From the NCBI GenBank assembly GCA_017630915.1, contig JAGBUH010000053.1, forward strand, positions 1-46,466: a stretch of 46,466 bases of DNA, in the 5' to 3' direction. This DNA is from Clostridia bacterium (GTDB taxonomy: Bacteria > Bacillota > Clostridia > Oscillospirales > CAG-382). Made by a program: the position numbers and the translations under genes. The notes under the pieces were generated by a model. It was given only the letters and a program-made list of their open reading frames with translations, did no database searches and had not been told where the DNA came from. Positions 1 through 46,466 of this stretch are shown here, one piece after another (within the stretch, counting starts at the first letter, position 1; every line of letters starts with the position of its first letter).

Positions 1-901
1 TCTTAGCAACGAGAGCAGCCGCGTTTATATCATAGAAGTGAGTATAAACGGTTGCTGCGGAGTTAGTTCTGAACCAAACGCGAGCGTTTGTACCAGCACC
101 GTTGCCGCCGGATACGAGAGCACAATCAACTTCAAACGCACCATAAAGTTTGGTGTCGTCAGCGCGGAGTTGGAATTTGTAGGAAAGAGTATCAGCGGTT
201 TTGGGAATAGCTTGCCAGTAACCGTTGTCGGGAGTAACTTCGGTCCAAGCGTCGTTCTTCCAACCGTTGTCGTTGAGTTTGCCGTCAACAGTGATGGTTT
301 CGGGAACTACTACGGGTTCGGAGGAAGAAGTGTCGTCGGAAGCATCTTCCTTGCTTTCAACTGTAGCGGTGCCGTTGGTGCAAGCACCGTTAGTAGCGAG
401 GTCGATGTTAGCGAGAGTGATCTTGTCGCCTTCTTTAAGAGCGAGAGCAGCAACTTTGGACTGCCAGTTGGGATAAGTTTTTTCTTCATCTTCGGGGAAA
501 GAAGCTGCGGAGTGAACAACCAAAACAATTTGGCCGTCGGTAAGAGTTACGTTAGCAACATCTTGCCAAGCTTCGTCGGCTTCAAGACCGTTTTTGGGAC
601 ACTCTATAACTCTGTTTACAGAGTAAACATTGTCTTCTACCTTGTCGAGAACAACGCTGATTGCCCAAGCGGCGTTAGAAGCATTGTACTTTTCGGTAGA
701 GGTAACGATGGTTGCATCTTCGCCTGCGATAACGCCGTTTACGGATTTAACGTTGAAAACGAATCCGTATGCGTTGTCGAAAATGTACAAACCATCTTCG
801 TTTTGGGTTTGGTTGTCTTGCCAAGACAATGCGGAAACGGGAACGATGAGCATTGCAGCAAGAAGAACAACCGAAAGAAGAGTCGCAATAACTTTCTTCA
901 T
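1..901 (-). CDS. Secreted protein, 3'-truncated by the window edge. It has a signal peptide, and its distal part resembles a CBM9/DOMON-type carbohydrate-binding module.
   Basis: It is absent from the ORF track because it has no stop in the window. I checked every minus-strand codon from the ATG at 901 down to nt 2 and found no stop (300 codons). The N-terminus MKKVIATLLSVVLLAAMLIVPVSALS is a classic signal peptide. A purine-rich RBS (AAAGGAAAAA) lies upstream. The motif ITVDGKLNDNGWKNDAWTEV is CBM9-like. The listed + ORF 38..970 is its codon-aligned antisense shadow. Confidence 0.8.
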   Translation of the reverse strand, partial: MKKVIATLLSVVLLAAMLIVPVSALSWQDNQTQNEDGLYIFDNAYGFVFNVKSVNGVIAGEDATIVTSTEKYNASNAAWAISVVLDKVEDNVYSVNRVIECPKNGLEADEAWQDVANVTLTDGQIVLVVHSAASFPEDEEKTYPNWQSKVAALALKEGDKITLANIDLATNGACTNGTATVESKEDASDDTSSSEPVVVPETITVDGKLNDNGWKNDAWTEVTPDNGYWQAIPKTADTLSYKFQLRADDTKLYGAFEVDCALVSGGNGAGTNARVWFRTNSAATVYTHFYDINAAALVAK

Positions 902-958
902 AGGAGTTTTTCCTTTCTAAACATAATATTTAGGGACAATACCCTATATTTAATTAGA

Positions 959-987
959 ATTATAACATAGAAATATTTAATATGCAA
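959..987 (-). promoter_or_regulatory. Sigma-A-type promoter for the 1..901 gene
   Basis: The minus strand reads TTGCAT, a 17-nt spacer, then TATAAT, with TGT immediately upstream of the -10 (extended -10). Confidence 0.45.
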
Positions 988-1040
988 TAGAAAAAAACGT
1001 AAAAATCAAAAAAATGTAGATATAGGGGGAACAAAAAACA

Positions 1041-1070
1041 TAAAAAAGAAGACGGCGAAGTACCGTCTTC
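1041..1070 (-). terminator. Rho-independent terminator after the 1092..1994 gene
   Basis: Stem GAAGACGG (1048-1055) pairs with CCGTCTTC (1063-1070) around a 7-nt loop. On the minus strand a U-run follows (plus-strand A-run 1042-1047). Confidence 0.7.
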
Positions 1071-1091
1071 TCATTAAAAATAACTCTTTAA

Positions 1092-1994
1092 TTATTTGCG
1101 GTTTTTAATAACGACCGCGGAACCTGCCATTGCTACGAGCGCGATGATGGCAAATACCACAACGTTAGAAGCATCACCGGGTTTAACGGGAGTGGAAGTG
1201 GTATTCGAAACATCGTTTGCATCACCTTCGACGTTTGCAAAAGCCTGTACTTCGCATACGAACATCCATGCTGCTGTGCCCGCTTCGGTGTGAGGAAGAA
1301 CGCGGTATTGAACGTAACGTGCGTCAACAGCTTCTTCAAGTTCTACTGTCGCGTCGACGTAGGCATCGGCGTCGGAATCAATATAAGAAGCATTGCCTAC
1401 TTTGTTCCAATTTTCGTTATCGGCAGAAACGTAAACTTCGATACCTTTGGGCGCACTTATACCGTTAGAGAGAACTTTTGATGCTGACGAAACAACTAAC
1501 TTATCAAGGTTGTAGGTTTCGCCTAAATCAACGGTAACGGAAGAATAACCGTTAACCTTCACGTCTTCGGAATTCTTGTTAAAACCTGCAAATGCAGGAT
1601 CGCTGAACTTGCCTTCGGCAGGATATTTGCCGTCGGTGAGTGTTTTGCCGTTTTCGTCGGGGTAAGCGATTTTACCGTCTACAACATAAAGTTCGGAAGT
1701 GGTGTAGGGTTTGCCGAGAGCAACGTTTTTGCTTACAAGGGGGACTTCCGAAGAAGTCTCGAAAGACATTTCGGAAGAAACGGAAGAAACATCGGAAACA
1801 TCGAAAGACAAATCGGTGCTTATTTCGGAAGAAACGTTGGAAATTGCGGAAGAAATATCAATGCTTAATTCGGAAGAAATGTCGTAAGAAACATCGGATA
1901 CGGTCGCATCGGCGTTGTTGTCTTCGGCAAGAACCGAAAGTGAAAGTGCCGTGCAGAAAACTACTGCAAGAACAAGTGCGATGAATTTTTTCAT
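1092..1994 (-). CDS. Secreted Ser-rich protein with an F5/8-type-C (discoidin)-like domain and a C-terminal TM anchor
   Basis: I trimmed the track ORF 1092..2033 to the ATG at 1994, which has GGAGG 8 nt upstream. The product starts MKKFIALVLAVVFCTALSLSVLA (signal peptide). A periodic (D/E)(I/V)SS low-complexity linker follows. The domain carries LTDGK ... GISAPKGIEVYVS ... ARYVQYRV motifs. The tail is KPGDASNVVVFAIIALVAMAGSAVVIKNRK. Confidence 0.8.
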   Translation of the reverse strand: MKKFIALVLAVVFCTALSLSVLAEDNNADATVSDVSYDISSELSIDISSAISNVSSEISTDLSFDVSDVSSVSSEMSFETSSEVPLVSKNVALGKPYTTSELYVVDGKIAYPDENGKTLTDGKYPAEGKFSDPAFAGFNKNSEDVKVNGYSSVTVDLGETYNLDKLVVSSASKVLSNGISAPKGIEVYVSADNENWNKVGNASYIDSDADAYVDATVELEEAVDARYVQYRVLPHTEAGTAAWMFVCEVQAFANVEGDANDVSNTTSTPVKPGDASNVVVFAIIALVAMAGSAVVIKNRK

Positions 1995-2094
1995 AATTTT
2001 ACCTCCATGAAAACAATGTGGTGTATTTTCCACTTGATATTGTTTTTCAACATTTAGTTTTATTCATAAAACCGTTTTTATTCATTTTTTATAT

Positions 2095-2136
2095 AAAAAA
2101 CAAGACTTTGGATATTTTTACATATACAAAGTCTTG
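2095..2136 (-). terminator. Rho-independent terminator after the 454-aa membrane protein gene
   Basis: CAAGACTTTG (2101-2110) pairs perfectly with CAAAGTCTTG (2127-2136). On the minus strand a U-run follows (A-run 2095-2100). Confidence 0.7.
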
Positions 2137-2157
2137 TGTGTTACGATTTTTGAATTA

Positions 2158-3522
2158 TTAACCGCCGTAAAGATCGGTTTTGCGTTGATATTCTTCGTTT
2201 ATTCGTTCGAGAATTTTAACCGTTTGCCAGATAAATATCGCGGTTGCTATAAGTCGAGGCGTGGCAATAGACGGATAGAAATAAGGAATTACAAACCCCA
2301 ATGCCCATAATATCATCGAAACAGAGTAAGCAACCCAAGCAAACGTTGAATTGATATTATCTAATCCCAATTTTGTTGACAATTGGTTTATTTCCAAAAG
2401 GAATAACCGTAAACAATATAAAGAGATTATCAACGTCGAAAGTCCTAAAACTGCACCGATTGCGACGATTTTAATATCGGTTTCGTAAATAACTATCGCA
2501 TCGTTGGGGGTAAAGTACATTCGGTAAAGTTCAGTTGCCAAAATAAGCACAAAAGCAGGTAACGCGAATATTTTTGTGAACTTAAATTCGCTTATGCTGT
2601 CAAAAAACATTACCGAGAAGAACAAAACCAAAAACATTGCCGAAGCAGGTATTATTCTAATACCGTCGAATTTGATATCCAAAGCAAAGAATAACGCGAA
2701 ATATACTGCGAATGAGCCTCTTTTCAGTATTTTCGGGATTACTTTTTCGGGGCGCACGGTATACTCGGAATTATAACGCGTGTCTAATGTTTCGCTTGCT
2801 TCTTTTTTGAATATGTTTAAAAGTTTTACAAGTGAAACGAACCATACTATCGACGTTCCGAGTGCGATAAGTGTGAATAAAACCACTATCGCAGGTTTCA
2901 TATTCACAAATGCCGAAATAGCATCATATTTATCTTGGTCGACTTCAACGTGCAGTTTCCATTCTAACAGCGCAATGAATTCAGGGATAAGTGTTGCGCC
3001 GATGCGCACAAAAAATGAAAGATAGGAAAGAAATGCTGTGCCGTCGCATTCTGCAAGTGTTCGGTTGCAGTTATTTCGCATCGAAAAATAGATTATTCCC
3101 GCAAACAGTTTTTTGAAAAAAATTATATAAATAATACCTTGAACTATCGAAAAAACCGTTACGGCGAGAAGTCTGTTAGAGCCGATTTCGGTAAGGAACA
3201 TCGAGCGCATCAGTAAAAGATGCAAAAACTCAGTTACTGTAAGATATAAAATGCATTTTCGCGCATCTTCGACAGAACCGTCAAAATATGCAAGTTGAGT
3301 CAAACCGAAAAAAATCAACAAACAGCCGATAACGTCGGGGACTATATCCAAACCGAACGGAACGGGATTTATGAAAAACGCAAATCCGATAAGGATAAGA
3401 CGAAAACTAATTTTCGAAACGCTTTTATTTTTTCTTTCGGTTGTTTCGTTCTTCAAGTTTCCTTGCCGCCTCCTGTCTTTCTTTGTGCATTTTTTCGATT
3501 GCTTTCGCTTGTTCTTTCGCAA
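2158..3522 (-). CDS. Polytopic integral membrane protein of unknown function
   Basis: The long ORF has many hydrophobic segments. The track start is a TTG lying inside the upstream gene, with a 98-nt overlap. The real start is uncertain; another in-frame TTG lies at 3456. I recognised no family motif. Confidence 0.6.
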   Translation of the reverse strand: MRKNKRKQSKKCTKKDRRRQGNLKNETTERKNKSVSKISFRLILIGFAFFINPVPFGLDIVPDVIGCLLIFFGLTQLAYFDGSVEDARKCILYLTVTEFLHLLLMRSMFLTEIGSNRLLAVTVFSIVQGIIYIIFFKKLFAGIIYFSMRNNCNRTLAECDGTAFLSYLSFFVRIGATLIPEFIALLEWKLHVEVDQDKYDAISAFVNMKPAIVVLFTLIALGTSIVWFVSLVKLLNIFKKEASETLDTRYNSEYTVRPEKVIPKILKRGSFAVYFALFFALDIKFDGIRIIPASAMFLVLFFSVMFFDSISEFKFTKIFALPAFVLILATELYRMYFTPNDAIVIYETDIKIVAIGAVLGLSTLIISLYCLRLFLLEINQLSTKLGLDNINSTFAWVAYSVSMILWALGFVIPYFYPSIATPRLIATAIFIWQTVKILERINEEYQRKTDLYGG

Positions 3523-4078
3523 TTTGCTGCTTGTCCTTTTCGTATTGCTTTTCGCTTGTTATCAATACAAAACAGGTGTGAAGAAACAGTAAATTCACGA
3601 ATATTACAGCATATTGAAGCACGTATTGGAGAGTGTTGACGGTAAAAGCAAGATTGCCCAACATTCCGCCCATGTTAAGTATTCCCGCAAAGAGCGACAC
3701 TATGATAAAAATCACCGTAAAAACAAGACGGTTTCTTGCTTGGCGTTCTAACTTTTGTGCTTGGCAACTTATTGCTATTTTTATAACGGCGCTTAACCAG
3801 AAATATGACGTCATAAGCCATGCGAGCAGATGCAAAATAAAGGTGGATACGTTTAAAATAGGAATCTCAGTCATATCCAAAACGCCGATTATTGTTAAAA
3901 TCTGCAAAATACCGCGAGGAAGTAAGAACAGCGATGAAATTGAGGCGTGCAAAAATGTGTTTTCCAAGCGCGAAGCGAGGAAGAAGCCGTATGCAAGTAA
4001 TGGTGCGGCAAAAAGCGCGCCTCCCATTTCGTGCAAAAGCAGAAAAGCATATCCGAATAAAGCAATTCCGAATCCCAT
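3425..4078 (-). CDS. Integral membrane protein with a Lys/Glu-rich C-terminal tail, unknown function
   Basis: ATG at 4078 with AAGGAG upstream. About 6 hydrophobic segments are followed by the tail EKQYEKDKQQIAKEQAKAIEKMHKERQEAARKLEERNNRKKK. Confidence 0.65.
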   Translation of the reverse strand: MGFGIALFGYAFLLLHEMGGALFAAPLLAYGFFLASRLENTFLHASISSLFLLPRGILQILTIIGVLDMTEIPILNVSTFILHLLAWLMTSYFWLSAVIKIAISCQAQKLERQARNRLVFTVIFIIVSLFAGILNMGGMLGNLAFTVNTLQYVLQYAVIFVNLLFLHTCFVLITSEKQYEKDKQQIAKEQAKAIEKMHKERQEAARKLEERNNRKKK

Positions 4079-4183
4079 CGTTTTGTTTCTCCTTGTGGTT
4101 TGTCAACTTCTTTGACGACTGTGTTGCGCTTGGAACTCGTTAACGCCCAAAATGCTTGTCATTTTGGGCGAGAGCGTTAGCGA

Positions 4184-6910
4184 CTAACCGCAACATTTTT
4201 TGTATTTTTTACCGCTTCCGCAGGGGCAGGGATCGTTAGGACCGACCTTTTGTTCGCGTTTTACCGGTGTGGGTTTAACCTTTTCGCCGTTTTCCGAACG
4301 CATACTTGCGGCACCGTTAAGAACCTGCTTGCGTTCTATCGTCGCTTGACGCGGTCTTGCGGAAAGTATCATTCTTGCAGTACCTTCACGAATTCCCGAA
4401 ATCATTTCGTCAAACATAGCACCGCCTTGGATTTTATATTCGACTATCGGGTTCCTTTGCGCATAAGCGTTCAAGCCTACGCTTCCCATAAGGTCGTCCA
4501 TAGCATCGATATGTTCTACCCAACGTGCGTCAACGTTGCGGAGCAATACCGAGCGTTCTACCTCGCGGAATACTTCGGGAGTGAAAACTTCTTCTTGCTT
4601 TTTCAGCAATTCTTCGGCACGTTCGCACAAAATATCGCTGATATTCGAAGCTTCGAGAGAAGCCATATCGTTTTGATTGTAATGGAAATCGTCTTCACCG
4701 CAAAGAAGTCCCATAAAGGTGTTGCGAATTTCGTCGAACTCCCATTCATCGGGAACGTCGGATTGAGTGTGGTTAGCCACGGTTTCGTTGATGTGGTCAA
4801 ATACCATTTTCTTTATCTTGTCGGAAATGTCGCTTCCGTCAAGCACTTCGCGGCGTTCTTTGTAAATAAGTTCGCGTTGGAGATTTATAACGTCATCATA
4901 TTGAAGAACGTTCTTTCTGCGTTCGAAGTTTTGCCCTTCAATGCGTTTTTGAGCATTTTCAATCGAGTTTGAAAGAATACTTGCGTCAATAGGTTGGTCA
5001 TCGGGCATTTTCAAGGCATCTACGATACCCAAAATTCTGTCCGCACCGAACAAGCGCATAAGGTCGTCTTGCATCGAAAGGAAGAAACGGCTTTCGCCTG
5101 CGTCGCCCTGACGTCCTGCACGACCGCGCAATTGGTTGTCGATACGTCTGCTTTCGTGACGTTCGGTGCCCAAAATAAACAGACCGCCCGCTTCGCGAAC
5201 CTTGTCGGCTTCAACGCGAATGTCCTTTTCAAATTCCTCTTTGAGTTCGTTGAAACGCTTTCTTGCCGCAAGAATTTCGGCATCATCGGTTTCGCCGCAA
5301 TTGGTCGCTTCGTAAAGCATGTAATCGTCAAGACCTTCTTTGCGGAGTACGTCTTTCGCCAAAAATTCCGAGTTACCGCCGAGCATAATGTCGGTACCAC
5401 GTCCTGCCATGTTGGTAGAAATGGTTATCGCACCCAATTTACCTGCTTGGGCTACGATTTCGGCTTCTTTTTCGTGGTGCTTCGCGTTGAGAACGTTATG
5501 AGGAATACCTCTGGCTTTTAAAATCTTCGATAACTGTTCGCTCTTTTCGACCGAAACCGTACCGACAAGAACAGGCTGTCCCTTTGCGCGACATTCCTCG
5601 ATTTGACGGATAATCGCTTCGGTTTTACCTGCGATGTTTTTATAAACGACGTCATTATGGTCGATTCTTATCATCGGTTTGTTGGTAGGAATCGTGATAA
5701 CGTCAAGTGCGTAAATTTCTCTGAATTCGTCTTCTTCGGTCATGGCGGTACCCGTCATACCCGAAAGCTTTCTATACATTCTGAAAAAGTTTTGGAACGT
5801 AACGGTTGCTTGCGTGCGGTTTTCGTCTTGGACCTTAACGCCTTCTTTTGCTTCGATTGCTTGGTGCAATCCGTTCGAAAAACGTCTGCTCGGCATAATA
5901 CGGCCCGTGAAAGAATCAACGATAACAACCTTGCCGTCTTGCATAACATAATCGATATCTTTTTGCATAACACCGCGTGCACGGATAGCGTTGTTAAGAT
6001 AGTGCATCAATTCGCTGTGTTCGCCGTCGCCTATGTTTTCAAGTCCGAAATGCTTTTCGGCTTTTTGAAGACCGTTTGAGGTGAACATACAGCTTCTTGC
6101 TTTTTCGTCAACGATATAATCTTCGGTGATATCTTCGTCGCTCTTTTTCGCATCGAATTCTTTTATGCGGTAGCATTTCAATTTGCGCACGAATTCATCG
6201 GCTTTTTGATACATTTCGCTTGATTCGCCGCCTGCACCCGAAATAATAAGCGGAGTACGTGCTTCGTCTATAAGGATAGAGTCAACTTCGTCGACTATCG
6301 CAAATTCGTGTCCGCGTTGAACGGTTTGGGTTTTGTAAACAACCATGTTGTCGCGGAGGTAGTCGAAACCGAATTCGTTGTTGGTACCGTATGTGATGTC
6401 GGCATTATATGCTTCTTGGCGTTGCTTAGTGTCAAGCCCCTGAATAATAAGACCTACTTTAAGACCCAAAAAACGGTAGATGTTGCCCATCCATTCGCTG
6501 TCACGTTTTGCGAGGTAATCGTTTACGGTGACGATATGCACACCTTTACCTGCAAGTGCATTGAGGTATGCAGGGAGGGTGGCGACAAGGGTTTTGCCTT
6601 CACCGGTTCTCATTTCGGCGATTCGACCTTGGTGAAGAACGATACCGCCGATAAGTTGAACATGGTAATGGCGTTTTCCCAAAACACGAGTTGAAGCTTC
6701 TCTCACTACCGCAAAAGCATCGGGAAGTATGTCGTCAAGCGTTTCGCCGTTTGCCAATCTGTCTTTCAGCACGTTGGTCTGGTTTTTAAGGGTATCGTCG
6801 TCCATTGACGAATATTTATCCGAAAGCACTTCGATTTTTTGCGCAATCGGTTCTATTTTTTTAAGTTGTTTTTCGCTGTAAGTACCGAATAATTTGGTAA
6901 ACAAAGACAT
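4184..6910 (-). CDS. secA: Preprotein translocase ATPase SecA
   Basis: 908 aa. It has the MRTGEGKTLVATLPAYLNAL Walker A region, the DEVDSILIDEARTPLIISG DEAD-like motif and the C-terminal zinc motif CPCGSGKKYKKCCG. AAGGAG RBS. Confidence 0.98.
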   Translation of the reverse strand: MSLFTKLFGTYSEKQLKKIEPIAQKIEVLSDKYSSMDDDTLKNQTNVLKDRLANGETLDDILPDAFAVVREASTRVLGKRHYHVQLIGGIVLHQGRIAEMRTGEGKTLVATLPAYLNALAGKGVHIVTVNDYLAKRDSEWMGNIYRFLGLKVGLIIQGLDTKQRQEAYNADITYGTNNEFGFDYLRDNMVVYKTQTVQRGHEFAIVDEVDSILIDEARTPLIISGAGGESSEMYQKADEFVRKLKCYRIKEFDAKKSDEDITEDYIVDEKARSCMFTSNGLQKAEKHFGLENIGDGEHSELMHYLNNAIRARGVMQKDIDYVMQDGKVVIVDSFTGRIMPSRRFSNGLHQAIEAKEGVKVQDENRTQATVTFQNFFRMYRKLSGMTGTAMTEEDEFREIYALDVITIPTNKPMIRIDHNDVVYKNIAGKTEAIIRQIEECRAKGQPVLVGTVSVEKSEQLSKILKARGIPHNVLNAKHHEKEAEIVAQAGKLGAITISTNMAGRGTDIMLGGNSEFLAKDVLRKEGLDDYMLYEATNCGETDDAEILAARKRFNELKEEFEKDIRVEADKVREAGGLFILGTERHESRRIDNQLRGRAGRQGDAGESRFFLSMQDDLMRLFGADRILGIVDALKMPDDQPIDASILSNSIENAQKRIEGQNFERRKNVLQYDDVINLQRELIYKERREVLDGSDISDKIKKMVFDHINETVANHTQSDVPDEWEFDEIRNTFMGLLCGEDDFHYNQNDMASLEASNISDILCERAEELLKKQEEVFTPEVFREVERSVLLRNVDARWVEHIDAMDDLMGSVGLNAYAQRNPIVEYKIQGGAMFDEMISGIREGTARMILSARPRQATIERKQVLNGAASMRSENGEKVKPTPVKREQKVGPNDPCPCGSGKKYKKCCG

Positions 6911-7001
6911 TTTATTCGCTCCTTTTGTTTCGGCTATATAATTTCACAAACTATATCATATCACATAAACGTTAAAAAGTATATAGATATTTCAAAAATT
7001 A

Positions 7002-7030
7002 TTGCAAAGTTGCAAAAAAAGAAGTATAAT
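7002..7030 (+). promoter_or_regulatory. Sigma-A-type promoter for mnmE
   Basis: TTGCAA (7002-7007), 17-nt spacer, TATAAT (7025-7030). Confidence 0.5.
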
Positions 7031-7062
7031 AACATGAATAAGTATTTATTACGGAGTTTTTT

Positions 7063-8427
7063 ATGAGCACTATCGCTGCTATCGGCACACCGCACGGCAA
7101 AGGCGGTGTGGCGATGATACGAATAAGCGGAGACGACGCATTCGAGGTTGCAAAACGTGTGTTTATTCCTGCAAACCAAAAACGGTTTGACGAAGCACTA
7201 CACGGTCGCACCTATTACGGTTCGTTTTGCGACGAAAAGGGCATATTTGACGACGGTATATGTCTTCTTTTCTACGCACCAAATTCTTTCACGGGTGAAA
7301 ATGTTGCCGAATTATACTGTCACGGAGGCATACTTGTAACCCAAAAACTTCTTGCCGCCGCATTGACAAACGGCGCGGTTATGGCAGGTGCAGGTGAATT
7401 TACAAGACGCGCTTTCATAAACGGCAAAATGTCGCTAACCCAAGCCGAAGCGATAGGCGGAATCATCGACTCGAAAAGCGAAAAACATTTGTCTATTTCG
7501 GCAAAACAGGCAAACGGTTCGTTAAGCAGGCATTTGAACGCGATATATGACGAACTGCGTTTGCTTGCCGCATCGGTTTATGCATTTATAGATTATCCCG
7601 ACGAGGATATGACCGACGTTACGGTTGAAGAAATGAGGGACAAACTGATAGGTGTTAAGAATAAACTTGACCGTCTTGCAAGCAGTCATACCTACGGACG
7701 TGCGATAAGCGAAGGTATCGCTACGGCGATAGTCGGAAAGCCCAATACGGGCAAAAGTTCGCTTCTTAACGCGCTTTGCGGCGAGGAGAGGGCGATTGTT
7801 ACCGATATCGCAGGTACAACGCGCGACGTCGTAACCGAAACGGTGCGTTTGGGCGATATGATACTCAAACTGTCGGATACGGCAGGAATTAGAGAGAGTG
7901 AAGATACGGTCGAAAAAATCGGTATCGAACGAAGCAAAAAGGCAATAGACGATGCCGACTTGATTTTGGCAGTGTTTGACCTTTCGCGTCCTATCGACGA
8001 TGACGATAAACGGCTGATAGGTGCGATATTCGAAAGCGGAAAACAAAATCAAACTGTTTGCATATACAACAAAGCGGATATATCCTCAGATACTTCGTGC
8101 CATAAGCTTCCTTTTGAGAAAACGGTTGTTTTAAGCGCATTAAATAACGAAGGACTGGAAACCTTGGTCGAAGAGGTATCGTTGATGTTCGGTGCAGGAG
8201 AAATCGGCGAGAACGATGAAATCGTTGTAAACGCCCGTCAATGCGCCGCTGTTTTGAATACATCGAAGGCTGTCGGCAATGCGATTGATGCGCTTGATTC
8301 ATTTACGCAGGATATTGCGGGCATGGATATCGAACAGGCATTGTCGTCACTCGCCGAAGCCGACGGCAGAACGGTAAACGAAGATATAGTAAATGAAATT
8401 TTCTCGCATTTCTGTGTGGGAAAATAA
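7063..8427 (+). CDS. mnmE: tRNA modification GTPase MnmE (TrmE)
   Basis: G1 motif GKPNTGKSSLLNAL, G3 motif DTAGIRE, and the C-terminal CVGK tetrapeptide (C-I/V-G-K) typical of MnmE. Confidence 0.97.
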   Translation: MSTIAAIGTPHGKGGVAMIRISGDDAFEVAKRVFIPANQKRFDEALHGRTYYGSFCDEKGIFDDGICLLFYAPNSFTGENVAELYCHGGILVTQKLLAAALTNGAVMAGAGEFTRRAFINGKMSLTQAEAIGGIIDSKSEKHLSISAKQANGSLSRHLNAIYDELRLLAASVYAFIDYPDEDMTDVTVEEMRDKLIGVKNKLDRLASSHTYGRAISEGIATAIVGKPNTGKSSLLNALCGEERAIVTDIAGTTRDVVTETVRLGDMILKLSDTAGIRESEDTVEKIGIERSKKAIDDADLILAVFDLSRPIDDDDKRLIGAIFESGKQNQTVCIYNKADISSDTSCHKLPFEKTVVLSALNNEGLETLVEEVSLMFGAGEIGENDEIVVNARQCAAVLNTSKAVGNAIDALDSFTQDIAGMDIEQALSSLAEADGRTVNEDIVNEIFSHFCVGK

Positions 8428-8440
8428 AAAGGATAAATTT

Positions 8441-10315
8441 ATGATAAAGTATGAAGCAGAAAGAATAGATGTTGCCGTTATCGGCGCGGGACATGCCGGT
8501 TTGGAAGCGGCACTTGCCTGTGCAAGAATGGGCGTTAAGACGGTGCTTTTTACCCTAACGCTCGACCTTGTGGGAAATATGCCTTGCAATCCGTCAATCG
8601 GCGGTACCGGAAAGGGACATCTTGTTTTTGAAATAGATGCATTAGGCGGTGAAATGGGCCGTGCGGCAAACGCCGTTATGCTTCAAAGCCGTATGCTTAA
8701 CGCATCGAAAGGACCTGCCGTTAGGTCGTTACGAATGCAATCCGACAGAGTACGTTACCGCGATTATATGAAAAATATCGTGGAAAATACACCGAACCTT
8801 ACTTTAAAACAATCCGAGGTTGTGTCTGTCGAAGCGGATGAAAACGGTGTTACGGGTGTTACTACGTCGTTCGGCGCGTTTTATCCCGCTAAATGCGTCG
8901 TTATTGCAACGGGCACGTCGTTGGGCGGAAGAATTATCGTCGGTGAGGAGGCGTACGAATCGGGGCCTGATAATACTCTGCCTGCGAACCGTCTTGTTGA
9001 ATCGCTGAAAGAACAAGGGGTTAAACTCGCCAGATTCAAAACCGGTACTCCCCCGAGAATTCATGCCGATTCGATAGATTACGAAAAACTTGAACTGCAA
9101 GAGGGCGATGTTGAACCGACAATGTTCGGTTTCGCAAAATCGCGCCCTAACGTCTTGCCTTGCTATATCGCATATACCAACCAAAAAACACACGATATAA
9201 TACGTCAAAACCTTTCGCGTTCGCCTTTGTTTTCGGGTGTTATTCACGGAACGGGACCGAGATACTGTCCGAGTATCGAAGACAAGGTGACAAGATTCGC
9301 CGATAAAGAACGTCATCAAATTTTCGTCGAACCGATGGGAACGGATACAAAAGAAGTTTATCTTCAAGGTCTGTCGAGTTCACTTCCCGAGGAAGTGCAA
9401 CTTGAATTGATACATAGTATCGAAGGTCTTGAAAACGCTGTGTTTATGCGTACCGCGTATGCAATAGAATATGATTGCTGCGACCCGCTTCAACTGACCA
9501 ATACCCTTGAATTCCGAGATATTAAAGGTCTTTTCGGTGCAGGACAGTTTAACGGCAGTTCGGGATACGAAGAAGCTGCGGCTCAGGGACTTATCGCAGG
9601 TATCAATGCCGCGCTTAAAGTCAAGGGCGAGGATTCATTCTCGCTTACCAGAAGCGAAAGTTATATCGGTACACTTATCGACGATTTGGTAACAAAGGGC
9701 ACAAACGAACCCTACCGTATGATGACCTCACGAAGCGAATACCGTTTGCTTTTAAGACAGGACAACGCGCAAACCCGTCTTTTGCCGAAAGGGTACGAAC
9801 TCGGTCTTGTAAGCGAAGAACGATATAATGAATTTTTGGAAACCGAAAAGACATTGAACGATTTGATATATACTCTCGAACATGAAAGTATAAAGGCATC
9901 TGCCGAGCTTGACGACTTGCTCGAAGAACGCGGTTATGCACGTACGGGTGCAGGTATCGTCAAGGCGGAACTTTTAAGACGTCCCGAAATAACAATTTAC
10001 GATATCTTGAAACTTTCGGGCGATGATGCCGAAAAATACGATAAAAACATACTCGTACGTGCCGAAACCGAGATTAAATATTCGGGTTACATCAAACGTC
10101 AACTTGCCGAGGTAGAACGTTTTTCGAAACTCGAAGAAAAAATGCTTCCCGATGGTATTGACTATACAACTATTCGCGGTTTGCGTATCGAAGCGGCACA
10201 AAAATTACAAAAACTTCGCCCCGAAAATATCGGCAGAGCATCGCGTATAAGCGGTGTTTCACCGTCTGATATCTCGGTGTTGCTTATCTATCTATCACAA
10301 GGCGGTAAACAATGA
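8441..10315 (+). CDS. mnmG: tRNA uridine 5-carboxymethylaminomethyl modification enzyme MnmG (GidA)
   Basis: FAD-binding motif DVAVIGAGHAGLEAALA and typical GidA length. I moved the start from the track's 8393 to the ATG at 8441, which has an AAGGA RBS and lies after the mnmE stop at 8427. Confidence 0.96.
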   Translation: MIKYEAERIDVAVIGAGHAGLEAALACARMGVKTVLFTLTLDLVGNMPCNPSIGGTGKGHLVFEIDALGGEMGRAANAVMLQSRMLNASKGPAVRSLRMQSDRVRYRDYMKNIVENTPNLTLKQSEVVSVEADENGVTGVTTSFGAFYPAKCVVIATGTSLGGRIIVGEEAYESGPDNTLPANRLVESLKEQGVKLARFKTGTPPRIHADSIDYEKLELQEGDVEPTMFGFAKSRPNVLPCYIAYTNQKTHDIIRQNLSRSPLFSGVIHGTGPRYCPSIEDKVTRFADKERHQIFVEPMGTDTKEVYLQGLSSSLPEEVQLELIHSIEGLENAVFMRTAYAIEYDCCDPLQLTNTLEFRDIKGLFGAGQFNGSSGYEEAAAQGLIAGINAALKVKGEDSFSLTRSESYIGTLIDDLVTKGTNEPYRMMTSRSEYRLLLRQDNAQTRLLPKGYELGLVSEERYNEFLETEKTLNDLIYTLEHESIKASAELDDLLEERGYARTGAGIVKAELLRRPEITIYDILKLSGDDAEKYDKNILVRAETEIKYSGYIKRQLAEVERFSKLEEKMLPDGIDYTTIRGLRIEAAQKLQKLRPENIGRASRISGVSPSDISVLLIYLSQGGKQ

Positions 10316-11013
10316 GTTTTTCCGAAATTACAAAAAAATACAGAGATTCTTTGACCGATTCTCAATGCGCTTCTCTTGATATTATCGGCAACTGTCTGCG
10401 CGAAACAAACGAGGTTATGAATCTGACCGCGCTTACCGATGAAAAAGGTGTAGGGTTGCTTCACTTTTGGGATTCGTTGACGTTGCTTGACACAAATCTC
10501 TTTGAAAATGCATCGGTTATCGACATCGGTTGCGGCGGCGGTTTTCCGTCGCTTCCTCTTGCGCTTTGCTCGAAGAATTGCGAGATAACCTCTAACGATG
10601 CAACCGCGAAAAAACTGTCGTACGTTTTGGAAACTGCAAAAAAAGCAGGGATAAATAATCTGAAAACCCTTTGTGGCCGCGCTGAAGAACTTTCTCACGA
10701 AAATGCATATCGCGAAAAATACGATATTGCCGTTGCGCGCGGTGTCGCAAGATTGAATATTCTCGCAGAATGGTGCATGCCGTTTGTCAAGGTCGGCGGA
10801 TATTTCGTCGCAATGAAGGGCGAAAAGGGAAGAGAAGAAGCCGAAGAAGCAAAAAAAGCGATATCCGTTCTTGGTGGAGATCTGGTTGACATAATTGATA
10901 TAAAAGTTCCTGAGTTCGATTATCTTCATACACTTGTTGTTATCAAGAAAACTAAACACACTCCGAAAGATTATCCCAGAAAAAACAGTTTGATAAAAAA
11001 GAAACCTCTTTGA
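10312..11013 (+). CDS. rsmG: 16S rRNA (guanine527-N7)-methyltransferase RsmG (GidB)
   Basis: SAM motif VIDIGCGGGFPSLPLAL. Its ATGA start overlaps the mnmG stop. The mnmE-mnmG-rsmG order is conserved. Confidence 0.93.
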   Translation: MSFSEITKKYRDSLTDSQCASLDIIGNCLRETNEVMNLTALTDEKGVGLLHFWDSLTLLDTNLFENASVIDIGCGGGFPSLPLALCSKNCEITSNDATAKKLSYVLETAKKAGINNLKTLCGRAEELSHENAYREKYDIAVARGVARLNILAEWCMPFVKVGGYFVAMKGEKGREEAEEAKKAISVLGGDLVDIIDIKVPEFDYLHTLVVIKKTKHTPKDYPRKNSLIKKKPL

Positions 11014-11038
11014 AAACAATTATATGGAGGAACCGTAA

Positions 11039-11638
11039 ATGGAAGAACTCCGTGACAAAAACGGTCTTACCGAAGCCGAATTTTTGGCTCAATACGATGC
11101 ATCGAAATACAAACGTCCGTCTGTTACGGTTGACATAATCATAATACATGACGGAGAGATTCTTCTTATCAAGCGCGGAGGTCATCCTTGCTTGGGAAAA
11201 TTGGCATTCCCCGGCGGTTTTGTCGATCCCGATGAAGACGTTTACGATGCCGCTGTGCGTGAATTGAAAGAAGAAACGGGGCTTGATGCTGTCAATCTTC
11301 GTCAATTAAAGGTTGCGTCAGAACCCAATCGTGACCCAAGAACGCGCATTATAACCGTGCCGTTTCTTGCGGATATAAAAGATGTGAATGCGCTTTCGGC
11401 AGGCGATGATGCTATGTCGGCAAAGTGGTATCCGTTTTCATATAAGAAAATGCATCTTAACGGCGTGGATATTTTTGAAATAACCATTGTTGACGGAGAT
11501 GAACGAAAGACTGTCAAGGTGTCTTGTCAAAAGGATAAAACGGGTGTACGCGGAGATTTGATTTATACACAAATCGGGGATTCCTGCCTTGCGGGTGACC
11601 ATGCTGAAATTTTTGCAAACGTTTTAAATAATATCTAA
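11039..11638 (+). CDS. NUDIX hydrolase (ADP-ribose pyrophosphatase-like)
   Basis: Nudix box GKLAFPGGFVDPDEDVYDAAVRELKEETGL (GX5EX7REUXEEXGU). GGAGG RBS. Confidence 0.85.
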   Translation: MEELRDKNGLTEAEFLAQYDASKYKRPSVTVDIIIIHDGEILLIKRGGHPCLGKLAFPGGFVDPDEDVYDAAVRELKEETGLDAVNLRQLKVASEPNRDPRTRIITVPFLADIKDVNALSAGDDAMSAKWYPFSYKKMHLNGVDIFEITIVDGDERKTVKVSCQKDKTGVRGDLIYTQIGDSCLAGDHAEIFANVLNNI

Positions 11639-11672
11639 AATATAAATAAATTTGTTAAGAAAGGGATTTTAA

Positions 11673-13490
11673 ATGAAAAGAACAATATCTATCGTTCTTG
11701 CGTTACTTATGTTAATGTCGATGACGGTGTTCGTTGTTGCTGTGCAAAATGCAAAATTGGGCGATATAAACGCAGACGGCACAATCGACCAAGTTGACTA
11801 TTTGCTCGTCAAACGTTACTGCTTCAATACATTCAGTCTTGATTCAGAGCAAACGTTTCGTGCAGATGTCAATCGCGATGATGCAATCGACCAGCTTGAT
11901 TATCTTCTCATCAAACGTCATTGTTTCAATACTTATAAAATCCCCGAAATAAGCGAACCGGAAGTGATTATACCCGATTGGCTTAAACCCAACGAAGTCA
12001 CTACGGTTACCAATCTCACAAAGGGAAATTCTTATACAGCAAACCTTACCCCTTATGGTTCATATCTTGACGAAAGCGGAAAAGACCTCACCAATGGTGT
12101 TATAATCACCCATGAAGATAATCAAACTACTTCGCCTTATGCCGACTCGCGTTGGGTAGGGTATACCGTGGGCAAAGGTCAGTTAGAGGTTGTGCTTCCT
12201 CTTGGTGACGGCAACTCTATTTATGAACTTCAAAGAGTTGAAGTGAATATCGGTTGTGACAAATTGGATGCGGGCATCACCGAACCTAACATTGACGTTT
12301 ACTATACCGAAGACGGAACGAACTATAAAAAATTCGGTTCTTATTCAAGAACGGGTGTTGACAAATTTGCCGTTACCGCGGTAGTTGACCCCGGCGCATC
12401 GGTAAAAGCAACCGCTATCAAAGTTGTCGCAAAACCTGCGCTTTCGGGAAAAACGCTCGTTTGGCTCGGAGAAGTTACTGCATACGGTATTGCGCCGACC
12501 GAGTTGACACAGGTTGCTGCACACGAAACCGAAAACTTCTTATCCGATTCTACTTTTTCGATGTTCCTGAACAATGCGGTTCGTTTCGCGGTTATACCGG
12601 GTCTTGAACAAGACATCGTTCCGCAAGGTCTTGCGCGTAACCCCGAAACGGGATACGTTTATATCTCGGCATATTATAACAGCGGCGACAAACCGAGCGT
12701 TATTATTGTGCTTGACCCCAATGGCAAATTCGTTGCCGAATACTTTGTTTACCGTTCAAACGGTAATGCTTATACGGGACACATGGGTGGTATTTGCGTA
12801 ACCGAAGAATATCTCTATTTTACCGGACCTACCGACAGCCAAGGCAACTATACCGTCGCGGAATTCGAACTTGCACACCTACCCTTGACGGGGTCTCACA
12901 AAATAACAATTCACAATACTGTTGCAATGCCGATACATTCGAGTTTCTTGTTCTATGATTCGGGCATTCTCTGGTCGGGAACGTTCTATATTCACGGCAA
13001 TTCCTCTTACGGCTTGGGTAAACTTTTCAATACAAATACAACGAGCAACGACGGAAAGACCTACGGCGGTTATGCGGCGGCATTCGTTCTTGATGGAGAA
13101 GAAAAACGCCTCGCAGTTGATGCAACAAAGGGATATGCCGTTCCCGACACCGTACTTTCCATTCCCGATAAAGTACAAGGCTTTGCGTACAAAGACGGCA
13201 AGGTTGCGTTAAGTATATCTTACGGAAGAAACAATAACTCGACACTTGAATTTTATAATATTGACTTGGCGAAAGCAAATAAGTCGATTACCGTTGATAA
13301 TAGCGTTTATCCTATGATTATACTCGACAGTTTGAATCGTAAAAAAACAGTTACAACAATGTGTATGACCGAAGGGTTAACTCTTGCCGAAGACGGAAAT
13401 ATACTTGTTCTTTACGAATCGGGCGCACAGAAATACTATAACTCCAAAAATCCGACGGATTATATCTGGGACTTTGTATTTTTGAATTAA
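11673..13490 (+). CDS. Secreted protein with an N-terminal dockerin, a discoidin-like module and an unassigned ~330-aa C-terminal domain
   Basis: A signal peptide is followed by two EF-hand-like dockerin repeats: GDINADGTIDQVDYLLVKRYCFNT and ADVNRDDAIDQLDYLLIKRHCFNT (about 11760-11964). Next comes an LTNG-type beta-sandwich-like segment. I could not assign the C-terminal domain. Confidence 0.85.
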   Translation: MKRTISIVLALLMLMSMTVFVVAVQNAKLGDINADGTIDQVDYLLVKRYCFNTFSLDSEQTFRADVNRDDAIDQLDYLLIKRHCFNTYKIPEISEPEVIIPDWLKPNEVTTVTNLTKGNSYTANLTPYGSYLDESGKDLTNGVIITHEDNQTTSPYADSRWVGYTVGKGQLEVVLPLGDGNSIYELQRVEVNIGCDKLDAGITEPNIDVYYTEDGTNYKKFGSYSRTGVDKFAVTAVVDPGASVKATAIKVVAKPALSGKTLVWLGEVTAYGIAPTELTQVAAHETENFLSDSTFSMFLNNAVRFAVIPGLEQDIVPQGLARNPETGYVYISAYYNSGDKPSVIIVLDPNGKFVAEYFVYRSNGNAYTGHMGGICVTEEYLYFTGPTDSQGNYTVAEFELAHLPLTGSHKITIHNTVAMPIHSSFLFYDSGILWSGTFYIHGNSSYGLGKLFNTNTTSNDGKTYGGYAAAFVLDGEEKRLAVDATKGYAVPDTVLSIPDKVQGFAYKDGKVALSISYGRNNNSTLEFYNIDLAKANKSITVDNSVYPMIILDSLNRKKTVTTMCMTEGLTLAEDGNILVLYESGAQKYYNSKNPTDYIWDFVFLN

Positions 13491-13505
13491 GTTAAAATCA
13501 AATAG

Positions 13506-13545
13506 AAAAGCGGCGCAGTTCATTTGAACTGTACCGCTTTTTGTT
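13506..13545. terminator. Bidirectional terminator between convergent genes
   Basis: AAGCGG..CAGTTC / GAACTG..CCGCTT hairpin (6 bp, a 2x2 internal loop, 6 bp). It is flanked by an A-run on one side and a T-run on the other. Confidence 0.75.
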
Positions 13546-13549
13546 TGGA

Positions 13550-14443
13550 TTATTTTGTGTCGTTATTCTTCTTTTTCTTTTTGTTTCTGCGAACGATGAA
13601 AATAACAAGAAACGCTATTGCCGCTAAAACAAGCAAAGTGGGGAACGCAGCAACAATAAATACCGCAAAACCTTGCAAGAATTTACCGAAATTCTTCCAA
13701 CTGTTTTTAAACGCTTGGCTTATTCGCTTACCAAACGCCGTTTCTTCTTTTTCAAGTTCGGTGTATTCGATAACTTCGACAATTTCGAGGTTTACGGTTG
13801 AATAATTTACCTTGCTGTCATAGGTATTAAGCTTTGATTGGTAGGATTCAATATCGGAAATAACCTGATAAAGATTGTCTTGTATAAGAAGAATCTCATC
13901 AATGGTTTTTGCTTCTTCAAGCATCGCTTCAAGTGCAATTTTCTTTGATTCGAGGGTCTTTAATCTCGATTCAATGTCGTAATAATCAAGAGTAACGTCG
14001 GTAGAGGATTCACTCGAAGACGTAATGTTTAACGAACCTTTTGTGTTTTCGAGAAAACCATCAACCTTATCAGCAGGTATGCGAAGCACATAAGACGCGC
14101 GTTTTTCGTTTTTACGTCCGCTTGAAAGCGTTTGACCGCCAGTGATGTTGGATTGTTCAACGTAGCCGTTTACGGAAGAAATCTGTTGTGTAATAGTATC
14201 GATTGCCGAGTCAAAATCCTTTGTTTCGCCTCGTATCGAGAAGGTACGGATTATCTTTGCGTCGATTACCGTGACAGGCTTTGCAATGCTTGAAGTTAAT
14301 TGATCTTCAATATATTCTTTTTCAATCGCGGTGTCATTTTCCACTTCATCTAACATGGCGCCGCTGTCACCGCAAGAACAAAGCAGAATTGACAAAACTA
14401 AAAGCAAAAGAAGAGTAAACGTGGAATTAGAAAACTTTTTCAT
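13550..14443 (-). CDS. Lipoprotein with a coiled-coil and a C-terminal TM region (resembles DUF4349)
   Basis: Lipobox LLCSC-G after a signal peptide. The central region is coiled-coil-like. The hydrophobic C-terminus is FAVFIVAAFPTLLVLAAIAFLVIFIV followed by RRNKKKKKNND. GAGGTG RBS. Confidence 0.75.
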   Translation of the reverse strand: MKKFSNSTFTLLLLLVLSILLCSCGDSGAMLDEVENDTAIEKEYIEDQLTSSIAKPVTVIDAKIIRTFSIRGETKDFDSAIDTITQQISSVNGYVEQSNITGGQTLSSGRKNEKRASYVLRIPADKVDGFLENTKGSLNITSSSESSTDVTLDYYDIESRLKTLESKKIALEAMLEEAKTIDEILLIQDNLYQVISDIESYQSKLNTYDSKVNYSTVNLEIVEVIEYTELEKEETAFGKRISQAFKNSWKNFGKFLQGFAVFIVAAFPTLLVLAAIAFLVIFIVRRNKKKKKNNDTK

Positions 14444-14556
14444 TGAATAAACACCTCTGCTTTCATAAATTGTGTTTTTATTTTACTACTTTACGTCTGA
14501 TTTGTCAACAAACACACAGATTGAAGAAAAAACATAAAGTCTTTAACAAAATAATG

Positions 14557-14585
14557 TTGATTATCGGTACGTAAAAGATTATAAT
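14557..14585 (+). promoter_or_regulatory. Sigma-A-type promoter for the alarmone synthetase gene
   Basis: TTGATT (14557-14562), 17-nt spacer, TATAAT (14580-14585). Confidence 0.5.
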
Positions 14586-14618
14586 ATTTTCGTAATAAAT
14601 TAAAGAAACGGAACAAAA

Positions 14619-15305
14619 ATGAGCTTTAACGAAAAAGAATTACAAAAACAATTAAAAGAAATATTTAATGATGAAGTGATCCGCCATACAAAACCGATGA
14701 TGCATGATTTCGCAAAGCTTATGGCGTATTACCGTTGCGCAATAATGGAGATCGAAACGAAATTCAACGTATTAAACGAGGAGTTTTCTCTTCGTTTCGA
14801 CCGCAATCCGATCAACAGTATTAAAAGTCGTCTTAAATCTACCGCGAGTATGCGCGAAAAACTTGAACGCCGCGGATTTGCCATGTCGGTTGATTCTATT
14901 GAAGAAAACCTAAACGATGTCGCAGGTGTGCGTGTAATATGCTCGTTCCCCGACGATGTTTATATGTTGGCAGATGCATTGCTCAAACAAGACGATATTG
15001 AACTTGTAGAAAAGAAGGACTATATCGCCAACCCGAAACCGAACGGATATCGCAGTTTACATCTAATTGTTACCGTTCCCATCTTTCTTGAAAAAGAAAA
15101 AAGGTTGATGAAAGTCGAAATCCAACTCCGAACGATTGCTATGGATTCGTGGGCGAGTTTGGAACACCAATTAAGATACAAAAAAGACAATATATTCGAC
15201 GAACAAATGGCTAACGAACTTTTGCGTTGCGCCGAACTGTCTGCCGAACTGGATAAACGCATGGATTCGCTTCGTGCCAAAGTTCAATTTGAAACGCAAG
15301 AATAG
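14619..15305 (+). CDS. Small alarmone synthetase (RelP/RelQ-type GTP pyrophosphokinase)
   Basis: 228 aa with the RelA/SpoT synthetase-domain motifs VAGVRVICSF, NGYRSLHLIV and EIQLRTIAMDSWASLEHQLRYK. It has no hydrolase or regulatory domains. Confidence 0.9.
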   Translation: MSFNEKELQKQLKEIFNDEVIRHTKPMMHDFAKLMAYYRCAIMEIETKFNVLNEEFSLRFDRNPINSIKSRLKSTASMREKLERRGFAMSVDSIEENLNDVAGVRVICSFPDDVYMLADALLKQDDIELVEKKDYIANPKPNGYRSLHLIVTVPIFLEKEKRLMKVEIQLRTIAMDSWASLEHQLRYKKDNIFDEQMANELLRCAELSAELDKRMDSLRAKVQFETQE

Positions 15306-15322
15306 ATTTACATAATGCGGTG

Positions 15323-17104
15323 ATGGATATGAGGGATTTATTAAAAAAAATATCGGCGTTGCTTTTGTCTTTAACGATTTTGCTTTCCATGTTTTTTGGC
15401 GTTTGTGTAATCGTAAATGCGCAAGAATCCAACGGCATTTACGTGCTGTATACTAACGATATCCATTGTGGTATCAATAACTATTCGGTTTTAGCGGCGT
15501 ATCGTTCCGACCTTATCGGTCAAGGGTATGATGTTGTCACCGTGGATGCAGGCGATGCCATTCAAGGCGAAATGATAGGCACTCTTACCGAGGGCGCTTC
15601 TGTGGTTGACATAATGAACGAAGTTGGATATGACTATGCAGTTCCCGGTAACCACGAATTCGATTATAAAGTCGCAAGATTGTTAGAAATTGCGAACAAT
15701 GAAGCAGAATATGAATATCTTTCTGCAAATTTTTATGACCTTTTGACAGATAAAACGGTATTTAAACCGTATGCAATTAAGAAATTCGGCGACGAAAAAA
15801 TTGCATTTTTGGGGCTTTCGACTCCCGAAACTTACGGTAAATCGTCACCTGCATATTTCCAAGACGAAAACGGTAATTTTATTTACGGATTTTGCGGAGA
15901 TGATTTTTATTCGGTTATCCAAAACGCCGTCGATTCTGCGCTTTCCGAAGGCGCGACAAAGGTTATCGCGGTTGCTCATTTGGGTATTTCGGGTGTAACA
16001 GAAGGTTGGCGTTCGGTTGATCTTATTAAAAACACGGTAGGAATTGACGTGCTTATTGACGGTCACGCCCACGAAACGATTGAGAAAATGCTCGTCAAAA
16101 ACAAAGACGGTGACAATGTTGTTCTCACTTCGACAGGTACAAAATTTACTGATTTCGGTGTGCTTAAAATCTCAAACGACGGAAGTTTTATTACCAAACT
16201 TGTTTCACCTGACTCGGTTGATGTAGATAGTTTGTCCGACGAAGCGAAAACGGCTTATAATACCGTAAAATCAAAAATTGACGATTATAACGCCGAGTTC
16301 AATTACCTTTTTGAAGAAATAGGCGTTTCGGAAGCGCACCTTTGCCAAAATGACGAAAACGGAAACCGTTTGGTTCGTAAAACCGAAACCAACCTTGGCG
16401 ATTTTGTAACCGATGCATATAAAGCGGTTACGGGTGCAGATATTGCGTTTGTAAACGGCGGCGGATTGCGCGCGGATATTATGGAAGGTGCCGTAAACAG
16501 AAAAGCGATAATGGACGTTAATCCTTGGAATAACGAAATGTGTGTTATTGAAGCGACCGGACAACAAATCTTCGATGCGCTTGAATATGGGGTGTATGCA
16601 ACACCTAACGAATTCGGCAGTTTTCCTCACGTTTCGGGAATTACTTTTGAGGTACATACCTATATAGAGACTCCTGTTGTTGTCGATGAGCAAGGCGATT
16701 TTGTGTCTATCAAGGAAAACGCGCTTCGACGTGTTGCAAATGTTAAAATAAATGGTAAACCGATTGATTTGACCAAGAAATATACCATTGCAGGAAGCTG
16801 TTATATGTTGCAATTAGGCGGATATAAGATGTTTTCCGGTGCAAAAACGGTTGTATTTGACGGTCCGACAACCGATGCTGAAATGCTTATGATGTATTTT
16901 ACCGATTATTTAGACGGTAAAATCACCGCTGAAAAATACGGCAACATTAACGGTGACGGTCGTATCGTAACGGTGAATGAAAAACCTAACAAACCCGAAA
17001 CGGAAGTTCCCGATGCAGGTGATGAATCGGCTTTGATACTTTGGTTTTTTATTGCGTTTATTTCTTTTATTGGTGCAAAATCAATTTTCGAAAAGAGAAT
17101 ATAA
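15323..17104 (+). CDS. Surface-anchored 5'-nucleotidase / metallophosphoesterase
   Basis: Metallophosphatase motifs YTNDIHCG, DAGDAIQG, GNHEFD and GHAHE, followed by a 5'-nucleotidase C-terminal domain. It has a signal peptide and a C-terminal VPDAGDES + TM + KRI tail. The start is ambiguous among GTG 15320, ATG 15323 and ATG 15329, and no clear SD is present. Confidence 0.88.
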   Translation: MDMRDLLKKISALLLSLTILLSMFFGVCVIVNAQESNGIYVLYTNDIHCGINNYSVLAAYRSDLIGQGYDVVTVDAGDAIQGEMIGTLTEGASVVDIMNEVGYDYAVPGNHEFDYKVARLLEIANNEAEYEYLSANFYDLLTDKTVFKPYAIKKFGDEKIAFLGLSTPETYGKSSPAYFQDENGNFIYGFCGDDFYSVIQNAVDSALSEGATKVIAVAHLGISGVTEGWRSVDLIKNTVGIDVLIDGHAHETIEKMLVKNKDGDNVVLTSTGTKFTDFGVLKISNDGSFITKLVSPDSVDVDSLSDEAKTAYNTVKSKIDDYNAEFNYLFEEIGVSEAHLCQNDENGNRLVRKTETNLGDFVTDAYKAVTGADIAFVNGGGLRADIMEGAVNRKAIMDVNPWNNEMCVIEATGQQIFDALEYGVYATPNEFGSFPHVSGITFEVHTYIETPVVVDEQGDFVSIKENALRRVANVKINGKPIDLTKKYTIAGSCYMLQLGGYKMFSGAKTVVFDGPTTDAEMLMMYFTDYLDGKITAEKYGNINGDGRIVTVNEKPNKPETEVPDAGDESALILWFFIAFISFIGAKSIFEKRI

Positions 17105-17226
17105 CCTAAACAATAACCACACTTTTGCAACATAAAGTGCGGTTATTGTTATAAAAAGGTAAATTTTTATGCATTTACTTGTAATGAAGTGATAAATATG
17201 GTAAAATACGGATACTATAAACCTAA

Positions 17227-18711
17227 ATGGAGGAAACGGTGTTTAAAAGTCTTTTCAGTAAATATCTAACGACATTTACCGTTATATTGGTGGTATGCAT
17301 TACTGCTATCATTTTGGCTGTTTCTTCTCGCGTATCGGTTGACAGCTATAATATACAAAAAGATTCAATGAACGTGGCGGCTGGGTCAGCGGGCATTATC
17401 ATTGAAAATTATCTGGAAATTAACGGCTACGATAAAATTCATGGTGCGTTTTCGGAAGGTGTCGGCCTGCAAAATGTGTTGGATTACGTTGCGCAAAAGA
17501 CAGAAGCCGACATATTTATTTTTGATACGGAAGGGCTTCTTGTCGGTTCGAATAACAACGATTATTTAAATACGGAACGTAGGCTTTCGCAAACCGCACT
17601 TTCTACTATATTGTCTTCCGAGGAAAACTACTCGATAGGTACTATCGACGGTTTTTTTGAAACCAACCGCATGAATGATTATCATGTAGCGTATGCTAAC
17701 GACGATCCGTTTATCGTATTGATAAGTATGAGTAATTACAGTAGTGTTGTATTTACAAGAGATATCACTATTGTTGTAATAACTGTTGCACTTTGGATGT
17801 TCCTTGCCGCGATGGTTTCACTGTATGTTATATCGCGGCGTACGACTGATCCGTTGAGCGAAATTATTTCGGCGGCTAAAAGTTATTCGAAAGGACGCTT
17901 TGATACTAAAATCGAATATGCGGGGCAAGACGAGGTTGCCGAACTCGCCGTTGCTATCAACGATATGGCGGCTTCGCTTGAACATATCGAAGAGGTTAGA
18001 AATTCGTTTTTAGGTAATGTTTCTCACGACTTGCGCACCCCGATGACGACAATCTCGGGTTTTGTAGACGGCATACTGGATGGCACAATACCGCCCGAAA
18101 AACACGAAAAGTATCTTAATATTATTTCACAAGAAGTAAAACGTCTGTCAAGACTTGTTAATACGCTTTTAGAAGTATCACGTCTTGAAAGCGGAAGCAA
18201 TTTGAAAATGACGGATTTTAACCTTTCCGAAACCGCACGCACCGTACTTATTTCATTTGAATCTAAAATAAGTAAGAAAAATATCGATATTCAGTTCGAA
18301 ACGGGCGAAGACGATATATACGTCAATGCCGATAAAGATGCAATCCACCGCATAATTTTTAATTTGATGGATAATGCGGTTAAATTTACCCCCGAACGAG
18401 GAAATATATCAATTTTGGTTTCAACCGTTGCCGACGGAAGAAAAAAACGAAAGGCACGGTTTGTTATACGTAACACGGGCGAGGGCATACCGAAAGAGGA
18501 ACTGCCTTATGTTTTTGAAAGGTTTTATAAAACCGACCGTTCCCGAGGTCTTGATAAAAGCGGAACGGGATTAGGGCTGTATATTGCTCAAACTTCTCTT
18601 CGTAATCACGGCGAAGAAATACATGTCGATTCGGTAAAAGGCGAATATACAGAGTTTTCGTTTACACTTCCCACCGCTTTGGTAGAGCCTGTTCCGAGAA
18701 GGTTTGCGTGA
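17227..18711 (+). CDS. Sensor histidine kinase (two TM segments, HAMP, HisKA, HATPase_c)
   Basis: H-box FLGNVSHDLRTPMTTISG, N-box FNLMDNAVKF and G-box GTGLGLYIAQ. The in-frame GTG at 17239 has a better RBS (GGAGG + 5 nt) than the ATG at 17227. No response regulator gene is adjacent. Confidence 0.9.
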   Translation: MEETVFKSLFSKYLTTFTVILVVCITAIILAVSSRVSVDSYNIQKDSMNVAAGSAGIIIENYLEINGYDKIHGAFSEGVGLQNVLDYVAQKTEADIFIFDTEGLLVGSNNNDYLNTERRLSQTALSTILSSEENYSIGTIDGFFETNRMNDYHVAYANDDPFIVLISMSNYSSVVFTRDITIVVITVALWMFLAAMVSLYVISRRTTDPLSEIISAAKSYSKGRFDTKIEYAGQDEVAELAVAINDMAASLEHIEEVRNSFLGNVSHDLRTPMTTISGFVDGILDGTIPPEKHEKYLNIISQEVKRLSRLVNTLLEVSRLESGSNLKMTDFNLSETARTVLISFESKISKKNIDIQFETGEDDIYVNADKDAIHRIIFNLMDNAVKFTPERGNISILVSTVADGRKKRKARFVIRNTGEGIPKEELPYVFERFYKTDRSRGLDKSGTGLGLYIAQTSLRNHGEEIHVDSVKGEYTEFSFTLPTALVEPVPRRFA

Positions 18712-18789
18712 TTTTATCAATAGTAAATTTAAGCGTTATTTAAGAATAGTGTTATAATCTTTTACCAGCAAAACGAAGGAGTTAAATAG

Positions 18790-20115
18790 ATGTCTTATAA
18801 TAATTTTGACTACAATAACCAAACGCCCCCTACGGGTGACAGCCGTCCCGATTATTCGTACAATTGGAACGGTTCTGAGCATAATAACAATAATAAAGGC
18901 GGCGGTTGGAAGACGTTAATTGCCATAGCGGTGATTGTCGGCGTGCTTGCTGTTGCAGTGTTTGGTATATTTATGGCACAGCAAAACAGCGGAGATGCTT
19001 CCTCTGACGTATCAAACAGTTCCGATATTTCGGATATGAGTGCTGATAATAATTCCAAACCGCCCAAGGATCCGCATGATTATTCGCGTGATCCTAATGC
19101 AAGTATTCCTGATTTCAAACCTGCACCCGATATTGATGCCGACCTTTCGACGATGTTAAGCGGCATTTACGAAGAATGTGCACCTGCATGTTGCACAATA
19201 AGCGTCAGCCTTAAAGGCAGACCTTATTCGATAGGAAGCGGTTTTGTAATAGACGCCGAAAACGGTTTTGTAGCGACTAATCATCACGTTATTGAAGAAG
19301 GCGATGAAATTAACGTTGTTTTCTATGACGGAACAGAATATCCTGCTCAAATCGTCGGAAGCGACTCAACAACCGACCTTGCGGTTCTCCACATAGAAGG
19401 CGAGGATTTGCCTCAGGTAAGTTTCGGTGATTCAAGCAAGGTGTTGATAGGCGAAAACGTTGTTGCGATAGGCACCCCGTTTGATATGACGTTGGCAGGT
19501 ACTATGACCTGCGGTATAATAAGCGGAATTGCGCGCGATATTGATATAACCAACAGTTCGGGTAAGGTTATAAAAACCATGACTCTTCTTCAAACCGACT
19601 GCTCGATAAACCCCGGTAACAGCGGTGGTCCGCTTATAGATATGGCGGGCAACGTTATCGGTATCACCTCAATGAAACTCGTTGATGAGCAATATGAGGG
19701 TATCGGTTTTGCTATTCCTATCACCAGCGCAATTGATATATTCCAAAAACTCATTTCGGGCGAGGATATAGGTGATAGCGATATCGCGGTTGCAACTCCT
19801 CAAATCGGTATTACGGTTTACGATGTTGAAGACGGATTGGAATATTTCCGTATGCGTCCCTATTGTGAATATCCCGAGGGTGTGCTTATTGCGGACATTG
19901 ATATGCACAGCTCTGCTTACAGAGCAGGTCTTTCGCGCTATGATATTATAACCGACTTTAATGGTGTTAAGGTTACCAATCGCGAGGAATTGACCAACGC
20001 GCTTTCGAATTATCGTGCCGGTGATAAAGTTGTTGTTACGGTGTTCCGTTTTAACCGTATGTTGACGGCAGGCGAATCTTATACTGTTGAGTTTAAACTT
20101 GACGCCGCTTCTTAA
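18790..20115 (+). CDS. htrA: Membrane-anchored HtrA/DegP-family (S1C) serine protease with a PDZ domain
   Basis: An N-terminal TM segment follows an Asn-rich head. The catalytic triad context is NHHV, DLAVL and GNSGGPL. The C-terminal region is PDZ-like. AAGGAG RBS. Confidence 0.9.
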   Translation: MSYNNFDYNNQTPPTGDSRPDYSYNWNGSEHNNNNKGGGWKTLIAIAVIVGVLAVAVFGIFMAQQNSGDASSDVSNSSDISDMSADNNSKPPKDPHDYSRDPNASIPDFKPAPDIDADLSTMLSGIYEECAPACCTISVSLKGRPYSIGSGFVIDAENGFVATNHHVIEEGDEINVVFYDGTEYPAQIVGSDSTTDLAVLHIEGEDLPQVSFGDSSKVLIGENVVAIGTPFDMTLAGTMTCGIISGIARDIDITNSSGKVIKTMTLLQTDCSINPGNSGGPLIDMAGNVIGITSMKLVDEQYEGIGFAIPITSAIDIFQKLISGEDIGDSDIAVATPQIGITVYDVEDGLEYFRMRPYCEYPEGVLIADIDMHSSAYRAGLSRYDIITDFNGVKVTNREELTNALSNYRAGDKVVVTVFRFNRMLTAGESYTVEFKLDAAS

Positions 20116-20120
20116 TAACT

Positions 20121-20165
20121 AAAAAAACGCAAACTGTCGCAGGGAAAACCTACGACAGTTTTTGT
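20121..20165. terminator. Bidirectional terminator between htrA and the amidase gene
   Basis: AAACTGTCG (20131-20139) pairs with CGACAGTTT (20153-20161). An A-run lies upstream and a T-run downstream. Confidence 0.75.
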
Positions 20166-20171
20166 TCTGCG

Positions 20172-20915
20172 CTATTTCAATTTGATGTATGCGCCGTAAC
20201 TGTAACCCTCGATTCCGTTAAATGTTACCAAATACCAATCGCCACTTTGACCTTTGATTTGAACCGTGCTTCCGTTGGGAATCTGACCGATGATTGTACC
20301 GTTAAGGTTGGGTGCGTTGCGTATATTCAAACGTCCGCCTTCGGTGACAACGGTGCCTGTTTGCGTGGGGTTGGGGTCTACAAGAGGAAGTCCAAAGTAG
20401 TCTGCAACCGATTGTGACAGGTTTTCTGCGATTGCTTGCAGATTGTTGGTTATCCAATCCGCGTCGGAAACGTTGTCGTGGTATGCGAGTTCGACCAATA
20501 CAGACGGTGCTCTCGTGTTGTTTAATTCGTAAAGACTTGTTGTGGCGAGTGCGCGTACTTTTTGAGGGTTAGGATAGATTTTTTTGAGATTTGTAACGAT
20601 AATGTCGGCGGCGCGTTTGCCGTTAACGCTGGTTGGATAGTAGTATACGTCGCTCCCTGATTGACGTCCGTAATTAGCCGAGCCCGAGGCATTAGAGTGC
20701 AGCGCAAGGTGTAGGGCATAGTCACCTGCGTTAGAAAGACGTACCGAATCTCCGACCGAACCTTCGGTGTTGTTTCTTGTAAACGTGATACCGCTTGCGG
20801 TAAGATAAGGTTCCATATAATCGGCGATAAGGTTCATGTAATATTCTTCACTTCCGCTTCCGTCGTAATATATGTTGTATTCCTGCGTTGACGGACTTAA
20901 AAACAGCATTGGCAT
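20172..20915 (-). CDS. N-acetylmuramoyl-L-alanine amidase (Amidase_3-like) with a C-terminal SH3b domain
   Basis: LHLALHSNAS and VLVELAYHDN resemble Amidase_3 motifs. The C-terminal segment GRLNIRNAPNLNGTIIGQIPNGSTVQIKGQSGDWYLVTFNGIEGYSYGAYIK is SH3b-like. GAGGAGG RBS. Confidence 0.85.
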   Translation of the reverse strand: MPMLFLSPSTQEYNIYYDGSGSEEYYMNLIADYMEPYLTASGITFTRNNTEGSVGDSVRLSNAGDYALHLALHSNASGSANYGRQSGSDVYYYPTSVNGKRAADIIVTNLKKIYPNPQKVRALATTSLYELNNTRAPSVLVELAYHDNVSDADWITNNLQAIAENLSQSVADYFGLPLVDPNPTQTGTVVTEGGRLNIRNAPNLNGTIIGQIPNGSTVQIKGQSGDWYLVTFNGIEGYSYGAYIKLK

Positions 20916-20986
20916 AATAATACCTCCTCAAAACCATTGTATGCGCAAAAAATACTGTTTGTCAGCAATTTTTTGGCAAAAAGATA

Positions 20987-21015
20987 TTGACAAACCGATA
21001 TTTGTGTGGTAATAT
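20987..21015 (+). promoter_or_regulatory. Strong sigma-A promoter of the infC-rpmI-rplT operon
   Basis: TTGACA (20987-20992), 17-nt spacer, TAATAT (21010-21015), with TGG directly upstream (extended -10). Confidence 0.6.
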
Positions 21016-21019
21016 TTGT

Positions 21020-21160
21020 TGGTACAAAGAAGTAGAGCGTTGCTCTCACCCTGCGGCAATAAGCCGAGCACGGTCAATATAAGGCTACGGTATAACTATG
21101 CCGTTAGTGTTTTTTGATTGTGCAAAGCGGGTTGTCTGCTTTGCTTTATTTTTTGTCAAA
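21020..21160 (+). promoter_or_regulatory. L20-type ribosomal protein leader (transcription attenuator) upstream of infC
   Basis: A ~140-nt structured leader lies between the promoter and infC. It holds two hairpins followed by U-runs: CTACGG..CCGTTAG + TGTTTTTTG (about 21085-21117) and GCAAAGC-GGGTTGTCT-GCTTTGC + TTTATTTTTT (21122-21154). The position matches the Firmicute L20 leader; I did not model the structure. Confidence 0.55.
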
Positions 21161-21189
21161 ATGCAAATTATTTTTGGAGGTGTCCTCTC

Positions 21190-21711
21190 ATCGCCACTAA
21201 ACCTACTTCCGCAATCAATGAAGAAATAAGAGCAACCGAAGTTCGAGTTATCGGTGCGGACGGTAATCAACTCGGCGTTATGAAACTTTCCGAAGCAATT
21301 CGTCTTTCCAATGAGGCGGAGCTCGACCTTGTCGAAATTGCCCCCGATTCTGTGCCCCCCGTGTGCAAGATAATGGATTACGGCAAATTCCGCTTTGAAA
21401 AAGAAAAGCGCGAAAAGGAACAACGTAAAAAACGTCAGATTATCGAACTCAAAGAAATTCAACTTAAATGCCGTATTGATACACATGACTTCAATACAAA
21501 GCTCAATCACACACTTAAATTTCTCTCTCAGGGAAATAAAGTTAAGGTAATCGTTAAATTCTTCGGCAGAGAAATGGCTCATACCGAGTTAGGCGCTCAG
21601 TTGCTTGACCGTTTTGCCGAAGGCTGCGGCGAAAATGCAGTTATCGAAAAGAAACCTCTTCTTGACGGAAGAAATATGACGATGATCCTCGCTCCTAAAA
21701 AAGTAAAATAA
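21190..21711 (+). CDS. infC: Translation initiation factor IF-3, probably with a non-AUG (AUC) start
   Basis: ...INEEIRATEVRVIGADGNQLGVM...PPVCKIMDYGKFRFE... is canonical IF-3. The track's ATG at 21118 lies inside the leader terminator. GGAGG (21176-21180) sits 9 nt before the in-frame ATC at 21190. That start leaves an N-terminus of the same length as B. subtilis IF-3. Confidence 0.88.
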   Translation: MATKPTSAINEEIRATEVRVIGADGNQLGVMKLSEAIRLSNEAELDLVEIAPDSVPPVCKIMDYGKFRFEKEKREKEQRKKRQIIELKEIQLKCRIDTHDFNTKLNHTLKFLSQGNKVKVIVKFFGREMAHTELGAQLLDRFAEGCGENAVIEKKPLLDGRNMTMILAPKKVK

Positions 21712-21729
21712 CCGAAAGGAATTATAACA

Positions 21730-21927
21730 ATGGGAAAAATTAAAACACACAAGGCTTCCGCAAAGCGTTTCTCCTTCACCGCAACCGGTAAGATCAAGAT
21801 GAATCACCCCGGTAAGCGTCATAAGACCGGTCTTAAACCCAGCAAGACCAAGAGAGCACTTCGTAAGGCATCTTACGTAAGCGACGCTCGTTATGACGAT
21901 CTTAAGAGAATGATCCCCTATAAATAA
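21730..21927 (+). CDS. rpmI: 50S ribosomal protein L35
   Basis: MGKIKTHKASAKRFSFTATGKIK...; 65 aa, very basic; sits in the infC-rpmI-rplT order. Confidence 0.95.
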   Translation: MGKIKTHKASAKRFSFTATGKIKMNHPGKRHKTGLKPSKTKRALRKASYVSDARYDDLKRMIPYK

Positions 21928-21946
21928 TTGACGGAGGTTTTGAAAG

Positions 21947-22300
21947 ATGGCAAGAATTAAAGGTGCATTAGCAACCAGAAAAAGAAGAAATAAGATGCTT
22001 AAACTCGCCAAAGGTTACTGGGGCGCAAAGAGTAAGCATTTCAAGATGGCGAAGCAAGCCGTTCTTAAAAGCGGCAACTACGCATTCGCAGGCAGAAAGC
22101 AAAAGAAGAGAGATTTCCGTTCTCTTTGGATTACCCGTATCTCTGCTCAATGCAAGGTAGAAGGTATCAACTACTCCCGTTTCATGTACGGTTTGAAGAA
22201 GAGCGGCATTGAACTTAACCGTAAGATGCTCAGCGAACTTGCTATTAACGATAAAGCAGCATTTGCTTCTATCGTTGAAACCGCAAAGAAGGCTCTTTAA
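21947..22300 (+). CDS. rplT: 50S ribosomal protein L20
   Basis: [39 protein letters not shown]...; 117 aa; GGAGG RBS. Confidence 0.97.
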
Positions 22301-22337
22301 TTTATAACAGATTTATCAGAAATTGTTAATTCTTTTG

Positions 22338-22366
22338 TTGACATGTGTCGAATTGTTTGATATAAT
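22338..22366 (+). promoter_or_regulatory. Consensus sigma-A promoter for rpsU
   Basis: TTGACA (22338-22343), 17-nt spacer, TATAAT (22361-22366), with TGA upstream (extended -10). Confidence 0.6.
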
Positions 22367-22417
22367 GTCCCCAATAGATGCGATTTCCTCGGAAACCGAT
22401 GTAAGGGAGGGTTTAAA

Positions 22418-22594
22418 ATGGCAGAGGTAAGAGTTAAGGAGAATGAAACCATCGATAGCGCTCTCCGTAGATTCAAGAGATCTTATCTTAGAAGCGGCGT
22501 TCCTGCTGAGATTCGTAAGAGAGAACATTACGAAAAGCCCAGCGTAAAGCGCAAGAAGAAGTCCGAAGCGGCTCGCAAGCGTAAATTCAGATAA
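22418..22594 (+). CDS. rpsU: 30S ribosomal protein S21
   Basis: Read directly from the sequence; at 58 aa it falls below the track cutoff. The product is [68 protein letters not shown] lies 7 nt upstream. The track's minus ORF 22316..22624 is antisense to it. Confidence 0.93.
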
Positions 22595-22614
22595 GTTTCT
22601 GTCTAAAAGAAATA

Positions 22615-22656
22615 CAAAAAACACAATGGCGTAACAACCATTGTGTTTTTGTTTTT
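22615..22656 (+). terminator. Rho-independent terminator after rpsU
   Basis: ACACAATGG (22621-22629) pairs with CCATTGTGT (22638-22646), followed by TTTTTGTTTTT. Confidence 0.8.
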
Positions 22657-22752
22657 ATTATATTGTTGATATTAAAAATTTTTGAAAAGAGAGCGCGAGA
22701 GAAAAAACTTTTTATAATTTTCCTCTCGCTTTTAAAAACAAAAAATATAAAA

Positions 22753-23563
22753 TCAAACACCAAACACTTTTTTTGCGTTGGCGGAATAGATAAGGTCCTT
22801 TTCGATTTCGCTTAAACCGATGCTTTCTATCTGGTTGAATGCAAAGTCGGTATTCCAAAGCGGATAATCCGAGCCAAACATAACTTTGGTGACACCGTGT
22901 TTTTCGATCAAGCGGTAGAGTCCTTTTCCGTCCATGCCCAGAAACGCTTCGCTCGTGTCGGTATAAACGGGCGAACCGATAAGATACTGTTCGGCTTCGT
23001 CCCAAACGCTGTAACCGCACATGTGCGCCGCGATGATTGTTAGTTCGGGTATCTTTTCAAGAATGTTACAAACGCGCTTCGGCGTAGAGAAGTCGGTGTT
23101 CTTGTCGCCCACGTGAAAAAGAATCGGGAGGTTTAGCCTTGCCGCTTCTTTGTATATCTCCATGGCATTTTCTGCGTCGATGAAAAAACGTTGAAAATCC
23201 GAGTGAATCTTGATACCTTTTGCACCTAATGCTTTGCAACGTTCGAGTTCGCTAACGGCTTCGTCGAACCCCATTTCGGGGTGAAAAGATGCGAGGGGGA
23301 TGAAACGAGAATCGCTGTTTGCCGTGTTGATTAAAAAGTTGTTTCCGACCTGCGCGTGTTCTCTGTCGGGTTTAAGAGTGGCGGAGGATATCACAAAACG
23401 GATGTTGTCAAATTGTTCAGCACCCCTAAAAATGCCGTTCATAGAACCGTCGCCTTGACGCGGTACGGAATAGTAATTCACAATGTTGTCAGCGGCGCGT
23501 AAAGATTTTTTTGTCAGGCCAAATGTGTGTATGTACGTCGATAATTTCTCTTTTGATGCTCAT
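22753..23563 (-). pseudogene. Amidohydrolase (TIM-barrel metal-dependent hydrolase, Amidohydro_2-like) split by a +1 frameshift in an A7 tract
   Basis: ATG at 23563 (GGTGA RBS) gives MSIKREIIDVHTHIWPDKKIFTRR* and stops. The track ORF 22753..23481 continues in the next frame. Removing one A from the A7 run (plus-strand T7 at 23506-23512) gives a continuous ...HTHIWPDKKSLRAADNIVNYYSVPRQGDGSMNG... protein. Confidence 0.8.
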
Positions 23564-23574
23564 GTTGTCACCTA

Positions 23575-23615
23575 AAAAACGCTGTCGCGAAGTCATAATC
23601 GCAACAGCGCTTTTT
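23575..23615 (-). terminator. Terminator after the Cys/Asp-rich protein gene
   Basis: CGCTGT (23580-23585) pairs with ACAGCG (23604-23609), and 4 further inner base pairs extend the stem. It is flanked by A5 and T5 runs. Confidence 0.7.
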
Positions 23616-23633
23616 ACCTAATAAATTGTTAAA

Positions 23634-24131
23634 TTATTCGCAATCGCAACCGCAGTCACAACCACATTCGTCATCGTCGGCATCGGTCTCTACAAGAGTG
23701 AGAACCTTGCCACAGGAAGGACATTCGAGTTCGTCGATTTCTGCAACGTCACATTCGTCGATATAAACGGGTTCGCCGCAAGCGGGACATTCAAGTTCAA
23801 GACATTCGCAGCAATCACAGCAATCGCAATCATCGTCGCAGTCGTCGCAGTCGCAGTAATCAAAATCATCGTCACAATCACAATCGCAGTCACAATCGCA
23901 ATCGTCATCGCAGCAGTAGAAATCTTCTTCGATTGCGCCGAGGTCTTCGTCGATTTCTTCGATATAATCGTTGAGATTAGCGGTTTCGTCTTCAAGGTCT
24001 TGAATCGAAAGAGCGAGGTCTTCGAGAAGATTAGCCATAGCAGCGAGAACCTTGCCTTCATCTTTGGAAGTGTCGATGGACAAACCGTCCATAAGACCCT
24101 TAATATATGCAGCCTTTTCGGAAACGTTCAT
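23634..24131 (-). CDS. Acidic Cys/Asp-repeat protein with a CxxC...CxxC zinc-ribbon, unknown function
   Basis: 165 aa. A helical acidic N-terminal half (MNVSEKAAYIKGLMDGL...) is followed by CCDDDCDCDCDCDCDDDFDYCDCDDCDDDCDCCDCCEC. Then come CPACG...CPSCG and a C-terminal ECGCDCGCDCE. AAGGAGAA RBS. Confidence 0.8.
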   Translation of the reverse strand: MNVSEKAAYIKGLMDGLSIDTSKDEGKVLAAMANLLEDLALSIQDLEDETANLNDYIEEIDEDLGAIEEDFYCCDDDCDCDCDCDCDDDFDYCDCDDCDDDCDCCDCCECLELECPACGEPVYIDECDVAEIDELECPSCGKVLTLVETDADDDECGCDCGCDCE

Positions 24132-24281
24132 TCTGTTTCTCCTTTTTTAGTTTAGGATATGTGTTTCACTTGAAAATATACAATGAAATTATAACTAAGA
24201 TATCCGCGAGGCGCGAGACGCGAGTGTACGGACATCCGAAACCCGTTGAAAATAAGTGTCTTCAACGGAGAACGCAGCGGA

Positions 24282-24839
24282 TTATACTCTTTCGAGATAT
24301 TCGCAGGTTCTGGTGTCGATTTTAATAACGTCGCCTTCGTTGATGAAGATCGGAACCTTAACTTCTGCGCCGGTTTCAACGGTAGCAGGTTTGGTAACGT
24401 TGGTAGCGGTATTGCCTCTTACGCCGGGTTCGGTAGCGGTAACTTCCAATTCAACGAAGATGGGAGGTTCAACCGAGAAAACGTTGTCCTTGTAGGACAT
24501 AAGTCTGCAAGTCATACCTTCTTTAACAAACTTAAAGCTGTCGGGAAGCTTGTCTGCGTTAAGGGGAACTTGGTCGTATGTTTCGGGATCCATGAAGTAA
24601 TAAAGATCGCCGTCAGAGTAGCTGTATTCCATATCCTTTCTTTCAACGATAGCTTGAGGGAATCTTGCGGTGGGGTTGAAAGAAGTTTCGATAACTGCGC
24701 CGGAGATGATGTTTCTCATTTTGGTTCTAACGAACGCTGCGCCTTTACCGGGTTTTACGTGTTGGAATTCGATGACCTGCATAAGTTGGCCATCCATTTC
24801 AAAGGTCAGACCGTTTCTGAAATCGCCTGCCGAAATCAT
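24282..24839 (-). CDS. efp: Elongation factor P
   Basis: [43 protein letters not shown]...; 185 aa; conserved KPGKG loop; AGGAGG RBS. Confidence 0.97.
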
Positions 24840-24893
24840 AATATTTCCTCCTGATTTATGTCTAAATTATAAGACAATATTTTTAACTACTAT

Positions 24894-24922
24894 ATTTTAT
24901 ATGAAAAGGCACATTTTGTCAA
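24894..24922 (-). promoter_or_regulatory. Sigma-A promoter for efp
   Basis: The minus strand reads TTGACA (24922-24917), 17-nt spacer, TAAAAT (24899-24894). Confidence 0.55.
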
Positions 24923-24945
24923 GTGTTTTTTGATATAGCAAAAAC

Positions 24946-25158
24946 CTATTGACAGGAATTTTGGTATTTTTCGGGGGCGATTTGAATGGTTTTGACCATA
25001 TCGCCGTTTATCATCGAAATAACGCCTTTTTTGTCCTTGACTTTAATCCAGTTGTCTTCGACGTCGATTATTCTGGCAAGAGGGGACATAGAACCCTCGA
25101 AAACGGAAACGTAACAAACCTTTCCGACAAATTCTTTTATCATTTCTTTTGGAAGCAT
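24946..25158 (-). CDS. Small (70 aa) hypothetical protein between the aminopeptidase gene and efp
   Basis: I trimmed the track ORF 24946..25395 to the ATG at 25158, which has AAGGAGAA upstream. The longer version would overlap the aminopeptidase gene. The product is MLPKEMIKEFVGKVCYVSVFEGSMSPLARIIDVEDNWIKVKDKKG... Confidence 0.6.
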   Translation of the reverse strand: MLPKEMIKEFVGKVCYVSVFEGSMSPLARIIDVEDNWIKVKDKKGVISMINGDMVKTIQIAPEKYQNSCQ

Positions 25159-25276
25159 ATCTGTTTTCTCCTTATGTGTTATTCGTGTAAATAAAAAACG
25201 TTGTCTTTTTTGCTGTGGGATGATTACTGCAAAGAGTAAAATGAAAATTACAATTGGAAAAAAGTTTATATGCATA

Positions 25277-26356
25277 TTATAACTCGATAAGCGATTTGTC
25301 GCTGTTTGTAAGGTTTTCGCAACCGTTTTCGGTGACGAGCACCATGTTTTCGATTCGTACACCGTATTTGCCGGGGATATATATACCCGGTTCAACAGTT
25401 ACGATGTTGCCAACAACGAGAGTGTCTTCGCTTTTCGGTGAGCAAGATGGCAATTCGTGAATCTCCAAACCAAGTGAGTGACCGAGCGAGTGGCCAAAAT
25501 ATTCGCCGTATCCCGCGTCGGTGATAACATCACGCGCAACCTTGTCTGCCGCTTTGCAACTCACGCCTGCTTTGATGTATTTCATCGCTTCTGCCTGTGC
25601 GGTGAAGACGGTGTTGTAAATTCGTTTCATTTCGTCATCGGCTTTGCCCAAAACGATAGTTCTTGTCATATCCGAGCAATATCCCGCGTATTTTGCGCCG
25701 TAATCCATTGTGAAGAATGAATTTTCGGTCAACTTGCTGTCGGTGGGTACGCCGTGCGGAAGCGAGGAATTTTTGCCCGAAACCGCGATGGTGTCAAACG
25801 CGAGTCCGTTTGCACCGTTGCATCGCATGAAGTATTCGAGTTCCGCCGCAACTTCAAGCTCGGTTCTGTCTTTGTTGATAAAACCGAGGATGTGCGAAAA
25901 CGCCTTGTCGGTAATAGATTGCGCCTTGCGGATTTTATCAATTTCTTCCTTGGTCTTTACTCGTCTGTGCTTCAAGCACACGTCGGAAAGATAGGAAAAT
26001 TCAATATCAAAGCACTTGTTTTTCAGAGTTTGCAACTGCTTAACAGTAATAAGCGCAGGGTCTAAACAAACCTTTTTCGCAGAGATTGAAGCTATGTATT
26101 CGGCGATGACTTCAAAGATGTTTTTTCTGAAAAGATAAACGTTTACGTCGTCGCTTAATTTGTCTGCCTTTTTGTCGTTTTCCGCCGCTTCGAAATAACG
26201 CGAATCGATAAACAACGCCGTTTCGGATTCCGAAACTATAACCGTGCCGTCGGTAGAATAAAAATCGCTGAGGTAATATTGGCTCGTTTCGTCAAGAAAC
26301 AACGCGCAGTCAAAACCCTCGCTTTTTATATCGGAAAATACCTTTCTTCCGTTCAT
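25277..26356 (-). CDS. Xaa-Pro aminopeptidase / M24B metallopeptidase
   Basis: M24 metal-ligand context: DYGAKYAGYCSDMTRT, HSLGHSLGLEIHE and VEPGIY. It sits upstream of efp, as in Bacillus. AGGAGG RBS. Confidence 0.92.
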   Translation of the reverse strand: MNGRKVFSDIKSEGFDCALFLDETSQYYLSDFYSTDGTVIVSESETALFIDSRYFEAAENDKKADKLSDDVNVYLFRKNIFEVIAEYIASISAKKVCLDPALITVKQLQTLKNKCFDIEFSYLSDVCLKHRRVKTKEEIDKIRKAQSITDKAFSHILGFINKDRTELEVAAELEYFMRCNGANGLAFDTIAVSGKNSSLPHGVPTDSKLTENSFFTMDYGAKYAGYCSDMTRTIVLGKADDEMKRIYNTVFTAQAEAMKYIKAGVSCKAADKVARDVITDAGYGEYFGHSLGHSLGLEIHELPSCSPKSEDTLVVGNIVTVEPGIYIPGKYGVRIENMVLVTENGCENLTNSDKSLIEL

Positions 26357-26374
26357 AAAAACCTCCTGATTTGA

Positions 26375-26406
26375 TTCACACCCCGACGGTTTTATCGGGG
26401 TGTGAA
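26375..26406 (-). terminator. Strong hairpin after the 844-aa gene (terminator-like, weak U-run)
   Basis: TTCACACCCCGA (26375-26386) pairs perfectly (12 bp) with TCGGGGTGTGAA (26395-26406). No clean U-tract follows on the minus strand. Confidence 0.5.
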
Positions 26407-26418
26407 TAGTTTACATAA

Positions 26419-28953
26419 TTATGCGGTTTCGATAGATGCCGCTTTTTTGAGGTTGAGTTCTTCAACCGCGTTTTCGCGCATCTTGTATTTGAGTATTTTA
26501 CCCGCCGCGTTCATCGGGAATTCGCTGACGAAGGAAACATATCTCGGAGTTTTGTGTTTCGCCATATTGTCGCGGACATAGGTTTTGATTTCGTCTTCGG
26601 TAATGGTTTCGCCCTCTTTCGGAATGATACAAGCCATTATTTCTTCGCCGTATTGAATGTCGGGCACGCCGATAACCTGAACGTCTTTTACCTTCGGGTG
26701 AGTGTATATAAAGTCTTCGATTTCTTTGGGATAAATATTCTCGCCGCCGCGGATAATCATATCCTTAATACGTCCCGTGATTTTGAAATATCCCTCGGGA
26801 GTGCGGCGCGCAAGGTCGCCCGTGTGAAGCCAACCGTCTTCGTCGATTGCAATTGCGGTCGCTTGGGGCATCTTGTAATAACCCTTCATAATGTTGTAAC
26901 CGCGAGCGACAAATTCGCCGTCAACGTTGTCGGGCAATTCTTCGCCGGTTTCGGGATTGACTATCTTGCATTCGACACCGAACATAGCGCCACCAACCGT
27001 GTTTACACGTGCGTCAAGACTGTCGGTGGTAAGGCTCATGGTGCAACCGGGAGAAGCCTCGGTCTGACCGTAAACTATGGTGATTTCGGTCATATTCATC
27101 TTGTCTACAACGTCTTGCATAACCTTTACGGGACAAGGCGAACCTGCCATGATACCCGTTCTCATATGTGAGAAATCGGTGCTTTCAAAGTTTTCGTTTT
27201 CAAGCAATGCGATAAACATCGTCGGAACACCGTGGAAGCAGGTTATCTTTTCTCTGTTGATGCAATCAAGCGCACGTTTCGGCGAGAAATAGGAAAGCGG
27301 TGACATTGTAACGCCGTGTGTTACCGATGCAGTCATCGCAAGAACCATGCCGAAACAGTGGAACATCGGCACTTGAATCATCATTCTGTCGGCGGAGGAC
27401 AAATCCATCCCGTCGCCGATATTTTTGCCGTTGTTTACTACGTTGTAGTGGGTGAGCATAACACCTTTCGGGAAACCTGTCGTACCCGAAGTGTATTGCA
27501 TATTGCAAACGTCGTGCTTGTTGATAAGCGAAGCGCGACGGTAAACTTCTTCGATAGGAGTCAAATCGGCATATTCAAGCGCTTGCTCCCAAGTAAGACA
27601 ACCCTTTTGTTCGCTTTGAATCGTGATAATATTGCGAAGGAAGGGAAGACGTTTGCTGTAAAGCGGTTTGCCCGCGGTATGCTCGTTCAATTCGGGACAG
27701 AGCTCGTGCATAATCGCATTGTAATCGCTGTCCTTGAATCCGTCACACATAACCAAAGTGTGAGTGTCGGATTGACGGAGCAAATATTCAATTTCGTAAA
27801 TTTTATAAGCGGTATTAACCGTAACCAAAACCGCGCCGATTTTGGTAGTTGCCCAGAAAGCAATATACCATTGAGGAAGGTTGGTTGACCAAACTGCAAC
27901 GTGGTCGCCGCGCTTGACGCCGAGCGAAATGAGCGCGCGAGCGAATTTGTCGACGTCGTCGCGGAATTGAGGATATGTTCTTGTATAATCACATTCGGTG
28001 AAACGGAAAGCATATTGGTCGGGGAATGCTTCGCAAACTCTGTCTAACACTTGGGGGAAAGTCAGGTCGATGAGCATATTCTTTTGCCAAATATATTTAC
28101 CCTGACCGCGCAAGTCGTCGATAAGCATATCAGAACCGAATTTTCTGCCGACGAAACGCGCCATATAGTTTACATAATTAGGGAAGATGATACCCGCGTC
28201 TTGAAGATAAGGCGCCCAGCGTTTTACCCATTCGAGCGAGAGATAACCTTCGAAGTTGATCGAACCCAACGCACGAATCATTTCTTCGATAGGCATATCG
28301 CCTTCGCCCATCATTTTGTAAATTATCTTGCCGTCTTCCTCGATGCTGTCCTTGATGTGCACGTGGGCAATATACATACCGAGGTTTTGAACGGTAGTTT
28401 CGGGCGATTCTTTTGCGAAGCGGTAGGGGTGGTGAATATCCCAAAGCGCCGCGACGTTGTCGCTCGGTACTTTGTCGAGCAAACTTTTAAGACGTGCGGT
28501 ATCGCTGTAAACACCGTTGGTTTCCAAAAGAAGCGTAACGTTTGCTTCTTCCGCCATCGGAAGAATAGATAAAAGTTGAGAAAGCACTTCATCGTCATCG
28601 CCGTCGTCAACAGCGGTAGGACCGTCGTCACCTAAAACGCGGACAAACTTGGTTCCCAGTGCTTTTGCCGCTTTGATGTATTCTGCGACGATGCGTTTGT
28701 TTTCGTCTGCAAGTGCTTTATGTTTAAGACAGCAGTCGGAACTTAAAATCGGAATTTCAAGACCGAGCGATGCGAGTTTCTTAACAGTATCGGCAAGATT
28801 TTCCGCCGCGAAAGGCATATTGTGTTTGTTGTCAAAGATGTCGTCGCCGAGACCGCGCACTTCGATGCCGTCGAAACCGAGGTCGGTTGCCATCGCATAA
28901 ATATCCGAAAAACCGTAACCTGGGCAGGCGAGTGTTGAGAAGGATAACTTCAT
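26419..28953 (-). CDS. Fusion protein: an N-terminal xylose-isomerase-like TIM barrel (sugar phosphate isomerase/epimerase family) joined to a C-terminal AMP-forming acyl-CoA synthetase / adenylating enzyme
   Basis: The N-terminal ~270 aa carry LLLETNG, HVHIKD and LSLEW motifs (AP_endonuc_2-like TIM barrel). The remaining ~570 aa carry the AMP-binding motifs YTSGTTGFPKGVMLTH, GYGQTE-like VYGQTEASP, TGDLARR and IIRGGENIYPKEIE. It is a single uninterrupted ORF with an AAGGAG RBS. Confidence 0.9.
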   Translation of the reverse strand: MKLSFSTLACPGYGFSDIYAMATDLGFDGIEVRGLGDDIFDNKHNMPFAAENLADTVKKLASLGLEIPILSSDCCLKHKALADENKRIVAEYIKAAKALGTKFVRVLGDDGPTAVDDGDDDEVLSQLLSILPMAEEANVTLLLETNGVYSDTARLKSLLDKVPSDNVAALWDIHHPYRFAKESPETTVQNLGMYIAHVHIKDSIEEDGKIIYKMMGEGDMPIEEMIRALGSINFEGYLSLEWVKRWAPYLQDAGIIFPNYVNYMARFVGRKFGSDMLIDDLRGQGKYIWQKNMLIDLTFPQVLDRVCEAFPDQYAFRFTECDYTRTYPQFRDDVDKFARALISLGVKRGDHVAVWSTNLPQWYIAFWATTKIGAVLVTVNTAYKIYEIEYLLRQSDTHTLVMCDGFKDSDYNAIMHELCPELNEHTAGKPLYSKRLPFLRNIITIQSEQKGCLTWEQALEYADLTPIEEVYRRASLINKHDVCNMQYTSGTTGFPKGVMLTHYNVVNNGKNIGDGMDLSSADRMMIQVPMFHCFGMVLAMTASVTHGVTMSPLSYFSPKRALDCINREKITCFHGVPTMFIALLENENFESTDFSHMRTGIMAGSPCPVKVMQDVVDKMNMTEITIVYGQTEASPGCTMSLTTDSLDARVNTVGGAMFGVECKIVNPETGEELPDNVDGEFVARGYNIMKGYYKMPQATAIAIDEDGWLHTGDLARRTPEGYFKITGRIKDMIIRGGENIYPKEIEDFIYTHPKVKDVQVIGVPDIQYGEEIMACIIPKEGETITEDEIKTYVRDNMAKHKTPRYVSFVSEFPMNAAGKILKYKMRENAVEELNLKKAASIETA

Positions 28954-28983
28954 TTTTGTGCTCCTTTTTCTTGGAATATCAAC

Positions 28984-29230
28984 GAAAAAATAAAAAACTC
29001 TATCTACGCAAAAACATAAATAGAGCTTGGGTAAATCAATATTATCATTTCACGCGCCAAACAGCACGTTCTCTTGATAACGGCGAGAAACCCGACCGAA
29101 CCTACTAAAACATTTCGGAACGGCAGCTCAGGGGTGAGTTCACGTATCTTTACACCTGCCGTTTCACACCAACCAACGGCTCTCTGAAAAGTGCGTTTGA
29201 GATAGCTTAGTCCCCATCACAGCTTTTGCT
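28984..29230 (-). promoter_or_regulatory. T-box-like leader (Leu, CUC specifier) with a terminator, upstream of the 844-aa fusion gene
   Basis: The minus strand shows these elements in order. A GUGAUG...CUGA K-turn-like pair. The AGAGAG box (plus 29178-29186). A distal loop GGUGUGA (fits GGUGNRA). GUGAA-CUC-A with the specifier at 29138..29136. An AGUA box. The F-box CCGUUA (29083..29078). An 11-bp hairpin CUCUAUUUAUG/CGUAGAUAGAG followed by UUUUUUAUUUUUU (28984-29025). I did not find the canonical GGGUGGNACCGCG T-box motif. Confidence 0.6.
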
Positions 29231-29236
29231 TTCAAT

Positions 29237-29265
29237 AGTATAATCAAGTGTGTCGGTTCTGTCAA
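29237..29265 (-). promoter_or_regulatory. Sigma-A promoter driving the T-box-like leader
   Basis: The minus strand reads TTGACA (29265-29260), 17-nt spacer, TATACT (29242-29237). Confidence 0.55.
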
Positions 29266-29294
29266 GTGTTTTTTTGTTTTTTGTCGCAAATCTA

Positions 29295-29323
29295 TTGAAA
29301 AAGAGGAAAAAGTGTGATAGAAT
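29295..29323 (+). promoter_or_regulatory. Divergent sigma-A promoter for the oxidoreductase gene
   Basis: TTGAAA (29295-29300), 17-nt spacer, TAGAAT (29318-29323), with TGA upstream (extended -10). Confidence 0.5.
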
Positions 29324-29374
29324 GTGCCTAACTTTAAAACGTAATAAACGTTATTTTATTTGGAGGAACAAACT

Positions 29375-30439
29375 ATGTCCAAAATGAAGATTGCAATCAT
29401 CGGTTGCGGTACTATCGCTAACAGCGCGCACATTCCCGCATATATGAAGAATGAAACGGTAGAAATCAAATATTTCTGCGATATCATCAAATCGAGAGCC
29501 GAAGAAGCGGTTGAAAAATACGGCTGCGGTACCGCTGTTGAAGATTATCACGATATCTTGAACGATCCCGAAATCGAAGCGGTTTCTATCTGTACCCCCA
29601 ATAAGATGCACAGCACCATTACCATCGACTTCCTTAAAGCAGGTAAAAACGTTCTTTGTGAAAAACCTGCCGCAAGAACTCTTTCCGAAGCACTTGAAAT
29701 GCAAAAGGCGCAACACGAAACAGGTAAAATCCTCAACATCGGTGTTGTTAACCGTTTTAACTCTGCCGTTAACCGCCTCCGTGAAATCATTCAATCGGGC
29801 GAACTCGGCGAAGTTTATCACGTATATGTAAGCTTCCGCGCTCACCGTTCCATTCCCGGTCTCGGCGGTGCATTCACCACCAAGTCTATCTCGGGCGGCG
29901 GCGTTCTTATCGACTGGGGCGTTCACTATCTCGATATCGTTATGTACTGCATGGACGATCCCAAACCCCTCACCGTTTCGGCGAAGACCTTCTCCAAACT
30001 CGGTGTTGATATGCCCAACTATGTTTATAACAGCATGTGGTCTGAAATGACCAAAGACGTTAACGGTACTTATGACGTTGACGACTTCGTTACCGGCTTC
30101 GTTCGTACCGAAGGTCCTACCATCACCCTCAACGGCGCATGGGCTCAAAACATCGGTGTTGCTGAAACATATATCGACTTCATCGGTACAAAAGCAGGTA
30201 TCCGTCTTACCTACGGCGGCGATTTCACTCTTTACACCACTTCCTGCAACACTCTCATCGACTTCAAGCCCAAGTTCCAAGCGAGCAACCATTTCGAAAA
30301 CGAAATCAACGCGTTTGTTGATTGCGTAAGAACCGGCGAAAAGCTTCCTTCTCACATCGACAAGGCAATTATCACCGCAACAATGATGCAAGCGATGTAC
30401 GACTCCTCCGAGCAGAACAAAGAAATTACGCTTGCATAA
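29375..30439 (+). CDS. Gfo/Idh/MocA-family NAD(P)-dependent oxidoreductase
   Basis: The Rossmann N-terminus is MSKMKIAIIGCGTIANSAHIPAY, and an EKP motif (LCEKPAA) is present. The start is set at ATG 29375, 9 nt after GGAGG; the track start at 29360 is a TTG. Confidence 0.9.
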   Translation: MSKMKIAIIGCGTIANSAHIPAYMKNETVEIKYFCDIIKSRAEEAVEKYGCGTAVEDYHDILNDPEIEAVSICTPNKMHSTITIDFLKAGKNVLCEKPAARTLSEALEMQKAQHETGKILNIGVVNRFNSAVNRLREIIQSGELGEVYHVYVSFRAHRSIPGLGGAFTTKSISGGGVLIDWGVHYLDIVMYCMDDPKPLTVSAKTFSKLGVDMPNYVYNSMWSEMTKDVNGTYDVDDFVTGFVRTEGPTITLNGAWAQNIGVAETYIDFIGTKAGIRLTYGGDFTLYTTSCNTLIDFKPKFQASNHFENEINAFVDCVRTGEKLPSHIDKAIITATMMQAMYDSSEQNKEITLA

Positions 30440-30473
30440 CGAAAATCGGCGTATAACAGCGCAGACCGCATAA

Positions 30474-30574
30474 ATGCTATAAAAAATCGGCAACACTCGT
30501 AGTAGATTTCTACAACTTCGGTTGCCGATTTTTCATTCTGCATCTGTTCTCGCCGATTTTAAGCGCATATCGAA
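30474..30574. repeat. Copy A of a ~101-bp hairpin-containing direct repeat
   Basis: ATGCTATAAAAAATCGGCAACACTCGTAGTAGATTTCTACAACTTCGGTTGCCGATTTTTCATTCTGCATCTGTTCTCGCCGATTTTAAGCGCATATCGAA. It contains a 13-bp stem, AAAAATCGGCAAC pairing with GTTGCCGATTTTT. Confidence 0.9.
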
Positions 30575-30679
30575 TAAACTCTCGCTCGCAGTAGATTTCT
30601 ACAGCATCGCTCGTGTTTCTTCAATCTGCATCCGTTCTGCTTCGCCTATTAACATATTGGTCGAGGCGGTAAAAATATA

Positions 30680-30781
30680 ATGCTATAAAAAATCGGCAAC
30701 ACTTGTAGTAGATTTCTACAACTTCGGTTGCCGATTTTTCATTCTGCATCTGTTCTCCGCCGATTTTAAGCGCATATCGAA
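30680..30781. repeat. Copy B of the ~101-bp hairpin-containing direct repeat
   Basis: Same sequence as copy A, with 1 substitution (C to T) and a 1-nt insertion. It is offset 206 bp from copy A. Confidence 0.9.
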
Positions 30782-30810
30782 AACGTATAAACTCAAAAAC
30801 GCATAAACTA

Positions 30811-30846
30811 TAAAAAATCGGCACTCCGAAAAGAGTGCCGATTTTC
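30811..30846 (-). terminator. Terminator of the 829-aa surface protein gene (bidirectional shape)
   Basis: ATCGGCACTC (30817-30826) pairs with GAGTGCCGAT (30833-30842). An A-run and a T-run flank it. It shares the AAAATCGGC / GCCGATTTT ends with the repeats above. Confidence 0.75.
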
Positions 30847-30863
30847 TGCTATATTAGTGGTGT

Positions 30864-33323
30864 TTACACGTTATAGTTGGAGAATGCAATTCTCTTGATG
30901 AGCAAATAATCTACCGAATCGATTATATCGTTTTCGTCAATATCTGCGGTTAGTCTTTCTTGTTCATTGAGCGTGTAGGTGTTAAAACAATGACGTTTGA
31001 CCAAAAGATAATCCACTGAATCGACAACACCGTCTTCGTTTACATCGCCAAGCGGTATTTCAACAACCGGGGTGTCGGGTGACGCGTCTATTGAACCGTA
31101 AGCTTCAATTTCATTAACAAATGCGAAGTGGTCGGAGAGTATGAATTCAACTTTCAAATATCTTGCAGAACAGTCAAGCGGTATTTCGGTCCAATAACCG
31201 ACGTTTTCAGCTTTTGAAATAGTCATCGTTCCGACCGATTTGCCCCAATTTTCGCCGTCGTTAGAAACGTAAATGTTTATCGCTTCCGGTACACCGATTG
31301 CCCATGACGTGTTGTTGAGCAGATGCATTCTGATTGAATTCAACGCATATTTATCGCCGAGGTTGAAAATTGCATATCCTACTTTGTCGGGCGCGTTGAT
31401 ATCGGAACTACTTGCATTTTCGTGGTGATAGAATGCAAACCAGTTGGAAGTTGCATTGTAATTCAGGTTGGAAAAGGCGTTACCGTCGGTTAAGTTAGCG
31501 TTATAAGTGGATTTAACACCGCAACCCGAAATGTCATATTTTTTATTAAGCAGTATATTTTTTGCGGTGTCTTCATCTTCTTCGTCATCGGGAGGAGTGA
31601 TAGGATCACTTGTGTCATCGTTACTCGTATCCGAACTCGTATCCGAACTTGTGTCTGAACTTGTATCGTCGCTTATGTCGGGCGTTGTTCCTTCTGTGTC
31701 ATTTCTGCCGACCATGGCTTCGCCGCAGAATACAAAATTGTAGGTGCTGTTTATGAATGAGAACTTAACGTATCTTGCAGAAACGGGCTGTGTGACGAGG
31801 TTAATATATGCCGAAATTCCGTCATATTCAAGCATTGGTTGAGCAAGTAATTTAAAATCGCTTCCGTTGTCAGAAATATAAATCTTGATGTCATCCTTCG
31901 GAGCACTGATTCCGGAAGTATTTATGTTACTGAATTGTATCAAGAAGTTGGTTAGTCCCGAAGTGACTTTTCCAAGGTCTATCGTAACGTTCATTCTGCC
32001 GTCTGAATCAAGGAGCGAATTGTGGAACGCGTGCCATTCCGTACCTAACGCTGTTGTGCCGACAACGCCGTCGGTAAGTTCGGTTCCATCGTTGTCTTGA
32101 TAATCAATTGAGCCATCGCTGTAATATGGGGCGGAAGCAACGTAATCTTTTCCGATTGATATCCAATCAACGTCTTCGGGGATTTTGAATCCGCCTTCTC
32201 TGTATCTGTCGATATCACTTTGAGTCAAAGAGCCTTTTGCATATTTATAGGTAAGATCATAAATCGAACGTGCTGTTGATCCTCCGTAACTCCAAGCTGC
32301 GTAATACGCGCCTGTTTTACCGCCTTGGTAGTACATTTTAATCGAATCCATCGCACCGCCGTTCATACAACCTTCGAGATAATCGAGATAGCGGTTGTAA
32401 TATTCGCTGTCGGAAAAAACCTTGTGGTCGAGTTCTATTTCTACACACATTCCAAGGGAATTACAGGAATCTACACAGTTATCAACACGGTTTGCATCTG
32501 CGGTAGTTTGCCAATACATATTCGGTTGCATACAAGCAACGTCGAAACCAAGCGTTTTCCATTTAGAATATCCGTTTGATTGATAGTAGGGAATCCATAT
32601 AAACTTAAAACCCAATGAGTGAAGGTATTCCGAAGCATATTGGAACAGTTTGGTATCTTCCGTACCGAGCGAACCGCTTTGCAGACGTTCTTCGAGCCAA
32701 TAAAAACCGACAAGTTCGAGATTCTCGTATCCGGCTTCTTTATATAAGCGAAGCTGTTCGTCAATAATCCATTTTACCGCATACTGACGGTCGGCATATT
32801 TGTTCATATTTAGGCTTCTGCCGCCCAATGAACCGAATCTCGAACCTGCACTTTTGGCAGGATAAAGAATTGATAAAAACACACCGGCTTTTTTGTCGGG
32901 AGCGTTGAGTTTCGCTTTCGCTTCGCCGAAGGCGGTTTCAAGTGCGTTTACATTGGTATCGGGGTAGAACGTATCTTCGACATAGTCTTCCCAGTCAACA
33001 GCAAGACATGGGTTGGAACTGTTATAGTGCATACTGCCACCCGAAGTGCCGAGTTGAACGCAGGGGAGGAAAAGATAACTGTCAAAGAAAAAGTCTTTGA
33101 TATCTCCGCCGGCATCGTAATACGCAACGTAAGGCATAAGGTCCTGAACGGTATGACGCCCATTGTTAACGCCGTTAGGGTTCCACGTATAAGTCAAGCA
33201 AAGATTTTCATATCCGTTCATATCGGACGGAGAGGGGAATGCCGCGCTGACGCTATTGGGGAAAACCAAGATGATCGCTAAAAGCAGTGTAACAGCTAAT
33301 AAAAGTGATAATGTTTTTCTCAT
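30864..33323 (-). CDS. Secreted multidomain protein: a glycoside-hydrolase-like TIM-barrel region (resembles DUF4855), two discoidin-like modules, an acidic Ser/Thr/Asp linker and a C-terminal dockerin
   Basis: The start is trimmed to ATG 33323 (GGAGG 5 nt upstream), giving the signal peptide MRKTLSLLLAVTLLLAIILVFPNSVSA. N-terminal motifs are FFFDSYLFLP, VFLSILYP, VGFYWLEE and FIWIPYY. The discoidin-like modules carry LTDG ... GISAPKDDIKIYIS ... ARYVKF. The linker is DTSSDTSSDTSSDTS. The dockerin is GDVNEDGVVDSVDYLLVKRHCFNT ... ADIDENDIIDSVDYLLIKR (30864-31052). Confidence 0.88.
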   Translation of the reverse strand: MRKTLSLLLAVTLLLAIILVFPNSVSAAFPSPSDMNGYENLCLTYTWNPNGVNNGRHTVQDLMPYVAYYDAGGDIKDFFFDSYLFLPCVQLGTSGGSMHYNSSNPCLAVDWEDYVEDTFYPDTNVNALETAFGEAKAKLNAPDKKAGVFLSILYPAKSAGSRFGSLGGRSLNMNKYADRQYAVKWIIDEQLRLYKEAGYENLELVGFYWLEERLQSGSLGTEDTKLFQYASEYLHSLGFKFIWIPYYQSNGYSKWKTLGFDVACMQPNMYWQTTADANRVDNCVDSCNSLGMCVEIELDHKVFSDSEYYNRYLDYLEGCMNGGAMDSIKMYYQGGKTGAYYAAWSYGGSTARSIYDLTYKYAKGSLTQSDIDRYREGGFKIPEDVDWISIGKDYVASAPYYSDGSIDYQDNDGTELTDGVVGTTALGTEWHAFHNSLLDSDGRMNVTIDLGKVTSGLTNFLIQFSNINTSGISAPKDDIKIYISDNGSDFKLLAQPMLEYDGISAYINLVTQPVSARYVKFSFINSTYNFVFCGEAMVGRNDTEGTTPDISDDTSSDTSSDTSSDTSNDDTSDPITPPDDEEDEDTAKNILLNKKYDISGCGVKSTYNANLTDGNAFSNLNYNATSNWFAFYHHENASSSDINAPDKVGYAIFNLGDKYALNSIRMHLLNNTSWAIGVPEAINIYVSNDGENWGKSVGTMTISKAENVGYWTEIPLDCSARYLKVEFILSDHFAFVNEIEAYGSIDASPDTPVVEIPLGDVNEDGVVDSVDYLLVKRHCFNTYTLNEQERLTADIDENDIIDSVDYLLIKRIAFSNYNV
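31625..31672. repeat. Imperfect 12-bp tandem repeat (x4) encoding the (SSDT)n linker
   Basis: The four units are TCGTATCCGAAC, TCGTATCCGAAC, TTGTGTCTGAAC and TTGTATCGTCGC. Confidence 0.7.
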
Positions 33324-33520
33324 AAATTCCTCCGTTGCGATTTTGTACATCATAACATAAAAAAATCAAACGCGCAATACGCAATAATTATTTTGTAAAA
33401 AATAACATTTTGTGAATTTTTTTGATTTGTTGTTATGAGCTATCAATAATACGATTCAAAAAAAGCAATCCGTTCAAAAAATGTGTTGGGTTTGAAAAAT
33501 AGATTATGTTCAAAAATTTG

Positions 33521-33549
33521 TTGACATTTAATATCTACGGTGTTAAAAT
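33521..33549 (+). promoter_or_regulatory. Sigma-A promoter for dapA-dapB
   Basis: TTGACA (33521-33526), 17-nt spacer, TAAAAT (33544-33549), with TGT upstream (extended -10). Confidence 0.55.
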
Positions 33550-33600
33550 ATAATGAATAAGATTTATAAACTTTGATGTGATTCTTGGAGGAAAAGCATT

Positions 33601-34494
33601 ATGTCTATACATAAACCCATTTTTAAAGGAACCGCTACCGCACTTATCACTCCGTTCAAAGATGGTAAGGTGGATTTTGAAGCACTTGAAAAAATACTTG
33701 AATTCCAAATCCAAGGCGGAATTGATGCGCTTGTTGTTTGCGGCACGACCGGTGAACCTGCTACGTTAGACGACGATGAACATAAACGCGTTGTTGAATT
33801 TACGATTGAAAAGGTTAACCGCCGTGTTCCCGTTATTGCAGGTACGGGTTCTAACAACACCCAATATGCTGTTGAACTTTCACGTTTTGCCGAAAAAGCG
33901 GGTGCAGACGGTCTTTTGCTTGTAACTCCGTATTATAATAAATGCTCTCAAAAGGGTATCGTCAGCCACTTCAATACCGTTGCCGATTCGGTAAATCTCC
34001 CTTGTATTTTGTACAACGTTCCCGGCAGAACGGGTTTCTGTATTTCTGTTGATTCGTATAAGCAACTTTCAAGACATGAAAATATCGTTGCTACAAAAGA
34101 AGCAAGCGGCAACCTTCTTCTTATGATGGAAGTTTTGGAAGCTTGTGAAGGCTACATGGATATGTATAGCGGCGACGACCAACAAGTCGTTCCTCTTATG
34201 TCAATGGGTGCGATCGGTTGTATTTCGGTATTCTCCAACATCATGCCTACCGAAGCACACCTTATGACTAAATACTGCCTTGACGGCGATTTCAAATCCG
34301 CTGCTAAAATGCAACTTAAATATCTCCGTCTTATGAACGGCTTGTTTATGCAGGTTAACCCCATTCCCGTCAAGACCGCTGTTTCAAAGATGGGATTTTG
34401 CACCGACGAATTCCGTATGCCACTTTGCCCGATGGACGATGCCGATAACGAAAAATTGTTTGCACTTATGCGCGAACAAGGCTTGTGCAAATAG
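33601..34494 (+). CDS. dapA: 4-hydroxy-tetrahydrodipicolinate synthase
   Basis: GTATALITPF and VVCGTTGEPATL motifs; 297 aa; GGAGG RBS; dapB follows directly. Confidence 0.95.
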   Translation: MSIHKPIFKGTATALITPFKDGKVDFEALEKILEFQIQGGIDALVVCGTTGEPATLDDDEHKRVVEFTIEKVNRRVPVIAGTGSNNTQYAVELSRFAEKAGADGLLLVTPYYNKCSQKGIVSHFNTVADSVNLPCILYNVPGRTGFCISVDSYKQLSRHENIVATKEASGNLLLMMEVLEACEGYMDMYSGDDQQVVPLMSMGAIGCISVFSNIMPTEAHLMTKYCLDGDFKSAAKMQLKYLRLMNGLFMQVNPIPVKTAVSKMGFCTDEFRMPLCPMDDADNEKLFALMREQGLCK

Positions 34495-34502
34495 GTAATT
34501 AT

Positions 34503-35267
34503 ATGAAAATAATAGTAAATGGTGCGTGCGGCAGAATGGGTAGGGAAATAATCGCTTCTGCCAATGCTTCGGGTGTCGAAATTGCCGCCGCCGTAGATAA
34601 ATTCGGAACACCCGATTTTGATATCCCTTTTTATAAATCTATCGAAGACGTTAAAGAATCCGCCGACGCGGTGATTGATTTTACTCACCATACTGCCGTT
34701 CCCGAAATTTGTGCTTACGTTCGCAAAACGGGCACGCCTTGTGTCGTCGCTTCTACTGGACATACCGAGAGCGAACTTTCGATGCTCAAAGCGCTTTCTA
34801 ACGAATATGCGGTGTTTTATTCGCGTAATATGTCGCTTGGTATAAATCTGCTTATCGACCTTTGTAAGAGTGCGGTAAAAGCATTTGGCGGTGATTGCGA
34901 TATCGAAATTATCGAAAAACACCATCGTAATAAATTAGATGCTCCGAGCGGCACTGCACTTATGATTGCCGAAGGAATCGCCGAACTTATGCCCGAAGGC
35001 ACGGATTTTGTGACCGAACGCGCGTCAAGAAGAATGGTTCGCCCCAATAACGAAATCGGTATTTCTTCTATCCGTTGCGGCGGTATCTTCGGTGAACATG
35101 AGGTGCTTTTGAGCCGTAACGGCGAAACCGTCAGTTTGAAACATACCGCTGAAAGCCGTGCCCTTTTTGCCGAAGGGGCGCTTAAAGCCGCTTCCTATAT
35201 TGTAAGCAAAAAAAATGGTATGTACTCGATGAAAGACCTGCTTGCGGAATCGGTTAAGAACGCTTGA
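34503..35267 (+). CDS. dapB: 4-hydroxy-tetrahydrodipicolinate reductase
   Basis: MKIIVNGACGRMGREI (NAD-binding motif), and EIIEKHHRNKLDAPSGTA contains the E-x-HH-x-K-x-DAPSGTA signature. The start is set at ATG 34503, after the dapA stop. Confidence 0.93.
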   Translation: MKIIVNGACGRMGREIIASANASGVEIAAAVDKFGTPDFDIPFYKSIEDVKESADAVIDFTHHTAVPEICAYVRKTGTPCVVASTGHTESELSMLKALSNEYAVFYSRNMSLGINLLIDLCKSAVKAFGGDCDIEIIEKHHRNKLDAPSGTALMIAEGIAELMPEGTDFVTERASRRMVRPNNEIGISSIRCGGIFGEHEVLLSRNGETVSLKHTAESRALFAEGALKAASYIVSKKNGMYSMKDLLAESVKNA

Positions 35268-35342
35268 AGAATTTTGCAATAAAAGACATTTGATGTTGCA
35301 AAAAATATTGCCTGATCGACAAAAACAATATATATGCATGGC

Positions 35343-35379
35343 AAAAATGCAACAAAATTCATTTTTGGTTGCATTTTTT
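35343..35379 (+). terminator. Rho-independent terminator after dapB
   Basis: AAAATGCAAC (35344-35353) pairs perfectly (10 bp) with GTTGCATTTT (35368-35377), and a T-run continues after it. Confidence 0.65.
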
Positions 35380-35380
35380 G

Positions 35381-35409
35381 TTGACAATACGCGCACTTTT
35401 TGATACACT
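35381..35409 (+). promoter_or_regulatory. Sigma-A promoter for the citrate synthase operon
   Basis: TTGACA (35381-35386), 17-nt spacer, TACACT (35404-35409), with TGA upstream (extended -10). Confidence 0.55.
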
Positions 35410-35435
35410 ATCCTATACGAAAGGATGTAATTGTT

Positions 35436-36806
35436 ATGAACAGTAAATTAAATATAGAAATGATTGCCAACGCACTTCGCGAACATTCGGCGTTTGACGA
35501 ACAGATGTATACGAAGTATGGCGTAAAACGCGGACTTCGTAATCCCGACGGTACGGGTGTACTTGCAGGCATCACAAGAGTCAGCAACGTTCACGGTTAC
35601 GTTATTAACGAATATGAACGTGTTCCTTGCGAAGGCGAACTTTTTTACCGCGGTGTAAGTATTAACGACATAATAGACGCAAACGACAAACACGACAGAT
35701 TCGGTTATGACGAAACCTCGTGGTTGTTGCTTTTCGGTTCGCTTCCTACTCAGGACCAACTTGATTTTTATGACGCCCTTATGGACGAATACAGCGATCC
35801 CCCGATGTCCTTTATCGAGGATATGATTATGCGCGCGCCCAGTCCCGATATTATGAACAAACTTGCAAGAAGTGTGCTTGCACTTTATAGTTATGACGAA
35901 AACCCCGACGACAATTCTATCGAAAACGTGCTTCGTCAATCTCTAATGATAATCGCGCGTATGCCTATGATTATGACGGCGGCATATCAGGTTAAAAAAC
36001 GTTATTACGATAATGAAAGCTTCTTCCTACATTCTCCGATTCCCGGTCAAAGCATGGCTGAAAATATACTCTCGATGCTTCGTTTCGACCGTAAATTCAC
36101 TCACGAGGAAGCAAAACTTCTTGATAAATGTCTTATACTTCATGCCGAACACGGCGGCGGTAATAACTCCACTTTCGCGGTTCGTGCATTGACTTCTTCG
36201 GGTACGGATACCTTCTCGGCAATCGCCGCAGGTATCGGTGCATTGAAAGGGCCACGCCACGGCGGTGCGAATATAAAGGTTTTAAAGATGCTTGACGGCA
36301 TCAAAGAAAACGTTCGCGATTATAAAGATGATGAGGAAGTAAGCGCATATTTGCAAAAACTTCTAAACCGTGAAGCAGGCGACAGAAGCGGTCTTATCTA
36401 CGGTGTCGGCCACGCGGTTTATACTTTGAGCGATCCACGTGCGCTTATCCTGCGCAAAGCGGCAGAAGAACATTGCGATATGTTTGGAATGCGCGGCGAT
36501 TTCGAGCTGTTGCATTCGGTTGAACGTTTGGCACCTACGTTGTTGCAAAATAAAATGCAAGATGGTAACGCGATCTGCGCCAATGTTGACCTTTATTCGG
36601 GTCTTGTTTACCGTATGCTCGGTATACCCGAAGAAATGTACACTCCGTTGTTTGCGATTGCTCGTCTTTCGGGTTGGTGTGCACACCGTTTGGAAGAAAT
36701 CATCACTTGCCGTCGAATTATGCGTCCTGCATACAGAACTTTCCACGGCAGATTACCGTATATCGAGATTGAAGACAGAAAGGATAACATAAAATGTCAG
36801 GATTGA
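35436..36806 (+). CDS. Citrate synthase (Si-type citrate/2-methylcitrate synthase family)
   Basis: HAEHGGGNNSTF, GPRHGGA and GVGHAVY motifs. The start is set at ATG 35436 (AAAGGA RBS). Confidence 0.92.
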   Translation: MNSKLNIEMIANALREHSAFDEQMYTKYGVKRGLRNPDGTGVLAGITRVSNVHGYVINEYERVPCEGELFYRGVSINDIIDANDKHDRFGYDETSWLLLFGSLPTQDQLDFYDALMDEYSDPPMSFIEDMIMRAPSPDIMNKLARSVLALYSYDENPDDNSIENVLRQSLMIIARMPMIMTAAYQVKKRYYDNESFFLHSPIPGQSMAENILSMLRFDRKFTHEEAKLLDKCLILHAEHGGGNNSTFAVRALTSSGTDTFSAIAAGIGALKGPRHGGANIKVLKMLDGIKENVRDYKDDEEVSAYLQKLLNREAGDRSGLIYGVGHAVYTLSDPRALILRKAAEEHCDMFGMRGDFELLHSVERLAPTLLQNKMQDGNAICANVDLYSGLVYRMLGIPEEMYTPLFAIARLSGWCAHRLEEIITCRRIMRPAYRTFHGRLPYIEIEDRKDNIKCQD

Positions 36807-38719
36807 CTATCGCTCAAAAAATAATCAAAGCGCACCTTGTTGAAGGTGAAATGATAAAGGGTACTCCTATCGGTCTTAAAATCGACCAAACACTTACCCA
36901 AGACGCAACGGGTACTATGGCATACCTTGAATTTGAGGCAATGGGTATTCCGCGCGTTAAAACCGAACTTTCGGTTGCATATATCGACCATAACACGCTT
37001 CAAAACGGCTTTATGAACGCCGACGACCATTTGTATATCCGTACCTGCGCTAAAAAATACGGTTTGTATTTCTCACGCCCCGGTAACGGTATCTGCCACC
37101 AAGTCCATCTTGAACGTTTTGGTGTCCCCGGCAAAACCTTAATCGGTTCTGACAGCCATACACCGACGGGCGGCGGCTTGGGTATGCTTGCATTCGGTGC
37201 AGGCGGTCTTGACGTTGCGGTTGCAATGGGCGGCGGTGCATATCACATCACTATGCCCGAAATGGTAAGAGTTAATTTGACAGGCAAACTCAATGATTGG
37301 GTTTCTGCTAAGGACGTCATTCTCGAAGTGCTTCGCCGTTTGAGTGTTAAGGGCGGTGTCGGCAGAATTATCGAATACGGAGGAGAGGGTGTTAAAACCC
37401 TAACCGTTCCCGAACGCGGAACTATTACCAACATGGGCGCGGAATTGGGTGCTTCTACTTCGGTATTCCCCTCCGACGAAAACACTCGTCTTTTCCTTGC
37501 CGCACAAGGCAGAGAAGACCAATATGTTGAATTAAAAGCAGATGACGATGCCGAATACGACCTCGTTATTGATATCAACCTTTCCGAACTTGTTCCTGCG
37601 GCGGCTTGTCCTCACAGCCCCGATAACGTAAAGTCAATTGAAGAAATCGGAAACATTAAAGTTGACCAAGTTTGTATCGGTTCTTGCACAAACTCGTCGT
37701 TTGTCGATTTGATGAAGGTTGCCCACATTTTAAAGGGCAAAACGGTTCACGATAACGTTTCGCTTTCTATCGCCCCCGGTAGTAAGCAGGTTTATAATAT
37801 GCTTGCCGAATGCGGTGCGTTGAGTTGGATGATAGATGCAGGCGCGAGAATTTTGGAAAGCGCTTGCGGTCCTTGTATCGGTATGGGACAATCGCCTCAA
37901 TCGGCAGGTGTTTCACTCCGTACATTTAACCGTAACTTCCTCGGAAGAAGCGGTACAAAGGATGCACAGGTTTATCTTGTCAGCCCCGAAACTGCTGCAA
38001 TCTCGGCTCTTACGGGCGTTTTGACAGACCCGAGAACCATCGGTGCTATGCCCGAAATTTCGATGCCTACCCGTTTCATGATAAACGATAATATGGTTAT
38101 CAAACCTGCAACGGTTGAAGAAGCGGTTAATGTTGAGGTCGTTCGCGGTCCTAATATTAAACCTTTCCCCGAAAGCAAACCTGTTCCCGAAACGATTGAT
38201 TGCGAATGTATCTTGAAAGTCGGCGACAATATCACCACCGACCATATCATGCCTGCTGGCGCGAAGATTCTTCCTTACCGTTCTAATATTCCTTATCTTT
38301 CTAACTTCTGCTTTGAAGTTTGTGACGAGGAATTTCCTGCACGTGCCAAAGAAAAGAACGGCGGTATAATCATCGGCGGAGAAAACTACGGTCAGGGTTC
38401 TTCTCGCGAACACGCCGCACTCGTTCCGTTGTATTTGGGCGTTAAGGCTGTAATTGCAAAGAGTTTTGCGCGTATCCACGCAGCCAACCTCGTTAATGCA
38501 GGTATCTTGCCCTTGACTTTTGCAAATCCCGACGATTACGATGCTATCGCTCTTGGCGATAAACTTAATCTTTCGGATATTCGCGCTTGTATCAAAGACG
38601 GAAAAGATGTTGCTATGACTGCAAACGGCAAGGAAATCAAACTTGTTTCCTCGCTTTCCGAACGCGATAGAGATATAATTCTCGCAGGCGGTTTGCTTGA
38701 ATATACCAAGCAAGCATAA
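36794..38719 (+). CDS. Aconitate hydratase (641-aa clostridial-type aconitase)
   Basis: Fe-S ligand context: SDSHT, IGSCTNSS and CGPCIGMG. The swivel domain carries GENYGQGSSREHAA. It overlaps the citrate synthase stop by 13 nt. Confidence 0.93.
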   Translation: MSGLTIAQKIIKAHLVEGEMIKGTPIGLKIDQTLTQDATGTMAYLEFEAMGIPRVKTELSVAYIDHNTLQNGFMNADDHLYIRTCAKKYGLYFSRPGNGICHQVHLERFGVPGKTLIGSDSHTPTGGGLGMLAFGAGGLDVAVAMGGGAYHITMPEMVRVNLTGKLNDWVSAKDVILEVLRRLSVKGGVGRIIEYGGEGVKTLTVPERGTITNMGAELGASTSVFPSDENTRLFLAAQGREDQYVELKADDDAEYDLVIDINLSELVPAAACPHSPDNVKSIEEIGNIKVDQVCIGSCTNSSFVDLMKVAHILKGKTVHDNVSLSIAPGSKQVYNMLAECGALSWMIDAGARILESACGPCIGMGQSPQSAGVSLRTFNRNFLGRSGTKDAQVYLVSPETAAISALTGVLTDPRTIGAMPEISMPTRFMINDNMVIKPATVEEAVNVEVVRGPNIKPFPESKPVPETIDCECILKVGDNITTDHIMPAGAKILPYRSNIPYLSNFCFEVCDEEFPARAKEKNGGIIIGGENYGQGSSREHAALVPLYLGVKAVIAKSFARIHAANLVNAGILPLTFANPDDYDAIALGDKLNLSDIRACIKDGKDVAMTANGKEIKLVSSLSERDRDIILAGGLLEYTKQA

Positions 38720-38720
38720 T

Positions 38721-39170
38721 GTCATCCTGAGCGAAGCAAAACGGTTATAAAACCGTTTTGCGAAGTCGAACTTTCGCGTTGGCGAAAGCGATTTGCGTTA
38801 GCGCAAATCGGGATATACGTCTAATCTTGCATAAAACCAAAAAAGATTTATAATGTATTACGTTTACATATTGACTACCAAAAACAATAAAATGCTGTAT
38901 ATCGGCGTTACAAACGATTTGCAGAGAAGATTTTACGAGCATAAAAATAAAATGCTCGACGGTTTCAGCAAGAAGTACAATATTAACAAACTCGTATATT
39001 ACGAGGAATTTCACGATATTAACGAAGCTATCGCTCGTGAAAAACAATTAAAAGGTTGGAAAAGATTTAAGAAAAACGTTCTGGTAGAAACAGATAATCC
39101 AAGTTGGGCTGAATTGAGTTTTTAGTATATCCTTCGGCTGCGCGGCTCGCGCCGCTTCGCTCAGGATGAC
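38721..39170 (+). mobile_element. GIY-YIG cassette bounded by perfect 17-bp inverted repeats, inserted in the aconitase-icd spacer
   Basis: GTCATCCTGAGCGAAGC (38721-38737) and its exact reverse complement GCTTCGCTCAGGATGAC (39154-39170) flank the 90-aa GIY-YIG ORF. Three perfect small hairpins lie inside the left arm at 38738-38759, 38772-38789 and 38789-38811. Confidence 0.6.
38853..39125 (+). CDS. GIY-YIG nuclease family protein (small UPF0213/YhbQ-like type)
   Basis: MYYVYILTTKNNKMLYIGVTNDLQRRFYEHKN...AIAREKQLKGW contains the GIY (YVY) and YIG motifs, the conserved R/E residues and the typical KGW ending. No Shine-Dalgarno sequence is visible upstream. Confidence 0.88.
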   Translation: MYYVYILTTKNNKMLYIGVTNDLQRRFYEHKNKMLDGFSKKYNINKLVYYEEFHDINEAIAREKQLKGWKRFKKNVLVETDNPSWAELSF

Positions 39171-39246
39171 GGCCTAACGTTGCGTTTTCTGAATACACAA
39201 TTTCAAAAATCCCCTTAAACCCATATACAACTAAGGAGAAATCAAC

Positions 39247-40443
39247 ATGGCAAAAATACAGATGAAAACGCCGCTTGTCGAAATGGACGGCGATGAAATG
39301 ACAAGAATTATCTGGAAACAGATAAAGGATATTCTTCTTCTTCCGTATATCGACCTCAAAACCGAATATTATGACCTCGGTTTAGAGTGCCGTAACGAAA
39401 CTAACGACCAAGTTACCATCGATTCCGCAAACGCTACCAAAAAATACGGCGTTGCGGTAAAATGCGCTACAATTACGCCCAACGCGGCAAGAATGACCGA
39501 ATATAACCTTAAAGAAATGTGGAAATCGCCTAACGGTACAATACGTGCGATTTTAGACGGTACTGTTTTCCGTACTCCTATTATCGTCAAAGGTATTCCG
39601 CCTTACGTTCGTAATTGGACAAAGCCGATTTCTATTGCTCGTCATGCTTACGGAGATATCTATAAGGCGACCGAACTTCGCGCAGAAGCAGGAAGCAAAG
39701 CCGAACTTGTTGTTACAACGCCTGACGGAAAAGAAACTCGTGCACTTATCCAAGATTTCAAAACATCGGGTATAGTTCAGGGTATTCATAACATCGATAA
39801 GTCCATCGAGGGCTTTGCAAGAAGTTGCTTTAATTACGCGCTTGATACGGGTATGTCGCTTTGGTTCTCGTCGAAAGACACGATAAGTAAAACTTATGAC
39901 CACCGTTTCAAAGATATCTTCGCGGAAATCTATGAAAACGAATATAAAGAAAAGTTCGAACAAGCAGGTATTGAGTATTTTTATACCCTCATCGACGATG
40001 CCGTTGCACGTGTTATCCGTTCCGAAGGCGGCTTTATCTGGGCTTGTAAGAATTACGACGGCGACGTTATGAGTGACATGGTTTCCACCGCTTACGGTTC
40101 ACTTGCAATGATGACAAGCGTTCTCGTTTCGCCTGATGGAATCTATGAATACGAGGCGGCTCACGGTACGGTTCAACGCCATTATTACAATCACCTTAAA
40201 GGCTTGCCTACCTCGACTAACTCGGTTGCGACGATTTTTGCTTGGACGGGCGCACTCCGTAAGAGAGGCGAACTTGACGAAATCCCCGAACTTTGCGAAT
40301 TTGCGGATAAACTTGAACGCGCTTGCATTGATACTATCGAAAGCGGTATCATGACAAAAGACCTTTACCTTATTTCCACTCTTGAAAATAAAACACAGGT
40401 TGATACCGTTGGTTTCTTGGAAGCGATTGCGTCAAGACTTTAA
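39247..40443 (+). CDS. icd: NADP-dependent isocitrate dehydrogenase (subfamily II, eukaryote-like type)
   Basis: The N-terminus [20 protein letters not shown]...YYDLGLE...[23 protein letters not shown] is characteristic of IDH1/2-like enzymes. 398 aa; AAGGAGAA RBS. Confidence 0.95.
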
Positions 40444-40454
40444 AAGAATACAGA

Positions 40455-40496
40455 ACAGGAATCTCATTTGTTTAAGATGTTGATTCCTGTTTTTTG
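40455..40496 (+). terminator. Rho-independent terminator after icd
   Basis: ACAGGAATC (40455-40463) pairs with GATTCCTGT (40482-40490), followed by TTTTT. Confidence 0.75.
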
Positions 40497-40522
40497 TTGT
40501 TTTCCAAAAGCACCGCCAACTA

Positions 40523-40551
40523 TTGACTTTTGTGTCTTATTGTTGTATAAT
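40523..40551 (+). promoter_or_regulatory. Sigma-A promoter for the GT2 gene
   Basis: TTGACT (40523-40528), 17-nt spacer, TATAAT (40546-40551). Confidence 0.5.
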
Positions 40552-40584
40552 CAGTAAAACAAATACTGCCACGGAGGCTACATC

Positions 40585-41889
40585 GTGGAAATAAAAGATA
40601 TATTTGCCGTATGTAATATAATTCTTACGGCGGCTTTTGTAATTTGTTATCTTTATCAATTCTTATATATCTTCTGGGTTTTTCTCGGTAAGGATAAGTC
40701 CAAACCCGTGAAAAGCGATAAAATGAATAAGTTCGGCGTTGTAATAAGCGCACGTAACGAAGAAAACGTTATCGGGCACTTGCTTGAAAGTATAAACCGT
40801 CAAGATTATCCGAAGGAACTTATAAAAATATTCCTTATTGCCGATAACTGTACCGATAATACCGCCCAAGTGGGCAGAGAATACGGTGCTACGGTTTTGG
40901 AACGTAATAATAAAGAACTTGTCGGTAAGGGTTACGCGCTTGATTTTCTGTTTAAGAAACTTCTTGCCGAAAAAGACGATTGCGATGCTTACATAGTTTT
41001 CGATGCCGATAATCTTGTTGATAAGAATTTCGTTAAAGAAATGAATGTTAACTTCAATCGCGGTTATAAAGCTCTTACAAGTTACCGTAACTCTAAAAAC
41101 TACGGTACAAACTGGATAACCGCAGGTTATTCTCTTTGGTTCTTGCGCGAAGCGAAGTATCTTAACCAAGCGAGAATGAAGTTCGGTACGTCTTGCGCTA
41201 TTTCGGGTACCGGTTTCTGTATCAGCCGTGAAATCGTTGAAAAGAATAACGGTTGGAAGTATCATCTTCTCACCGAAGATATTGAATTTTCGGTGGATAT
41301 GGCAATCCGCGGAGAAGAAATTGGATACAGCGGCGGTTCGGTTGTTTATGATGAACAACCCGAAACCTTTAAACAATCTTGGAATCAACGTTTGCGCTGG
41401 TCGAAGGGTTTTTATCAAGTGTTCGGTAAATATGGCAAAAGTCTGTTCAAGAACATATTTAAAGGCTCTTTCGCCTGCTATGATATGCTCATGACGATTT
41501 TCCCTGCACTTGCGTTTACTATACTTTCTGTTCTTTGCTGTATCGGTGAATTTATCTACGGTATCACGGTATTTGCCAAGTATCCGATTTTTGAAGTATT
41601 CTTCCAATTCTGTATGGTTCCGCTTTTGTATTTCTGCTCTATCATCTACATGCTTATATTCGTGGTTGGTTTTATCACGTTGATGACCGAATGGGACGTT
41701 ATCGACTGTCCTCCCAAAAAGATGATAAAGTATCTTTTCACTTTCCCGATATTCATGCTTTCCTATTGCCCCATCGCAATAGCGGCTCTTTTCAAGAAGG
41801 TTGAATGGACTCCGATTACTCATAACGTAACCAAGTCTATCGATGATGTGATACAAGGTGAAGATGCCGAAAATAATGAAACAAATTAA
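40585..41889 (+). CDS. Membrane-embedded family-2 glycosyltransferase (processive, synthase-like)
   Basis: GTG start 7 nt after GGAGG. An N-terminal TM segment is followed by a GT-A core with DAD/DxD (FDADN) and the QRLRWSKG (QxxRW) motif. Several C-terminal TM segments follow. Confidence 0.88.
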   Translation: MEIKDIFAVCNIILTAAFVICYLYQFLYIFWVFLGKDKSKPVKSDKMNKFGVVISARNEENVIGHLLESINRQDYPKELIKIFLIADNCTDNTAQVGREYGATVLERNNKELVGKGYALDFLFKKLLAEKDDCDAYIVFDADNLVDKNFVKEMNVNFNRGYKALTSYRNSKNYGTNWITAGYSLWFLREAKYLNQARMKFGTSCAISGTGFCISREIVEKNNGWKYHLLTEDIEFSVDMAIRGEEIGYSGGSVVYDEQPETFKQSWNQRLRWSKGFYQVFGKYGKSLFKNIFKGSFACYDMLMTIFPALAFTILSVLCCIGEFIYGITVFAKYPIFEVFFQFCMVPLLYFCSIIYMLIFVVGFITLMTEWDVIDCPPKKMIKYLFTFPIFMLSYCPIAIAALFKKVEWTPITHNVTKSIDDVIQGEDAENNETN

Positions 41890-41903
41890 ATGATTTAAAA
41901 CAC

Positions 41904-41939
41904 AAAAAACCGTTGTTTAATTTAAAACGACGGTTTTTT
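41904..41939 (+). terminator. Rho-independent terminator after the GT2 gene
   Basis: AAACCGTTGTTT pairs with AAACGACGGTTT (one G-U pair), followed by TTTT. Confidence 0.75.
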
Positions 41940-41951
41940 ATTACACCTTCA

Positions 41952-41982
41952 AGAACATTTGTTCTTGACAAACGTTTGTTCG
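41952..41982 (+). promoter_or_regulatory. Two LexA (Cheo/SOS) boxes overlapping the dinB promoter
   Basis: AGAACATTTGTTCT (41952-41965) is a perfect GAAC-N4-GTTC. CAAACGTTTGTTCG (41969-41982) has one mismatch. They flank and overlap the -35 and the spacer. Confidence 0.65.
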
Positions 41983-41993
41983 GGTGGTATCAT
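41965..41993 (+). promoter_or_regulatory. Sigma-A promoter for dinB
   Basis: TTGACA (41965-41970), 17-nt spacer, TATCAT (41988-41993), with TGG upstream (extended -10). Confidence 0.6.
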
Positions 41994-42025
41994 ACTAAGG
42001 ATACGAAAAAGGGAAGTGATACCGA

Positions 42026-43312
42026 ATGTATATGGGACCGTCGGACGGCGGACAGTTGATGAAAAACTCGAATTTCAAAAGTTCGACAAACAACGAATAT
42101 ATTGAAAATCAAGGGTTTCGGACAATTTTGCATTGTGATGCAAATTCGTTTTTTGCCTCTTGCGAAACGACTCTGCATCCCGAATATGCAAGCGTTCCTA
42201 TGGCGGTTTGCGGAAGCGCGGAGGACCGTCACGGAATCGTACTCGCGAAAAACGAACTTGCGAAAAAATATAATATCCGCACCGCCGAAACTGTTTGGGA
42301 AGCAAAGAAAAAATGCCCGGATTTATTGGTGGTAAGCCCAACTTACGGACTTTATGGCGAGATGTCTAAAAAAATGAATAGGATTTTTTACGATTACACC
42401 GACCTTGTTGAGCCGTTTGGTATTGATGAAAGTTGGCTCGACGTTACGGGTTCTTCAAAACTGTTTGGAAATGGGCATAATATTGCCGATTCGATACGAA
42501 AAAGAATAGAAAATGAACTCGGGATAACCATTTCTGTTGGAGTGTCGTTTAACAAGGTATTTGCCAAGTTGGGAAGCGATTTAAAAAAGCCTAATGCCAC
42601 CTCGGTGATACCGCCAGAACGGTTTGCATCAATCGTCTGGCCCTTGCCTGTTACCGAGTTGCTTTTTGTCGGTAATTCCACCGCAAAAGCGCTTGGCAGA
42701 ATAGGTATTAGAACGATAGGCGACCTTGCTTGTTGCGACCGAAACGCGATAAAAAACGCGCTCGGCAAAAACGGAATAATGCTTCGTGAATTTGCGCTCG
42801 GGCACGATTATGCCGAGGTCACGCCTTTTGGCTACGAACCCGAACCGAAATCGGTTTCGAACGGAATGACATTCCGATATAACCTCGTCACTCCCGAAGA
42901 TGTTTCTTTTGCAATAACCTATCTTTCGATGTCTGTTGCCGAGCGATTGAGAAAACACGGACTTTGTTGCAAAAACGTCGCGGTTGCAATCCGTTCTCCC
43001 GACCAAAGTACGATAAACCGTTCGGCTATGCTTTCCCACCCGACCTGCCTTTGGAAAGAAATTTCCGATACGGCACTTTCGCTTGTGAGGGCAAATCATC
43101 AACCCGATAAAGAAATATATTCGGTTTCTGTACACGCCGAAAAATTGACGAGGGAAAACGAAATTTTGTATCAACAGAACTTTTTTTCTGAGGAATGGGA
43201 AGAAAAATACCGTAAACTCCATTCGCTCGAATCTGCCGTTGATTCGATACGTGATAAGTTTGGCAAAAATGCCATTGGTATAGCCTCGTCAATTAACAAC
43301 AGATTGATATAA
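42026..43312 (+). CDS. dinB: Y-family DNA polymerase (DNA polymerase IV-like)
   Basis: ILHCDANSFFASCE (the catalytic D-x-D/N-x-FFAS motif), SIDESWLDVT and ISVGVSFNKVFAKLGSDLKKP. The start is uncertain between ATG 42026 and 42059. Confidence 0.88.
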   Translation: MYMGPSDGGQLMKNSNFKSSTNNEYIENQGFRTILHCDANSFFASCETTLHPEYASVPMAVCGSAEDRHGIVLAKNELAKKYNIRTAETVWEAKKKCPDLLVVSPTYGLYGEMSKKMNRIFYDYTDLVEPFGIDESWLDVTGSSKLFGNGHNIADSIRKRIENELGITISVGVSFNKVFAKLGSDLKKPNATSVIPPERFASIVWPLPVTELLFVGNSTAKALGRIGIRTIGDLACCDRNAIKNALGKNGIMLREFALGHDYAEVTPFGYEPEPKSVSNGMTFRYNLVTPEDVSFAITYLSMSVAERLRKHGLCCKNVAVAIRSPDQSTINRSAMLSHPTCLWKEISDTALSLVRANHQPDKEIYSVSVHAEKLTRENEILYQQNFFSEEWEEKYRKLHSLESAVDSIRDKFGKNAIGIASSINNRLI

Positions 43313-43411
43313 ATATGTAAAAAATTCGCCGATACCTCTTTTATTTTTTTATATTGTGTGGTATAATATATCACTTAATGATTTACTGCTTTCAAAGGAG
43401 GCGTTTTGCAG

Positions 43412-43428
43412 ATGAATAAGTTCAAACT
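43412..43428 (+). repeat. Upstream copy of the 17-nt uvrB start sequence (ATGAATAAGTTCAAACT)
   Basis: It is identical to 45265-45281. It lies behind AAAGGAGG and an extended -10 element (TGGTATAAT, 43359-43367). Here it opens only a 12-codon ORF (MNKFKLGGWGVL*, 43412-43450). Confidence 0.9.
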
Positions 43429-43578
43429 CGGCGGTTGGGGTGTGCTTTGAAATCTGCGAATTCTTTTATGAAAACACGGCCGAGTTCTTTGTTTCCTAAT
43501 GTGGCAAAAGGTTTGAAAACCCAATATTCACGAACACTGATAAACTTGATTATGTGTTTTAAAAAGGGGATATACATA

Positions 43579-45219
43579 ATGAGAAAGTTAATTTGCCTGC
43601 TGGTTATGTTGTTGCTTCTTTTGTTTAGTCTTACTGGATGTTTCGAAAACAAACAAGATGAAGTTCTTAATTCTGATTGGTTTGACGATATTGTTCTCGA
43701 TAAAGACCTTGTTAAAATTTCAACATTAAACAGCCTTATCAAAATCGACTCTATTTCTGCCGGTCTTGATACCTACACCTTTGATACGATTCTTTTTGAT
43801 TTGGAAAACGGTGACGAATTGTGTCAGGTTTCATTTTCGGAAGGCGCATGGTTAAGCAGTTTGACCGAGAATGGTTTCTATGTTATTGATACGTTGAAAA
43901 AAGAACTCGAAATATACGATAAGGTGGGTAAGATAGCAAAGCAATATGATTTTTCGAGCGTTGTCGAACCGATGGATTTTTGCGCATTAAGTGAGAACGA
44001 GCGTTTTTTCGTTTGTTCAAACGCTTCCGGTACAATGTTGACGGTTATCGACCTGTCGGAAAATGCTCAAAACCATGTAGAACTTCAATCTCCATTATTG
44101 GAAACGCTTTCTTTTGAAGAAGATATATTGCGCGCGGTGAGTATTGATGGCCAAGTCTTTGAAATCGACGTAAAGGATTCCAGTTGCACATTTGTTTTGC
44201 AAGATAGCAGAATAAAGTTGTTTTCGTCACGATATTGTCTGGGAGAAACCGAAACGAATTTCTTGATTGCGAACGAAGATGCATGCGTTTATATTCCGAT
44301 TTCTTCTGTTGATGAAATTGTTGTAGGAATGGGTGAAAACCGTTTTGCGACAACATCGCTGTCGGATAATAAACATACGCTTAGATTTTATGATGTCGAC
44401 CAAAAAAGCGTGTCATATTTTTACACGGATGAACCTGTCGAAAGCGTATGGTACACCGACGATGAAAAAATGTTGGCTGTGATTGGCTCTTCAATGGAGA
44501 AACAACATAAAATTATTGTGTGTTCTCCCGAACAAACCGAAGAAATCACGGTGTTATATCAAGATACGCCCATTAACACGAATACGGACATACCGTCGTC
44601 AGAAGAAATGGTATCCACGCCGAAAAAACTAATTGAATCTGTTCCGGTTATAGCGCAATTGCCGATGTATCCCACCGGATGCGAGTCGGTAACCGCTGTT
44701 ATGGCTTTGCAGTACAGCGGGCACGATATAACCGTAGATGAATTTATAGACAACTTGCCTACGAACCGTGAGTTTTATATTGACGGCGGCAAGAACTACG
44801 GTCCATCGCCCTATGAATATTTTATAGGCAGTCCCAAATCTCCTGCTTCTTACGGTTGTATGTCGCCGGTTATTCAAAAAGCACTCACACAATACCTTGG
44901 TGATTCAAATAAGATTAAAAACCTAACAAATACAGAGTTATCTGATATCTGCGAACAATATATCAATAATGATATTCCTGTAATTATGTGGGCAACCATA
45001 GATATGCGGGAAATCAACCACATAAACTCTTGGTATTTAACCGATGGAACGCATTTTATCTGGCCGGGAAACGAACATTGTATGTTGCTGATTGGCTATG
45101 ATGATGAAAATTATTATTTCAACGATCCTTATGAAGGACAAGTAGTTGCCTATGAAAAAGCATTAACCGAAGCCCGTTTCGCCGATTTGGGCAAACAAGC
45201 TTTGGCTATATTGCCGTAA
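43579..45219 (+). CDS. Lipoprotein with a C-terminal C39-like (papain-fold) cysteine peptidase domain
   Basis: The start is set at ATG 43579 (AAAGGGGA RBS), giving MRKLICLLVMLLLLLFSLTGC (lipobox LTGC). The C-terminal segment ...VIAQLPMYPTGCESVTAVMALQYSG...HCMLLIGYDDENYYFNDPYEG resembles Peptidase_C39_2 (Cys...His). Confidence 0.85.
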   Translation: MRKLICLLVMLLLLLFSLTGCFENKQDEVLNSDWFDDIVLDKDLVKISTLNSLIKIDSISAGLDTYTFDTILFDLENGDELCQVSFSEGAWLSSLTENGFYVIDTLKKELEIYDKVGKIAKQYDFSSVVEPMDFCALSENERFFVCSNASGTMLTVIDLSENAQNHVELQSPLLETLSFEEDILRAVSIDGQVFEIDVKDSSCTFVLQDSRIKLFSSRYCLGETETNFLIANEDACVYIPISSVDEIVVGMGENRFATTSLSDNKHTLRFYDVDQKSVSYFYTDEPVESVWYTDDEKMLAVIGSSMEKQHKIIVCSPEQTEEITVLYQDTPINTNTDIPSSEEMVSTPKKLIESVPVIAQLPMYPTGCESVTAVMALQYSGHDITVDEFIDNLPTNREFYIDGGKNYGPSPYEYFIGSPKSPASYGCMSPVIQKALTQYLGDSNKIKNLTNTELSDICEQYINNDIPVIMWATIDMREINHINSWYLTDGTHFIWPGNEHCMLLIGYDDENYYFNDPYEGQVVAYEKALTEARFADLGKQALAILP

Positions 45220-45264
45220 GACATTTGATGATTGACAGACAAAGCGGAAAGGAGTAGGAACGTT

Positions 45265-46466
45265 ATGAATAAGTTCAAACTTGTGTCGGATTTTGCGCCT
45301 ACGGGCGACCAACCCGAAGCGATTGACGCGCTTGTTTCGGGTATCCAAAGCGGCGACCGCGACCAAACACTTATCGGTGTTACGGGTTCCGGAAAAACTT
45401 TTACGATGGCAAACGTTATCGCACGTGCAAACCGCCCTGCGATAATTTTAGAACCGAACAAAACCTTGGCAGCGCAGGTCTGCTCGGAAATGCGCGAATT
45501 CTTTCCCGAAAACGCGGTTGAGTTCTTTGTATCCTATTACGACTATTATCAACCCGAAGCTTATGTACCGGGTAAAGACGTTTATATCGAAAAAGATGCC
45601 GCTGTTAATAATGAAATAGATAAATTACGCCATTCGGCAACGAGTGCGCTTTTTGAACGCCGTGATGTTATTATCGTTGCATCGGTAAGCTGTATATATT
45701 CGCTCGGTGACCCCGAAGAATATGCCCAACAGGTGCTTTCTATCCGAAAAGGCGCAATCTTTTCGCGCGATGACGTTATCAAACGGCTTGTTGCTTTGCA
45801 ATACGGAAGAAGCGACATTGGTTTTGAACGTAACAATTTTCGCGTTCGCGGCGACGTTTTGGATATCTTTCCGTCGAATACCGATACCGACGCCGTCAGA
45901 GTTGAGTTTTTTGGCGACGAGGTAGATAAGATTTGCAAGATAAACGTTGTGACGGGTGAAGCAGTTGCCGATATGTCGCACGTTGCGATATACCCTGCAT
46001 CGCACTACGTTACTTCCTCCGAAACGCGCAAAAAAGCGCTCGATGAAATTGTTGCCGAACTTGACGAACGTATCGAATATTTTGAAAAACAAAACAAATT
46101 TATCGAGGCGCAACGTATTCGTGAACGCACAATGTTTGACGTCGAACAAATCCGAGAGATAGGTTTTTGTTCGGGTGTCGAAAACTATTCGCGCGTTCTT
46201 TCGGGACGTGAACCGGGAAGCGCACCCTATACGCTTTTGGACTATTTCCCGTCGGACTACCTTGTTTTCGTTGACGAAAGCCACGTTATGCTTCCGCAAA
46301 TTCGCGGTATGGCGGCAGGTGATAAGGCGAGAAAAACCAACCTGATTGAATATGGTTTTCGTTTGCCGTCTGCTTACGATAACCGCCCGCTTGTGTTTGA
46401 TGAATTTAACGAAAAACGCGGACAAACTATTTATGTCAGCGCAACTCCGAAAGAATATGAACGCAA
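45265..46466 (+). CDS. uvrB: Excinuclease ABC subunit B (5' part; runs off the window)
   Basis: It is absent from the track because it has no stop in the window. Read directly: [71 protein letters not shown]...[10 protein letters not shown]... This is canonical UvrB. The minus ORFs 45582..46425 are antisense shadows. Confidence 0.96.

Follow-up and report, generated by a model that had tools for sequence, protein, structure and literature searches.

A T-box-derived leucine leader without the acceptor bulge upstream of a TIM-barrel/acyl-CoA-ligase fusion gene in Clostridia

A gene for an 844-aa TIM-barrel/acyl-CoA-ligase fusion on a 46,466-nt contig of a Clostridia bacterium (GenBank assembly GCA_017630915.1, contig JAGBUH010000053.1; this whole stretch of DNA is hereafter the window) is preceded by a leader that is clearly derived from the T-box family, although it fails the tests of Rfam gathering score, stem III and UGGN bulge. 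The anatomy of the leader, its leucine specifier, the conservation and covariation of its decoding domain and the loss of the bulge were observed directly. Two new complementarities, one between the mutated T-box strand and the stem IIA/B pseudoknot and one between the 5' tail and the terminator apex, are statistically associated with bulge loss. The leader probably still works through tRNA-Leu; tRNA binding is inferred, as is the view that charging is either not read or read only indirectly, there being no binding or transcription data.

Anatomy of the leader

The minus strand from 29265 to 28954 constitutes one single leader, with the start codon of the 844-aa ORF after the ribosome-binding site. 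The promoter, K-turn, AGAGAG box, distal loop, CUC codon, AGUA motif, F-box and terminator described in a sequence-only reading of this DNA were all recovered at those positions on the minus strand. The features are as follows:

29260-29265, minus strand: -35 hexamer TTGACA, from the promoter scan
29237-29242, minus strand: -10 hexamer TATACT after a 17-nt spacer, from the promoter scan
29222-29229, minus strand: A-rich 5' tail GCAAAAGC, the final GC of which is the basal pair of stem I
29126..29223, minus strand: stem I with K-turn, specifier loop, AG bulge and distal loop, from Rfam alignment and covariation
29180-29185, minus strand: AG bulge AGAGAG in stem I
29164-29174, minus strand: stem I distal loop GGUUGGUGUGA
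29136-29138, minus strand: specifier codon CUC (Leu), from Rfam alignment
29096-29123, minus strand: stem II with AGUA (S-turn) motif, from Rfam alignment and covariation (helix 6)
29070-29094, minus strand: stem IIA/B pseudoknot CGGGUUUCUCGCCGUUAUCAAGAGA, from Rfam alignment, helices 7 and 8 being 95-100% paired
29078-29083, minus strand: F-box CCGUUA within the pseudoknot
29052-29069, minus strand: hairpin H1 (ACGUGCU-GUUU-GGCGCGU), helix 9, 97% paired
29029-29047, minus strand: conserved strand UGAUAAUAUUGAUUUACCC, the positional remnant of the T-box sequence, hereafter the anti-pseudoknot strand
28995-29028, minus strand: intrinsic terminator hairpin
29008-29015, minus strand: terminator apex GUUUUUGC, complementary to the 5' tail
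28985..28997, minus strand: U tract UUUUUUAUUUUUU
28961-28966, minus strand: ribosome-binding site AAGGAG, sequestration of which was not predicted by folding
26419..28953, minus strand: 844-aa ORF encoding the TIM-barrel/acyl-CoA-ligase fusion, from Pfam and NCBIfam scans

The promoter has 11 of 12 consensus matches in the promoter scan, and a TTGACA...TATAAT-like pair likewise lies upstream of orthologous leaders; transcription is inferred to start at approximately 29229-29231. The K-turn side of stem I reads GCUGUGAUGGGG...CCCCUGAGC, and the specifier stands in the context GAA-CUC-A, that is, followed by a conserved purine A and then CCCC. Hairpin H1 showed compensatory changes in four of its seven pairs in the alignment of bulge-less leaders and is shared by canonical orthologous leaders, where the Rfam alignments (L046 and L012) treat it as an insertion. 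The number of pairs counted in the terminator depends on the procedure, being 15 by a scan allowing G-U, 12 in the core structure given by RNAfold and 11 in the sequence-only reading.

Relationship to the T-box family

In a permissive scan of positions 28900-29400 the T-box model RF00230 aligned over its full length (model positions 1-219) with 79.1 bits and E = 1.4e-17. Because this score falls below the Rfam gathering score of 93 bits for RF00230, a default Rfam scan of the whole window reported nothing. Agreement with the model was strong between the K-turn and the F-box, but almost nothing aligned to the antiterminator, where the last helix of the model was reduced to two base pairs around a 20-nt insert. 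Canonical orthologous leaders scored 117.2 (L046), 109.3 (L012) and 108.1 bits (L007), and leaders lacking the bulge 75.2 (L083), 70.8 (L082), 70.3 (L087), 68.5 (L001) and 52.3 bits (L096), a shortfall of 30-40 bits, accounted for by the discriminator half of the model. The absence of an above-threshold RF00230 match had been named beforehand as grounds for rejecting T-box kinship, and taken literally those grounds were met; with canonical orthologous leaders at 108-117 bits, the sub-threshold score reflects the missing discriminator half, not chance.

Judged element by element, stem I with its K-turn, specifier loop (codon plus purine), AG bulge and distal loop met the criterion for a T-box with high posterior probability, as did stem II and the IIA/B pseudoknot with its F-box, the core of which is identical to that of canonical Leu T-boxes. 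Stem III and the bulge did not. A stem III with the purine string 5'-RRRxG...AA-3' is absent in the window, where H1 is followed directly by the mutated strand; canonical orthologs have AAGUGG-hairpin-CAA at this place. Neither UGGNACC nor a UGGN in a bulge context was found in the window leader, the A1/A2 antiterminator is absent, and the sole UGG 3' of the pseudoknot sits in a hairpin loop/stem (GUUUGGCG). The lack of a T-box 14-mer and of a UGGN bulge, pointed out in the sequence-only reading, is thus real, and it is common to a clade. With the canonical antiterminator gone, the candidate competitor of the terminator is an unproven pairing of the 5' tail with the apex of that terminator, associated statistically with bulge loss. 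No tRNA genes were found in the window, and no tRNA-Leu among 30 related loci scanned.

A match below the gathering score and an empty default scan would be what a merely fortuitous likeness to a T-box predicts. This explanation is already refuted by the E value of 1.4e-17 with full model coverage, by orthologous leaders above threshold and by a structure backed by covariation (below); the resemblance is far beyond chance.

Leucine specificity and distribution of the leaders

Every specifier read in orthologous leaders is CUC or the synonymous CUG, the codon CUC being followed by a purine and CC, and CUG occurring in L014, L016 and L020. The same leader family, with a canonical T-box, was found upstream of leuA-type genes in L090, L091, L106 and L125. 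A73 is the usual discriminator of bacterial tRNA-Leu, and the bulge of the canonical leaders, which reads UGGU, fits A73. On these three grounds, specifiers, leuA-type targets and bulge, the leucine assignment predicted from the CUC codon may be taken as secure, as far as sequence comparison can make it so. CUC is also reportedly the specifier of Bacillus Leu T-boxes, of leuS and ilv-leu, as the sequence-only reading remarked.

Leaders were searched with an nhmmer profile of the decoding domain, which yielded 86 leaders in the fetched loci, and were recovered upstream of 66 of the 103 distinct orthologs of the 844-aa fusion. Classified by type over the 103 distinct full-length orthologs, 45 had a canonical T-box (CAAnnAGAGUGGUACCGCGG...CUUUCGUCUCU), 19 a bulge-less leader, one a partial match of unclear type, and 37 were without a leader within 450 nt. 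The canonical count includes L086, which has a TGGNACC match in its coding region and belongs to the bulge-less leaders.

The regulated gene

Pfam and NCBIfam scans bore out the unusual target proposed for the leader. The product combines a xylose-isomerase-like TIM barrel (PF01261, residues 22-245) with an AMP-binding acyl-CoA ligase (PF00501 and PF13193, residues 304-819). The best NCBIfam model was PRK12583, with a match below its cutoff, and solved structures related to the product match its C-terminal part alone and are of generic acyl- or aryl-CoA ligases. Among Clostridia the fusion is common and strongly conserved: at least 8,000 homolog candidates were obtained at E <= 1e-50, the best 120 listed being 71-100% identical to the query, and at least 598 genomic loci encode a relative of the fusion, the top 80 at 66-91% identity. 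Three sets of loci were used, namely 80 genomic loci (L001-L080), nine loci of close relatives (L081-L089) and 38 metagenomic loci (L090-L127) sharing the pseudoknot/F-box core CGGGWTTCTCRCCGTTATCA. This core is identical in the window leader and in the canonical Leu T-boxes recovered from metagenomes.

Beyond clade-specific synteny no conserved operon partner adjoining the fusion was found, nor is a ferredoxin-oxidoreductase conserved there. The Leu T-box, the kinship with leuA leaders and the acyl-CoA-ligase domain fit a leucine-supplying role. Activation of isovalerate for reductive carboxylation, suggested from the sequence alone, would be one such role, and remains speculation without evidence on the substrate. 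A literature search found no acyl-CoA-ligase targets of Leu T-boxes.

Selection on the bulge-less leaders

Eighteen distinct leaders from several lineages are without UGGNACC: those of the window, L001, L081, L082, L083, L085, L086, L087, L089, L093, L095, L096, L110, L122 and L041, together with L098, L102 and L112, which have different 3' domains. In 17 of the 18 there is no UGG downstream of H1. Covariation was assessed over the helices of stem I, stem II, the pseudoknot and H1 in an alignment (A2) of 15 bulge-less leaders. Standard pairs occupied 91.7% of cells, compared with 37-50% when partners were slid by 1-3 columns, and changes on both sides were seen in 21 of 42 pairs; none of 500 shuffles reached the observed pairing and covariation values. 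Helices 1-5 of stem I were 83-100% paired with compensatory changes in most pairs. The decoding domain of the bulge-less leaders is under selection and has not decayed, since compensatory changes persist within the bulge-less set itself. The covariation of stem I and the conservation of the CUC position (as CUC or CUG) that had been set as a check on the T-box assignment are therefore both present in the orthologous leaders, and the kinship inferred from RF00230 stands.

A rough neighbour-joining tree of the proteins placed bulge-less leaders in the clade of the window, in L041, in L087/L093, in the L098 group, in L102 and in L112, the last nested among canonical leaders. The same tree placed L084, which has no leader, inside the clade of the window. 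Because bulge-less forms are scattered over this tree, it seems that more than one lineage lost the bulge and retained stem I, as far as such a tree can indicate. The bulge-less sequences are phylogenetically related, so that counts overstate the number of independent events; they represent roughly six lineages. A literature search found no T-boxes without a discriminator.

On contig L094, a bulge-less leader is accompanied by a second leader (positions 323..542, minus strand, 63.4 bits) with an AUC specifier, an A1 helix GAG/CUC, the bulge UGGUAUA, an A2 helix and an overlapping terminator. T-boxes that read NCCA thus remain in use in hosts of bulge-less leaders.

A mutated T-box strand complementary to the pseudoknot

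At the T-box positions canonical L046 reads AAUAAGAG, UGGU--ACC and GCGG, and the window leader GAUAAUAU, UGAUUUACC and CAAG. Through G-to-U or G-to-A changes both the A1 strand (UAU in the window versus GAG in canonical leaders) and the UGGU are lost, and the A2 hairpin is deleted. What was AAGAG-UGGU-ACC has become AAUAU-UGAU(UU)ACC, and pairing with the 3' NCCA end of the tRNA is therefore lost.

The mutated strand is complementary to the pseudoknot strand in the blocks GUUAUCA/UGAUAAU, UCG/UGA and GGGU/ACCC. Its duplex with 29075-29094 was calculated at -13.1 kcal/mol (z = -4.0), with none of 400 shuffles as good, and the helix was seen in both the minimum-free-energy RNAfold structure and the RNAalifold consensus structure. 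With RNAduplex, 14 of 18 bulge-less leaders did better than shuffles (fraction <= 0.05; mean z = -2.87), versus 0 of 36 canonical leaders (mean z = +0.47); L102 and L112 have no anti-pseudoknot strand. Since the pseudoknot strand is invariant, classical covariation is impossible for this helix. Pairing-compatible substitutions do occur, namely ACCC to GCCC (giving a U-G pair) and ACCC to AUCCG (a G-U pair and a new C-G pair), and other leaders use other registers: CGGG/CCCG in L085, GUUUC/GAAAC with CGG/CCG in L096, and CGUUA/UAACG with GGG/CCC in L098. That the anti-pseudoknot helix actually forms is inferred.

A 5' tail complementary to the terminator apex

The 5' tail GCAAAAGC and the terminator apex GUUUUUGC can form 8 bp at -8.6 to -9.8 kcal/mol (z = -3.3), and no other site in the window leader pairs better with the tail. 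The apex was the best site for the tail in 13 of 18 bulge-less leaders versus 4 of 44 canonical ones (Fisher p = 1.6e-6). In L102, an independent lineage, UCUUAAAUGC pairs with GCAUUUGAGG through a compensatory helix of 10 bp (AAAUGC/GCAUUU; z = -7.2). Positions after the basal GC vary in step, as GCAU/AUGC in L087, L093 and L096 and as GCAA/UUGC in L086 and L110. A strict column count gave 88% of cells paired versus 36-75% when slid; covariation was thin, with one double change and three one-sided changes, and 15 of 500 shuffles were as good. Given this modest column count, the tail-apex helix is supported chiefly by its association with bulge loss and by L102. The partners, an A-rich tail and a U-rich loop, are of low complexity, and L041 and L112 have no good tail-apex helix.

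In every lineage the helix draws on the basal GC of stem I; in L086, L087, L093, L096 and L110 it also uses two bases of the K-turn loop. With the helix imposed, the calculated energy lies 1.2 to 14.6 kcal/mol above that of the terminator state, a gap as expected for a ligand-dependent antiterminator against its terminator. Its actual formation, as for the anti-pseudoknot helix, is an inference.

Rejected candidates

The competitor helix GUUUGG/CCAAGC, suggested as the only visible alternative to the terminator in the sequence-only reading, exists (6 bp, -7.2 kcal/mol), but with z = +0.23 it is no better than shuffled sequences and was discarded. An antiterminator formed by the 3' strand of pseudoknot IIB and the 5' arm of H1 (AGAGCGCG...) with the 5' arm of the terminator was rejected with a mean z of -0.6, and is also sterically implausible with the anti-pseudoknot helix formed, the linker being only 3 nt. 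By eye, this pairing is striking in L081, L082, L089 and L112. A leader peptide from the AUG of AUGAUAAU was not supported, as the start codon is missing in L083 and L089 and stop positions differ. An internal promoter or a Fur-like or CodY-like site at TGATAATATTGAT was dismissed for want of an acceptable -35 and of a palindrome (judged by eye only); conservation at this site is due to its complementarity to the F-box. An acceptor site in the H1 loop (UGGC/UGGG) was ruled out as being unconserved (CGGC in L086, none in L087, L093 and L096) and partly paired, and it would mismatch the A73 expected of bacterial tRNA-Leu.

Proposed mechanism and alternative explanations

We tentatively prefer, while conceding that it may well prove wrong, to regard the leader as a transcription attenuator responsive to tRNA-Leu (anticodon GAG) that derives from a class-I T-box with its discriminator half rebuilt. 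A tRNA-Leu bound on stem I and stem II would keep the pseudoknot closed; a P1-like closing helix between the 5' tail and the terminator's tip and loop could then block nucleation of the terminator, and RNA polymerase would continue into the ligase-fusion gene. In the absence of tRNA, the pseudoknot would be invaded by the mutated T-box strand, giving a long helix capped by H1, the decoding domain would open, and the weaker tail-apex helix would lose to the terminator, resulting in termination. Pairing with NCCA cannot report charging in this leader, and charging would be read either not at all or only indirectly, for example, and speculatively, by EF-Tu sequestering charged tRNA. That tRNA would turn the gene on is inferred only by analogy with the canonical orthologs of the same gene. 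The pseudoknot is known to be required for tRNA binding: its deletion lowered binding approximately 1,200-fold, and a plain hairpin in its place recovered 200-fold of this loss (PMC7583486). Thermodynamic folding predicted the terminator whether the pseudoknot was free or blocked, and no antiterminator: whether the pseudoknot was left free or blocked, and whether or not the terminator's 3' arm was included, constrained folds and RNAalifold gave H1 and the terminator every time. Because termination is predicted in all states, the switch, if any, must be kinetic or stabilised by tertiary contacts.

The tail-apex helix could compete with the tRNA-binding fold instead of cooperating with it, as it shares bases of stem I and the K-turn. 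This opens an inverse reading, in which the same two helices would make tRNA binding favour termination: tRNA would lock the base of stem I, the K-turn and the pseudoknot, leaving the tail and the AGAG-type strands unavailable so that the terminator forms, and in its absence the tail would pair with the apex and permit read-through. The tail-apex helix does use the basal GC of stem I and is formally exclusive with the 2-bp C-stem, and all complements of the terminator 5' arm (GCUCU) are AGAGC-type motifs inside tRNA-binding elements. Orthologs with the same specifier (66-72% identical protein among the fetched loci), however, carry canonical T-boxes turned on by uncharged tRNA-Leu, a reversed physiological logic for the same enzyme is hard to credit, and, as noted above, the IIB/H1 strand overall pairs no better with the terminator arm than expected by chance; we regard the inverse reading as improbable. 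It is also unlikely, in our judgement, that the switch is simply disabled, the discriminator having been lost to leave a constitutive leaky attenuator, with complementarities devoid of regulatory function and a decoding domain persisting for some other reason or by inertia. Such a state would account for the lack of a predicted thermodynamic antiterminator, and at least one lineage can do without the leader, since the close ortholog L084 has dropped all of it and kept the promoter only. Against it, compensatory changes keep stem I, stem II and H1 while the proteins diverge to approximately 73% identity, the specifier stays CUC and the terminator is retained, although a strong unregulated terminator before a highly conserved enzyme should be lost, and it is specifically in leaders that have lost the bulge that the two new complementarities appear.

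An ordinary T-box in which a cryptic acceptor site senses charging, be it UGAU (29044-29047 or 29035-29038) or another site, would be in keeping with the mutated strand being the positional homolog of the T-box bulge (UGAUUUACC as against UGGUACC). It appears very improbable: a 4-bp helix with UGAU would contain an A-C mismatch at C74, the A1 strand is gone (GAG to UAU), as are helix A2, stem III and the purine string, and a UGG downstream of H1 is, as described, wanting in all but one of the bulge-less leaders. According to a 2020 review, every known T-box has UGGN at the edge of its bulge, without exception. Returning to the attenuator with a rebuilt discriminator half, we consider it possible, but rather unlikely, that these leaders represent an unrecognised class of T-box-derived tRNA riboswitch, reading only the identity and occupancy of the tRNA through a pseudoknot/anti-pseudoknot toggle and a P1-like tail-apex helix, that has arisen repeatedly before one Leu-regulated enzyme of Clostridia.

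Implications

T-boxes are the standard RNA example of tRNA identification combined with a check of charge. Leaders with a selected decoding domain and a terminator but without an acceptor bulge raise the question of whether a T-box can regulate without reading aminoacylation and, further, of how tRNA binding is coupled to termination. Genome scans at the Rfam gathering score miss such elements. The leaders also place the widespread but uncharacterised TIM-barrel/acyl-CoA-ligase fusion in the leucine-starvation regulon of many Clostridia, a lead to its function, which is possibly the salvage of a branched-chain acid into leucine.

Comparison with known systems

The window leader resembles canonical class-I transcriptional T-boxes (RF00230; for example L046, L007 and L012) in stem I architecture, the stem II S-turn, the IIA/B pseudoknot with F-box, a terminator before the gene and a Leu specifier. 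It differs from them in that stem III, the purine string, the 7-nt UGGNACC bulge and the A1/A2 antiterminator are all absent, the 5' arm of its terminator is without a canonical alternative partner, and an anti-pseudoknot strand and the complementarity between tail and apex are present instead. T-boxes of the glyQS type are a natural class that functions although a whole module has been dropped; they are without stem II and the pseudoknot and keep the discriminator and UGGN, whereas the window leader misses the opposite half. The actinobacterial translational ileS T-boxes have a changed expression platform, as here, but they keep the discriminator and UGGN and replace the terminator by Shine-Dalgarno sequestration, whereas the window leader keeps the terminator and loses the discriminator. 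The logic proposed for the window leader is also like that of P1-closed metabolite riboswitches (purine, TPP), in which the 5' end of the aptamer pairs with a 3' strand shared with the terminator at a ligand-organised junction. Here the ligand would be a whole tRNA, and the 3' strand would be the terminator apex and not the base of the 5' arm; the likeness to purine and TPP riboswitches is functional only and does not imply homology.

Genomic neighbourhood of the fusion gene

Beyond the gene encoding the 844-aa TIM-barrel/acyl-CoA-ligase fusion and its leader, the following genes and sites were annotated in the window:

29360-30439, plus strand, GFO/IDH/MocA-family oxidoreductase gene, divergent from the fusion gene
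29295-29323, plus strand, promoter-like site (TTGAAA-17-TAGAAT, extended -10) in the intergenic region shared by the oxidoreductase and fusion genes
23634-24131, minus strand, ORF of 165 aa
30864-33353, minus strand, gene for a secreted protein of 829 aa that carries DUF4855, F5/8 type C and type I dockerin domains

The divergent oxidoreductase gene adjoins the fusion gene across the close clade (L001, L081-L088). The middle and C-terminus of the 165-aa polypeptide are extremely rich in Cys and Asp (CDCDCDCDCDDDFDYCDCDDCDDDCDCCDCCE...GCDCGCDCE), and the protein, whose role is unknown, appears to be either metal-binding or low-complexity. The domain make-up of the 829-aa protein suggests that the source organism bears a cellulosome and belongs to the Ruminococcaceae/Oscillospiraceae.

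Variation among related leaders and their genes

The leader that precedes the fusion gene is derived from a T-box and retains stem I, stem II, the IIA/B pseudoknot and the terminator without the UGGN bulge. In the bulge-less leader of metagenomic locus L112 (L112:8650-8940), neither a mutated T-box strand complementary to the pseudoknot nor complementarity between the 5' tail and the terminator apex was present. This leader has a strong alternative pairing of CAGGAG..GGUAU with AUACC.UCCUG (z = -2.45), in which the pseudoknot 3' strand and the 5' arm of H1, the hairpin following the pseudoknot, pair with the terminator 5' arm; this may be a third way of compensating for the lost T-box bulge.

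At L084, a close ortholog of the fusion gene (84% identical protein) that the tree nests among the bulge-less forms lacks a leader (L084:1060-1500). Its TTGACA/TATATACT-like promoter lies approximately 90 nt upstream of the start codon, and both stem I and the terminator are absent. At L110 (357-1307, minus strand), a bulge-less leader of the window's type has the divergent oxidoreductase on its upstream side as usual, but the gene after it is not the ligase fusion; it is a 244-aa ORF that belongs to no recognised family. As the contig is only 1.7 kb, rearrangement, insertion or chimeric assembly could each account for this arrangement.

The contig of L094 carries, besides a bulge-less Leu leader, a second T-box-like leader (L094:323-542, minus strand; 63.4 bits, Rfam) whose specifier appears to be AUC (Ile) and whose bulge, UGGUAUA, is unusual in having AUA instead of ACC. 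The downstream ORF, beginning MEQTKLIAKRLKWARENLEITVAEMASVCG, looks like a helix-turn-helix regulator.

At four metagenomic loci (L090, L091, L106 and L125), leuA-type (2-isopropylmalate synthase-like) genes are preceded by the same stem I/pseudoknot leader family; here the T-box is canonical and the specifier is CUC. This common leader family ties the fusion gene to the regulon for leucine biosynthesis.
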